Positions 1-64,000 of a stretch of 64,000 bases of DNA are shown one piece after another. The notes under the pieces are model-generated. The model made no database searches. It saw only the letters and a program-made list of their open reading frames with translations, and was not told the DNA's origin. Position numbers and translations under genes: made by a program. The DNA is from Tubulanus polymorphus (Eukaryota; Animalia; Nemertea). Location of the stretch: assembly GCF_964204645.1 (NCBI RefSeq), contig NC_134031.1, forward strand, positions 17,223,807 through 17,287,806, written 5' to 3'. Numbering within the stretch: the stretch's first letter is position 1; each line of letters opens with the position of its first letter.

Positions 1-1307
1 TGTTTCTTGTTGTCGCCGATTTCGTAATCGAGTCTGAATAATGTTACATCAAAAAAACGACCGCTATCGAGGGTTAACGGATTTGGATCAAAAATAGCAG
101 TTAGAATCTATTACTTTCTTGCATAGAAACTAGTCTTCTAATCGATGAAGTTGTATTCATTGGCGATATGTTGAAATCGATCAATAGATGCAGATCCGAA
201 AGGATACTCGACGATAGAGAAATTTTCTTTACTTTGTAGAACGATTCATTACGAAATTAAAGAATCTGTGATACGCTTAGTAATTGTAATATTAAACTGT
301 AATATGTGGGTAAAATCTTAATTGAAAATTCATGCCTGTGTCTACTTTGTGTAAAGTGGAAATTGTATAAATTGAATAAAATATCAGTATATATCTAATC
401 TTACCAAATTATTGCTTTATTTCTGATTTAATTAGTTGTTTTCTAGTACAATAGACTCCATTTGACGATGAAAATATGTCCTACTTTAGTGATATCCTAG
501 ATGGTATTTACAATTGATGGATATGGTTTAGAAAACCTTTCAACAAACGTCTGCTTATTCGAGTTGATCGACAGTCTACTGAATTGTGGAGAAAATACGA
601 GGTATTTTCCTAGAAACGCTATTTGATCTGGTTGGGACCAGACCTTGACGGAAAGGAGAAAATGAGGACGTGTCATACAATCCTCTGCTGCTATGATAGT
701 GACCTCGGGTGTAGATCCAGGGTTAAACCATTTGCGAAGACGTTATTTGACATTAAGACATTACTGGACGACAATTCAAGGCACGTCTGTAAAATAAGGG
801 CATTTCCTGTATCCATAAAAAGACAAGCGCCACAGGCATGAAGCCAATTTGAAGTCTGTGTATTCTGCCCCAGAAAGTCTTACACACTTATGCAGCGACA
901 ACCAAATGAGGTTCTCTGTATGAACAAGGCATAAGAATCATTTACGGGAGGATACAAAATATCTTTTTATTTCACAAAAAAATCTGTCACAACAATCATA
1001 ATATTTTACGATATAAACAGTACAAAAAACAAGCACCTGCTGGACAATCTATTGAAGACAACTGATTATCAATATAAACCGAAAAAAATCATGATATGCT
1101 TGTATATGATAAAAATAATGCAACTTGGTCAATATTCTACTAGATGTATGATATAATGCAGCAAGCTTTCAAACAAACGCTTTCTTAAATGCGGGAGCAA
1201 TATCAGCAAGTGACTAGAAATAGGATTTTTCTTTTTCAGGATTTCGTTTTTGATTAAGGTTTGACTTAGTAGTAGAAAATGCCTTCGAGAAACAAGCGAT
1301 GTAACCA

Positions 1308-1398
1308 GGCCCTAGTTCCACAGTTGTGAGTTGAAATCAGTTCATTTTCGATGAGTTAACTCGAGTCGAATCTTAACTCAGAACTGTGGACCTGGGTC
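1308..1398. mobile_element. Short palindromic MITE-like element
   Basis: CCCTAGTTCCACAGTTGTGAGTT ... AACTCAGAACTGTGGACCTGGG inverted arms; a related half-copy CAGTTCCACAATTGTAAGTT lies near 37072. Confidence 0.55.
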
Positions 1399-2078
1399 CA
1401 GCATTTTAAGAGTAAAAGAACAATATTAGACCAGGATTGAAAGCAATAGTATCACACGTTCTATGTACACGTTAAGACCTGTGTCATATGTCTAGTTATA
1501 ACCTACGGCAGATATGATATAGCTAAGTCCCTTTCCTAAGTTATTCCAAGCAGATAATTACAATTTTTGTTTTGCCAATTTGCGTCCGAAGATCTCTTTT
1601 TCGAGACCCCCGACGATGAAAAATATTAGAACAAACTCTACTACAAATAATTGCACCTTAATATACGATACGAGTGAAATGAACCGAATAAAATGTGATG
1701 ATACAACGAAACGCTACGCAATAAAGCGCGGCAAAACTTGATTAATTACAGAAAATCAGAAATAATTCATAGGATAATTGAGTTGCTAGATTAAAAATTA
1801 AAATCTCTTGAGATTGACGTCACTAGAAGTCGTAAAGGGACCAAAGGAGCACCAGAAGCTAATCGAATTCTTAAAGAGCTGAATGATCGTAAATGCTATG
1901 CGTACTATGTCGTTTATTAAAAGCAGATAAATTTTGATTATCGAAGTACATAGTTATTGAAAGAGAAGCTTTCCGTTAGCAGTTTTCATAAGTAGATGTT
2001 CAATGACCTCGGCGCAAATTGCTAACCATATTAGGCTAACGATTATTGAAGTTATTATTACATGATTATCTATTAATT

Positions 2079-2348
2079 CAGGGTGGCCACTGACCTGGAA
2101 AACTCATTGAATCCGCAAAAATCAGGGAAAACTCTATTTGACTAATTCTGACTAAAAACCTGGAAAACTCAGGGAATTTGGATATGTTATTGCCCACACG
2201 TTTCTTTATCAAAACGTGATTCATAAAAAATGAATAAATTTTAACATTTTAAACCTAGAAATTTCTCGGGATTTATTCAGGGAAATTATTCTGTTATAAC
2301 ATGGAAAACTCTGGGGAATTTTTAAATTAGTGGAAAGAGGCCACCCTG
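2079..2348. mobile_element. Non-autonomous DNA transposon (MITE) in the region 3' of the kazrin stop codon
   Basis: Terminal inverted repeats CAGGGTGGCC / GGCCACCCTG with internal repeated GGAAAACTC and CAGGGAA motifs. Confidence 0.7.
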
Positions 2349-2438
2349 TAATCGGATTCGAACATTCTACACAAATATGTAAATACAAACATGAACGAAT
2401 GCGGAATGTTGAAATATAACAGATATTCTCTCTACCAT

Positions 2439-5400
2439 TTATACTGCTGTGCCTATTTTCAGCTCTTCCTGGCTGTGAGATCTTTGGTCGTTCGTGCCGT
2501 GCATGAATATTTCCTCGGGCATGGCAGCCAGTTCCGATTTGGTCCGTCTTCCGAAAGCTCTGCCAAGGGAGCCCTAGAAATAAATCGGAATATCGTAGCA
2601 AATTAGAACCAAGAAAATCGTCTTATTTCGAAATTACGGATGTCTCGTACATACTCTGAAACTTATGCGCTTTTTTGGTCCCTCTTGAGAAGCATCTCCG
2701 CCTCCTCCTTTGAACGAGCGCTCAAAAGCTCGGCCAAGTGATCCACCACTTGAAGTGCCTTTCTTTCTGCCGGGCAGTGTAAATGTTGTTCCCAAAGCGT
2801 ACCTAAAATTGTTGAAATATACATTAAACCCTTTACAGCCTAAAAGGATTATTCTAAGAATGAAGGTTTCGATATTGGCCGATAACTGGGAAGAGACTGT
2901 ACCATTCCTATGGTTTCACACTGTGTAAATGTTAAAAGTCTAACGTAAATCTTTTTTGATGCCAAAAAAATCTGCATTTGAACTAAACAATCTGATGCCC
3001 GTTTACACTCCATATTGTGGGTACTCAAAGAACAATAAACACATCTAAGAGAAAGCTATTTCATTATTGCTAAACTAATATTAAGGAGAAAGATTCACAA
3101 AGCTAACATCAATAAGTGAAGAAATCCCCTTTCTGAATTGATAAAGCAATTTTTCTTCTATTGAACGCACATGGAAATGTCTAGAGAAAAATCTTAGCTT
3201 GCGTAATGAATGGTAGATAAGTGATAAATAATGAACGTGGTCGAGTGTTTATTCTCGATGATCGTAGTGAATTATGAGAGCGAGTGAGATTTAGAGCCAT
3301 GCATATTCAGTCTAGCATTGAATCTAAGATATGTCAGGTATATCAGGCATGTATGATGATGTTTTCTGAGATGAAGCCGACGACCAATCAATATCAATTG
3401 AGAGTTTATTTCGTGAATTTGCCATGCTAGACTACTAGAATAGAACATATACAAACTAGAAAATATACAGTACTGTAAGCAGAATACACTCGAAATGTGC
3501 AGGTAAAAAGGCATTGGAAATTGTGGACGGATAAATTTCGAAGCTAATCTTAGTTTGATTCCGATGCCTTTTTTTTAAATTAATGCTACCATACGCAGTC
3601 ATTTATTTCTATACCTTCGCTTATTTTTCACTTTTGCTGCAATTCTAAGATACAGGTATAATGATAATATTTCATTTAATGTAACGAATGAAAGTATAAA
3701 TCCGCGCATTATCCATCGAATACGGGTCATTTCTATCTCGTGAACACGTCTCGAGTCGTACTCACCGAGCCGGTTTGATAAGATTATCGAACTCCTGCGT
3801 CAGATGTCTGTGAACGTGCGATTTCGACGGCGGGATGGCTAAGGCAACGGCCAATGCATCGGCGTTGAAGGACGGCTCTAAAACCATCAAAGCACCGTGG
3901 ACTCCGGCATCAATCAAATTACTCGCATATTCCTGTAGAAGAAAGATGTTGGCATACACTGGTCCAAATAAATATCAAAATTGAGATCAAACTTTCGTTT
4001 GCTGAACTCAAAGATTTCACTTATGTTTATATTCTATAAAATCCTATGACAAACGCTTTTTCCTTGGAATCAAAATGTTCTAGTTCATTATCAAGTAATA
4101 GGACCTGTCTACAATAAACACCTCTCCACACGGTGTTGTAGAAAGGTTTTACTTTTAAGTGTACTACTTACCCCTAAATCTATAGTTTCAATCCATCGTA
4201 TAAGACGCTTATTTGTCCAAACAAGTGGATCACAGTTATATATTTCACATTCTTGTCTTCTTTGAGCGAGAGCCTGAATGAGAGCAGAGATTTATGAACA
4301 ACATATGAATTTCGAAATAACTGAGACCGATCTTCTTGAAACACACCTCTTTGTCAAAATTATTCTTTCGCAATAGCTCGACTGCGTGAAGAATGCTAGC
4401 GTGGTGAAATTTCCTGTGAATGTTCACGTGTTTTTCGAGGTCTTTCTTCGACAAGGAGTTCAACGTACGACCGTCGATGAGGTGCTCAATGAATACAGAC
4501 CTGTACTGCTTGAGTCCTACGTCTTCTAAAAACACTTGCGACACCCAAACGTTGTCGATTTGGGATATCTTCGGGTATTTACTGCAAAAGAAATAAATGA
4601 TTATTTCGAATATGTTCTTTTTTACAATTGATTTAACCAGAAATTTTCGTCGATAAGTCATATCTTAAACATTGAAACTGTGAAATGAAATCAAATATTG
4701 ATTGATACTTCTTATTCTTAGAACGAGAAAATGAGAATTTTCGAATTTATGCGTTATTTTCACACGTTCTGTAAACGCTTACATGTTGGACGGTTCTCTT
4801 AATTCTTCAATCGCCAGACGAATTTTCCGCCTGTGCAAGTGACTAGTAAATTTAAATGCCGTATCCAGTTCCGAATCACTCATTTCCAGTAATACCTGAG
4901 CAAAAACGAGAAATCCAACTTAATATAAGGTAAAACTTAAATAGATACGGTAAAATTGGTAAACGATTGCTGCTCACCTTCCCACTTTTGATATTCGAAG
5001 CGCACATTGGTCCATATCGAGGCATGTTCAGCGTAATTTCGAGCCACGATAGAACATGCGGAGCTTTCCACTGCGTGATCGGTAACTCGGTCGCTTGAAT
5101 CGCCAGCGCTGTCTTTTCCTGCACGTTGTCGTCGCAAATCAGAGAAACGCACGGAGAAGGGTTTTCACCTGTTCAACAGAGAACAGTTTATCGTCGGTTA
5201 CATGGTTAATAGTAGTAAGCAGTGTTTTCAATAAGAGCCAGGTTCCAGGTCCCAGACCCGTCTGCCTTTTCTAAAGGACTCGCCCGTTTTTTCAAACCAG
5301 CTTTCGTTTCAGGTACTGTGACATATTATATTATGGGACCCTCCTGTTTTTCAACGGGACCTGGCTTGTTAATTTCTTATTGAAAACACTGGTAAGGCTG

Positions 5401-8400
5401 AGGCAGAAGTAAGTACTTCCGGGCAATTTTAGATCAAAAAAGTACACACTTTTTAAGCACTTGTAAGGTAAAAATGACACTTCTTAAGATTCAGGGCAGC
5501 CAAAAGTAACAATTCATTGAAATATGAAAGGAAATGTTAAAATTAATCAGTCATCAACAGTAGGACCCTCAGTAACAGTTTCATTGGCTCCTTCAGTCTT
5601 TCGACCATGGATAAACAGCGCCGCAGGGAGTTCAGTTTAAATCCTAGCGTGTCTCTGAGCTCGCCTCAGAGTGGCTTTTCTCATTATAAAAGAGTAAGAT
5701 ATACTGAAAATCAGGAACAGTTGGCAGCTCTGAAGACAGCAGCCCTCATCCATAACGTACAATCATAAAACTAACTTGGGATACCCTGAGTCAAGTGGAC
5801 ACTGGCTATGAACCCTGTATCATTTTTTATGTCCACCCTAATGAAGGTTTCGATGACACCTCTAACGTACCATCTGTGTATGAATCAACAGCAAACGATC
5901 GCCGGTTTTTTGCGCGACTGAATGCCCTCGTAAGCGATCCGAAACTATTCGTCAAACTGATCAAACTTCCGCGTTTCTTCTTTTCCTGGCTGTGATCCAA
6001 CAATTCGGCTGCTGTCACTGTGTTGTCCTTGCTGCCTTCGTTAGTGATTACATTTACAGCATTGCTTCTTAACTCTATATCGAAATGAAAATAGACCATT
6101 AAAAATAGCGTCCCTACAGATCAGCCATTCCTGGATATGCGGAGTTTTAAAAGCGTTTGAAAATTTTGAGGAAACGCCTGCATCACTTTCATATAAGGAG
6201 TTTCAAGCATTTTGCACAAATCAAAGGAGTTTCAAGCACCTTTAAAGGCATTTTCCATTTAGAAGGAGTTTTTAAGGAATCAAGGAATTGTAGGGAACCT
6301 GAATAAGGAAACTACGGTCATTTCCCGAAGCAGCGATGTAGATAAGAACTTACCAATATTAGATTTACATATTATGTCTGATTTCAGAGTAACGTGCGGT
6401 GGGTTTTCCGTATACGGTGGTAAGTGCTCCTCGCTTGGCGTATATACATCAGTTCCTGATGAGAATCCCGTGTCCGATAGGCTCGCTGGCTTGAATTTCT
6501 GTTTCTTGGACTTTTGAAGTTCAGAAACGTGTTCTTTAACCTTGTTAAGGAGAAAAACAGTATCTTGTGAAACTGTGAAGCAAATATTTGGTTCGAATTG
6601 TATTCCTAATTAACACTATTTTTCTTGACACCAGTCCCAGGACCCTGAATATGAAAAATGTACCTCTTCTAACTCTTTCTGTAAATTTTTGATGAGTAAA
6701 TCTTTGCTATCCATGTCGGTCTTCAGGGCAAGAGCTCTTTCAGTCGATTCATGAGCTCGCTTAAGAAGCTGCCATTTTTCCCGCTCACATTCTTCTTTCT
6801 CAAGGGCAAGCTGAAATTTTTTTCGAAAGTACACAAATCGATCAATATGTTGTGTTCATTCAGGTCCCTACAGATCGGTCATTCCTGTAATATGGAGTTT
6901 TAAAGGAGGAAATTTCAAATTTCGAGGAAGTGCCTGCATCACTTTCATATCGCAATTGGGGTACAGTTTTTAATTTCAGTAAAATCATTAATTTGGTGGT
7001 GTTGTAAGTAGGTTTTTATCCGATACACTACTAAACTTGGATTCTAATTCGGTAACTGCCTATTTGGGTTAGGAAAAAATCCTGATCCCAACTGTATCGA
7101 TTAAGTTCAATGTACAACTAGAAACATTTCTAAAATTGCCTATTTCTCAAAACTGAAGGAGTTTTTGGCATTTTGCACAAATCAAAGGTGTTTCAAGCAC
7201 CTTCAAAAGCAATTTCTGTTTAGAAGGAACTTTTATGTAATCAAGGAGTCGTAGGGACCTTTTTATTATTTTCACAGAACCTAACTATTTTTTTCTAAAC
7301 GACAAACCTGTTTCACAGCGTTGTCATTATCTTTCATCCTTTGTTCGAAATTACGAATGAAATCTCGCAATTCGGACTCCTTATCTTCGAGTGTGCCGTA
7401 GAGTTGTTTCATCTGACTGAGTAGCTCAACCTTCTCCGCCTTCAATCTTTTACGATCGGCTTTCATAGCTAGAAAAAACAAACATCAAGACTCATTCTTC
7501 AAACTCAATTTTTGCCCATGGAATTTGAAATCTTAGATTCCAGAACCACCTAGCATTCACACTTGATTATTCTGCCCCTGCTAGAATTTAGCTGGACCGG
7601 GTCCAATGTTTTTGGATGGGTCAAACAGACACAGACCCATTTGGCATCAGTGTGAACGGATGGCCCAGATCAAAAACACTTCTGTGATCGCAGCTTTGAT
7701 CGGCTACTCCTTACAGGAAAGCATATGTTACAGATTTATTAGTGAATGAGCCCTCACTGCGTAGATACCATACCTTGTAATGCTTCTTTAGCATGCAACA
7801 ATTCCTGTTGATATTTCAGAAGTTCCAGTTTCAGGTCACTGAGACTCGGTTGTTGGCTGCAGAATGACGCGGCCGTACTCGCTCTGCGTAATTCGTCGAT
7901 TTCTTTCATGTGTTCATTTAATTTCGCTTGCAGTTTGTTATTTTCGTCGCGTAAATGCTGCAGTTCGTTGTCGGTGTTCGTTATTTTGTTCGCTGGAAAA
8001 TGAACGAATTACTCTTTGATACGTAGCAAAGTGAAAACCATCGACTGCGACGAAAACTATTTTCATCGTGGAAAATTAAGTTCAGTTGACTTGACTCGTT
8101 AAATCTGTACCGATCACAGGGGTTCATCATGGAGGGTCTTTAATCAAAGATATACCACAGTATTATCATCATCCCCAGCAGGGATTCGAGCCTGATGGCA
8201 TCGAGACTCGCCACGGTACGAAACCCCGCCACACTAGCTCCAGTGCGCAGCTACCACGATGTCATTATTATTCGCCATATTAGTCAGATATCTCGTTTTA
8301 TTTCAGCCCGGGTTTTTTTGTTTATGGTTTATCCGTGAAATTTGCCACAATAATCTGATTGGTGCTGCAAGTGCCCGTTCTAGTGTGGCAGGGTTTCGTG

Positions 8401-8814
8401 CTGTGGCCAAGTCTAGCGAAGCCATCAGGTTCAAATCCCTGCCAGGGGGAGGATGCAGTATCCTAAAAACCATTATCCAGTCAACTCATTTGCTAGAATT
8501 TATAAGAAATAAGCCATAGCCCTGATTCTCAACTTCGTCAAACACTAATGAGTAAGGCGGTGTTAACTTTATTACCAGTAGTTGCTACTTTGTAAAACAA
8601 TTTACCCGAGATTTCTCGTTAAAGCATCCGACAACTTACCTTGCCAGTCGACATTTTCCTCATGCGTTTCGCCATTCGTCTGATGGTTAACCGCCAACTC
8701 CGAAAGGCGTTTATTCGTGAAGTCGAGTTCTTGCCGCAATTCGTGAATGTTCTCATTAGTCGTTTGCAAGAGGCTGTCGATATTAGCGCTCGGATGTCTG
8801 TTGTCCTCAACCAT
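2439..8814 (-). CDS. KAZN: Kazrin (liprin-related coiled-coil plus triple SAM domain protein), about 727 aa, 13 coding exons: 8640-8814, 7774-7992, 7308-7468, 6664-6810, 6354-6540, 5871-6074, 4978-5168, 4783-4895, 4347-4581, 4172-4273, 3766-3932, 2655-2802, 2439-2573
   Basis: Exons joined by hand with GT-AG sites and consistent phases (2184 nt, 728 codons). Contains the kazrin coiled-coil signature AKEALQAMKADRKRLKAEK...QLYGTLEDKESELRDFIRNFEQR, then EREKWQLLKRA. Three SAM domains: QWKAPHVLSWLE...NIKSGKVLL...HRRKIRLAIEE; WVSQVFLEDVGLKQY; DPLVWTNKRLIRWIETIDLGEYASNL...GVHGALMVLEPSF. Ends in -GTAV*. Confidence 0.92.
5220..5391. mobile_element. MITE with perfect 17-bp TIR in a kazrin intron
   Basis: CAGTGTTTTCAATAAGA / TCTTATTGAAAACACTG, flanked on both sides by GTAAG (possible 5-bp target site duplication). 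Confidence 0.75.
6110..6301. mobile_element. MITE copy 1 (GTCCCTACA...TGTAGGGAAC)
   Basis: Inverted termini; the internal sequence is shared with 6861-7260 (e.g. GCCTGCATCACTTTCATAT, GCATTTTGCACAAATCAAAGG). Confidence 0.7.
6861..7260. mobile_element. MITE copy 2 of the same family, carrying about 200 bp of extra internal sequence
   Basis: AGGTCCCTAC / GTAGGGACCT termini; collinear with 6110-6301 except about 6950-7150. Confidence 0.7.
8160..8462. mobile_element. Two inverted copies of a dispersed repeat with a Pol III B-box-like motif (SINE-like): 8160-8256 (-) and 8360-8462 (+)
   Basis: CTAGTGTGGC(G/A)GGGTTTCGT...GCCATCAGG(C/T)TC(G/A)AATCCCTGC is present in opposite orientations; GGTTCAAATCCC at 8428-8439 resembles a tRNA T-arm B-box. 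Confidence 0.55.
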
Positions 8815-9564
8815 CGTAAAGAATTTCACCTGGAGCAAGAGACACTTTCGTTTAAGACGTCTACATTGACAACGCAACAACATTCCGTAAACAGGAATTA
8901 TCTAATTATCACATTTCTCAACATTTTTCGAAATTAATTATCACCCAATTCTGACTAAAGCAACGGAAAAGCATCATTCAGACAACTGTTTATCTCATTG
9001 AGACCTAGTCCGAGAACTAGTAGAGTGCTAGTAGAGTTCAATTTTTAATATCATTTCAGTTTGCTATCATGCATGCGCAAATACAACTTCAATTTGCAGG
9101 GACTGAGCTAGATACAATATCAATAAGACTTCTTTGGTATCATACAAAATGATAAATAGTTTTGTCAGTGTCCGATGCCAGAAATAGAGATATAAGTACA
9201 CGATGAAAACCAGCAGATGGTACAGAGACAGTCAATCACGAAACGACGAAAAGAAAACATCGCGCAAAACATATATTCGCGTACCTGAGTATCATCAGAC
9301 AATCCTTTCATGACAGCAATCAACACGTCTTATCTCACGATCGATACATTCTCCGTATACCCTATCTCGCTGACTAATAATATAGGCTTCGATATTTCCG
9401 AGAGAATTGGCGGCGAAAAATGTCTTCTTCTAGGTCGAAATCACCGAATCACACACGCGCGAACGCATACAACGAATGATAAGACTTGACGTAACCGATA
9501 CTCTGACGAGCTGACTTATTGCTTCGCACGGCTATCGAAAAAGAAAGAATGTGACAATGTTAAG

Positions 9565-9566
<2 letters not shown>

Positions 9567-9653
<87 letters not shown>
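9567..9653. repeat. (TA)n microsatellite
   Basis: Perfect TA run of about 86 bp. Confidence 0.98.
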
Positions 9654-9654
<1 letters not shown>

Positions 9655-10666
9655 TAATCACTACATTCCAACAACGGATAATATTTACATAGCTTCATAA
9701 ATGCGGCCTATATATCGCAATAATTACTGGAATCGAGGCAACTATGTTATAGATGAATCCGGATATTGATTATTTATTAGAATGTTAAAAATTCGAACCA
9801 ACATTCTTAACGCCGCACTAGAAATGATAATCTATCGAATGAAATGATTGATTTTTTTCCCCGGCTCGGCGGAAAATTCCGCCGCGTACACGGACACTAG
9901 GGATTCGACATGTTCTTGACTTCATTAATCGATTATGAAGCTAATTTTCTGCTTAAGCTCTCTACGCAGCGGCAGTCATATCGATTTATTATACGATGAT
10001 GATGATGATGATCACAGAATACATCAAATCAACGGCGCGTTCGTTAATGTCGGAGTTAAAAATAACTTTAATCACCCGCGGCAGCCCAGTGATCATCTAA
10101 TCATCTTATATATCCCTACTGGTCTATATGAATGTGTGAGGGTCAAATTACATTAAGTATACGGCACATTGTGAATTGTGAATGATATTTGGCCTCAACA
10201 CCACAAGTGTTATGAAAATAGACGGAAATACAAAATTTTACTTAGTGCTACCTAGTTTCTCATTTTTGCCGAGCTTAAAAGTTGACCCAGCCAGCCGCCT
10301 ATCTATCCTGTACATAAGTTGGAAAAAGTTTTATGATCAAGTTCACCATAACAGACCCGGCAGCTATAGAAATGAACTGGTTACAAATTTTTTTGCAGTT
10401 TAAAAAAGGACCATGCCGATTAAGAATAACAGAACTTTCATTCCACACAGTAAAATGTCAGAAAATTCCATTTTTTATTGATCTTGGTAATATGGATCTA
10501 GAAGGCCAGAATCGTGAGGTGTTAAAGCCTTTAATAAAGGCTCTTCAATGCTGGGTGATTAAGATACACATGCCTATATAAAAGAAAGTTCTATTTTCAT
10601 ATGATTTTGCGTGTGCGCTTTGAGTCTGAATGACCAGATAGTTTAAGTTAGAGTAACTGAAGTGGA

Positions 10667-10740
10667 CCTCTATGAGAAGGTAGGCATCCCCTTACAGGGA
10701 AAAAACCTCTATGAGAAGGTAGGCATCCCTTTACAAGGAA
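10667..10740. repeat. Short tandem duplication of ACCTCTATGAGAAGGTAGGCATCCCxTTACA
   Basis: Two near-identical adjacent copies. Confidence 0.9.
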
Positions 10741-11348
10741 AAAAAACCAGAATTCCAGATTTCCAGTACGCTGCCCTACCAGTATGCAAGACAAACTAGA
10801 CTGATTGTGGTCTTTCGACAGCCAACAATTGTATTTAGTAAACATGGGGATGATTAAATTAAAGACAATTTTTGATAATTAGATTAATAATTAAATAGGT
10901 AATTAACTGTTAAACACCACCATAAAGTAATAAGAATCTTACAAAGACGAGAAAATATTTGTGGAATGAATAAACTGAACTTTTTCATGAGGATATTCAT
11001 ATCTGGAATTTCAGAATTCAACATTATAATCTTAAGGGTACAAATCCTAAAAAAAAAGGTTTAGATCGTTTTAAGAGGGTTCCTTTCAAGTTTAACACAC
11101 ATATAGCTGAAACAGAAAGTAATGATTATAGAAGTAGATCTGCAGTTATCAAGTCAGTCAGTCAGTCCAGTATGACCATGGTGACTGAATGAAGCTATGA
11201 GTAAATGAAGAACTACGGTAAGTAGTAGTAGTAACATGTATATATATTATTTAGAATTAAATAATTAAATGTTAAGCCTATCGTAGCTTAATTAGATTCT
11301 TAAAATAGCAAACAATTCGTAACGTTACTCATTTAAGGTTCTATTTAC

Positions 11349-11470
11349 CTGATCCTCGAAATCAACATATCTCTTCTACCGCGGGGTGTCTTTATTCCTG
11401 ATTAAAAACTGTCAACCTCCATCAATCGACGTCATTTTGTTCCGAGCCAAATTTTCGAAAATATGTTTGC
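11349..11470 (-). other. Probable 5' untranslated first exon of kazrin (a second candidate first exon has its donor at 9284)
   Basis: Minus-strand CAG|GTAAAT donor at 11349/11348 beside a locally GC-rich patch. The first coding exon has an acceptor at 8830-8832 just upstream of its ATG, so an upstream exon is required. The upstream boundary is approximate. Confidence 0.4.
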
Positions 11471-11700
11471 GCGCAACTGTATCAGAAATACGCGGGTCGG
11501 ACTACGGCGGCGGACGGGTTTCGTGTGAAATGGAGCACCGCCAACTCGGCATGCGGCTTGTCACCAGCGAGTGAGATTGAATCGAAAAAAAAATCTAATG
11601 ATGTTACAAGCGGGAATGTTTTATTTATTTTTGCAGACACAACGTAAAGCAAGATAAGCTGACAAAAATCCGACCCGTCTGGTAAGCATGGTAAGATAGT
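11430..11700. promoter_or_regulatory. Candidate bidirectional promoter between kazrin (-) and the Mab-21/cGLR-like gene (+)
   Basis: CpG/GC-rich patch at about 11460-11570, flanked by a minus-strand donor (11348) and a plus-strand short exon-like segment (TTTTTGCAG acceptor near 11637, GTAAG donors near 11682 and 11691). Confidence 0.35.
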
Positions 11701-12215
11701 TTCTAACGCCGGGTCTACAATTTCAGCTTTTTTTTTTTAAATTTCCAAATAGATTCCTGCTCCTTGAATTCTAAACTGGTCCCTATCCTACATTCCTCTT
11801 CTCATATACGTTTTAAAACCAATGTTGAAGGATTTTCATACAGAACGCTGTGATGTTCATTAGGGTGAACTGCCAATTGTATCCTTGGCGTGTGTCGTAG
11901 CCTACCTGTGGATTATAGTGTATAAAATCGGTGAATACCGCCATAATTAGATTAACAAATAAATGGATCTAGGACAAGAAAATCGGATTAACGTCAAGAA
12001 AATCGCTGGGCCATGGATTATAACATTCCGAACAAAATATTCATTATTCAAAAGATTCGATTATTAATGGGATTCTAAATACTCGCATGGCGTTAATCCG
12101 CGGGGGACACATGCGCGTTATTGTGCAGTACGGCACGTAACGACCAGAAAAAACAAATACATCGTTTAGTAGCATATATACGTACACGTATGCGCCGCGC
12201 GTTCGTCAGGACAAA

Positions 12216-15200
12216 ATGACCACGAAAAGCGTGAAATTCCAGCGAGAGGTTTCCACATCCTCGTCGAGTAACAAAACACCGAGGATAATATCACCGAGAC
12301 GAAATCGACAGTTTGTGGCTACGAAAATACCGCAACGAAAAATATCGACAGAAGAGGCGGAAGAGCAACAGAAAATGCTGCTGATTGGCTTGTGTTTAAG
12401 ACAGGTAACACTGCGCTTTCCAAAGCCCAGTTTTAGAGCCAGTTCCATCATATTTGTGGTTTAAAGTGTGAGTTTATATTTTTGTAAAATTGAAAAACAT
12501 GTCAAGTCCGACTACAGTCTCTAGATGAACGGACATCAGTTCCATCATAGTTGTGGTGTAAAGTATGACCTCATTCTAAAACGTTTGAAAAAAAAGGCTG
12601 ATTTTAACTTAAGTTAAATTCGTAACGTTTTCATATCTCCGCTACTAACTTAATCAACAACCGTAGTCGTGAGGTTCTCTGGAGACAAAAAGTCACCGCA
12701 TTGTCGCGAATTTGTAATTTTGTTTTTGTTTTACCAGTCGGATGCTGATCGGCTTTATTTCCTTCACATCATTGATTGATAATTTTTGATAACTCTTTTT
12801 TTCAAATTATAGTAATAGACGAATGTCAAACATTTTACACCCCTGCTTTTTTGTCATCATACTCATGGCGTAATCGCTTCCCAGATAGATAACGCACCTC
12901 ATACCTATGACACATTTATATAGAATTGCTATAAAGTTATCAAATTAATGAAATTTTGTTTGAAAACATCTAAAAAATTCAACAGAAAAGGTATTTTTCC
13001 CAGATTTCGTCTGACTGTTACCCAACGCTCGATCGACAACTGGAAGAAACGTCGTTGCTAGTGAACTCGATCACGCTACGTCTGCATTACGAACTCTCTC
13101 GGGACGCCGTCTGCGGACAGATCCTCAAACAAGTCCGACTAGCCGGAGAAACTGCCTACAAGGTCGAAATGATTGACACGTCAACATACGAATGTAGACT
13201 GTTCGTGGAAGAATTCATTTTTCCGAAGATGTTTCGGGTGCGTTAAATTCAAAAGTAAATGCTAAGTAACTGGAGTGTCTCCAGTTACGTACTATGTGGT
13301 GTGTGCGTAGTGAGAATGTGAGTGTATGTGGTGAGGGATTTTAGACCTAAAGCCTTTTTGGCTTTTCTTTAATTCCTCACAAAGATGATTGTTACACTAT
13401 GTAAAAGCTATCGTTTTCTGTTATAATCTATGTACGTACCAATTATCTATGCAAAATCAAAATTAAATCGTACTGATTTGAAATCGTAGTTATTTATTGG
13501 ATGATTTTTCCCCTATTTCATTCGAATTGACTTTCACCTTTTTTCCATTATTGCATGTTTCCTACGAACGTTTGTTTCGAGGGTGCGTAGCTTCGCCGTT
13601 TCATTGTGTTTAATGGATCTTTTCTCAATTGAATTTGTAGATAGAATGTGGCATCACCGATCGAATACCCCTTGGTTTCCTGTGCCATAAATTAAACACC
13701 GACGAGTTGACGGCCGAAGAACGAATAACGGCTCGACTTGTCTGGTCAAATATGCTGAACAGCCAAGGTTACTTGTCGTCGAGAAAACTTTCGAATCGTG
13801 CTTACGCCGGTAAATAAAAAAACAAACCACTTTCAACTTCAATCATAGTTTTAACATTTATCAACATCTTTAGATCGAGATATTTTTAGGGATAAGTTCG
13901 CACAACCGAAACTTGTTCAATTTACCCGAAGCGTGTATTCTCAAAACGTTTTGGTCAATAGAAACTACCAAGTTCTCCATAAGCTAAACTTGTCACCGGT
14001 AATGCGTAATGATTGTTAGCTTTCGGCGAACGTGTTTGTGTGTACAGATGTTTGAATTTTTTTAACCATATCCATTAATATCGAATAGTGACCCGCGGCG
14101 TAACGATCTTGAGGAGAGAAATACGACTCGAATTAATAGCGCAAAATTTGCATATTCAATATCTGTTATCCAAGTAACACACATGAAGTACAAATCTCTT
14201 GGATGGCTTCTCGCTTTTTAAGAAATATAAATTACGTTCTTCCTTTCCGATGGAGTTCTCAGTATCATCTCATTGAATGCGCAAAAACACTGTTGTAGAA
14301 AACTGTTTACCCAAAAGGAGCAATTATTTGTGAAGTGTTACTTGAAAAAATGATTTAATTTCGGACATAAGTTATTTAGCTACGGGCTGATTCTGTTTTG
14401 TTTTATTTGATTCCAGGATTTGTGACGGCCTTAAAAAGAAATGATCTTGCTTCAATAACTCAGTCACACTCGAAAGATTCGAGCGGGCGATTAAAATGGG
14501 TTATTCTCGACACAAAAACGGGCACAAAAATCAACCTTCACGTGATGTTGTCCATCCGAGGAACTGGTGTACTGAAGGGAGTTCGGCTGCAACACGCATT
14601 GCCTCGCCAGATGCCTTATAGCACGATCGGAAAAGAACATTTACGACGTATCACAACACAAATTGAAGACGGTCAGTATATTTGGTACGCCGATTGCACA
14701 AGACCGGCTAGACACAGTTTCGAAAAGCATACGAAACTTGGAATAATCGACAGTTGCTGGACGCTTTATTACGACCCCTTACAAACCGAACTCGTTGCCG
14801 ATACGAAAGCTATCGGTCTTCAATTCACGATCGAAGATTTCGTCAAATTTGTTATTTTACTTAAGTCGAAGTATTCACAACTGCGAGATATTAGCCTTAG
14901 GGTATTTGAAACCGTCGCTCTGTGGCAACACAAGAAACATGGCGCTAAGTGGATGGATTTAGAACCTGTCGATGGCATTATGAATATCATCCAAGCCTGC
15001 CTGTCAGATTTTGAGAATGCCGCATGTCCTGATTTCCTCCAACCGAATCGAAATACGCTTTCCGCGTACTCTAAAGCTACTCTCAAGTCGGCAGCCGATT
15101 GCCTTCGAACATTAGCATCCGATTTTGAAAAGAGACCTCGGTTTTTGATGAGATTTCTGGGCTGCCAAAAACGGCGATACGCATTTCTGAAGGAAGACGA

Positions 15201-15663
15201 ATCGGGCGACGAAGACGACAGCGGTTCAACGACACCAGTCAGCAGCAGCGGCAATGGAAATCACGTGAAAAATATCGATTCAGAACACGAGGAAGTTTTC
15301 ATAGCGGAGCGTCATTCTTTATGTAATGCGAGTGTGGAAAATGTTGAAAACGAAGGATACGTCGCTGAATTTGAAAAGGTGAGCATGTCTAGTTTGGATG
15401 GTCTCCGCGATGTAGGTGACGAAATCAGCGATGAGCCTAATGCAGACGATTCAGAAGTCTTGGAGGAAAACGGTGGTAATTGTGATGATGTTGTTTATGA
15501 ATCCGATTTTAACGAAGAAAATGCCAGCGTTGCAGACGATTCGGGAGTGGAAGAAAATATAGAAATTGTTCGGGAAATTGATGGAGATTTTGATCGTTCA
15601 AACGTTCGCCCCGGCCTTTCGAAAATGGATGAAATCTTCGAAAATGATGCAGCTGTAGACTAG
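12216..15663 (+). CDS. Mab-21/cGAS-like receptor (cGLR)-fold protein, about 612 aa, probably catalytically inactive. Exons 12216-12404, 13004-13237, 13641-13809, 14417-15663
   Basis: Four exons join in frame (phases 0,0,1; 1839 nt) with canonical splice sites. Mab-21 family motifs occur in the right order: spine helix, VRLAGETAYKVEMIDTSTYECRLF (GS...EFD region), PLGF, W...GYLSSRKL (cf. Mab-21 GYLSARKI), INLHVMLSI strand, WTLYYDPLQTEL (WRxSF..E), VKFVILLK...ISLRVFETVALW (LK...SY.LKT..W), KW, CPDFLQPNRNTL (PHYFxPxxNL). Confidence 0.8.
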
Positions 15664-17165
15664 ACCGTATGGAGCATCATCGGCGCGATGCATCATCAAA
15701 GGCGAAGGAAGTGACCGATGTGACCAGGGGGGCAAATTTGTCGACGAGGTTGAATGCGACGATACAGTCGTTATGGCGGCTATACAACCTGAACGAAGAT
15801 TGCTATAATAACCGAAACGATAATAACCGCTGAACGTTGCAATCAAAGACGCCCGACAACTACGAGTTATGATCGAATCAAGCCACAAATGACGAACATT
15901 TGCCCAACTGCACGAACCAGCCGACAGCATCCGGTTCAGACTGTAATATAATAGTAACAAATGTACAACTCGAACGAAACCTCCATAACATTCAGAATCT
16001 GTTAACAAATAAAACGGGACGCGGTCGTATTTCGAGCCATGTTTTAATAATCAAAAGAAAAATAATATCGTTACTCGTTTATGCAATAAAGATTGTTGTA
16101 GTCGATTCCAGTAGTAGTTGTAGCTCGCTCAGTGCGCACACAAACGACCAACCGTAGTCTGCCCGGGGCATCGTACACTGAACACGTAATCACAGAAACT
16201 CTACCCAGCAGGTAGCGGTGACAAATCGAAGCCCGGTGTTCAATCGGAAATGTTACATCTTGCAGGTATAAACGGCGGGAGATTTTCCCAAGATATGAAT
16301 TCGGCGAACTGTTTCGTCGTCATGTGTGGATGGTATCAACTTACTTACTGAAGGCAGGGTGACGATGACCGAATGTATATGTTACATATACGTGAATATT
16401 ATCAGATGTAAACTTGGTAATTAATGTTCTTCTTATCATCGTATAACTACGTTACATTCTACATTCTAAAACGTTTTATTCGGTTACATTCTAAAAGGTC
16501 TAAACGGGATCCTGCTCAAATGACGTTAGCACAACATCGAACCAAATCAAAGCAATTACAACGAATGACATTTGACATTTTTTTTGTATTAAATGAAATG
16601 AATTTATTTCACTGTACATCGTCCACAAAAATTGGATATTTCCTCGACACAATCAGAAGCCAAATCTGAAAAATTTCATTTTTTTTTTCTAAAGTTAACA
16701 ACAGCAAATTTATCTTCATGTCTTACATTTACAAATAACTCCGATAAACAAAAGAAGATTCGTCGTTTATAGTATCGAGAAGGGACACGATTGAAAATAG
16801 AACAAGATGTGATATACATGTATATGTTCGTTTATGCCATTCCGTAATTCGATAACGAAACGCGAATATCATAGAAATAATTAATTCACCGCAATGACAG
16901 TTCCTACTGGAAAATATTTTTATCATTCACTTATCGTTGATTTGGTATCTGTATGGTAAAGGTGGGATATGGCGTATGCTTTAGTGTGTTGTGTATGTGG
17001 CGCGGATGGGTAGAATCGACATATTAAACGATTGTGAAAATTTTTTCTTTATAAAAATAATATATCGTTAAGATCTGTTTCCCGAAATTTAAACATAAAT
17101 CATCACAAATCATACAGAACTGGTGTATGAGTTGGTAAGCGAGGCAGGCGCTGTAGCTTACTCAA

Positions 17166-17504
17166 TTAACCGTATCGGAAAGGCTTCTGGGCGACATGGC
17201 CGTGAGCGCCTGCGCCTACGATCTGATTCCCGAAAGAGCTCAATCTAGTGGCCACGGGGAGAGGTCCCATTGAGGGCCAAAACGAATTCTTTTTTCGTCG
17301 GCTAGTGGTCTCGTCTTCGTATTCGTCTAAAATGTTTTGTAGTTTTCCGACAATGTCTCTGAGAGCTTGGACTTCACTGTTGGACGTACTACGTCTACGT
17401 CTGCTGACCCATCGTCTGACCGGGGCGTCGTCCGTGCGCTCTTCGCAGCTCACGTATACAACGACTACCAATACAGCAAATAACACTCCGTACGCTGATT
17501 TCAT
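17166..17504 (-). CDS. NKY: NKY-type neuropeptide precursor (112 aa)
   Basis: Signal peptide MKSAYGVLFAVLVVVVYVSC, multibasic sites RR, RRRR and RRKK, then a long C-terminal peptide (K)NSFWPSMGPLPVATRLSSFGNQI...KPFRY-G*. The FW..MGPLPV.TRL.SFG..I core and RYamide end match annelid/mollusc NKY peptides as I recall them. A splice acceptor lies just 5' of the ATG (about 17514-17516). Confidence 0.88.
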   Translation of the reverse strand: MKSAYGVLFAVLVVVVYVSCEERTDDAPVRRWVSRRRRSTSNSEVQALRDIVGKLQNILDEYEDETTSRRKKNSFWPSMGPLPVATRLSSFGNQIVGAGAHGHVAQKPFRYG

Positions 17505-20500
17505 CTCGACAGTCTGAAAAAAAGAAAATTAAAGTTTTTCAGACTTTAGGATATAGTTTTTAAGCCTTTAGCTATATCCATGTATCCATGTTCACCGTAC
17601 TCCCCCGGCGAAATTTTTCTTTCGAAAAAAATATGAAAATTGACGATTACGTAGTTTCGTATTTTTTCGCCCTCAATAGCGAAAGGAAAAAACGAGTTTT
17701 CTCGACACTTCGTCGCAAACTGTCTTGGCATGAAACGGTACACTTGCAACTCTCCGAGTCGCTTCTTAAAAAAGATCTCCAAAACGATAAATAATCCAGT
17801 ATGAACACTAGAAGTAGGAGTTGTTCTCAATTCTCAGCTTCAACTTACATGTTTACAAGTGAAGTGAGCGGTGTGTTTCCAGTTCGATAAGGTTTTATTT
17901 CCGTCGTATAACAGATGAACATGCACCTAATCAGAGCTGTTTAGAATATCTAATCACCTGACATTTCGTGGACGGGTGCGTCTGTGTGATCACGGAGGTG
18001 GTGTGATTAATCCCGATTCCTTAATTACGTAATATGTAAGTCTCGTCGGCATGACATGTTTTATCTTCGTAATAACACGCCGCTCGGCTGCGTGCGTGAG
18101 ATGCAGTCTCCCGTAAGTAAAAGTTTACACTATCCAAACAATTTTAATATGTTCAAAGATATGCATCACATTATAATGTCATAAGTTTAAGTTTATTGAT
18201 ATACTACCGTGGTCGTTAATTTCATCGCAGTATATTTCAATACAATGAAATGAATATCAGCGCAAAAAGTGAGTTGATAACAGATTTGACGGACAAACGA
18301 GTTACTAGAAATGCATTTAGACAGCGATGATTTCTTTTAAATTACTGGTCACTCTACAATGACGTCACCAGGGAATCCACAATCTGTCGACCGTGTAAGT
18401 AATCGAGGAACACCACCAAACGGGCAACATTTTCATTTTCCAAAAAATCAACCTTCTATGAATTTCTATCATGTTATAAAAATATCCGTCGTAAAGGCAG
18501 TAGCTACAGACATGCACTGAAGAAACAAAGGCACGAAGGCCTCGGGAGATAAAACCTTTGACAAGTGGATTATCCGACGTTCCCGCACTAACTCATCGTG
18601 GTCGTGAATTTAGCCTTTAATTTAGATGTTCCATTGTCAACGCGGCTCCTCGTGGATTTGATAACATTTTCATCACGCACGATCTATCTATTATTCAGTT
18701 TCCCCATTGTCTTAAATTATGTTTTCGAAATTTTAGATCATCATCCCGGAAGCATTTCATAATTTTCATTTCTTTCTCATCTCAACAGATTCGTCGGCAA
18801 GCAAGTACGACTAAAACACCTTATATACACGTCATACGAGCATAGAACCTATTCGATGTGCTTTGGGGTTATTTTAGACGGCTTTCGCGATGGAAATTGC
18901 TCTCAAAAGCTGTGAAAAATGATATGATCAAAGAGGCTATTGAATCTTTTGACAGTAATTCTAAAAAAGTGGCGATCACAAGAACTGCCGCCGAAGATAG
19001 AGATAATGGTTTTGAAATAGAATAACCCATAATAACCAGTGAAGATAAATGATACGTTTATGTAATTGAAATACAGACAGGCGGCACTGAACCGTATTAT
19101 GTTTCCAGTAGGAGGTTTTTTAACGATTCAGTCGCAAACGACAGCATTAACATTCAACGCGAAGGGCTTCTGAGAACATATTTCGTAGGTGACATTTCAG
19201 TCCTCAAACCGTGACATTATGCACGAAACTGCTATTGGGGAATCGCTGAAACCGTTTCAGCATTGCAGTCAGGCAGTTAATAGGTGCGGATATTATTAAC
19301 TCTGTCTAAAGTGACTTTTGAATTTTAGCTATTCTTGTTAGCGAATCGTGTTCATCGATGATAAGGAAGTAGCGAAGAAATATATTCGCGTGTGCCCTAA
19401 TTTCTAATATTTGTTATTGAATTCTGTATTATTTTTCCATTTCCATTTATCTGTTTGATCTCGGTTGAGTAAAAAAGGATTAAACATCCGCAGTCAAAGT
19501 AACTCTTCGCGTCGTTTCGTCGCACTCGCCGAGCTGCGACACTTTAGGCCGGAAGGCCTCCCAGCAACAGCGAGAAATACAAAATATTGTGGGCATAAAA
19601 GACACAGCCCGAGGAAGAACGGAGAAGTTTTTCCAAATCTCTCAACGGAGATCTAACGGGTGTCGGTTGACAGGAGCTGTGGTCGAAGCAAACGCTTTTT
19701 GATATATATATTATGCGACGAATGAAAAATAATCATTTGGATTAGTGTGTGGCTCCGAAGCGGTTAATCTGATGAACTTATATACTGCTTAGTCCGTTTA
19801 TTAATCAGTCTCGGTAGACATCCATGCGCATGTACGTGAAAGACATGGTTATCCTATTGTTTGCGTGATGTCCATCCGCATGGCTGTGCTAACAAAACAA
19901 ATTCGCCTTGTCCCAATTTGCTTTTTATTTCTCAGAGCGATGTTTGTACTTGTCCTTTTCTTGTCCTAGCGACATGAGTAGTTGGAATACTAACGCAATT
20001 AAGGAGGTAACCGTATACGCACGTCGAGCGAGGTATAATGCAGGGGTATGAACATAGGAAAAATGGAACGGACCCAAACGACTTACATATATATATATAT
20101 TTACATCAACGTGGGCAGTTGGGTAGAAAATCTTTTTGTTTTCATAACGACAGGATCACGATGAACTTATCTCTCATCTCGCGGGAGTTGCGGCCGAATG
20201 CCTTGTTAAAATGTGATCTGGGCCCTTCGAGATTCGCCATGGTTCTCTACTCCTTGCGCATCATAATTCATTTCCTACACAAGTTCTAGATTATAAAGTG
20301 CTGTGTGAATATATCATGGAATATGAGCTGCCCGGTCCGATTTATCAAAAATCCCCAAGTGATCTAAACATACAAGTTATTTTGCGATGCTTGTGTCCAT
20401 ATATATGGTTTCATAAGTTGATTAAACAGGGTATATTATGTGTCAAACGAAAAAGAGAAGCTTTTCCTCAGTTCATGTCCGGTAACCTTTCGCATTACCG

Positions 20501-23500
20501 GTATTTCGGTTTATCTTGACAATTTCTGCAATACGCCGTTTGCTATCGATATGAAAAATCAATAATATCTCAATATTTAGAACACAGCGGAACGGATCTG
20601 CATCGATCTTAATCGGCGATTTATTCATTATCTCTAAAACATCAGCTTCTGAACTATATTATCTATGTCCACTTAGTAATTATCAAAGCAGAGAAGATCT
20701 AAAAATACTGTTCCGGCGGACGAAATGATGGCCGGATAGATGGATGTATGAAGTGCATATACATCCTCGTAATCGGCTTACTACGGACTTGATATTCATT
20801 ATCCCAAACAATGTATGTATATACATACATGTATACGTCGCGATTTAGCCATTTGCAAATTGCCGCCGCAAGATTTTAAACCACGATCATAATGGGTCGA
20901 ATGCAAGTTATCAAAGAGACACCTCTTCACGAAAATAATGCCGTGCATTTTCTTAATAACCCGCTGTATATTTGCTATATCTCGAGGCTGCGACCACCGA
21001 TCCACGACACGCAGCGTTTATGCTCTTAGCTTTTAGCGATAAAATTGATTCCGCGTCGAGTGCTAAACGTCTATACACAAAATTTCGCCCCCATTAAAAA
21101 AAATACCGGCGAAAATGAACCCATGAAAGTTTTCTTCGATGAAAATTGTTGTGCGTTGCAGATTAGCGCGCCGTAGAAAATCTGCCGATCTCAGCGTGTT
21201 GATTGCGTTTACGGTCGCTCGCACGGTTTTTTTAAATTTAAGCAAATAATTCTTCGTTAGAAAAAGAAATATTCGCGTGATAACCGACATTTTGACGTGG
21301 CGCGTATGATCTTCCCGAGAAGCTTTCCGTGAGAGACGAAGAACGATCAGCTTATTTTATGGAGAAAAATTCTCACGACCGGTATACCGAGTAGAGGAAA
21401 ATGGACTTGAAAATCGTTCGTATAAAACCCTCATAATCGCAATAAATCTCCGATTAACGCGGCTTTACTCAAAAATTCATTACATCACGTATTACTAACA
21501 CAATAACGAAGTTATAAAAACCAGGTTGTTATAACGTCAATTAACTGAGTTCATTAAGGATTAATGGCCAAATCGTGATATTTGTTTGGACGACAATATC
21601 CGATATACATGTAGACCCAAGGAGAAGTGGTTTTCAGTGTTGGGACTTGAAAGATGCACAATAAAATGAATGATTTTGATTTGTCCTATTACCTGACATA
21701 TAATTCGAGCTATATGTACGTGAAGCTATTTTTGAGGTGCCGTCTTTCGCCCCAGTTTTAGATAAACTTGTGTCTCGATGACTTGATCGATCTTTGGAGT
21801 TGCGCCAACGTTTTTTTTCGCTTTTCGGAGATTCGTTTCTGTCGCTGTCCGACTTCCGGTGACGGCTCTTTCCGGAATACGTGTGTCACATTGCAAAACA
21901 TTCGTAGTCAAAACGGGATGCAACGTGAAAAGAAAATAGCCCGCAAAAATACTACGATACTACATTCGTCCATTACGGACGCCTAGCAGGCTTATGCTGA
22001 ATGAGATGGAGAGTTCCCCAAAGTTTACCGATTAGAAAAGGAAATCTATAATGAGTGTTTAATGTATTGTCGCATTAACTCTCGGTATTCTAACCGCGTC
22101 CACCTTGTATCGGTCAATGTAGACCCCGCAGGGCGCGGCACTAGCTACCTAACTATACTTAAATATAACATAAGTTACCTGCGGGTATTATTGATGAAAA
22201 CAAAGGACTCTTGTAAACAGATAATCGATGTGGTTTCGAAGAGTTTGGGAAAATTAGCGCTGTCACATTGCACTGCGTATGTTGCAAATAGACTTAAGTA
22301 CGGCCACTCCGTACACTCTACACATAATGACTAGACCAAGATCATGGTTTCAAAAATCGAATTCAAAGTCGAATAGAACAAAAAAGCTTTTTGTCTCTGG
22401 AGATGGACTGAGTTCTGCACGTCTTATCGCGATCTCTGTGTGCAGTCACGTCGATGTCTTAGCGCTGCGAAAGAAAGAACTCTGTCAGTTGGAATTTTGA
22501 CCGGTGAATATAGCAATTATTTCCGTGGTTAGATTAAATTCCTCGACATCATACCGCTGTATATCGATGCGCCGCAATGGCCAAATTTCTCGGAAAATAC
22601 GACTTGTACCTGAGTACATAATTAACGCGCCAGTAGACGCTTCTGTTTATGACCGCAATGTCCAAACTCTCCCCATAAATTGTCTGAATATGTACATATT
22701 AGCTAGGAAATATGGAAAATATCATTTCATTTTCAATTTGATAGATGGGTATTTTATCCTACTGCAAATTGTAGTGAAATTGCCTTAAGTATGCAGCGGT
22801 TTACGCCCCGAAAAAGATAAACGATACATGGAACGAGTTGTATAACGAAATGAATAAATCATATGAAACCACGCAATTTTTAGTGTTCAAAATGAATAGA
22901 AACATCGGTCGTTTGACAAACAAAAATGTTATCGATCAATTTTTCCCCCGTTCATTCATCATATTCTATCTATTTCATTGTTGTCCATACGAGATTGTCT
23001 ATTCACCACCAAAACGAATTGGTCGATTTAGGAACTTGCCACCGATATACGTAGCAATGACTCTAGCACAAATAATATATGATGATATCTTGAGATGATA
23101 TGATGATGAAGCGAGATCAAGTCATCTGCCAGATATAATCTACAATCGATTTTCTGGCAGACGAAACAACCTATCCGTATTGCGTCCATTCAAGTCGTGG
23201 GTGGTTTAACCAAATCCCCGAAACACCGCAAGATGATTACCAACAGTACACAACATGCTAGCTATGTATAATTGGATCGTGGTGTTATACTGGGTTTAAA
23301 AAAAGCCCGTTGTTGCTTTTACGAAATCAAATCACGTCTGCATGCGTGCTTCCGTCGCCACGTAATGTAGGCCTTGATTGTTCACGGTCGTTGACTTCAC
23401 CGACGATTGGATAGTATGAACAAATTTGAAATCAACGGTGTGTCTAAAAACACGACCGCGTGAGACCAGTTAGAAAAAAATATTTTTTTTTCGTCGGAAA

Positions 23501-26500
23501 CATGTAGACCCTGCCAAGATCGTTCGAATGAAACCTTGAGAACGATGTAAGGAGTAAAAGATTATTATTATTTTTTATTCCAAAATGGCCGAAAGCGTCG
23601 GTCGAATCCACTGCTTCGTCGTAGAAATATTAATAGTTTTACGCTTTCGCGACGCCAGCTTTTAAAACGATATCAAAGGCTTTGATCCAAAATAACACAG
23701 GATTTAGTAAAACGAGACCCCGGGCGTTGATAGTCTGATCTCGACATGCCAAATGAAAATTTCTTAAGTGGTTTAAATCCCTGGCGTATCATTGCTAAAA
23801 TACGATTCGTCTGTTAAAACAACCGTTTGATGGCCGTATCACTCAAGGGCACGCATTTTTCTTGCGATTGACAGTTACAGTTGTAATTGGTTTTGCGAGT
23901 CTTAGGTTTTCTCCAGATCTTTAAGATACCGCGATTGATTTCGACGATATGCCGACGTTAGAAAATCGAATATGGTAGCATTTTCAGTCGGCGGTGAAAT
24001 GGGACATTTTGACGCCTTCGCAGATGAAAATTGAATAAAGGACTACCTGAAAGTACTATTTTCCTTCAATACATTTATTTAGCATGTCGCTACATTTCAA
24101 TGAAGCCAACGCGCGTTCAAAGTATTTCAACAAAGTTACACAAACTGCGAAGATATTTCCAGTCATATCCAGAGAGAATTCTGTCGCAATTCCGGTATAA
24201 TTGCCGGCTTTTTCTTGCTCGGCGGAATCCGGGGTCCGTAATTGAATTAAGAGGTTCACTAAAATCCTATCGCGGATAATTATACCTCACATGCGAGGGC
24301 AACATTAGCAGCGAAAGAAATGACAAGCCACATAACGTCAAAACTCTTTGAGATAACGTCGACGCGATGTATTACCTCGCAGCCACACGGATTCGAGGGA
24401 GCGTCCGAGAAAAATTTTCTACGAACGTCCTTTCCGTTGAGCTCGCCAGAAGACATTTTGGTCTGATTTGGCGACGAACGCAATTAGCTTAATTGATACA
24501 ATACGCGAAACTAATGTATCCACGCATACATTCAATTATAGTCACCCTAAAACTCTCACATTAAAGAAAAATGATACCCCAATTCTACCCCACGAATTAT
24601 TTTAAGTCTAGACCCTAGGGCTGAATACTTTAAATAATTCGCTGAAGCTCCAACTCAGGGAAACAAGGAAACAGGTGACAGAAACATGTTTCAGAGAGTT
24701 TTCCTGTGTCGCGTGTGTTTTGGGCTATAGAAACCTCATTGCCGGATAAAACCAAGTTAAGTAAATCTTTGCGTGACACCGATTTTCACTCCAGACATAA
24801 AGCTGGTCTAAAAGGTCGTACATCCTTGGCAGAAGTTTGAATCATTCAACACTGGTACTGAAGGTTTACTACTCTCTATCCGTTCATCAATTAAAGAAGA
24901 CAGCAAGTGGCAGGAGTCAGTGAATTTTTAATGCACTTGACGTAGTTAATGGGTGAACATCGTAAAATTATTTGCTCGTGAATTCAAGTAGCTCGTACGA
25001 ATATTGCTAGTATGTTTATTACATATTTTGGCGTGCTCGTCAAGTTCTACGACGTAATCAACTTCGTCACCTCTAACTGGAAAACCGCTGAAGCGTATTA
25101 CAGTAACTTACGTAGGGATCATGAATCAAGTATGAGCATATTTCCCACAAGTATAACAACAGTTGAGAGAGGTTTTAGGCACCGCGAGGCGGTACTAATT
25201 GTCGGCGGATGTTCGTCGGTTCTTGAGTTCGCGCGGCTGGCTCCGGGATGTGAGAAAACAGCAAAAAGAATGGAAAACTAACACTCGATTACAACAAGAT
25301 TCGGAAGGCGACATCGTCGAGTCCCACACGCGATTCCCCATCGAGTATTGGACGGCGCGAAGCTTTTCTGTACACCATGAATAATATATACGACCAAACC
25401 GAAATAATCCTTATTTCATCAAACGTATTCGATGACTTCATAATTGAAGAGCGCAGATGACGCTAATGAAATTGGCGATATGGAATAGCAGAAATTCCTA
25501 CATAATTCCTTCGCGTATACCCAAAGCGTTCACGATTTGTTGACGTCTTAGCGGGCCCCCGAGGTGCAAGTGGAGTGTTCGCAAATCTTTCTTTCAGACG
25601 TAGTATGAAAAATTAATAATTAGCTACTAGGAGGCAGTTGGATATGCCAATAGACATTAGCGGAGTGATAGATTTCGAAATACCAGGAACGTTTCGCCTT
25701 CAAAGCTTATATTCGTGCATGACGGTTTCGATACAAATTTCACAACATCTTATTCGCGTCCTAATCGCGGATCGTAGCACGAATAACTTCTTTTTTTTCA
25801 AAGCGCAAATAACAGGTTTTCAAATGCCAGACGTTTCCAGATCAATCGTCGTGATATATTCGTCATTCGGTAAGACTTCGCCTCTCGAAACGACGTGTCA
25901 AATATGGATTGAAAACTAATTATCAACGCCCGTTGGCCAGGCAGAAATATTTGTCACTCGAATGCGGTTTTGCGACATTGATCCCCGGGCCACGGTGGCA
26001 AAAGAATAAGTCTCCAATTTACTACGTGGCGTATAATTCATTTGAGATATTGCAAATTACCAAAATCCGGGATTCGAGCCTAATTATGTTTAAAAGTGAA
26101 TACTATACTCGCAAATCACGAACGTATATTGTTCGATATTGTGATAGGGAATGCAGTGTAACCCGATAGGTATTTGGTACGTGTATGTAAATCTCATGGT
26201 AACTGATTCGGGTGATATTCGATGCCACCGATATTTCCAAATCGTTAATGAAAACGGCTGAATTATGTATAGCAAATCCAGATCAAGTCTCACGCGGGTA
26301 TACACATAATAACTAAATCGCAGCATGATAAACTGTTTATGAAATATAGATGGTTTTGATATGTGATCTGATCCAAAGCGATGTAAAATCACTCCCGCCA
26401 CTGGGAACTGATGGACTGAAATCAGAACCCTGATAAAGGATTCGTTAAAAGTACTTTAAGATCATCTATTCGGGCATTGAGTGACCATAGGTTTTCGCCT

Positions 26501-29500
26501 TACGTTTGCAACGATTAGTGAGCTTACGACCGTTCTTATAGATTCAGCTTACCGAGAGCCCGAAGAAGTCCAGTAGATTTTAACTGAATATACCTAATAA
26601 TTAAAACACATAATTGAAAAGCAACTAAACAATTACTGACTTTTGTATGTTCTAGAACAATCTGAAAAAAGTGTAACTTGACTTCAAACATAGAAAACAT
26701 CAATGGTAACTTATTCTAGAATCATCTGAAGAAAATGATAGTTTATTTACAGTAATACTTATTTGTCGCGTTTACCAAGAAAAAAAATATTTGGTGAATA
26801 TTGCCCTCGACCCTTTGATCTTAGCTATATCATATGCCCAGTTTACGTCATCGGATGAAACAAAATTCTAATTACTGAGAAAAAACACACGGGAGATTCA
26901 GCAATCAGGAAATAAATCAAAAGTGCTGCTTTTCCGTTTCCTAGCAGGAACAAGTTTTGATGTTGCCTTTGAGTTAAATCTTGGCGAGTTTTCAAAGCGA
27001 AGTTTCATTTTCAGGTATTTTCAAAATCTGTGTTACGGGGGAATCGTAACCGCGGCGCCTACCAGTAAGATGGGGGTGTACTTGATCGCGAAAATTTTAA
27101 TAGACTTTATCAACTTTACTATACAAAACTAAAAATGACGCGGTACGATTCCCTATCTATATGGGAAATAAATCCTTTCTATAAATAACAAGTGACCAGT
27201 TTTTACATAAAAAAGAAACTCCAGCTAGTGGTAGTTTTATAGTAGTTTATAGTTTTGATCCAGTATCTAGAATTTCTACTCGGCGTTCTGTTTCGAAATA
27301 TTGAGCCTGAAGTACGCTGACTATAAACACGGAGTGACCAGGTAAGACGTATCCAGTTCCAGAATAATCAGTTTTCACGAACATGTGTTCCAAGCAGCCA
27401 TATAAGAAACGAGCAATCAGCAAATAATTGCCTGCGCACATTTTGGGGGATAATTTAACGCATTCGCCGAAGCGATTATAAAAAGACCAGCTTCGACAAA
27501 AAATGTAACCGCTTGTGGGGGAAATTTCACGATACTTTGCCTTCACAAGCGGCAGCCTGCATTTTTAATCAACGCATACTATAGTGGAACTCAAAGAACA
27601 TTTTTGTCAGATACATTAGAGGGCTTTGAAGCATCGGTGCCAAGCGCGGTACGGATATGCGTTTCGGTTGGCAGTGACGTTAAGAGCGCATTTTGTTGAA
27701 TTGTCGAATCAACTTCAGGATACGAACGCGTGCCCGTCTGATGCAAATACTAAACAACCCGTTCATCCGCAATCTCGTGACAAATTCATTAATTTGCTTT
27801 TAAATCATTAGGCGATCATTTACCGCTCGAGCTTTGACCCGCGCGACAACAGAGAAACGCGACAGAGAGATTTATCGTCGCTTTTTATCGCACACAACCC
27901 GGAAATCCTTATAAAACCGGCACCGATAACGCGATATTGTGCGAGATAAAAGTGACAGTTGAAATTGATTTCTCGTAAAATAAGCAAACAAATGCTTGTA
28001 GCTTCGTAGTAGCAAGAGTCATCCTTAGCTATACGACCTGTTATACCACAAAATGAAATTTATTCATTCATTCTATTCGCGTTTTAGTAAAAACCGTCAT
28101 GTTGTTTTCTGATAATTCGCCAATACGTTGTAGCCGCGATCGCACGAGCGAATTTGGCCCGTGCCAAAAAACGTAGGATCAGGCCTGAGCCAAATTATAG
28201 CACGGGATGGTTGCGTTTGAATTGCAACTGGTTCCGGAAGTGACTCACTTCTCATTGTTCAATATCGAGTGAGTGCAAATTTGAAGTTTGAAGTTTGAAT
28301 GAAGTTGGTGCGGGAAATATGTAAAAACGGGCCATTAACGAATTCGAGTCACTGCGATTTGTCAATAAAATCTCGCATTGGATTGATGGCTCACATGGCG
28401 TCGGTCACGTGATAAACATACAAGGCCGCAAGTTCTCTATAGGTGCGTTACGGTTTTTCAATCTGAAGTATTTGAATGTAATTTTGTCATCGGAATTCTA
28501 CAGTTAGTTTACGAACTTCTTCCCCTAAATCGAATTAAAGCCAGTCTCGGTAGAAGCTTCCGTTTTCGATTTACAACCGCGCGACGAAAAATAGAAAAAA
28601 ATTGCGGTACGCCAAATCTGAACTGATTACCGGAGATTCTCCACACTCGGCGATGTATCGCATTGATTATTTTCACCGGAAGTTGAGAGTCGTACGCCTG
28701 CGCGTATCGTGACGTTGCCCAATTAGATTAAACTGATCGTCGCTGAACGAGATTAACGGCAAATGAAATCGAGAGCGATTTGATTTGAATTCGATTTTGA
28801 TCGTGAGCACGTGTTTCCAGGTTCAATCAATGGAAATTGTAAGCCGCAACACGGAAATCGATCGACATCATTCTCAAGACGTCGTTCCAAAGGCAAGCGT
28901 ATTAATAATAATAATAATAATGATAGTAATAATAAAATGTTCTCGTTATGCACTTTACCGCGCAGTATCCCGCTCTCAAAGCGCTGTCTCCAGGAAATAC
29001 TTCAAAAACAGACGTGTCTTTAAAAGGTTGCGAAATGTTTCTTCATAATCAGGATGGAAATTGGTAGTCTGTTCTAAAGGTCGGGTCCGCGAGTGGAAAA
29101 GGCACGATCGCTATATTTAGTTTTAGAACGGGAAACATGTAAAGCAAGGAAGGTAGATGAGCGAGTATTTTTAGCTGCTAGTTAGCCAGTTACACTTTTT
29201 TCAATGATGAATAATTCAAGAGGATATTTCTGATCTACAACTTCTCTAATTTTTATCGGCTGAGAATCATATGATTCGCTCATAAACCACTCTTTTTACT
29301 AATCTATGCAACATGGGTGTATAATAGAGTCCATAGTCCACTAAGGCCTTATCCTTGGTGACGAATTTTCCCCGAGCAGAATAACGTCACTCATCTTAGA
29401 TGGAAATCAATCAATATTTCAAAAATCATGGTTTGGGATCCATCCTAAATTGTGAGAATATTGCAGATGTTGTATTATAGAAGACGCAGTAAAAAGAAAA

Positions 29501-32500
29501 ATCGCATTTATACTTGAACTTAATGCGTCTCGGCGCGTTTAAAAACATCGGTAGCGATCGACTCTATTCAACGACTCGAATTACATCGAATGCGAATCTA
29601 TCATTTACAATGACTACTTTCTAAGCTTCCAGTATCCAATTACTGGTACAATGACAGAAACCTTAGAAGTTTTCCTCGATTCCGAATGTTTTTAAGTACT
29701 ATATAAGCATATTGAGTATAATATTGGCGGTGGAACGTAATTTCAATCGAGTTTAACACTATCGTGGAAATTACGGATGGTATTCTGTTATCGTCGCGGC
29801 TTGAAAGTTTCCAGCGTTCAATCGAAAGTATTTGAATTGTATTGAATATAGGAAAATATTCCTAAGCATCGCAAGCACTCTGTATTCAATCGAAATTTGG
29901 CCAAATTTTCCAACAGAATTCTGAACAATACCGGTAGCGTCTTCGGGGCAAGGAGAACCAGCTTTAGGCCGGACGGCCTTGAAAGAGCCCCGATTCCATC
30001 AAATCATCATTCGCTAACGAATTAAATCTCGGTCGAGTTGGTTTAATCGGCTGCATATTCATTTTTTGAATCACGTACTTTGATGTGACACGGAGTGCTA
30101 CAATCTTGACTCACTCGCCGAATTAAATCATTCCATTTTCCCATGGTGTCATTTTTTCGTAAACGCAATTCTTACACGAGATAAGACGGGGTTCTTACAC
30201 TATCATATTACGTCATCGCGATTCGATGATTCTTTCTAATATTACTGTTAAACGGCCTACGTTATCGGCGATGAAAAACACGTCGCATTTGCTGAAATAT
30301 CACATATTCTCTACAGAAAACCTGATATCCAACATACATGTAGAACTCAATCCAGGAAACAATTTACCAGGAGTTCAGGTGAACCGATTTAACTCGATTA
30401 GATTGTTCTTCGCATAATTTCTGCTCAGACGCCTTTTCGGGCCACCTTAATGGAAAATTTATCAGCTTAAAAATCTTAACGACAAGAGTGCGGTTGTTGA
30501 ATTAGTCTGAAAACTCGGTGAATATCGAACGAAAGCAGTTTCTTCAAAGCGAAATTCCCTTCGTCAATTGGTAAAACACTATATGAAATTCATATGGGAG
30601 TAATATATACCTTAATGTCGATATTCATTCAATCGCCTTTTCGAAGACCTTAAATGCGTTTTATTGACGCGGAAAAGGTCTAATTCAAAGCGAGAATTTA
30701 ATTCTCCGTTAAGCATTAGTGGCGGTATGAAATTAGAGTTGAAAATGTTCTGCGTAAAAACACTTAAAGTGTATGTAAACTTTTTCTAATGGTAGATTTT
30801 CGTGGGATAGGGAGTTTTAACTTAACCCCCGCATAATAGTCAGGTATCACAAAGGAAGCATCAATCTCGACTTTTCGGTTTGAAAGTATCTAAATGCACA
30901 CGAAGTTACAGGATTTCTAACAACGGAAACATTATTCGACCTTTTTATCGAAAAAATAAATAATAAGCCAGAAAGTTGTCGCAGTTGGTTTTTTTTTATT
31001 CCGACATGAAAGACGTGTATCATGATTGTGCAAGACCGATTTATGCCATTCGTGCAAATTGAACGATTCGTGTAAATTGATTTTTGCTGGCATCCGAAGG
31101 CGCGTAATTAGACCATAAATTAGCAATCGTCACGTCAAGTACTTGTGAGTGGCAAAAATGATAAAGCGCCGACGCAAAGTCGTAATAGTCGCCGTATATT
31201 CGCCGAAATAATCATTTTCGGATAAAGCCACCCGATAATTGAAATGAATTCATACATGTGCGTGTAATCCAATAAAGTTAGATCTTTTTTCTAAATTTTA
31301 GAAAAAAATGTTGGCGAAACAGGACGTTGGGTGAAAGGAACACCATGGAACATGGAACACCGATGGAACACCGATGAGCTATCCCTGCACCTCCACACTG
31401 ACTTCCAAGGACACTCGATGGACCCTAAAGACGCATCGGTACCCACCAGGGAACCACACTAGTTCCAGAGACGAGTCAGAGGAGCCATACAGATCAGGGT
31501 CCACCGCCCAACCCTTACCAGACACGGGAAACGATACCAGCTCCGCCTCGTTTGGGACAATTCAATACGTATACACGCGCATGCGTAGTACATTTACAAG
31601 GATCCATGGATTTGGATGGAAAGCTCCGTTGGAGGCATAAAACCCTTAACGTCGTTTGTCTAGTTGAAATTATCCTTTATCTACCGATAGTTTCACGTTC
31701 AATCCTAGTATTTCACATCACGTGCTTGGTGGAAATCATATCTTCTATCTGCATAACGATGATCGCGTATCATTCTATTTTTAGTCAATATCGAAAGGTC
31801 GTCACTTAATGATACAGTGTCCTTCGAATTTGCATTTCTTCTTATTTCATTCATGTTTACAATGATTTCGCTTTATTTATGAAAAAGGACATATGTCGGA
31901 TATCCGAGCAGCTATATCAAGTTTAGGGCTTGTGGTTGTGCCGTTGGAAACATTCAAGGAGACCTTTTAATGTCTAAATGCATTTCCAAAATAGCTGTGC
32001 ACGAATATCTTTGATAAGAATAGCTGTCGATATCGAAAGGCATTTAAGCAATTCGCTCATAATCTGACCAAATTCTCAGATAGAGCGGTTGACCGTTTCG
32101 CTGACCGTCTAAATCATGTAATGATTATCTTCGCAGAAAAGAGGGCAAAATTGCAGCCATACCGTAAGAGAAGTATATATTTTCTATACCTAAATCTCTT
32201 AATGATTTTTTTCTTTCGGACAAAAGAATTTATTTTTCACTTCTGAATCGACGCGATTGACTCGTCATATACGCGCAATGGTCCATATTTTAAACCAGAA
32301 ATTGGTCGACTGTTGTAAGTAGCCAATTCATGCTTAAGTGAAATTATGACAAATCTTCGGGGAAATTTCCGCGCAAATATCATGTGAACGATGATGGCTG
32401 AATAATTTTCAACGATTTTGAATTGAATTATTGGATATGATCTGCAAACACGAGGCGAGCAAAATGAACTCAATCTTCCCCCGTACGCTACCGACACATT

Positions 32501-32674
32501 AATTTGCAACGGGAAATCGTCATATTTTTCGTGGTCGCTATTGTATTTCGCGAGTGTGATTTCCCGTCAATTAGCCCGTAACTACAACCATGATGTGACA
32601 ATCTCCGTGATGTGACGATTAAATACGACAAAAGCTCTCAAGGAAAAAAGAAGTGTCCGAAAAGTTTGCTAGTG

Positions 32675-32726
32675 ATACTATTCCTGAAGATGACTATCAG
32701 GATATTTTCGAAACGTCGAATAGTAT
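32675..32726 (+). ncRNA. Minimal type I hammerhead ribozyme-like motif (Penelope-like element type), stem II degenerate
   Basis: ATACTATTC-CTGAAGA-(stem II region)-C-GAAA-CG-TC-GAATAGTAT: a perfect 9-bp stem I closes both core boxes, and a distal GTCCGAAAAGT/ACTTTTCGGAC pairing extends it. Confidence 0.6.
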
Positions 32727-33585
32727 ATTAAACTCATATAGACTTTTCGGACTAGTCTTTCTTTTGTATTGTGAGATTTCTAAACTAACCCGTAACTTAA
32801 AATTTTAAAAGTTTAACTTAGAATTTTTATTCATATTTCAGCCACAGTTGCTGGTGCTTTAATGCAGATATTCATCGTTTTCATTATTCCTTAATCTCGC
32901 TTTACCGATTTACCAAAACGCTCATAATGACAAAGCATTAAAGAAATTAAAAGTGATATTACTTGTTGTAGATGTTTAACAATTAATTGTAGGCCTGTAT
33001 AGCCCATTTAGTTCTGAATCAGGTAATGAAGGAAATTATCACTGAGTTAGATTAGAAAAGAAAATGCATACTTATGCAGTATACGCACTAGTTCAATGAA
33101 GTTTCGAAGAATTTTTTTAAGAATGAAAGGCACTTTCAATCGAATGAGAATTTTACCTTATTGCGTGTGTAGTGAATGGATTTCTTTGAATTTTTCTCAA
33201 CGTTTATCCCTGCGACGCCGATTCGTTCTTGGTGACTTGTTGGCTGCGACCGACGTTTTATCAAGTAATGAACTATCCTCACGAAACGCCAGCGAACGTT
33301 GTCTACCTTTCCGCAGCTTATTGCGTTACAATCCGCCAAGCGACTGTGTCGACGTCATTTAAACGCTAGCAGCCGACCAATCACTAATTAGCATTGCGAG
33401 GAGGTATCCTGCGCGCTGATTTGAGGTTTATGTGCGAACACGTACCGGACGCATAGTAATTTTGTAACGCGTAACCAACAGAAAACGAAAAAATTAAACG
33501 AAGTGAATATAACTTGTCTTTGAGAAACAAGTTCCCGCCGTAGTTGTTGATAGCCCGTACACTCGTGGAGAACAGAGAAAAAGTT

Positions 33586-33750
33586 CAGAATTTTAAAAAT
33601 TAAAAACTTATTTTACCTATCAATAATCAAAATCAAAATACGCGACGTTTCCAAATCTCGCTAGAGATCGGTAATGATGGTTCGAAACGTCGTGTATTTT
33701 GATTTCAATTCATGATAAATATAAATCGTTTTTAATCTTTTGAAATTCTG
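33586..33750. repeat. Inverted repeat built around CGACGTTTC...GAAACGTCG; one arm recurs at about 49085-49165
   Basis: Arms of about 65 bp are approximate reverse complements; GATCTCTAG(C/T)GAGA..GAAACGTCG(C/T)GT..TTTTGATTTTGAT is shared with 49090-49140. Confidence 0.7.
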
Positions 33751-33804
33751 TATATATGTATCTTGAATTCATTATTCTCGCCGTAGCATGTGTCATATAA
33801 CTAT

Positions 33805-34033
33805 GGAAGAGCATAGCGGCCATATGAAATATTTTTCGAAGTCGAAGTTTCGACTTAGTTACTCAAAATTTCGACTTTCACACTATGGCGGAACGGTCGT
33901 TTAGCGAGCACGTCGTCGTTATTCAGCGCAAATTAAAAAGTCGAATTTTCAATTAACTTGAAATTTCGACTTTTTAATGTCGAGATTTCATCTCTAAAAA
34001 GATCCGTATGGCCGCTATGTTCTATGTTCTTCC
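33805..34033. mobile_element. MITE-like element
   Basis: CATAGCGGCCATA / TATGGCCGCTATG inverted termini with internal repeated AAGTCGAA / TTCGACTT motifs. Confidence 0.65.
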
Positions 34034-36964
34034 GCATATTATAACACCATCAAAGCCCCGCAGAAAAAAACATTCGATATTCGCGAATTTTCTAAAAAGA
34101 GGCGAAATCAAGTGAACCTTCACGAAAATTATTATTATCGTACATTTAGTTTTTTTTTGTAAAATAAAAATGATCCACGCAAATATCAAATTCGCCTTTT
34201 CTCGAATTTACTCAACTATGACTCATATTGACGTTTCTGCACCGACATGGTCGATCCGTGTTAAGTGAGACCACGAACGCCTTTTTATTTCCTAAGGTGC
34301 GACAAACGCAACTATCTCGTGTTGAATTCAGCCTCAGAAATTGACGCCATTTCATTCCTTGCGGTGGTGATTTTTAATTTCGCTGGTCGCAAAAATCGCA
34401 GAATCGATATTGAATAGGAGACTGGGCCGCGGGTGTTTCGCGCTGCCTAAATTTTCAAACGAAGACAATGCGATGTAGAAAATGATTTTCCAAATGATTT
34501 ATCTTTCAACTGAACCAGCGTTGAGATTAGATCACATAATTACATCTGCCGAGCGTTATGGTATACTTTTGAAAGCACATTTTGAAATATATTTTAGACT
34601 TTTCATCAAAGCGTGGTGGTTTTTGTTGTTGTCACGATTTGGCTGAAGGTTGATGACGTTCTATAATAGATCGATTGTTTTCTCGATTCAAACGCGCGGT
34701 TACTTTTGATTCATTTTAGTTCGATGATGACGAATTCAAATATCTGTTGGATGATAAAAACCGCTTAGTCGAGTTGACATTGTCACAGAATGTCCTAAAG
34801 GCTAAACAATACATTTAGAAGATTTTTAGTATATTGTTTTCGATTTTGTTTTTAAGCTATCATTATTTCATATCAATTTCTTGTATATATATAAACATAT
34901 TATTGTTTGGTGAGTTCGATTAGCATAGAAATATTGTTAATTTTAGCAGTATCCACTCAGACATGTATCATCAAATTACTGAGAATGGTACGCGCGTTAC
35001 TTTTGTTTTTGGAAATAAGGGCGTAAGAAATCGAAGCAAAACGAGGTACACGCCCAGAATATTATAGCAAACAAAGAATGATAATCAGACGAAATATAAT
35101 ATAATCATCATATATAATCACGGCAGAAATAATAGATTTTTGGGGGAACAAATCTATTTTGACAGTCATGAGATTATCAAGTTTATTCTAGATTATTTAA
35201 CGCTATAAGACCCGTTATACAAATGTTTTCATATATTGATAACCACTATGCGTTATTTAAGGGGTACGGCATGAATCGATGTGCACTACGTCATCGATAT
35301 TGGCGCTTCAAAATAACCATTACAACTGCGAATTTTGGCGTTCATTTCGTTATTGTACTTCATGACTTTCATGTCATTGGTAAAGAACATTCAATGTACG
35401 TGGTCTACGTCATCAATATTGGGATTACGTAGCCTGGTTACATTGGTACCGGTCAATTCAATTCAAATGTCGATATATTCAAATTCAAAATACCTTTACT
35501 GGTCCTTAATATTTTATTATATCACTCATTGTCAATGATATTAGGTACGGCGTCAATAAACTTTCAAGTTAGTTTCTTTAAACATTTTCTCATGTAAATT
35601 TCTATTGACGATACATTCTATATTTCGTTGTGATATTTCATCGTATCGGGCGTGATGAGATCTACGATACACGAGTAGAAAATAAGAATTGATTAAGAAT
35701 AAGAATAGTCTTTATGAATTTTTTGTTAACGTTCATCGCATATAATGAATTTCTTTTGATGTATAGTATATGTCACTCAAAATTGTCTTTGTATTAAGAC
35801 CGAGAGTTTGTCAAATGAATTAAAGTAAAGGTTAACGCAAGTAAGTAAAACTAGAAAAGGCGCGTGTGTTGCTTGTATGCCACTCACACGCTCGGTACTC
35901 GTTCACATCCCGCAAAACAGATGAAACCTAAACACAGACGTACGCTGAAGGAGCTACATCCGCCCTAATCTCATTGCAAGATAAAGAGACCGCATTCTGA
36001 ACGAGCGTAATCATCCCGTTTTTTTTATCTTGTTTTTATTCGGCGACAATCTTCGCCGTGTTCAGTAGAGCTCGGCTCCGATTTTGCCGATACCATTTCA
36101 GGTATAGAGCTTCGCACAGGCGGCGTCTGTTGCAGACAGTGACGGTAGTAAGAAAACACTTTTGTGTTCGGAAAGGTGATGACGCATCTCGAACCGATAA
36201 CGGGACTATATTCTGCGCAACAATTTGAAAACACAATATCATTCTATCGCGCGTCGTTTTGTCATGGTAAAAATCCGATATCTTCCTTAGGAAAATATAG
36301 CGCCTGTTTAGCTTCCATTTATTCGAGAAAAAAAAGCGGTCGCCTTTGCATTTATATCTTAGATAGTTACGTAAATGCCGTCTAACAATTCTAGCCGAAC
36401 CAAAACGTGGATGATACATTTGGGGAATGAAAGGAAATATACGTTGCATTTCCAACGTCGATTGCTTTGATTCTGATAAATATGAAATTTAATAAAATAT
36501 GCTAATTAATAAGAATGATCAGTCGAAATTTCCGGCGTGTGTTAGTAAGTAATAATGACAATACGGGTTTCGGGTACAAAAGGCATAAAACGGCTTTTAT
36601 CGTTTCGAAAGGTTTCATTTCCTCAGAACACTTAAGATCGATCATGCCGCGCAGCATGCAGATGTGAAATATATCCATTTAAAGGCAACCGTGGCTGATA
36701 ATTACAATAAGTCACGAACTGTTGTTCAGATTAAGTTCATTTTATCCATTCGACAAAAACGGCGTGTTCTAAGAATTCTATCTTCGTGGACACTAACATG
36801 GACTTCCGTGTAGTGACCGATGTTGGTGGTGTCACTCCATCCTACAAATCGAATAAAATGAAATTTCTGTATTGTTCTTTATAAAGACGGTTTATTGGAT
36901 TACAATCAGCTTTTAGAAAACAAAGGCCAGTTACTTAGTATTTGGGTTAAGTTAACCGTAAATA

Positions 36965-37068
36965 CCAGGGACTGGTTTATAGATTGGTATTAACTTTAAC
37001 CAGGAAAAATGAATTGAGTTAGCCCCCGAGTTCTAGATAGTACCAGTCTTATAAAAACCAGGCCCTGG
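36965..37068. mobile_element. Short MITE-like palindrome
   Basis: CCAGGGACTGGTTT..ATA / TAT..AAACCAGGCCCTGG inverted arms. Confidence 0.55.
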
Positions 37069-40000
37069 ACACAGTTCCACAATTGTAAGTTAGATGTTTT
37101 TTAAGAATCAGTATTACGGGAACAATACTTATATGCCTGTTTGTAAGCTACGATTGTATGAATATCGATGTCAAGATTTCAATTTTGTGTCAAATAAATC
37201 TGAACCGCCAGTTCAACGTCTGGCTCGTCGTTATCAGTCTCTCGGTCATTTCTATATAATATCTTAAACGGTCACATAGATACGAGTTCGATGAATTCAT
37301 AGTGCATCCGATATTTCATCACCGCTTTGGTCGCACTTCGCTTCGCACAGAAATTGAAACTATACGCCATTTTAAATATCAACTCATTAATCTGAACAGC
37401 AGGTGATATGGCCGTGTGTATAAATTCGTAATTTTCAGTTAGTAAACCAACGCCGTTATCATTTTGATCCCGTAGCGAATTGACGCCGTTGCCTGATGAG
37501 TACATCGATCCGCGATCGAAAATCGAATACTCTACATTTTTATTCCGTAATTCATTACTGAATGTTTAAAACGCCGTTTCATCCTCGCTCAGGCGCGAGT
37601 TTGGATTTTCAACTACGCACGTATTCATTTTATCTCAATCATTTTTTTAAGTTCTCAATTTGCTTACCATCATCATCCCTCCCCCAGCAGTATGTATAAG
37701 AAAATAAACAACAACTATAAAATATGTATTGGCGTCTGCTAAATCTGTTCCGATCAAAACGTGAAATCAGAAGTGAATATCATGCCGAACTTTGATTAAA
37801 AGAAGCCATATTTCATGAAATACATACAAAATAGACAGCTCCCGGTGTACCAAACGCTATGTGATTTGACTGGTTAGCATGTTATATCGCAATTAAGTGC
37901 ATTAACGCCAAAGTTCACAGGAATCGGAAGCATAAATGAACTGACGGAAATGGTCCTGCTCAAATGAAACCTTAATTACACTGTTGCAGGTGTAATTATC
38001 TTCAGCTATTGCCGACTTTGCGTAGGCTGGGATGAATCGTATGCGGTATATTTGGTTGAATATAATTTGTACGGCCAAAATCATGGACATATTCACTACC
38101 TGCGGAGGCAATACAGATCTGACGGATATTCTATGCTTCTGTGGCATGACCATTTTTTTTGTGGTTTCAAAGATCCTCGGGTCAGTTGCTCAACCGGTGC
38201 CCAAAACGTTATCAAAAAATTTCAACTATTTTCGGGATAGCAGACCTATCTCTCAGTCTGTATCCTGAATCCAATCAGTGACATTAAGGCTTGTGTAAAT
38301 TCATGTTTTCAGGGCTGCATTCAGCTTATTTTTTCTATTTTTTTTTTTCACAGGGAACGTATACGGCACGTCGTAACGTTTGCCGTCATTCAAAGTCAAG
38401 GAAATAAATTGAAATCATAATCCAATTAAATTGGCACGCAGCACTAATGAAAGTCGCCTAGACAAGTCAACGTCGGAAAAATCAAAAACAAATAAACGCT
38501 ACTGAATATGCTGCTTGTAAGAAAAGTGAGGATGATTTACAAAAATATTTATAGTTCGTTCCATTGATATTTCATATACTACATATAAATTGGTATTATT
38601 GAATTATCATCATTGTAGCAAGTTTGTACCGTTATTTGAGACACAGAGGTAGGCGCATGGCACATGGTGGATATTATATAGATGAACACCATTGTCCGCT
38701 TTAACATCTTCGGATAGGCTGCGACAAAAAGTCATCAAGAACGCAAACACATCATGTTGTGCGTTGGTTATTTCAACAAATATCATTATGGAAGTAGCAA
38801 TGTCATTTGTTTTGTTGGGCAAATAACGCATGTAATCGGTACAAACCGAGCGAAGGCTGCGCAGACTGTGCGTGCCCTTCCCCGGATCCTGTCGCGACTT
38901 GACCATTGATTTATCGCCGCTGATGTATCCAGTCTGCTTTCCGAAACATCGATCAGTGTTCGTATCGGCGCGATGAAAAATACCTCGCAAAATACGAGTG
39001 TAATACATCGATCGAGACACATCCCCGAATTCATAAGCGATATGCCGAAAAAATCTTAAAAATCTTAAATTGAAAAATACATCTTACATTGGCTTTGAAA
39101 TTCACACTGAAATATAAGAAGTAGAATGTATATATTTAGCACAGCAACGCGACACCTCATCAAACATACCACATTACATGGAAGAATTTTGATCCGACGG
39201 TCGGAAAGTTCATGTTCCCTCCTTTTGTGACGACTCAATCATATATACTATAGATGACACTATCTATGTGTATACATGTATAAACGTCTATATCTATGAA
39301 TGACAAAAATGATATTTTTTGTCGAATAATGTCTTTGACCCAGTGAAAACCGTAAAAATAATGTTTGTATACATTGATGCATATAGTATGCGTATTTACG
39401 TAAGGGCTTTTATTTTTCCTAACATTTTTGATAAATCTTAATGATTATTTTTGAAAGGATGTTCTCTACATCATCAATCAGGGCTAAACTAACTGCCAGT
39501 CAATTCAATTCAATAAATCGATGTACTCAAATTTTAGATAACTTAATGTATCCCTTAAATTGCTTATATAATATTATCATTCATCGACGACAATGATAAG
39601 CAATACATGTGTCATTTTTCAAGGTGTCAATAAACTTTGTAGTTAGTTTTCTTTTTTTCTTTCATCTAGCGGTTTATCATTGAAAACGCGAGAGTTTACA
39701 GCTAGTAGGGAGAGTTCAGTTATTTTTGAAGTGAGATGACTATAATGAAGTATATCGGGTTGCAAGAGTTAGGCTCTTTCTGTGCGAACTGCTGCGGCGT
39801 TAAACAAACTTTGTTAAGATGACGCCACGGTTACATAATTGACTCGAAGGAGCCACACGCTGGTGAAATGAAAAGCGACACAGTATTCGCACACCAGTGC
39901 CGTGTTAATGAGCACGTATTTCAGCGTTACTGGCATGGTCGTCAGCGTCCATTATCCCTCCACGCAGCCGGAACCATGGTCTTTTCCTCCGTCGAACCCC

Positions 40001-41394
40001 CAAAGAATAGGCTCGATAATTACTATCCACGTCAAACCCAGTAATCCCGGGCTTTCAGTCAGTCATAGATGCCAATCAAACGCTGTCCATTTGCAGGTCA
40101 GCGTCAGTACTAAAAATGTGCAGGCCATATATTCATTTAGGCAAAAAATGCACATATTGATGAAAATCTCATCTATAGCTTTCAGTGGCAATAAACCGAA
40201 ACATTATGACGGACTGTTAAGTAACTGAGATGCTATCACTAGCTTTTGAGAGGGCTTCTGATGATTAATTTTGACGGTGTATCCCTCGAAATGACGTGCC
40301 TGTTTACATAATTTTTTTACGTACATATACTTCAGCATCGGTTACGACCGAAACAATGAGGAAATTATGCAGCGCTAGAAATGGCCTCGAATAAACCTGC
40401 GCTTGAAGAATATATACCTTATAAAAGCGAAAGACAGTTCTTCGAGGATTTTTGTGAGGAAAATGAAGAAAATCGAACTATCAGATAAAATTCATATTCA
40501 TTGCAAAATGCTATTCGGAATGAGAAGGAATTATTATCGAATCGAGGTTTTAATTGTTTCGCTAATGATGTTTAGATCGGGTATAGACGCGGAACAAGAG
40601 AACAACTCGACGACTATTGTGTGTTTTCAACCGTCGCTGCTAACCGCGCGTCGAAACTTCTAATTACAGAAAGACGTTTCGTTCAACGGTGTGTATAAAA
40701 TATCGTTAATTGCAGAACGATTATAACCAGACGCCTGAAGAACAGCGCCGGATTTCACAAGATGCTTCTTCCTCAGAGAGGTCCTAGAAATGACGTTTCA
40801 TCGAATGCCGAAGGTGATAGCGCGGTGATTTTGCCTTTGTTGCATGTCACACCGATGGGTACAGTAGCTGCGTAAGAACTTACTAATTGGCTGCTAATTG
40901 CAACTAAACGAACGGGAAATTGTCAGCGCGAGATTGCCACGAGTTGCATTACCGACAGTTTGCGAAGAGGTTAGTCTTGTCCGCGCGGACGAGAATGGTT
41001 TGAATAATTAACGGTCGCGTTATGAACGGAAGTCGGGCCGATCGCATGCCTCTTTTGTTTTTACCGTACACGCCGTGTTTTATAATAAACAGGAAGTGAT
41101 ACATTTACTTGAATAATTCAGAGCTCGATACTACAAGACATGCCTGATCACTGGCCGTTATTTCCTTTATTCTTTCATATTGCGCCGATATTACGTACAT
41201 TAATATTCTCGCTCGTCGACAAATGGGATCGGTGATAAAATATTTTGATGGAAAAATATAAACAACGTCGCGTTTCCTCTTGTTAAAGACGTACTGATAT
41301 TTCTTACTACAAGATAAGTGAAAATTGAAAAAAAAAAACGGAGAAAACGAAAACTGGCCAAATTCAAACCCGACAACAGAATCCAAAAATACCG

Positions 41395-41824
41395 CTTGGT
41401 TAAACAAATACCGTTATTCCTTTAACATCCCTCTCCCTCTCCCTCTCCCTCTCCCTCTCCCTCTCCCTCTCCCTCTCCCTCTCCCTCTCCCTCTCCCTCT
41501 CCCTCTCCCTCTCCCTCTCCCTCTCCCTCTCCCTCTCCCTCTCCCTCTCCCTCTCCCTCTCCCTCTCCCTCTCCCTCTCCCTCTCCCTCTCCCTCTCCCT
41601 CTCCCTCTCACTCTCTCCACGGAATGAAACAGGACTTGGTTAAACAAATACCGTTATTCCTTTAACATCCCTCTCCCTCTCCCTCTCCCTCTCCCTCTCC
41701 CTCTCCCTCTCCCTCTCCCTCTCCCTCTCCCTCTCCCTCTCCCTCTCCCTCTCCCTCTCCCTCTCCCTCTCCCTCTCCCTCTCCCTCTCCCTCTCCCTCT
41801 CTCCACGGAATGAAACAGGACTTG
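41395..41824. repeat. Two (CCCTCT)n tracts, each with the same unique flanks (tandem duplication, first unit 240 bp)
   Basis: CTTGGTTAAACAAATACCGTTATTCCTTTAACATC at 41395 and 41635; CTCTCCACGGAATGAAACAGGACTTG follows both tracts. Confidence 0.95.
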
Positions 41825-43522
41825 CATATACAAATATGAAATATCCCAACAGTCTGCTTATAATTGACGTCTTTTATTGGTATAAAGGCGAGACGATGTT
41901 AATAACAAATAATTTCACCGTCTCTTTTTCAAAATCACAGGGGAGCCAATTCTTTTACAGAACGCGCGGGGCCTTCATAGCGAGAATGCAAATATGAAAT
42001 TAGTCTATCTAATATGGAGGGGTTCTTAACCTAATTACATGCTATCAACTTGAAAGAAAAATCAAGATGAGGTCTTTAATTTCTAAAATTCTGGAGTTGA
42101 CGATTACAAAACCTACGATTTTTGAAGAGTTGTGCTTACTATCCGACCATAGACTGCGGATCATACGTGGGCTCATATATGTAGATATTGCTCATCCACA
42201 CTCGGGAAGCCGTTACCGACAGAAGGCGTAACTAAGCTACTGACCATCAATCGAGTTGGAAGCAGTTCCTATATATAATATGCCAACAGCGATTACAAAT
42301 CTGACATTAATGTTCTTTTTCGTTTAGAGGGCAAAACCGATGACAAACGATACCACGTTTTCATTTTCACAGTTTGGTACATCGACGACGTAACACTTTG
42401 TTTACATGCTGTGCTTTCACGGTAATGTTGCCAATTATTTATTTACGCCATGACAGCTCGGACTTCCGGTGACAGGAAATGTCGTCCGGTCCGCGATAAA
42501 GTGGTTCGCATCTACGATTCTCCACGTCGCCTGTTTTTGTCTCATTGTGTGTAGGTCCCTCTTTTGCCTAATTAAAGCGTGCAAGTCGATAGGAATCAAC
42601 TGGCCGGGTCGCGCCCCGGTCAATCTATTGAAGCCGAGCAAGGCGTTAACTGAGTTTTCTTTTTAAATGATAAGCAGGCTGATGATCTTATAGAAATACA
42701 AAAGTGCCAACAAAATTTGAATTTCTTTTTGCGAAGAACTAGGTATACTGATAACCTAGCTGTACATCATACACCCAATGTATCTAATTGGACGAAATGA
42801 AAAATTGTTGTTCTTGCTTCGACGACGTCACTGGTAGAGATTTCGTTATATCTGTTCGAATGAGTGGTTCTGGCTCCCGAAACTACTGCGTGACTGTGCA
42901 AACGACGCGTGTCGTTGGTGAAATCGTAGACTGTTTAAGGGGAGCAACTTTTACGATTCAGTGGGTAAGATAAAAGCTGATGGAATAGTAACTAGACGTG
43001 TAAGATTCGAAGACATGGACATCGTGCTTTTTTCTCTCGTATGTAAAGAATGTAGTTTACCGGCATTGGGGAGGAGGGGGCAGTGAATCCTAAGGTCAAA
43101 TTATGTTTTGTATATCGGTTCTTCGGTGTAAAGGGCCATACAAAAAACCGCCAGGATTTTTTCATTGATTGACACTTCTCAAAACCAAAATGAACATTTC
43201 AAATAAATCAGTAATTTTGCCGAGTTAAACAGCCGTCAGACACGCATGTCAAATCGGACTTTCTATTTCATGCTACGCCTACCACAGACAGGTCCGGAGA
43301 GGTTTTGCATCCGTTTCTGGTTTCTGGCCTCTAGCGACGGAGTTAGCAAATCTGAAATTATATTCTGGAGTTCAGCTTAGTATCACATCCAGAAGAACCT
43401 TAGTGTTCAATTTCAAAGTTGTGGGTTACATTTTTACCGTAAGGTTAGGCATCCATTTCATCTGCAAATCGAGGGGTGAGCGCGTGGAAGAAGCTTCAAC
43501 CACCGGTTGCCAATTCGTCTGT

Positions 43523-43680
43523 TTAAAGGTCCGATGTCCTCTAAATTGAATGTTGCGAAAAACACATATTTACATGGAATAAGTTCACAAATAATAAATA
43601 TGCTACTGATTTCAATTTTCAAAGTATCATTTGGATGTCTAATCTCAGAAAGTAAGATTTAGAGGACATAGGACCTTTAA
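43523..43680. mobile_element. TTAA-flanked MITE (Kolobok/T2-like termini)
   Basis: TTAA-AGGTCCGATGTCCTCTAAAT ... ATTTAGAGGACATAGGACCT-TTAA. Confidence 0.7.
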
Positions 43681-46600
43681 GGCCAGTTCGTATAGGTACA
43701 AAGCACCCACCAAAAAGGTTAATTCTTCATTGAAAACTAAGCCAATTATAACTTGTCTGGAAAAAGTGAAGCTTTACAAATCACGACGCAGTACAAATGC
43801 TTTTTATAGAGATTAGTTTTTTTTCGCGAAATTGAAAATAATTCCCGCATCTGTGAATGATTCTCGGTTGAAATGCGAGCAGCAATGACATGGCCTGAGT
43901 AATCAATCTATTTGTTCAGAATTTGCTTGATTTGTTGAATAATCATGTTGCTCGCCAGCTCACGTCATCGGTACCATATATCTCACGAAACTAACGAGTA
44001 GTCGCCAGTGACCAGAAACGAGCCGACCAACCGTATTATTACCTAATGTAATAGTAATGTTCCATTCCCAATAGCAATATAAATAATTCCTTTGACAAAT
44101 CACTCGGCACATGTCCGTATCCGACGTACTTGGAGGGGTATTTCGTGGTCCATAGTTCGGTAAACCGAATCATACGGTCAACAGTCAATACCGAATTAAC
44201 ATCTTAAATCGTTATGTTAAGCAGTTACGAAAGTTTAGCGGTGATTTGAACTTACAGTCAAATATTAGTTTCATTTGTCAGCAAAAATACTACATAACAA
44301 AATGACCAGAGTGTTTATTCAGCGTTTCAAGTAAATGATCGTAATAGAACGGCACCCATTTCACGAATAAACACAGCAATCCAATTTGAGCCTTCTTGCG
44401 CTGGATATTAACACGTCCCACGCGTATCGTGTTTACTTAATGAAATGAAAGATTTTTTTCCCGATAACTGCTCGAAGACCCTTTTGTAAATTACTATATC
44501 AGTGGATTTGTGTCGATCCGTTGTCGATGCCAAGCGAAGGCGCGCCAAGATACGAAGTCACGAATTTTTCCGACGATGCCATAGTAAAGAAATTGTTACC
44601 CGAAAAAAGAGTTTGCGCGTCGATGCGAAGGTAAATGAAATTCAACTATAAGGTTGCACTCGAAGGACTATCGGTCATTTTTACCACCCGCGAATTGTGA
44701 TATAAAAAGGGAGATTGCATCTAACGTCGACGATACAACAAATTATATGACGCAGGGATTACGTCACAACAGTCGTCATTCTGATCATCTTGACCTTGAA
44801 GTCAGACGTGCTACATCAATGTTAAATCTGTATTGGTTAGTTTTATCATATTCAAGTCTAATTCAGTTGACGAATGAAGCCCACAATATGAACAACACTG
44901 TTACAAGATGTCGATGGTTGGTTTTTGAAAATACAGATTAGTATATATCTCGGTTTGCATAATAACTATAGAAACTTTATTTTCAACGACAAGTTCATAA
45001 TCATATAATAACGTTTAGTACAAAAATGACGGATAACCGTAAAAGAAGACAATATAGATATTATGTGGCGCAGATGGTGCTTCTTTCCACCATCTCTGCT
45101 AGAAATAATAGGTATGAATAGTATGTCTTATAGATGAACAGACCTACGCTAAACTTTAACTTTATGTAAGTACTGGTGAATGATGTTCGTGTTACATGAA
45201 TTACTTGGAAATCTGATACATTTGAAAATATCATATATGTAAGCTTACATATTTGAAAATGTCATTCTTGGTTTGCTTTCTTTGTCACGATGAATTCTAG
45301 ACACTTTCGCGACGGCGCACTCGGCGGAATCTTCGCCGTGAAAGTTGTACGAACTAAAAACCGCGTATCACAACAGACGGTATATTCACTGTGATTGTCG
45401 CTAATACAATCTCGAGTAGAACGTAGCTCTCCCGTGACACATCAAAGACTGCTGGTAATTAAAACAATAAGAACAGTAATATGAAGTACCCATTGGGCCC
45501 GGTAGATGCCGAAGGGCGCACATTCTTTTTTTCGTATACGCAACGATAGTATTCTTTCACGTGTTAAAAAAAAATCCTCCGAAGCTTATGATTCAACATC
45601 TAATCATTGTTCATCGAAAAATTCATCAACGTTAACCCAATTTTGTAACCTGGTCTTAATGATTTGATATACTGTCGGATGTCACGGGCGTCTTGCCTAT
45701 CTCTGAGAGTTGTTAATGTCCTGCTCGCTCGACTGTCGTTCTGTCATTGAGCAAAACCATCTCGTGGAAAATATCCCCCTTAAGTCATGACACTTAAATA
45801 ACCATTGCTTCATCCAAAAATTAATCTCTCAATTACACTTGTTTTCAAAATCGAGTCGTTCATTCTGGAAGGCATCAGCGATAGTCACTTATGCAACGAA
45901 TTCAGTAAATATTCATATCTGTATATGGAAGAACATAATAACCCGTTTAATGGCATCGTTTTCCAGGTGCAAACAGAACATTCTTCGTCCTCGATCTATA
46001 TATTCAGAAGTGACTTGTCGAAATCATCCACCTAGTAATTCGTCCCGAGACGACTTAATCGAGTCGGTTATTGCGAGATTTGTTCAACGCGTATTGGACG
46101 GTGTCAATATTTCATCAGTTATATTCAGATGCAGTTATAGCCTCTGCCAGGTATTGTTTTTACGCCGCTGAAGTTAGTGTCGCAATGGATTTGCGAAAAT
46201 ATCGCAGACACGGATCTCAAGGCGATATTGCCATATGTTTCACTAAGACGTAGGCTTTGCATTGAATTATTAAGGAGTTTTAATGGCAGCACACATTCTG
46301 CTTCAGAAAACAAGGTTTTCCAGCGAGTTGTCTAGTTGAGTGCCTATCCCTTATTCGTTCTTATTGATGGATATGTATACACGTGGGAGATGATAATTGC
46401 GCCGAGCAATCAAAATACACCTCTTCGGAATTAAGAAAACAAGCTAAAATTGTTAATTCGCCCTACGTAAATGTCACCCCAACTGTGGTTTCCGGGAGTC
46501 TCGTGGTTAAGGTTTTAAATCTTAGTTCGATGAATTTAAGAATTTACAGCTTCGTGAATTATATGATTCTGAAATGATATCAAGAACACCAGCACGAACC

Positions 46601-47281
46601 GCCTATACTATACTTTATACGATACCAAATTACGAGGCTTTTTTTCAAGAGAATCTCCTCCTTTTGTGACGATGGAATCCTATTAAATCACGCAGTCGAT
46701 GGTCATCCTGCTTCAACGGGCTTAGCGCTGGTCCGCCGAAATACCTTTTCATATTTTTTTCGCAACGAGACAGGAAAGAATTCGCGCGCACCTAGAAAAC
46801 TTATATACCAACCTTCACAACGTCAGACTTGTAACAAAAACGCATTCAATGTTCGACACAAGAGGTGTTCGACGAGAGATGAACATTAAGGAAATGAAAC
46901 TAGACGACGTTTCTTATTTGATGTTTGTTAATATAACATAATGGTAGTCTGTGTGCGCTCCCCTGGTTTGCCGTTATTAATAAGGACACGGCTTTTCCGC
47001 GTGAGACAAAATACGCCTCGATGAACAGTAAAAGATCTCAGGCATACTACCGATAAACCGTGTATCGTCATTATGATTAAATTTCAGATTTGATTTCAAG
47101 AGTAATGATAAGGCAAGGATGCGCATCCAACAGCGGACGTGACTGCATCGTCAACAGTTAGAAAATGCGCAAGGAAATTACCGCGACAGTTTTTCAACCC
47201 CATATTGATGCGTATTGAATTTAAAACGAAATACGCGTGTTGAAATACTAAAAGAATAAAGAGTCCCACAATATATAACAA

Positions 47282-47516
47282 AAACTCTTCGTTGATAAGA
47301 AAAAGATTATATTCATAGTTTCATAACAAATAATCGCCCGAAATCTGCTAATTCTGATTTTTCTTAGGCACAACGTTCCAATGGTCGCTTCATGCCAGTT
47401 GACGATGGCGGGAAGCGACCAGTTGAAACGTCGATGGCAGAATTAGCAGATTTCGGACGATTATTTGTTATGAAACTATAAATAAGATATTTTTTTTCAA
47501 ATTAACGAAGAGCTTT
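47282..47516. repeat. Long imperfect palindrome of about 235 bp
   Basis: ATAGTTTCATAACAAATAATCG.CCGAAATCTGCTAATTCTG pairs with CAGAATTAGCAGATTTCGG.CGATTATTTGTTATGAAACTAT; inner pair TGGTCGCTTC / GAAGCGACCA. Confidence 0.9.
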
Positions 47517-48960
47517 CTACTAGGATAACCTGGATGAATACGTACTATACGTACGTAGATTCGAAGAGCATTTTGTGAAGCGATTTTCCCCCGCAAAAAC
47601 TTGTCAAAAACCCCTGAATTGGCATCGAGCCGTTTCATTTACAAAATTAGCAATTGGTCTTTATTGGTATTTGTGAAGCAATCGACCGGAGATCGGACAA
47701 CGGAGGCGATACGGTGGGCGAACTGTTTACACGCAATCACACCAGATGAGAGGAGAACTATGATGTATTGCGTATAGTCAGCGGGCTACGTCGGTGAAAA
47801 ATGCCAAGGCGCCGGTCAACGCTAAATTACGGCCTCTTAATTACGTGCTTCAACTATCACTTGATCGATGGTTTTATAGCCGGAGCAATTGTAAAAAACG
47901 GCCTTATAGTTGAATTACATAAGGTCAAGTGACTGTTACTGTGTATACGGAACGAGATTCTCTGATAATACTGCGTGTACAGCACCTGAAAACAGACGCT
48001 TAATTAGATAGATAGTCGTTACGAGTTCATAATAGCCGCACGCATAAAAAAAATAATCTACAACCATAAAATGCCTTAATGCCACTTGTTTACCACGTGA
48101 AAAGGGTCTTTCCACTGTAACCTTTGTGGCAGAATCTCTTCGTTAAGACAGTTTCATTATATGAATTCATATACGACAAAAAACTTACTAATTTCAATAC
48201 TTCTTAACTAGTAAACTTAGCAAAAATGTCATGGCCAACATCTTGATATTAACGGTTTATTTACACGACGGTCGTCTTCTGGTGATGTATGTGTGACAGC
48301 TTCCAAACATCTGTTTATGTTAAAATGTTGGCTTTGACTTTTTGCCGTTTACTTGTTAAGACTTTCACTCTATCGGATTAGTACTTCATAACAACCAACA
48401 GTTTTATTCTCATTCTAGACTTTTCTTTTTATTCTCAAAAGCGCAAACTCTTCGCGACTGAAAAAAACCACATTATCACGGATTATTACTAGCGTGCCGT
48501 GGGCAGTACATACACGAGATACTATATAGCATCGGGTACGATGAAAGGTTATGTCAGGCTAAATTAGGACGGAAAATAACATAACATTTCTCTCAGTTGA
48601 ATCACTGCTCGTTTCATTGCCTGCGACAACACCATGTGTATCAGAATGCATGACTTGCTTTTTTCTACAAGGCGCAAAAATGGATCCGCGTTATGTTTCT
48701 TCAGCCCGAGGGCGCTGCAGGGGTTACAACTTTGATCCTTTATGCTCTACTGGATCACACTCATTGCCCCAATGCTGTACGTAAACAGATCGACGAGATT
48801 CCACGTATTATCATAGCTCGTTGATTTTATCTCCGTACGGAATCGGAGTAAATTGTTGTTCGACGCCTGGACTCTGAAATTCATGTTTTACCGAAGCTAA
48901 AACGGTAACGTATCGTTCAACTTGTTTGAAAGAACGTCGGATGCCGTATTTCAGTCACCC

Positions 48961-49080
48961 GGGGCCGGTTGCATAGTTATAGCTTATACTTAAGACCAGT
49001 CTAAGACCAAGTTAGATCTACAGCCAAAGACCAGTCTCAAGATTTAAGACCACTTGAGTCACGACTGTGCAACTGGCCCC
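48961..49080. mobile_element. Short MITE-like element
   Basis: GGGGCCGGTTGCATAGT / ACTGTGCAACTGGCCCC termini with internal AAGACCA repeats. Confidence 0.65.
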
Positions 49081-50280
49081 TAATAACGATGATCTCTAGT
49101 GAGAGTTCGAAACGTCGTGTTTTGATTTTGATTTTTGATGGATAAAATTCGCTTTTAGTCTTTAACACTGTATGTAGTGGAGTGGGTTTTTAAACTTATC
49201 CCCAATGATAATATACCATCATCAGGGCGCCCAAGTTATGGCACCCAATTTCTATTCAAACACGTTGAAATAGACATTACTCCAAATGTAGATTGTAAAA
49301 ATCACCTTCTGTTTGTCCGGTCTCTTTACTAAAACAATATATCAAATCTATCAGCATTTTCTCAACAGATTCAATACGGTTTACTGAGGTTATGACCCGA
49401 AAAAGCTGATGAAGAAAAATCGACGGAAATTTAGAGCAAACTAGTAATTTGATATATCCATGACCACACATTCGTGATTAATCGTATTTGAACTAAATAA
49501 AAAAAAAACGTGAGCGGGCAACGAAGCTGCGTGTTTCCCCCAAAACTAACCCTACCAAAACCCGATGCGATAAACCCATTTGCCAAGAAGCCTTAGGAAG
49601 ACAGATAAATGCTTGGCACTAGTTTCCTTCCGAGAAAGCGTTCGCTGCAAAATTCAGCCGCAAAGAACGTTGTGACCACGCGCAAGCAAACGTTCATTAG
49701 AAAATTCAGTGAGTTTGATTGATAGACTAATAAACTGCATTAACGTGCGCAAACACCGTTACCACAAGAAATAAGTTATATTCGTGCCGCACGTCACTAT
49801 TGTCTTCCGCAATGATTTAAACACTGGAAATTATGATATCTCACACGTTGAACTAGCGAAATTATTTATGATCGCCGAGCTTTTTATACGGCGATCAAAT
49901 TCTTCCGGATTTTCTGCTTTGCAAAATCTTAATCAATCATCGCACAGTTGGATTGGCCTCGGTCTTAACACGTAATAGAAGTTAGGAAGTTGTCGGCTCG
50001 AAGTCATCACGAAAATCCCGCTAAAACGATTTAATTTCTCGGATAATGGGTCTATTCGATTGTGGTCGGTCTTTATAGAATTACTCCTGAAATTAAGACT
50101 TTTTGTGCGTGTTTGTTTCGTAGAGCAAATAAGTAGAATTCAAAAAATTCGTTCCTATGAAATCCCACGATTATTCAAGCAAAAGATGGAACGTTCTTGA
50201 GTGAATGAGCATACAATACGAGTATATAATTTAGTCAAGAACCAAGAAAAAAATTATCTTGGTATTTCGTACCTAAGTAT

Positions 50281-50370
50281 GGAGCCCCGGAGGTGGCATG
50301 GTGATGAAATGATATTTTGCCCCACGCAAAAAATATATATCTACTTCTCACCATGTCAATTCCGGGGCTC
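50281..50370. mobile_element. Short inverted-repeat element
   Basis: GAGCCCCGGAGGTGGCATGGTGA / TCACCATGTCAATTCCGGGGCTC. Confidence 0.55.
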
Positions 50371-51622
50371 TGTGCGTACGTATTCATCTAACATGCGTAT
50401 CGCGTATCTTTGTATCTTCTCGATCTACTGAACAATTCAGTTTTTGATTTTTCCATGAACCGACCTCAACATGAACGCGTCGTAATGTAAAACTGATTCC
50501 GTTCACGAGATGGAATTCGTAGAGACAAAAGTTTTGGCCAATTTGTTGTTTTTTGTTCTTGTCGATGACGTCGAATTAACGCCGGGCGAAATCTTGTTAG
50601 CGAAATCTCCAAGGCGAACAACGCACGCAAGCATTGGTTTATTGCAATTCCGACTTATCGCTCTTCCCGGTGGCCGGGTGAAGAATGCACTTATTAAAAT
50701 GACATTACAAGCAGTAATAGGAAATTGTTCGTAACGTCAGTCGTCGAAATAAATATCAGAAATAATAATTAGCCGGTGGATATTTCACTTTTATTGAATT
50801 ACCAGCCGCGCCGAGTAAATCTACTTTTATCTTCATGCTGATTTAGACGGGTTTTATATCAGTGAAATGTGAATGTAATGTTAATCATTTAACATTACCA
50901 GATGATAAACACAGAGTTTGTGGTGCGTTTATCGGTTTACACTGTTTCTGGTCTGAGTGTAATTCCTGCACAATTGGCTTGTTGATTTTCGGGCACGGGT
51001 GGATGGGAACAAAATGGGATAAGAACGGCCATAAGCCGTCATCAAAGTCCCCTGGGATCTCTCTCATGCTATTGCAAAAGTAAAATGCGCAAAAAAAGTC
51101 CCGGTCATTTTGGTTGTGTCATGTTATTGAATGGATTGGGATTAATCTAAGGATTAATTCTATTGAACGCAAAAGAGCAGGGCTATTTCTGGTGGCAATC
51201 TTATTATATATTGTCCAAGGTGATTTTTAGAGTCGACGAATTTTGATAAGCAGCAATCAGAAGTGAACACACCTACGTATTTTGCTTGAACTCGAACATG
51301 ATGGCTTGAGTATCTCATGTGAAATACGTCATAACGTTGTCACAAAGAGATACCAACTGTTAATGAGGTGATACTGTGATCCTGTTAATTGCCTATGAAT
51401 ATACGCAATCAATGTAATTTCGATGTGCTAAACGACTTGAAAATACTCTGGTAATGAGATATGCTATTAGTGATCATGATCTATTCGTATATCAAGGTGT
51501 ACTTTTCACTATGTTCACGTTTCCTGAGATATTCAGAGAATTCGTGACTTTGACGAACCTAAGTGGAGGCTTCTAAACATGCTTTCTCAACAGCCCTTTT
51601 AAGTCACGATCGTGAATGATGC

Positions 51623-51636
51623 CCAGCGAGCCAGCG

Positions 51637-51670
<34 letters not shown>

Positions 51671-51676
51671 CCAGCG

Positions 51677-51739
<63 letters not shown>

Positions 51740-51762
51740 CAGCCAGCCAGTCAGCCAGCCAG
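51623..51762. repeat. (CCAG)n microsatellite with CGAG/TCAG variants
   Basis: Direct reading of the sequence. Confidence 0.97.
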
Positions 51763-52514
51763 CTGTTGTCCCTCCTAACTGTTCAAAAAGGTGCCATGGC
51801 ACACCTTCATCGCTGACCACTTCACGACTTATCTATCGAGAATGCGGGAGTGGACAACTGTTTAATGTCCAAGTTTATAAGTTGCATTTATAACGTATCG
51901 TTTGAAATCTACAATGAGCAATCCGCCGGAGGAATTATCGAATTTTTGATTTGATGAATCGACGGCGGAAATCCGAAACCGTCGCACTATGTGTTCATAG
52001 GGGGGAAATTGAGAAGAACAGTAAAGTTTGAACAGTCCTGAAAATTGATTGTTACTTTGAATTTGATAGTACGTCTCAAACAGCTGCACACCTGTTACTG
52101 GACAACTAATACTTGAAAATCAGTTTATCAAAATCTGCCATTTTGTAACGTTGTGAGCTAGTAACTGGTCGTTGGGTAAGTGTAACGGAGGTTTATAAAT
52201 TCGAATCAATCATTTTCTGACAATTTCTATGCCAGATATAAGTTTTGGACTCAGTTATACTGCAGTTTTGGGTAAAAAATTTTGAATTGTTTTAATAATT
52301 TCGAAACGGTTTGGATCAACACATTTGATATCATTCCGCCTGTTATGAAACGGATGAACGACAGTTGAAACGATAGGAACCATGATTAAAAACCCATACA
52401 AAAAGTGTGCATCATTTTTTCTGTTGTTACTGACGACAGTGCGTTCTTTCTCATCACGTTACAACATTAACATGGAATTCTTATTTTTTCAGTCTTGTTG
52501 CTTTAAGTTACAAG

Positions 52515-54240
52515 ATGATGTTCTTTTCTTGTTTGTTGTTATTGATTGCGAATCAAGCTTTTGCCGACGAAGGTAACATTTGAAATATAGAACTTGAAGG
52601 TGATGATAGTCAGTATAACTAAGAATCATGCTAGGGAATGAATATCGGCAATGCTACATTTCAGGATGTCACAAGCAATACGATCTGGTCAAGTCACTTC
52701 CCTTGTCGCAAATAAAAGTCAGCAAGCACGCGAAAGACGAAGAATTTGACAAGACCGACCCCTATCAAGAAGAACACCTGAATAATACGGCTCAACGTCT
52801 ATACATCGACGATCTGTACGGTTGGCACACGTACTCGGTTGATGTCTTCGTGGAATTAGATTTCGGTTCGTTTTTTTTTCTCATGTCCATTTCTCAGAAA
52901 TATCGCTGAAACGCTGAAGGCGAACAAGGCTGCGAAACCTACGCGCTATCCGTTGAACATGACACAAATACATGTTCCCCGAGACCGAAAAACTAACCGA
53001 CCGAAACAAGATGTTTCTAAGCTTTTGTCGAGTCTAAAATTGAAGAGTATACATCTTCTCGATAGAATTCATTGAAAATACCTCTAAGCTGAGAGCCGTC
53101 TGCAAATAGCTAAACATGTACGATACATATATATCTATATCTTACGTATTTTTCGTTTCGTAATTTTATGCATAGACAAAATGGCAAGAATTATAGAAAT
53201 CGGAACTCGTGGACTGAATCACCACCTCGGTAAGATATGGGTGAAGTCCTATGTTCTGAAGTTCAAAAGTGCGGAATCGGACCCTTGGACGGTTATCAAG
53301 GATGAATCAAATAACCCCAAAGTACGTACTGATAAAAGTCCCTTAAAATCACACAATCATGATTGTATTGTGGATTTTAAGCTGAAATTTCGAAATAATA
53401 TTAATTTGATCTTCTTTGCAATTCAGATATTTCAAGGAAACTACGACACCGACAGTTTAGTTACCCACGAACTGAATATAACAGCCACAAGAATCCGTCT
53501 GGAAGCAGTATCTACCGCACGCTGTTGTTTCGTCGATTTTACGTATCCGCCCCATGTGACCGGTATGAAAATGGAATTGCAAGGTTGTTTCATTCAGGAC
53601 GAAAACAACGGTAAATCATAAACGATTGACTCTCGGTTTTAGAGTCCATGATAATACCGATCATTCTAAACATGGGCGGACGTAACAAGGTTTTTCATTT
53701 CAATTATATGAATTCAATTGCAGACAACGAAAAAACTGGCGATTATATCATCTTGTTAGACACATCAAACAGCATCTCGTCGCATCTATTTGATCACATG
53801 CGACAACGCGTTATCGAATACGTGTCCAAACTGAAAGACGAGGATCGGATCGCTTTACTGACGTTCGCGGACGAACCGCGTTTGCAATTCGGACTCGACT
53901 CGCATCTGTCGATTATCAAAATGATTAGCAGGATCCAGGAAATACTACCCACAGGGATTGACATTGACACACAGGGATTGACATTGACAGGTTATAAATA
54001 CAATGATCATTTTGAATTCCAGGTTTAAAGTCATTTCTGATATTTCCTGTATTCTTTTTTGTAGGCAAGGCTTTGAAGTACGTCAGGAAGCACGTGCTAG
54101 ATGCATCTGGCAATGCTGGTGCAACAACAATCGTCATTGTGTCTGACGGTTCCGAGTCTGATGACATTGAAGCTGCTAGGGAAAAAGCAACACTGGAAGC
54201 TGAGGGCTACATCGTCAAAACAATGTCATATGAACTCTAA
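52515..54240 (+). CDS. Secreted discoidin (F5/8 type C) plus von Willebrand factor A domain protein, about 343 aa. Exons 52515-52572, 52665-52865, 53176-53321, 53427-53610, 53724-53990, 54065-54240
   Basis: Signal peptide MMFFSCLLLLIANQAFA. F5/8C motifs GW...VELDF, IIEIGTRG, WVKSYVLKF, IFQGNYD, MKMELQGC. VWA with MIDAS DTSNS...TLTGKAL...IVIVSDG. Exons join in frame (1032 nt) with GT-AG sites. Confidence 0.85.
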
Positions 54241-54443
54241 ATACAAAATCATAAAAAAACATTCCTATTCCAATAAGTGTTCATTTGTTGGATAATTCAT
54301 AATTAGCTTCATATATGACTATACGTGATGATTATAGATTATGGATTTTTTTTAAAAAGAAAACAGACTATTCTTCTATCACCAAGGAGGCATTCTCTTT
54401 AGCTCTATCAATATATGTGCAAGAAACAACTTTAGACGCGGTC

Positions 54444-55469
54444 TTACAGTCGTTTTCCTGCTCTTCCACACGTCAAACACCAGATTAGCGTCTTGGCGAA
54501 TCCTCGCCGGATTCCTAGATATACGAACATGTTAATCATCGCGTTTATCGCGTGTATAAGCTGACCAGAATGGAACGGGCGTATTTTTACGTTAGGAATC
54601 GCCGGGATTATTGTATTTATCAATCCCAACACGTATTCCATGAAATAAACGCAATTCAATACTAAAATCGTAATAGTTATTTGTAGACCTTGGCTGCTGT
54701 TCGTGTTTTTAGGATCTTTATCTTGGGTTAGTTTTTGCCTGTCTTTAAAAGATCTGCGTAACAGAAATAACATGTGAATGTTACATATGATAACAACTGT
54801 ACCGGGTATAACGCTTATGACCACTTTCCCGAAAAAGAAATCGTACCACAGGCTGTAATCCTTATTTTTCAAAAGTAACAATCTTTGACGCACGAATGAA
54901 CATTTTTCTCCGGGTTTCTCGCGAAACATTTCCACGTCCCAGTAGGTCGGTATATCGAATAGAATGGTCAAGATGAAGACCATGGCCGAAACGCCGCGTG
55001 CACTTTTTAGCGTGCACAGCTTTTTCGCCGACAACGGGTTTCTGATCGCGATATAGCGATCCAGCGACATTGCAAATAACAACCACGCGCTGGTGTTCGT
55101 TGTCAGTTGAAAAATCGTGTCCACCACCGAATAATAGTGCAGATAATAATTCTGATACGAAGGGCTGTATTTGACTTTTCCAAATGGAAATCCGCGACTC
55201 AGAAGCATCAACTCCCGTCCAAATATTCCCGACAAACAGTTCACAGTATCGGCAATCGCAAGCGATTTGAGGTAGAATACACTGCTTCCTTGCAAAGACA
55301 TAACGTTGAGCACAATGAAAGAGAGGGAGTTAGAAAAGCTACCCACCAGATAGAGCAAGGCTCGAGACATTGTCATGATTACGCCATATTTGTAAGTCCC
55401 AGTTTCGCTGTAGCATAACGCATCAGGACTCGGGATAGGACTGGTTGCGTTTACCAACGCTGTCGTCAT
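54444..55469 (-). CDS. Intronless class A (rhodopsin-like) GPCR, FMRFamide/sex-peptide-receptor-like orphan, 341 aa
   Basis: Seven hydrophobic segments; TM1 GSFSN, TM2 YLKSLAIAD, TM3 SLDRYIAIRNPL, TM7 NAMINMFVY followed by helix 8 RRGF. Confidence 0.9.
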   Translation of the reverse strand: MTTALVNATSPIPSPDALCYSETGTYKYGVIMTMSRALLYLVGSFSNSLSFIVLNVMSLQGSSVFYLKSLAIADTVNCLSGIFGRELMLLSRGFPFGKVKYSPSYQNYYLHYYSVVDTIFQLTTNTSAWLLFAMSLDRYIAIRNPLSAKKLCTLKSARGVSAMVFILTILFDIPTYWDVEMFREKPGEKCSFVRQRLLLLKNKDYSLWYDFFFGKVVISVIPGTVVIICNIHMLFLLRRSFKDRQKLTQDKDPKNTNSSQGLQITITILVLNCVYFMEYVLGLINTIIPAIPNVKIRPFHSGQLIHAINAMINMFVYLGIRRGFAKTLIWCLTCGRAGKRL

Positions 55470-56379
55470 CCTCGAGCAATATGAAACGACCGAAGACCTA
55501 TTGCGCTATCAGTTACGGGCAGACGAGACCCTGCTAACCTGCCTCCTTTTTGAACACAACTATCACACCGTTCAACTTACTGTGAAATTGTATTTTTTCT
55601 AGATATCGATTGAATCTGTGTCTACATGCTCGACACCAAATAGATTATCAGCGTTTAGGTTTGGAAATCACCGCAATTTCCAAATCGATGACGCTATGAA
55701 ATCGACCAGGGGTATTTTCAGGTGCTCCGAGTAGTAATTTATGGAGAGAATTGCGGAAAATCATATGAAAAATAGTCCTTTTAATGAGTGGTAATTTCTT
55801 CATCAATGACGACCCGTTGATTTGTTACCATATGATGTGAGATAGTTCATAAAAATGAGTGCTATTTCCCTCATTTTCCTATCTCCATTACAGACAAAAA
55901 ATACGTTCAACGAGTATATTAGATACCTCCTTAGGAGAGTGACAACTATCTCAGAAATTATGCATCTTTAGTACTAATACCCCGCTGACAAGAATATAGA
56001 TTCGGTAAACTTTCACGAATGGATAACCCCAATCTGTAGTTTATTATGGAGGGTTTAGTTCATCATATAAACATGAATATTTTCATACGATGCTGAGAAA
56101 ATCCGTGAAAGGAATTGTCAATCTGATAACCTAATCTACACAGCCGGTGATAAATTCGTGAACAGAATTGTTGTTCTTGTATTCAGTAGAAATTATCATC
56201 GAGTTCCTTCCATACGACCAAAAATAGTCAAAAAAGAAAGACAAGGTAAAGCTGAGATTGTTGAATAAAAAAGATGATATATTAATTACAAAATATAGTG
56301 TTTTTTCATGTTGATTAACAAGAAAAATGTACTATTTACAGTTATATTATATAGAATTATGTACAATGATTTTTTTTCG

Positions 56380-57350
56380 CTTTATACAATGATTTTGATA
56401 TTCTTAAAGCAATGGTTGGCACGATTAACATACGAGTTGTTAAGTTTCCTTGAAAAATAGCACACTTCAAAAAAAACCAAGAAAATAGCACACTTCGAAT
56501 TTTATCATCGCATACAAAAATCTTTTACAATGATTTTCGATATTTTACATGCAATGGCTAGCATGATTATTTTGCAAGTTGTAAAATTCCTTGCTTGAAT
56601 AAGTTAGAAAATAGCACACTTCGAAATAGATTCGATTATCATCAAATTAAATACACAAAATCTTTTTACAAGGATTTCGATATTTGTCATGCAATGGCTA
56701 GCATGATTATTTTGCAAGCTGTAAAGTTCCCTTGCATGAACAAGTTAAAAAAGCACACTTCGAAATAGATTTGATTATCATCAAATACACAAAATCTTTT
56801 ACACGGATTTCGATATTTTACATGCAATGGCTAGCATGATTATTTTGCAAGCTGTAAAGTTCCCTTGCACGAACAAGTAAGGAAATAGCACACTTCGAAA
56901 TAGATTTGATTATCATCAAATACAAAAAATCTTTTTGCAAGGATTTCGATATTTGTAATGCAATTGCTAGCTTGCAAGATAGGATCATTTTGCAAATTAT
57001 AAACTGTCCTTGCTCGGACAAGTCATAAAACATCACGCTTCGAAATAGATTTGATCACGTATATAATATCTTTTACAATGATTCTCGATATTTCAATGCA
57101 ATGGCTAGCACAATCGATTAGCAAGTTGTAGAATTTCCTCGCTTGCACGAGAAAGAAAATAGCGCACTCCGAAATAGATTTGATTATCATCACATAGAAA
57201 AAACCTTTAAAAATGATTTTCGATATTCTTAATGCAATGGCTTGCACAATCGGTTTGCGAGCGATAAAGTTGTGTTCCTCGTTTGGACAAGAAAGAAAAC
57301 AGCACACTTCGAAAGAGTTTGAATCATTTCTACGAATACAAAATCTTTTC
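56380..57350. repeat. Degenerate tandem array of roughly 7 units of about 130-145 bp
   Basis: Recurrent AAATAGCACACTTCGAAATAGATTTGATTATCATCA and GATTTCGATATTT...TGCAATGGCTAGCA motifs. Confidence 0.85.
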
Positions 57351-57919
57351 ATTAGAAAAATTGAAATCATCAATAACTCATTATCGAAATGATTCATCGA
57401 CAATACACAAATATAACATGAACATGCATCGTCGCTCAAATCTAGGACTGATGACGTTATTTCACCAGAAAAGATAAAATTATCGGTAAAGCATCTATCT
57501 AAAACGATATATCGATATTAAATCTTAAAAAAATACTTTTAAAATGACAAAATATCGCTCTGAGTACCTGCAAAATGTAGAAAGTAACTAATCTAAGTAT
57601 TAAAACTAAAGAATTAAGTAGTGAGAGGTCGTTCGTAAACACACCTGACAGTTAACAAATCAGCTTTAACGTAATTGCAATGAAACCATGGTAAAATATC
57701 TAAACCCGGATAACAAAGTTCACTCCTGATCATACGAGAAAATCCAGATCATTGGCTTATCGTTAGATCGATCAACGGAACTCATTAAAAACCGTTTGGT
57801 TCGGGGAACATCTGCCCGGCTCCAAGCAGCTCAACAGCGATTGAAAAATTGGAAATTACACCTTTTGGAAAAATTATTGGAAAAAAATGTGGACTCGTTA
57901 GGAAATATTCAATAAAATG

Positions 57920-58235
57920 GCAGTGACTACGAGTCCGTGAGGGTGACGTTCTGTCCCGATGAGAAAGAACTCATCGGCGACGACCTATGCGTATTACAAA
58001 AGAGAAGAAGAAATTCTATCCTTCTCAATTATAAGTAGTTGACGCATTGATAGTCATTAGTATGGAAACCCCGAATAAAAAAAACAAACATTATAAGCCG
58101 AAAATTATTGAAAAAAAATCAATCGCTATGATACTGCTTGAAGCAAAACAGAGAAAGCCGAAACCTAGCAGTCCTAATGGTTGAATTTTACAAAAATCTA
58201 AGTTACGCCGATGATCTGGATTTGGTTACGTGATT
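57920..58235 (+). pseudogene. Decayed non-LTR (LINE, RTE-like) reverse transcriptase remnant
   Basis: VREGDVLS at 57933-57956 (cf. GVRQGDxLSP), followed by KNLSYADDLDLV at 58192-58227 (cf. NNLRYADD); interrupted by stops and frameshifts. Confidence 0.5.
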
Positions 58236-58689
58236 ACTACGTATGTCGTATATAAGTTCTTGGTACATACAGTTCGGGAAACACTGTTACCGAGAAATTG
58301 TTCGTTAGATATTTCTTTCGGTTCATAGAAAGTGGACATCAAAACTGATTATCTAGCTGTGCTGATAAATTCACGAAATCGCGTAGTTACCATGAAATAG
58401 TTGCTGTTGTGCCGCATCATGGTGACTTCAAATTACAAAACATACATATAACAGAGCAATGGCTTGGTGACAACAACGATAGTAATAAATAGTTACGATA
58501 AGATGCCGTTTTGCCTTATGTAAATTACGTGACCATTACAATATCATAATAACAATCTAGACATGATATACATATATACGTCACGTATAAAGTAGTTGCC
58601 GTTGTGCCGTTGCAAAAAATGACTCAGTAATCCCAGTACTACATTATCTTACGGCATGTACATGTTTTCAAATTTGGCTCAAATATGAA

Positions 58690-61600
58690 CAAATTTCATT
58701 GAAATACGAAATTAACATAATTCGAACTAAAAGATGCTGTTGTGCCATTGCAAATTTGACTCAAAATGTCAAATATATATCATCAAAATACATAATCAAC
58801 ATGAATTTCACTAGAAGATGCTGTTGTGCCATTACAAATTTGACTCAAAATGTCAAATATACCATCAAAATACAAAATAAACATGAATTTCACTAAAAGA
58901 TGCTGTTGTGCCATTGCAAATTTGACTCAAAATGTCAAATATATCATCAAAATACATAATCAACATGAATTTCACTAGAAGATGCTGTTGTGCCATTGCA
59001 AATTTGACTCAAAATGTCAAATATACCATCAAAATACAAAATAAACATGAATTTCACTAGAAGATGCTGTTGTGCCATTGCAAATTTGACTCAAAATGTC
59101 AAATATATCATCAAAAAACAAAATAAACATGAATTTCACTAGAAGATGCTGTTGTGCCACTGAAAATATCATCATGATTTCATTGAAAAAAAAAGATTAA
59201 CATGATTCTAACTTGAAGATGCTGTTGTGCCATTGCAAATTTGACTCAAAATGTCAAATATATAATCAAAATACATAATCAACATGAATTTCACTAGAAG
59301 ATGCTGTTGTGCCATTGAAAATATCATCAAGATTTCATTGAAAAAAAAATTAACATGATTCTAACTAGAGATGCTGTTGTGCCATTGCAAATTTGACTCG
59401 AAATGTCAAATATACCATCAAAATACAAAATAAACATGAATTTCACTAGAAGATGCTGTTGTGCCATTGAAAATATCATCAAGATTTCATTGAAAAAAAA
59501 ATTAACATGATTCTAACTAGAGATGCTGTTGTGCCATTGCAAATTTGACTCGAAATGTCAAATATACCATCAAAATACAAAATAAACATGAATTTCACTA
59601 GAAGATGCTGTTGTGCCATTGAAAATATCATCATGATTTCATTGAAAAAAAAATTAACATGATTCTAACTAGAAGATGCTGTTGTGCCATTGCAAATTTG
59701 ACTCAAAATGTCAAATATATAATCAAAATACATAATCAACATGAATTTCACTAGAAGATGCTGTTGTGCCATTGAAAATATCATCAAGATTTCATTGAAA
59801 AAAAAATTAACATGATTCTAACTAGAGATGCTGTTGTGCCATTGCAAATTTGACTCGAAATGTCAAATATACCATCAAAATACAAAACAAACATGAATTT
59901 CACTAGAAGATGCTGTTGTGCCACTGAAAATATCATCATGATTTCATTGAAAAAAATAGATTAACATGATTCTAACTTGAAGATGCTGTTGTGCCATTGC
60001 AAATTTGACTCAAAATGTCAAATATTTCATCAAAATAAGAAAAACATAAATTTCACTAGAAGATGCTGTTGTGCCATTGAAAATATCATCAAGATTTCAT
60101 TGAAAAAAAATTAACATGATTCTAACTAGAAGATGCTGTTGTGCCATTGCAAATTTGACTCAAAATGTCAAATATTTCATCAAAATACATAATCAACATG
60201 AATTTCACAAGAAGATGCTGTTGTGCCATTGAAAATATCATCATGATTTCATTGAAAAAAAAAGATTAACATGATTCTAACTTGAAGATGCTGTTGTGCC
60301 ATTGCAAATTTGACTCAAAATGTCAAATATTTCATCAAAATAAGAAAAACATGAATTACACAAGAAGATGCTGTTGTGCCATTGAAAATATCATCAAGAT
60401 TTCATTGAAAAAAAATTAACATGATTCTAACTAGAAGATGCGGTTGTGCCATTGCAAATTTGACTCAAAATGTCAAATATATCATCAAAATACAAAATAA
60501 ACATGAATTTCACTAGAAGATGCTGTTGTGCCTTTGAAAATATCATCAAGATTTCATTGAAAAAAAAATTAACATGATTCTAACTAGAGATGCTGTTGTG
60601 CCATTGCAAATTTGACTCGAAATGTCAAATATATCATCAAAATACAAAATAAACATGAATTTCACTAGAAGATGCTGTTGTGCCATTGAAAATATCATCA
60701 TGATTTCATTGAAAAAAAAAGATTAACATGATTCTAACTTGAAGATGCTGTTGTGCCATTGCAAATTTGACTCGAAATGTCAAATATTTCATCAAAATAA
60801 GAAAAACATGAATTTCACTAGAAGATGCTGTTGTGCCATTGAAAATATCATCAAGATTTCATTGAAAAAAAAGATTAACATGATTCTAACTTGAAGATGC
60901 TGTTGTGCCATTGCAAATTTGACTCGAAATGTCAAATATTTCATCAAAATAAAAAAAACATGAACTTCACTAGAAGATGCTGTTGTGCCATTGAAAATAT
61001 CATCAAGATTTCATTGAAAAAAAAAGATTAACATGATTCTGACAAGAAGATGCTGTTGTGCCATTGCAAATTTGACTCAAAATGTCAAATATATCATCAA
61101 AATACATAATCAACATGAATTTCACTAGAAGATGCTGTTGTGCCATTGAAAATATCATCAAGATTTCATTGAAAAAAAAATTAACATGATTCTAACTAGA
61201 GATGCTGTTGTGCCATTGCAAATTTGACTCGAAATGTCAAATATACCATCAAAATACAAAATAAACATGAATTTCACTAGAAGATGCTGTTGTGCCATTG
61301 AAAATATCATCATGATTTCATTGAAAAAAAAATTAACATGATTCTAACTAGAAGATGCTGTTGTGCCATTGCAAATTTGACTCAAAATGTCAAATATATA
61401 ATCAAAATACATAATCAACATGAATTTCACTAGAAGATGCTGTTGTGCCATTGAAAATATCATCAAGATTTCATTGAAAAAAAAATTAACATGATTCTAA
61501 CTAGAGATGCTGTTGTGCCATTGCAAATTTGACTCGAAATGTCAAATATACCATCAAAATACAAAACAAACATGAATTTCACTAGAAGATGCTGTTGTGC

Positions 61601-63965
61601 CACTGAAAATATCATCATGATTTCATTGAAAAAAATAGATTAACATGATTCTAACTTGAAGATGCTGTTGTGCCATTGCAAATTTGACTCAAAATGTCAA
61701 ATATTTCATCAAAATAAGAAAAACATAAATTTCACTAGAAGATGCTGTTGTGCCATTGAAAATATCATCAAGATTTCATTGAAAAAAAATTAACATGATT
61801 CTAACTAGAAGATGCTGTTGTGCCATTGCAAATTTGACTCAAAATGTCAAATATTTCATCAAAATACATAATCAACATGAATTTCACAAGAAGATGCTGT
61901 TGTGCCATTGAAAATATCATCATGATTTCATTGAAAAAAAAGATTAACATGATTCTAACTTGAAGATGCTGTTGTGCCATTGCAAATTTGACTCAAAATG
62001 TCAAATATTTCATCAAAATAAGAAAAACATGAATTACACAAGAAGATGCTGTTGTGCCATTGAAAATATCATCAAGATTTCATTGAAAAAAAATTAACAT
62101 GATTCTAACTAGAGATGCTGTTGTGCCATTGCAAATTTGACTCGAAATGTCAAATATATCATCAAAATACAAAATAAACATGAATTTCACTAGAAGATGC
62201 TGTTGTGCCATTGAAAATATCATCATGATTTCATTGAAAAAAAAAGATTAACATGATTCTAACTTGAAGATGCTGTTGTGCCATTGCAAATTTGACTCGA
62301 AATGTCAAATATTTCATCAAAATAAGAAAAACATGAATTTCACTAGAAGATGCTGTTGTGCCATTGAAAATATCATCAAGATTTCATTGAAAAAAAAGAT
62401 TAACATGATTCTAACTTGAAGATGCTGTTGTGCCATTGCAAATTTGACTCGAAATGTCAAATATTTCATCAAAATAAAAAAAACATGAACTTCACTAGAA
62501 GATGCTGTTGTGCCATTGAAAATATCATCAAGATTTCATTGAAAAAAAAAGATTAACATGATTCTGACAAGAAGATGCTGTTGTGCCATTGCAAATTTGA
62601 CTCAAAATGTCAAATATATCATCAAAATACATAATCAACATGAATTTCACTAGAAGATGCTGTTGTGCCATTGCAAATTTGACTCAAAATGTCAAATATA
62701 CCATCAAAATACAAAATAAACATGAATTTCACTAGAAGATGCTGTTGTGCCATTGCAAATTTGACTCAAAATGTCAAATATTTCATCAAAATACATAATC
62801 AACATGAATTTCACAAGAAGATGCTGTTGTGCCACTGAAAATATCATCATGATTTCATTGAAAAAAAAGATTAACATGATTCTAACTTGAAGATGCTGTT
62901 GTGCCATTGCAAATTTGACTCAAAATGTCAAATATTTCATCAAAATAAGAAAAACATGAATTTCACTAGAAGATGCTGTTGTGCCATTGAAAATATCATC
63001 AAGATTTCATTGAAATAAAATTAACATGATTGTAACTAGAAGATGCGGTTGTGCCATTGCAAATTTGACTCAAAATGTCAAATATATCATCAAAATACAA
63101 AATAAACATGAATTTCACTAGAAGATGCTGTTGTGCCATTGAAAATATCATCAAGATTTCATTGAAAAAAAAAATTAACATGATTCTAACTAGAGATGCT
63201 GTTGTGCCATTGCAAATTTGACTCGAAATGTCAAATATATCATCAAAATACAAAATAAACATGAATTTCACTAGAAGATGCTGTTGTGCCATTGAAAATA
63301 TCATCATGATTTCATTGAAAAAAAAGATTAACATGATTCTAACTTGAAGATGCTGTTGTGCCATTGCAAATTTGACTCGAAATGTCAAATATTTCATCAA
63401 AATAAGAAAAACATGAATTTCACTAGAAGATGCTGTTGTGCCATTGAAAATATCATCAAGATGCTGTTGTGCCATTGCAAATTTGACTCGAAATGTCAAA
63501 TATATCATCAAAATACAAAATAAACATGAATTTCACTAGAAGATGCTGTTGTGCCATTGAAAATATCATCATGATTTCATTGAAAAAAAAAGATTAACAT
63601 TATTCTAACTTGAAGATGCTGTTGTGCCATTGCAAATTTGACTCAAAATGTTAAATATTTCATCAAAATTAAAAAAACATGAATTTCACTAGAAGATGCT
63701 GTTGTGCCATTGAAAATATCATTGCAAATTTGACTCAAATGTCAAATATTTCATCAAAATAAAAATAAACATTATTTTCACTAGAAGATGCTGCTGCGCC
63801 GTTGCAAGTATAGAAGATTTCATTTAAAAAAAGAATTAACATGATTCTAATTTGGAGATGCAGTTGTGCCGTTACAAATTTGACTCACATATCAAAGATT
63901 TCATCAAAATACAAAATTAACATGATTTTTCAATTAATTCAGAAGATGCTGTTGTGCCGCTGCAA
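58690..63965. repeat. Satellite DNA: about 82-bp (A) and about 70-bp (B) monomers sharing the core AGAAGATGCTGTTGTGCCATTG, mostly as AB dimers of about 152 bp
   Basis: Core spacing alternates 70 bp (60363-60433) and 82 bp (60433-60515); monomers are near-identical in the centre and diverged at both edges. Confidence 0.97.
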
Positions 63966-64000
63966 ATATCATGAAGATATCTGTGAAAAAAAATATCTAT

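Follow-up and report, generated by a model that had tools for sequence, protein, structure and literature searches.

We identified a genuine single-copy gene of four exons in the genome of the nemertean Tubulanus polymorphus, which is predicted to encode a 612-residue protein of the Mab-21 fold that belongs to a divergent family and most likely works without catalysis; we put the probability of this reading at about 0.7. The gene lies on the forward strand of the 64-kb window (the whole stretch of DNA that was analysed, on contig NC_134031.1), and a genome search found it only once in the 268-Mb Tubulanus genome. Judged by the residues at its active-site positions, the Tubulanus protein has most likely lost enzymatic activity, and an incomplete triad is common to the full-length members of the family.

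The four exons, at 12216-12404, 13004-13237, 13641-13809 and 14417-15663 (189 + 234 + 169 + 1247 nt = 1839 nt), are separated by GT..AG introns and add up, in a frame check, to a single frame of 612 codons followed by TAG. An earlier note on this DNA had proposed an intact four-exon frame of about 612 residues, and the exon coordinates and the frame of this predicted gene model are as it stated. A pyrimidine tract precedes the acceptor in every intron, the GC content is 44-48 % in exons vs. 34-35 % in introns, and each intron contains 7-18 stops in each frame. Exon 1 (12216..12404, 63 codons, phase 0) starts with an ATG that has an A at -3, ends at the donor CAG/GTAACA, and codes for an N-terminal stretch that is basic and rich in Ser (pI 11) and for the beginning of the spine helix. 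This exon had no match in Pfam or family-profile searches, and it and its junction to exon 2 align weakly to the N-termini of the homologues, at the start of the spine helix; judged by these comparisons, it is the least certain part of the gene model. Exon 2 (13004..13237, 78 codons; acceptor tttttcccag/, donor CGG/GTGCGT) contributes the spine helix and, in the NTase core, a beta1-beta2 hairpin bearing the GS-equivalent position and triad positions 1-2; use of an alternative in-frame acceptor ahead of it (12985/12986) would add 6 residues. Exon 3 (13641..13809, 169 nt, phase-1 end) completes the N-lobe as far as the helix ahead of the central strands; exon 4 (14417..15663, 1247 nt including the TAG) codes for these strands, for the helical lobe at the C-terminal side and for an acidic tail. 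The fold region is basic (pI 9.6). The tail (15181..15660) comprises 160 residues, of which 48 are D/E and 9 are K/R (pI 4.05), a composition that makes it probably disordered; it is absent from the homologues, whose ends come soon after the Y-x-G motif, whereas the frame in the window stays open for these 160 codons. A donor-like AAG/GTGAGC at 15378/15379 could provide an alternative C-terminus. A possible fifth exon in intron 3 (13890-13998), with AG/GT ends and a Mab-21-looking translation, was rejected: neither its length of 109 nt nor its phase is compatible with the frame, it contains an in-phase stop and has no Pfam or family-profile match, and the homologues show no gap at this place.

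A family HMM made from eight foreign homologues, all of full length and none of them a window row, was compared to the complete set of 2909 segments that six-frame translation of the 64-kb window yields. The matches to exon 2 (profile 52-135, E 5.6e-6), exon 3 (profile 138-182, E 1.6e-4) and exon 4 (profile 244-479, E 8.6e-32) are colinear, and the next match in the window has an E-value of only 0.16, so that the family signal is more than chance. That next match, an exon-2-like segment at 39313-39438, was considered as a second copy of the gene and attributed to chance, given that no counterpart of exon 3 or exon 4 accompanies it and that the genome search found a single copy. Intron positions are conserved as well: in the homologous gene L007, located on an ENA contig, the exon-3 equivalent begins at the identical residue and ends in the same phase-1 Gly codon, followed by G/ITMAIKR vs. 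G/FVTALKR in the window.

Sequence comparisons and structure models both indicate that the predicted fold of the encoded protein is the two-lobed Mab-21/cGAS nucleotidyltransferase fold, as the earlier note had claimed: the Pfam, hhalign and AlphaFold/Foldseek checks all point to Mab-21/cGAS. Searches and models for the window protein were run exon by exon, and the full-length Owenia homologue P0008 served as a stand-in for the whole fold. Of the Pfam domains that define the superfamily (PF03281 + PF20266), Mab-21_C (HhH/H2TH-like; 14869..15108, + strand) has a borderline match: the six-frame scan of the genome scored it at 25.1 bits, for a cut-off of 24.1, and hmmscan of exon 4 at 21.8 bits (E 2e-4). 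Exons 2 and 3 alone had no Pfam match; they are colinear with family members, including Owenia P0008, which passes PF03281, the entry for the N-terminal NTase core, at 27.5 bits. Alignment by hhalign to the canonical Mab-21 of the same genome gave a probability of 96.4 % in one comparison, with coverage from the beta2 strand onward, and of 97.8 % in another (E 5.7e-12, 14 % identity). Comparison of the family profile to the PDB returned Sp-cGLR1 (1.7e-14), MAB21L1 (1.1e-13) and MB21D2 (2.4e-10). The AlphaFold model of the Owenia homologue (pLDDT 81.6, pTM 0.82) has MAB21L1 as its top Foldseek match (E 1e-14, TM 0.78) and matches MAB21L1, cGLRs, cGAS and MiD51 across ~435 columns. The model of residues 1-254 of exon 4 (pLDDT 80.8) matched only Sp-cGLR1, MAB21L1, cGAS, MB21D2 and MiD51 in Foldseek, with a cGLR as the best match (2e-6), and the nearest clusters in the ESM Atlas are Mab-21 throughout.

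Comparison of the active-site positions to those of human cGAS and MAB21L1 shows that the catalytic triad is incomplete in the window protein. Gly-Glu (13145..13150, + strand) occupies the position of cGAS G212-S213, 13 residues ahead of triad position 1; this spacing equals that of human cGAS and that of D60-N61 in MAB21L1, and L007 likewise has G-E-T-A. By alignment, the G-E register would correspond to the GS motif. Thr-Tyr-Glu (13184..13192, + strand) is placed on E73-F-E75 of MAB21L1, and hence on E225-F-D227 of cGAS, by profile-profile alignment to the genome's canonical Mab-21; the family alignment and hmmsearch anchor the C-R that comes next, and in hhalign, E110 and Q112 of the Owenia homologue fall on the E-F-E of the canonical Mab-21. 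The third triad position (cGAS D319, MAB21L1 Q169) is a His (14539..14541, + strand), which in the 97.8 % hhalign alignment, with the window exon as master, aligns with Q221 of the genome's canonical Mab-21, equivalent to human Q169, and which sits inside a predicted strand (37-42) of the exon 4 AlphaFold model. The mapping of MAB21L1 residues onto cGAS (Q169 = D319; E73/E75 = E225/D227) is taken from PMC4897736. The predicted place of the exon 2 residues in the active site rests on alignments of sequences and of profiles, with identities of 20-30 %, and on the homologue model. The motif coordinates in the earlier note (G48-E63 of exon 2 at 13145-13192, His codon at 14539-14541) are exact, and its reading of Ser to Glu, first acid to Thr and third Asp to His was confirmed as G-E, T-x-E and His. 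Li et al. 2023 (PMC9980059) define cGLRs by the active-site motif h[QT]GS x8-20 [DE]h[DE]h x50-90 h[DE]h; the window sequence, which reads A-G-E ... T-Y-E-C ... L-H-V, does not match it. In addition, the donor-NTP contacts E238, K255, Y272 and K275 of MAB21L1, mapped through hhalign and PMC4897736, read Q, I, R and E in the window; these replacements in the C-lobe, as aligned, speak against a nucleotide being bound in the canonical pocket.

On sequence grounds, the gene is assigned to a small, very divergent and fast-evolving family: a search of 1.84 billion representatives returned only 19 matches at E <= 1e-3, the best of them with 30 % identity (E 2e-15). The members named so far come from the annelids Owenia and Capitella, the brachiopod Lingula and the nemertean Tubulanus, and all are annotated as 'uncharacterized'; a word-index protein homologue search with exon 4 or with a family alignment returned the query alone, as the index cannot reach the family. 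The proteins of Lingula anatina (LOC106155915/LOC106155913), Owenia fusiformis (CAH1786134/5) and Capitella teleta (CAPTEDRAFT_199633) are colinear with the window protein over exons 2-4 at 20-30 % identity and share with it GxGWPxG..LQHALPKQxPY, DGQSxW, SCPxFLxPNxN and an incomplete triad; they differ from it in the acidic tail, which is found only in the window, and the Lingula homologue has an acidic insertion within the fold. The most conserved motif of the family, with the consensus IxGxGWPxGxxLQHALPKQxPY, lies at 14554..14619 (+ strand) and reads IRGTGVLKG...LQHALPRQMPY in the window; it is an ordered loop in the exon 4 AlphaFold model (pLDDT 81-93), and the replacement of the family W-P by V-L could reflect relaxed constraint. 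The invariant family positions (G71, G85, W114, C203, N212) are all retained in the window. The triad positions, by comparison, read T/E/H in the window, E/Q/N in Owenia, T/D/N in Lingula, E/L/V in P0004, E/T/A in Capitella and T/E/R in L007, and the third position in 21 sequences is mostly N, with D just once. No full-length member retains a complete triad, so that its loss is ancient and common to the whole family. A mildly basic charge is frequent, though not universal, among the members, and an inference of nucleic-acid binding from it was rejected, the comparison being too weak.

In a six-frame scan of the Tubulanus genome, we found three Mab-21-fold loci only: the canonical Mab-21, which is highly conserved and lies on a different contig (triad E/E/Q), LOC141905477 (apparently E/D/N, read by eye; BLASTP against the canonical Mab-21 was uninformative) and the gene studied here. 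The scan yielded no locus with a complete triad, no cGLR with a complete motif and no STING_LBD candidate, each of which is a weak negative. In line with the species identity, an ORF of a neighbouring Mab-21-fold family is 100 % identical to a RefSeq protein of Tubulanus polymorphus.

Following the earlier note, the gene can be read as a catalytically dead cGLR paralogue that would bind second messengers, act as a decoy or regulate cGLR-STING signalling in a dominant-negative way. The basis of this interpretation stood, namely an intact Mab-21-fold gene with the triad T/E/H and GE, whereas the roles derived from it are unsupported. The fold is the same as that of cGLRs, and tables in PMC9980059 list many cGLRs and STINGs for Capitella, Lingula and Owenia. 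However, the gene is about equally distant from every active cGLR (11-16 % identity) and no closer to cGAS and cGLRs than to MAB21L1, and the loss of the triad is common to the whole family, unlike what would be expected of a recently derived decoy. The replaced contacts speak against a nucleotide binder, and the weak negatives of the genome scan, with three Mab-21-fold loci and no STING, against a regulator of cGLR-STING signalling; with only these loci and no STING found, the decoy and nucleotide-binder ideas are unsupported, and we regard a dead cGLR paralogue as very improbable.

A protein that is still an enzyme, i.e., a nucleotidyltransferase or related transferase with a non-canonical centre composed, for example, of Glu, His and a neighbouring Asn, appears very improbable. 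One carboxylate is retained (E, 13190-13192), His can bind metals, the His and Asn share one face of the third strand in the exon 4 model, and the authors of the MAB21L1 study left activity with Gln at that position possible (PMC4897736). These points are countered by the variation of all three positions among family members, which leaves no conserved alternative centre, by the negative charge that GS to GE places at the triphosphate site, and by the replaced donor-NTP contacts. The most remote of the readings is a decaying or unexpressed gene copy with a frame that is open by chance; the V-L in place of W-P and a best identity to relatives of just 30 % would fit decay, but the 612 open codons extend over four exons with canonical splice sites, as against the 7-18 stops per frame in each intron, all invariant family positions are retained, and the single copy has no intact paralogue as a source.

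The preferred reading is that of a protein working without catalysis. The family keeps the fold scaffold and a loop (GxGWPxG..LQHALPKQxPY..DGQSxW), long and ordered, that follows the third central strand, whereas the triad carboxylates, the GS phosphate-binding motif and the donor-NTP residues of the C-lobe are not conserved; it is this combination that makes non-catalytic working most likely. The Mab-21 cage may then serve as a binding or scaffolding module, by analogy with MiD49/51, probably MAB21L1/2, and the shrimp Mab21 that activates IKK-epsilon. A more specific guess, with odds of roughly one in three, is that a polyanion or a partner protein would be bound by the basic fold together with the basic N-terminus, and that the species-specific acidic tail would fold back and cover this surface. 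A more far-reaching proposal, which we consider rather unlikely, is that the family represents old, cGLR-derived receptor or adaptor signalling without a nucleotide product, in which the conserved loop would be the effector or ligand surface, the pathway in Tubulanus would be independent of STING, and the acidic tail would gate the basic fold.

With these findings, a branch of the Mab-21/cGAS superfamily that is unstudied and narrow in its distribution, and that as a whole lacks the catalytic triad, gains a member from the nemerteans. For annotation, genes of this spiralian family are not to be counted as cGLRs, and the one conserved loop is the place to seek the function of the family. Knowledge of cGAS-like signalling is unchanged by the finding, and the outcome is fairly ordinary because many Mab-21-fold proteins are already known to be non-enzymes, those documented being MiD49/51, probably MAB21L1/2, ITPRIP-like proteins and shrimp Mab21.

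Among known systems, the cGLRs (Sp-cGLR1 8GJY, Tc-cGLR 7LT2, Cv-cGLR1 8GJW) and cGAS share the two-lobed fold with the window protein, with homology across the NTase core and helix bundle and in predicted structure (PDB profile, Foldseek); they differ from it in the active-site motif, and identity is 9-15 %. The named family homologues do not appear in the examined tables of PMC9980059. MiD49 and MiD51 are Mab-21-fold adaptors accepted as non-enzymes, and MiD51 is among the structural matches, with no match at E < 1 at the sequence level (family profile vs. PDB); MiD51 has an N-terminal membrane anchor and ADP in its pocket, whereas exon 1 of the window gene encodes no anchor, its longest hydrophobic run being 8 residues (by eye). 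Shrimp LvMab21-1/2/3, likened to the window gene by functional analogy alone, are reported to act by kinase binding, without nucleic-acid binding or cGAMP synthesis (PMC12928593), and precedents for non-catalytic Mab-21 proteins are described in PMC4897736, PMC12928593, PMC3926953 and PMC10732462. The best structural match of the family is MAB21L1/MAB21L2 (PDB 5EOG/5EOM). The gene is not an orthologue of MAB21L1/L2, because the genome has its own conserved canonical Mab-21 elsewhere; in place of the very high conservation and the E-F-E and Q of that group, the window protein shows 14 % identity to the canonical Mab-21. MAB21L1 retains E73, E75, E238, K255, Y272 and K275, whereas in the window protein a single one of these two acids remains and all four contacts are replaced. 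The third triad residue of MAB21L1 is, however, also non-acidic (Q169), and the W-P..L-P..P loop past the third strand is similar to that of the family.

The candidate gene of the palaeonemertean Tubulanus polymorphus, a ribbon worm, comprises four exons on the forward strand: exon 1 (12216-12404), running from an ATG start to the donor CAG/GTAACA; exon 2 (13004-13237), between the acceptor tttttcccag/ and the donor CGG/GTGCGT; exon 3 (13641-13809), between tttgtag/ and CCG/GTAAAT and ending in phase 1; and exon 4 (14417-15663), from gattccag/ to a TAG stop. As the earlier note had proposed, these splice into a single predicted frame, with canonical splice signals at all bounds and a total of 1839 nt, corresponding to 612 codons plus the stop; the motif coordinates that it gave (13145-13192 and 14539-14541) proved exact on re-reading the sequence. 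The GC content is 44-48 % in the exons vs. 34-35 % in the introns, each of which contains 7-18 stops per frame, and the gene is single-copy in a search of the 268-Mb, 77-contig assembly, whose contig 7 contains the window. The assignment of exon 1 and of its junction is tentative, drawing on their signals and on a weak match to the region where the spine helix of the homologues begins. An in-frame acceptor between 12985 and 12986, six codons upstream of exon 2, may be used instead. A strong donor-like site, AAG/GTGAGC, lies at 15378-15385 within the acidic-tail part of exon 4 and could yield an alternative C-terminus.

We built a family HMM from eight full-length foreign homologues and no window sequence, and compared it to the 2909 six-frame stop-to-stop segments that make up the whole 64-kb window. 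Exon 4 matched with E = 8.6e-32 (profile positions 244-479), exon 2 with E = 5.6e-6 (positions 52-135) and exon 3 with E = 1.6e-4 (positions 138-182), in the correct order and mutually adjoining; the next-best segment had E = 0.16. This short open segment, at 39313-39438 (+), bears a weak likeness to the part of exon 2 that encodes beta2 and lacks both partner exons and a second copy in the genome, so that the resemblance is probably due to chance. Through the homologous protein P0001, we located a eukaryotic contig, ctg32912l of the ENA assembly ERZ25069853, that carries at 2280-6825 a homologue with the three-exon core of the window gene; the gene caller recorded the last exon alone as a protein. 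The layout of this homologue (L007) matches that of the window gene: the exon-3 equivalent begins at the identical residue and ends in the identical phase-1 glycine codon, after which the last exon resumes with similar sequence. This shared layout is the best support that we obtained for the predicted junctions.

Searches and structure predictions for the window protein were run on single exons or on a full-length homologue as a stand-in. The Pfam comparison, performed exon by exon, bore out the proposed Mab-21 assignment in exon 4 only, and there at the borderline (Mab-21_C, 21.8 bits in hmmscan of the exon; 25.1 bits vs. a cut-off of 24.1 in the six-frame genome scan), with no Pfam match in the rest of the gene. 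An exhaustive phmmer search of 1.84 billion representative proteins yielded only 19 matches at E <= 1e-3, the best with E = 2e-15 and 30 % identity; those with a name come from Owenia fusiformis, Lingula anatina and Capitella teleta and are annotated as uncharacterized. Several family matches are recognized by Mab-21_C and one by the NTase model of Mab-21, and window exons 2, 3 and 4 align colinearly to full-length members.

The Mab-21/cGAS fold of the window gene is confirmed by profile comparisons and models. The family profile matched the PDB chains of Sp-cGLR1 (1.7e-14), MAB21L1 (1.1e-13), MB21D2 (2.4e-10) and Tc-cGLR (4e-6), and hhalign against the canonical Mab-21 of T. polymorphus gave a probability of 96.4 % when run with the family alignment and of 97.8 % (E = 5.7e-12) when window exon 4 was the master. 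The AlphaFold model of the Owenia member (pLDDT 81.6, pTM 0.82) retrieved MAB21L1 as the best Foldseek match (E = 1e-14, TM 0.78), followed by Tc-cGLR, Sp-cGLR1, cGAS and MiD51; that of window exon 4 (254 residues, pLDDT 80.8) retrieved proteins found with the Owenia model and nothing else, and an ESM Atlas feature search returned Mab-21 clusters only. The window gene is about equally distant from cGLRs and from MAB21L1, so that 'Mab-21-like' describes it at least as well as 'cGAS-like'.

The metal-binding positions E225, D227 and D319 of human cGAS correspond to E73, E75 and Q169 of MAB21L1, and the cGAS donor-NTP contacts E383, K414, Y436 and K439 to E238, K255, Y272 and K275 (PMC4897736). 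In these stretches, the canonical Mab-21 of T. polymorphus hardly differs from the human protein, and it can therefore serve as a bridge for mapping positions. By hhalign through this bridge, His 14539-14541 aligns to the Q169 position; Owenia E110/Q112 align to E73/E75, and family alignments anchored on a conserved Cys-Arg just downstream place Thr-Tyr-Glu (13184-13192) in the same columns. Gly-Glu (13145-13150) lies 13 residues upstream of Thr-Tyr-Glu, the spacing of cGAS G212-S213, so that the originally proposed register (GE, T-x-E, H) is upheld. At the four C-lobe donor-NTP contacts, the window gene has Q, I, R and E by the hhalign mapping, and these positions vary freely within the family. 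As far as sequence and models reach, the gene is supported as an intact, catalytically dead Mab-21 fold.

In the alignments, loss of the triad is family-wide and old. The three positions read T, E, H in the window gene, T, E, R in L007, E, Q, N in Owenia, T, D, N in Lingula, E, T, A in Capitella and E, L, V in the member P0004; among 21 sequences spanning the third strand, the third position is mostly Asn, otherwise R, T, V, A, Y or H, and Asp once only. L007 and the window gene share G-E-T-A and T-[FY]-E-C-R-L (T-F-E-C-R-L in L007). Conserved across the family are the scaffold residues G71, G85, W114, C203 and N212 (exon-4 numbering) and a long ordered loop that directly succeeds the third strand and reads GxGWPxG..LQHALPKQxPY, with DGQSxW next in line; the W-P of this loop is replaced by V-L in the window gene.

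Several other features were observed. A second divergent Mab-21-fold gene, on contig 5 at ~5.658 Mb, is RefSeq LOC141905477 (557 aa; Mab-21_C E = 8e-13), an uncharacterized T. polymorphus protein whose 100 % identity to the ORF identifies the species; it has a long Ser/Asp-rich insertion and, by eye, an apparent E-V-D with Asn in third position, and on this reading it too is incomplete as a cGLR. Within the window, an intronless 341-residue ORF at 54444-55469 (-) encodes a GPCR of the rhodopsin family, matching Pfam 7tm_1 at E = 2e-20 and the Srw-type chemoreceptor model at E = 1e-16, and an ORF segment at 4245-4661 (-) with a SAM domain (SAM_1 E = 3e-12) probably belongs, as a single exon, to a larger gene. 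A large AT-rich satellite occupies 58681-63462 (and 56499-57246, 63574-63929), with a 152-bp unit in ~29 copies (93 % matches), higher-order periods of 305 and 457 and GC down to 28-31 %; it is immediately preceded by a related array of 133/274 bp. A (TCCCTC)n microsatellite at 41428-41801 (~62 copies) explains why the GC skew is strongly negative in the 40-42 kb bin.

The earlier note had envisaged a dead cGLR acting in cGLR-STING signalling as a decoy, a dominant-negative form or a nucleotide/second-messenger binder, roles for which we find no support. Decoys and dominant-negative forms have usually arisen recently from an active paralogue, whereas no active gene is closely related to the window gene, in whose family the motif was lost long ago. 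One would expect a protein that binds nucleotide in the canonical pocket to retain at minimum the C-lobe contacts, which MAB21L1 keeps, but all four are replaced here. An exon-by-exon six-frame scan of the T. polymorphus genome found no STING ligand-binding domain and only three Mab-21-fold loci (canonical Mab-21, LOC141905477 and the gene under study), a blank that is weak evidence and does not equal absence. On the other side, the tables of PMC9980059 list numerous cGLRs and STINGs in species holding other family members, so that co-existence is possible elsewhere; the named members are missing from those tables, as expected from the active-site motif filter of that study.

The window protein is most likely a non-catalytic binding or scaffolding protein. 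By composition, its N-terminal extension (pI 11) and fold portion (pI 9.6) are basic and its C-terminal tail, which the homologues lack, is acidic (160 residues, 48 D/E, pI 4.05); fold charge across the family is not uniformly basic. Our best specific guess, to which we give about one chance in three, is that the acidic tail would mask a basic binding surface. Non-catalytic Mab-21-fold proteins are already a known kind, and the gene, unsurprising to a specialist, adds a nemertean member to an uncharacterized, narrowly distributed branch; it merits correct annotation and perhaps attention to the conserved loop. The proposed role has good precedent within the fold: MiD49/51 are reportedly accepted as non-enzymes with a Mab-21 fold, and there are further examples in MAB21L1 and shrimp. 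In MAB21L1, no activity was seen and nucleotide was bound outside the active site (PMC4897736), and direct binding by three shrimp Mab21 proteins reportedly activates IKK-epsilon with neither nucleic acid nor cGAMP involved (PMC12928593).
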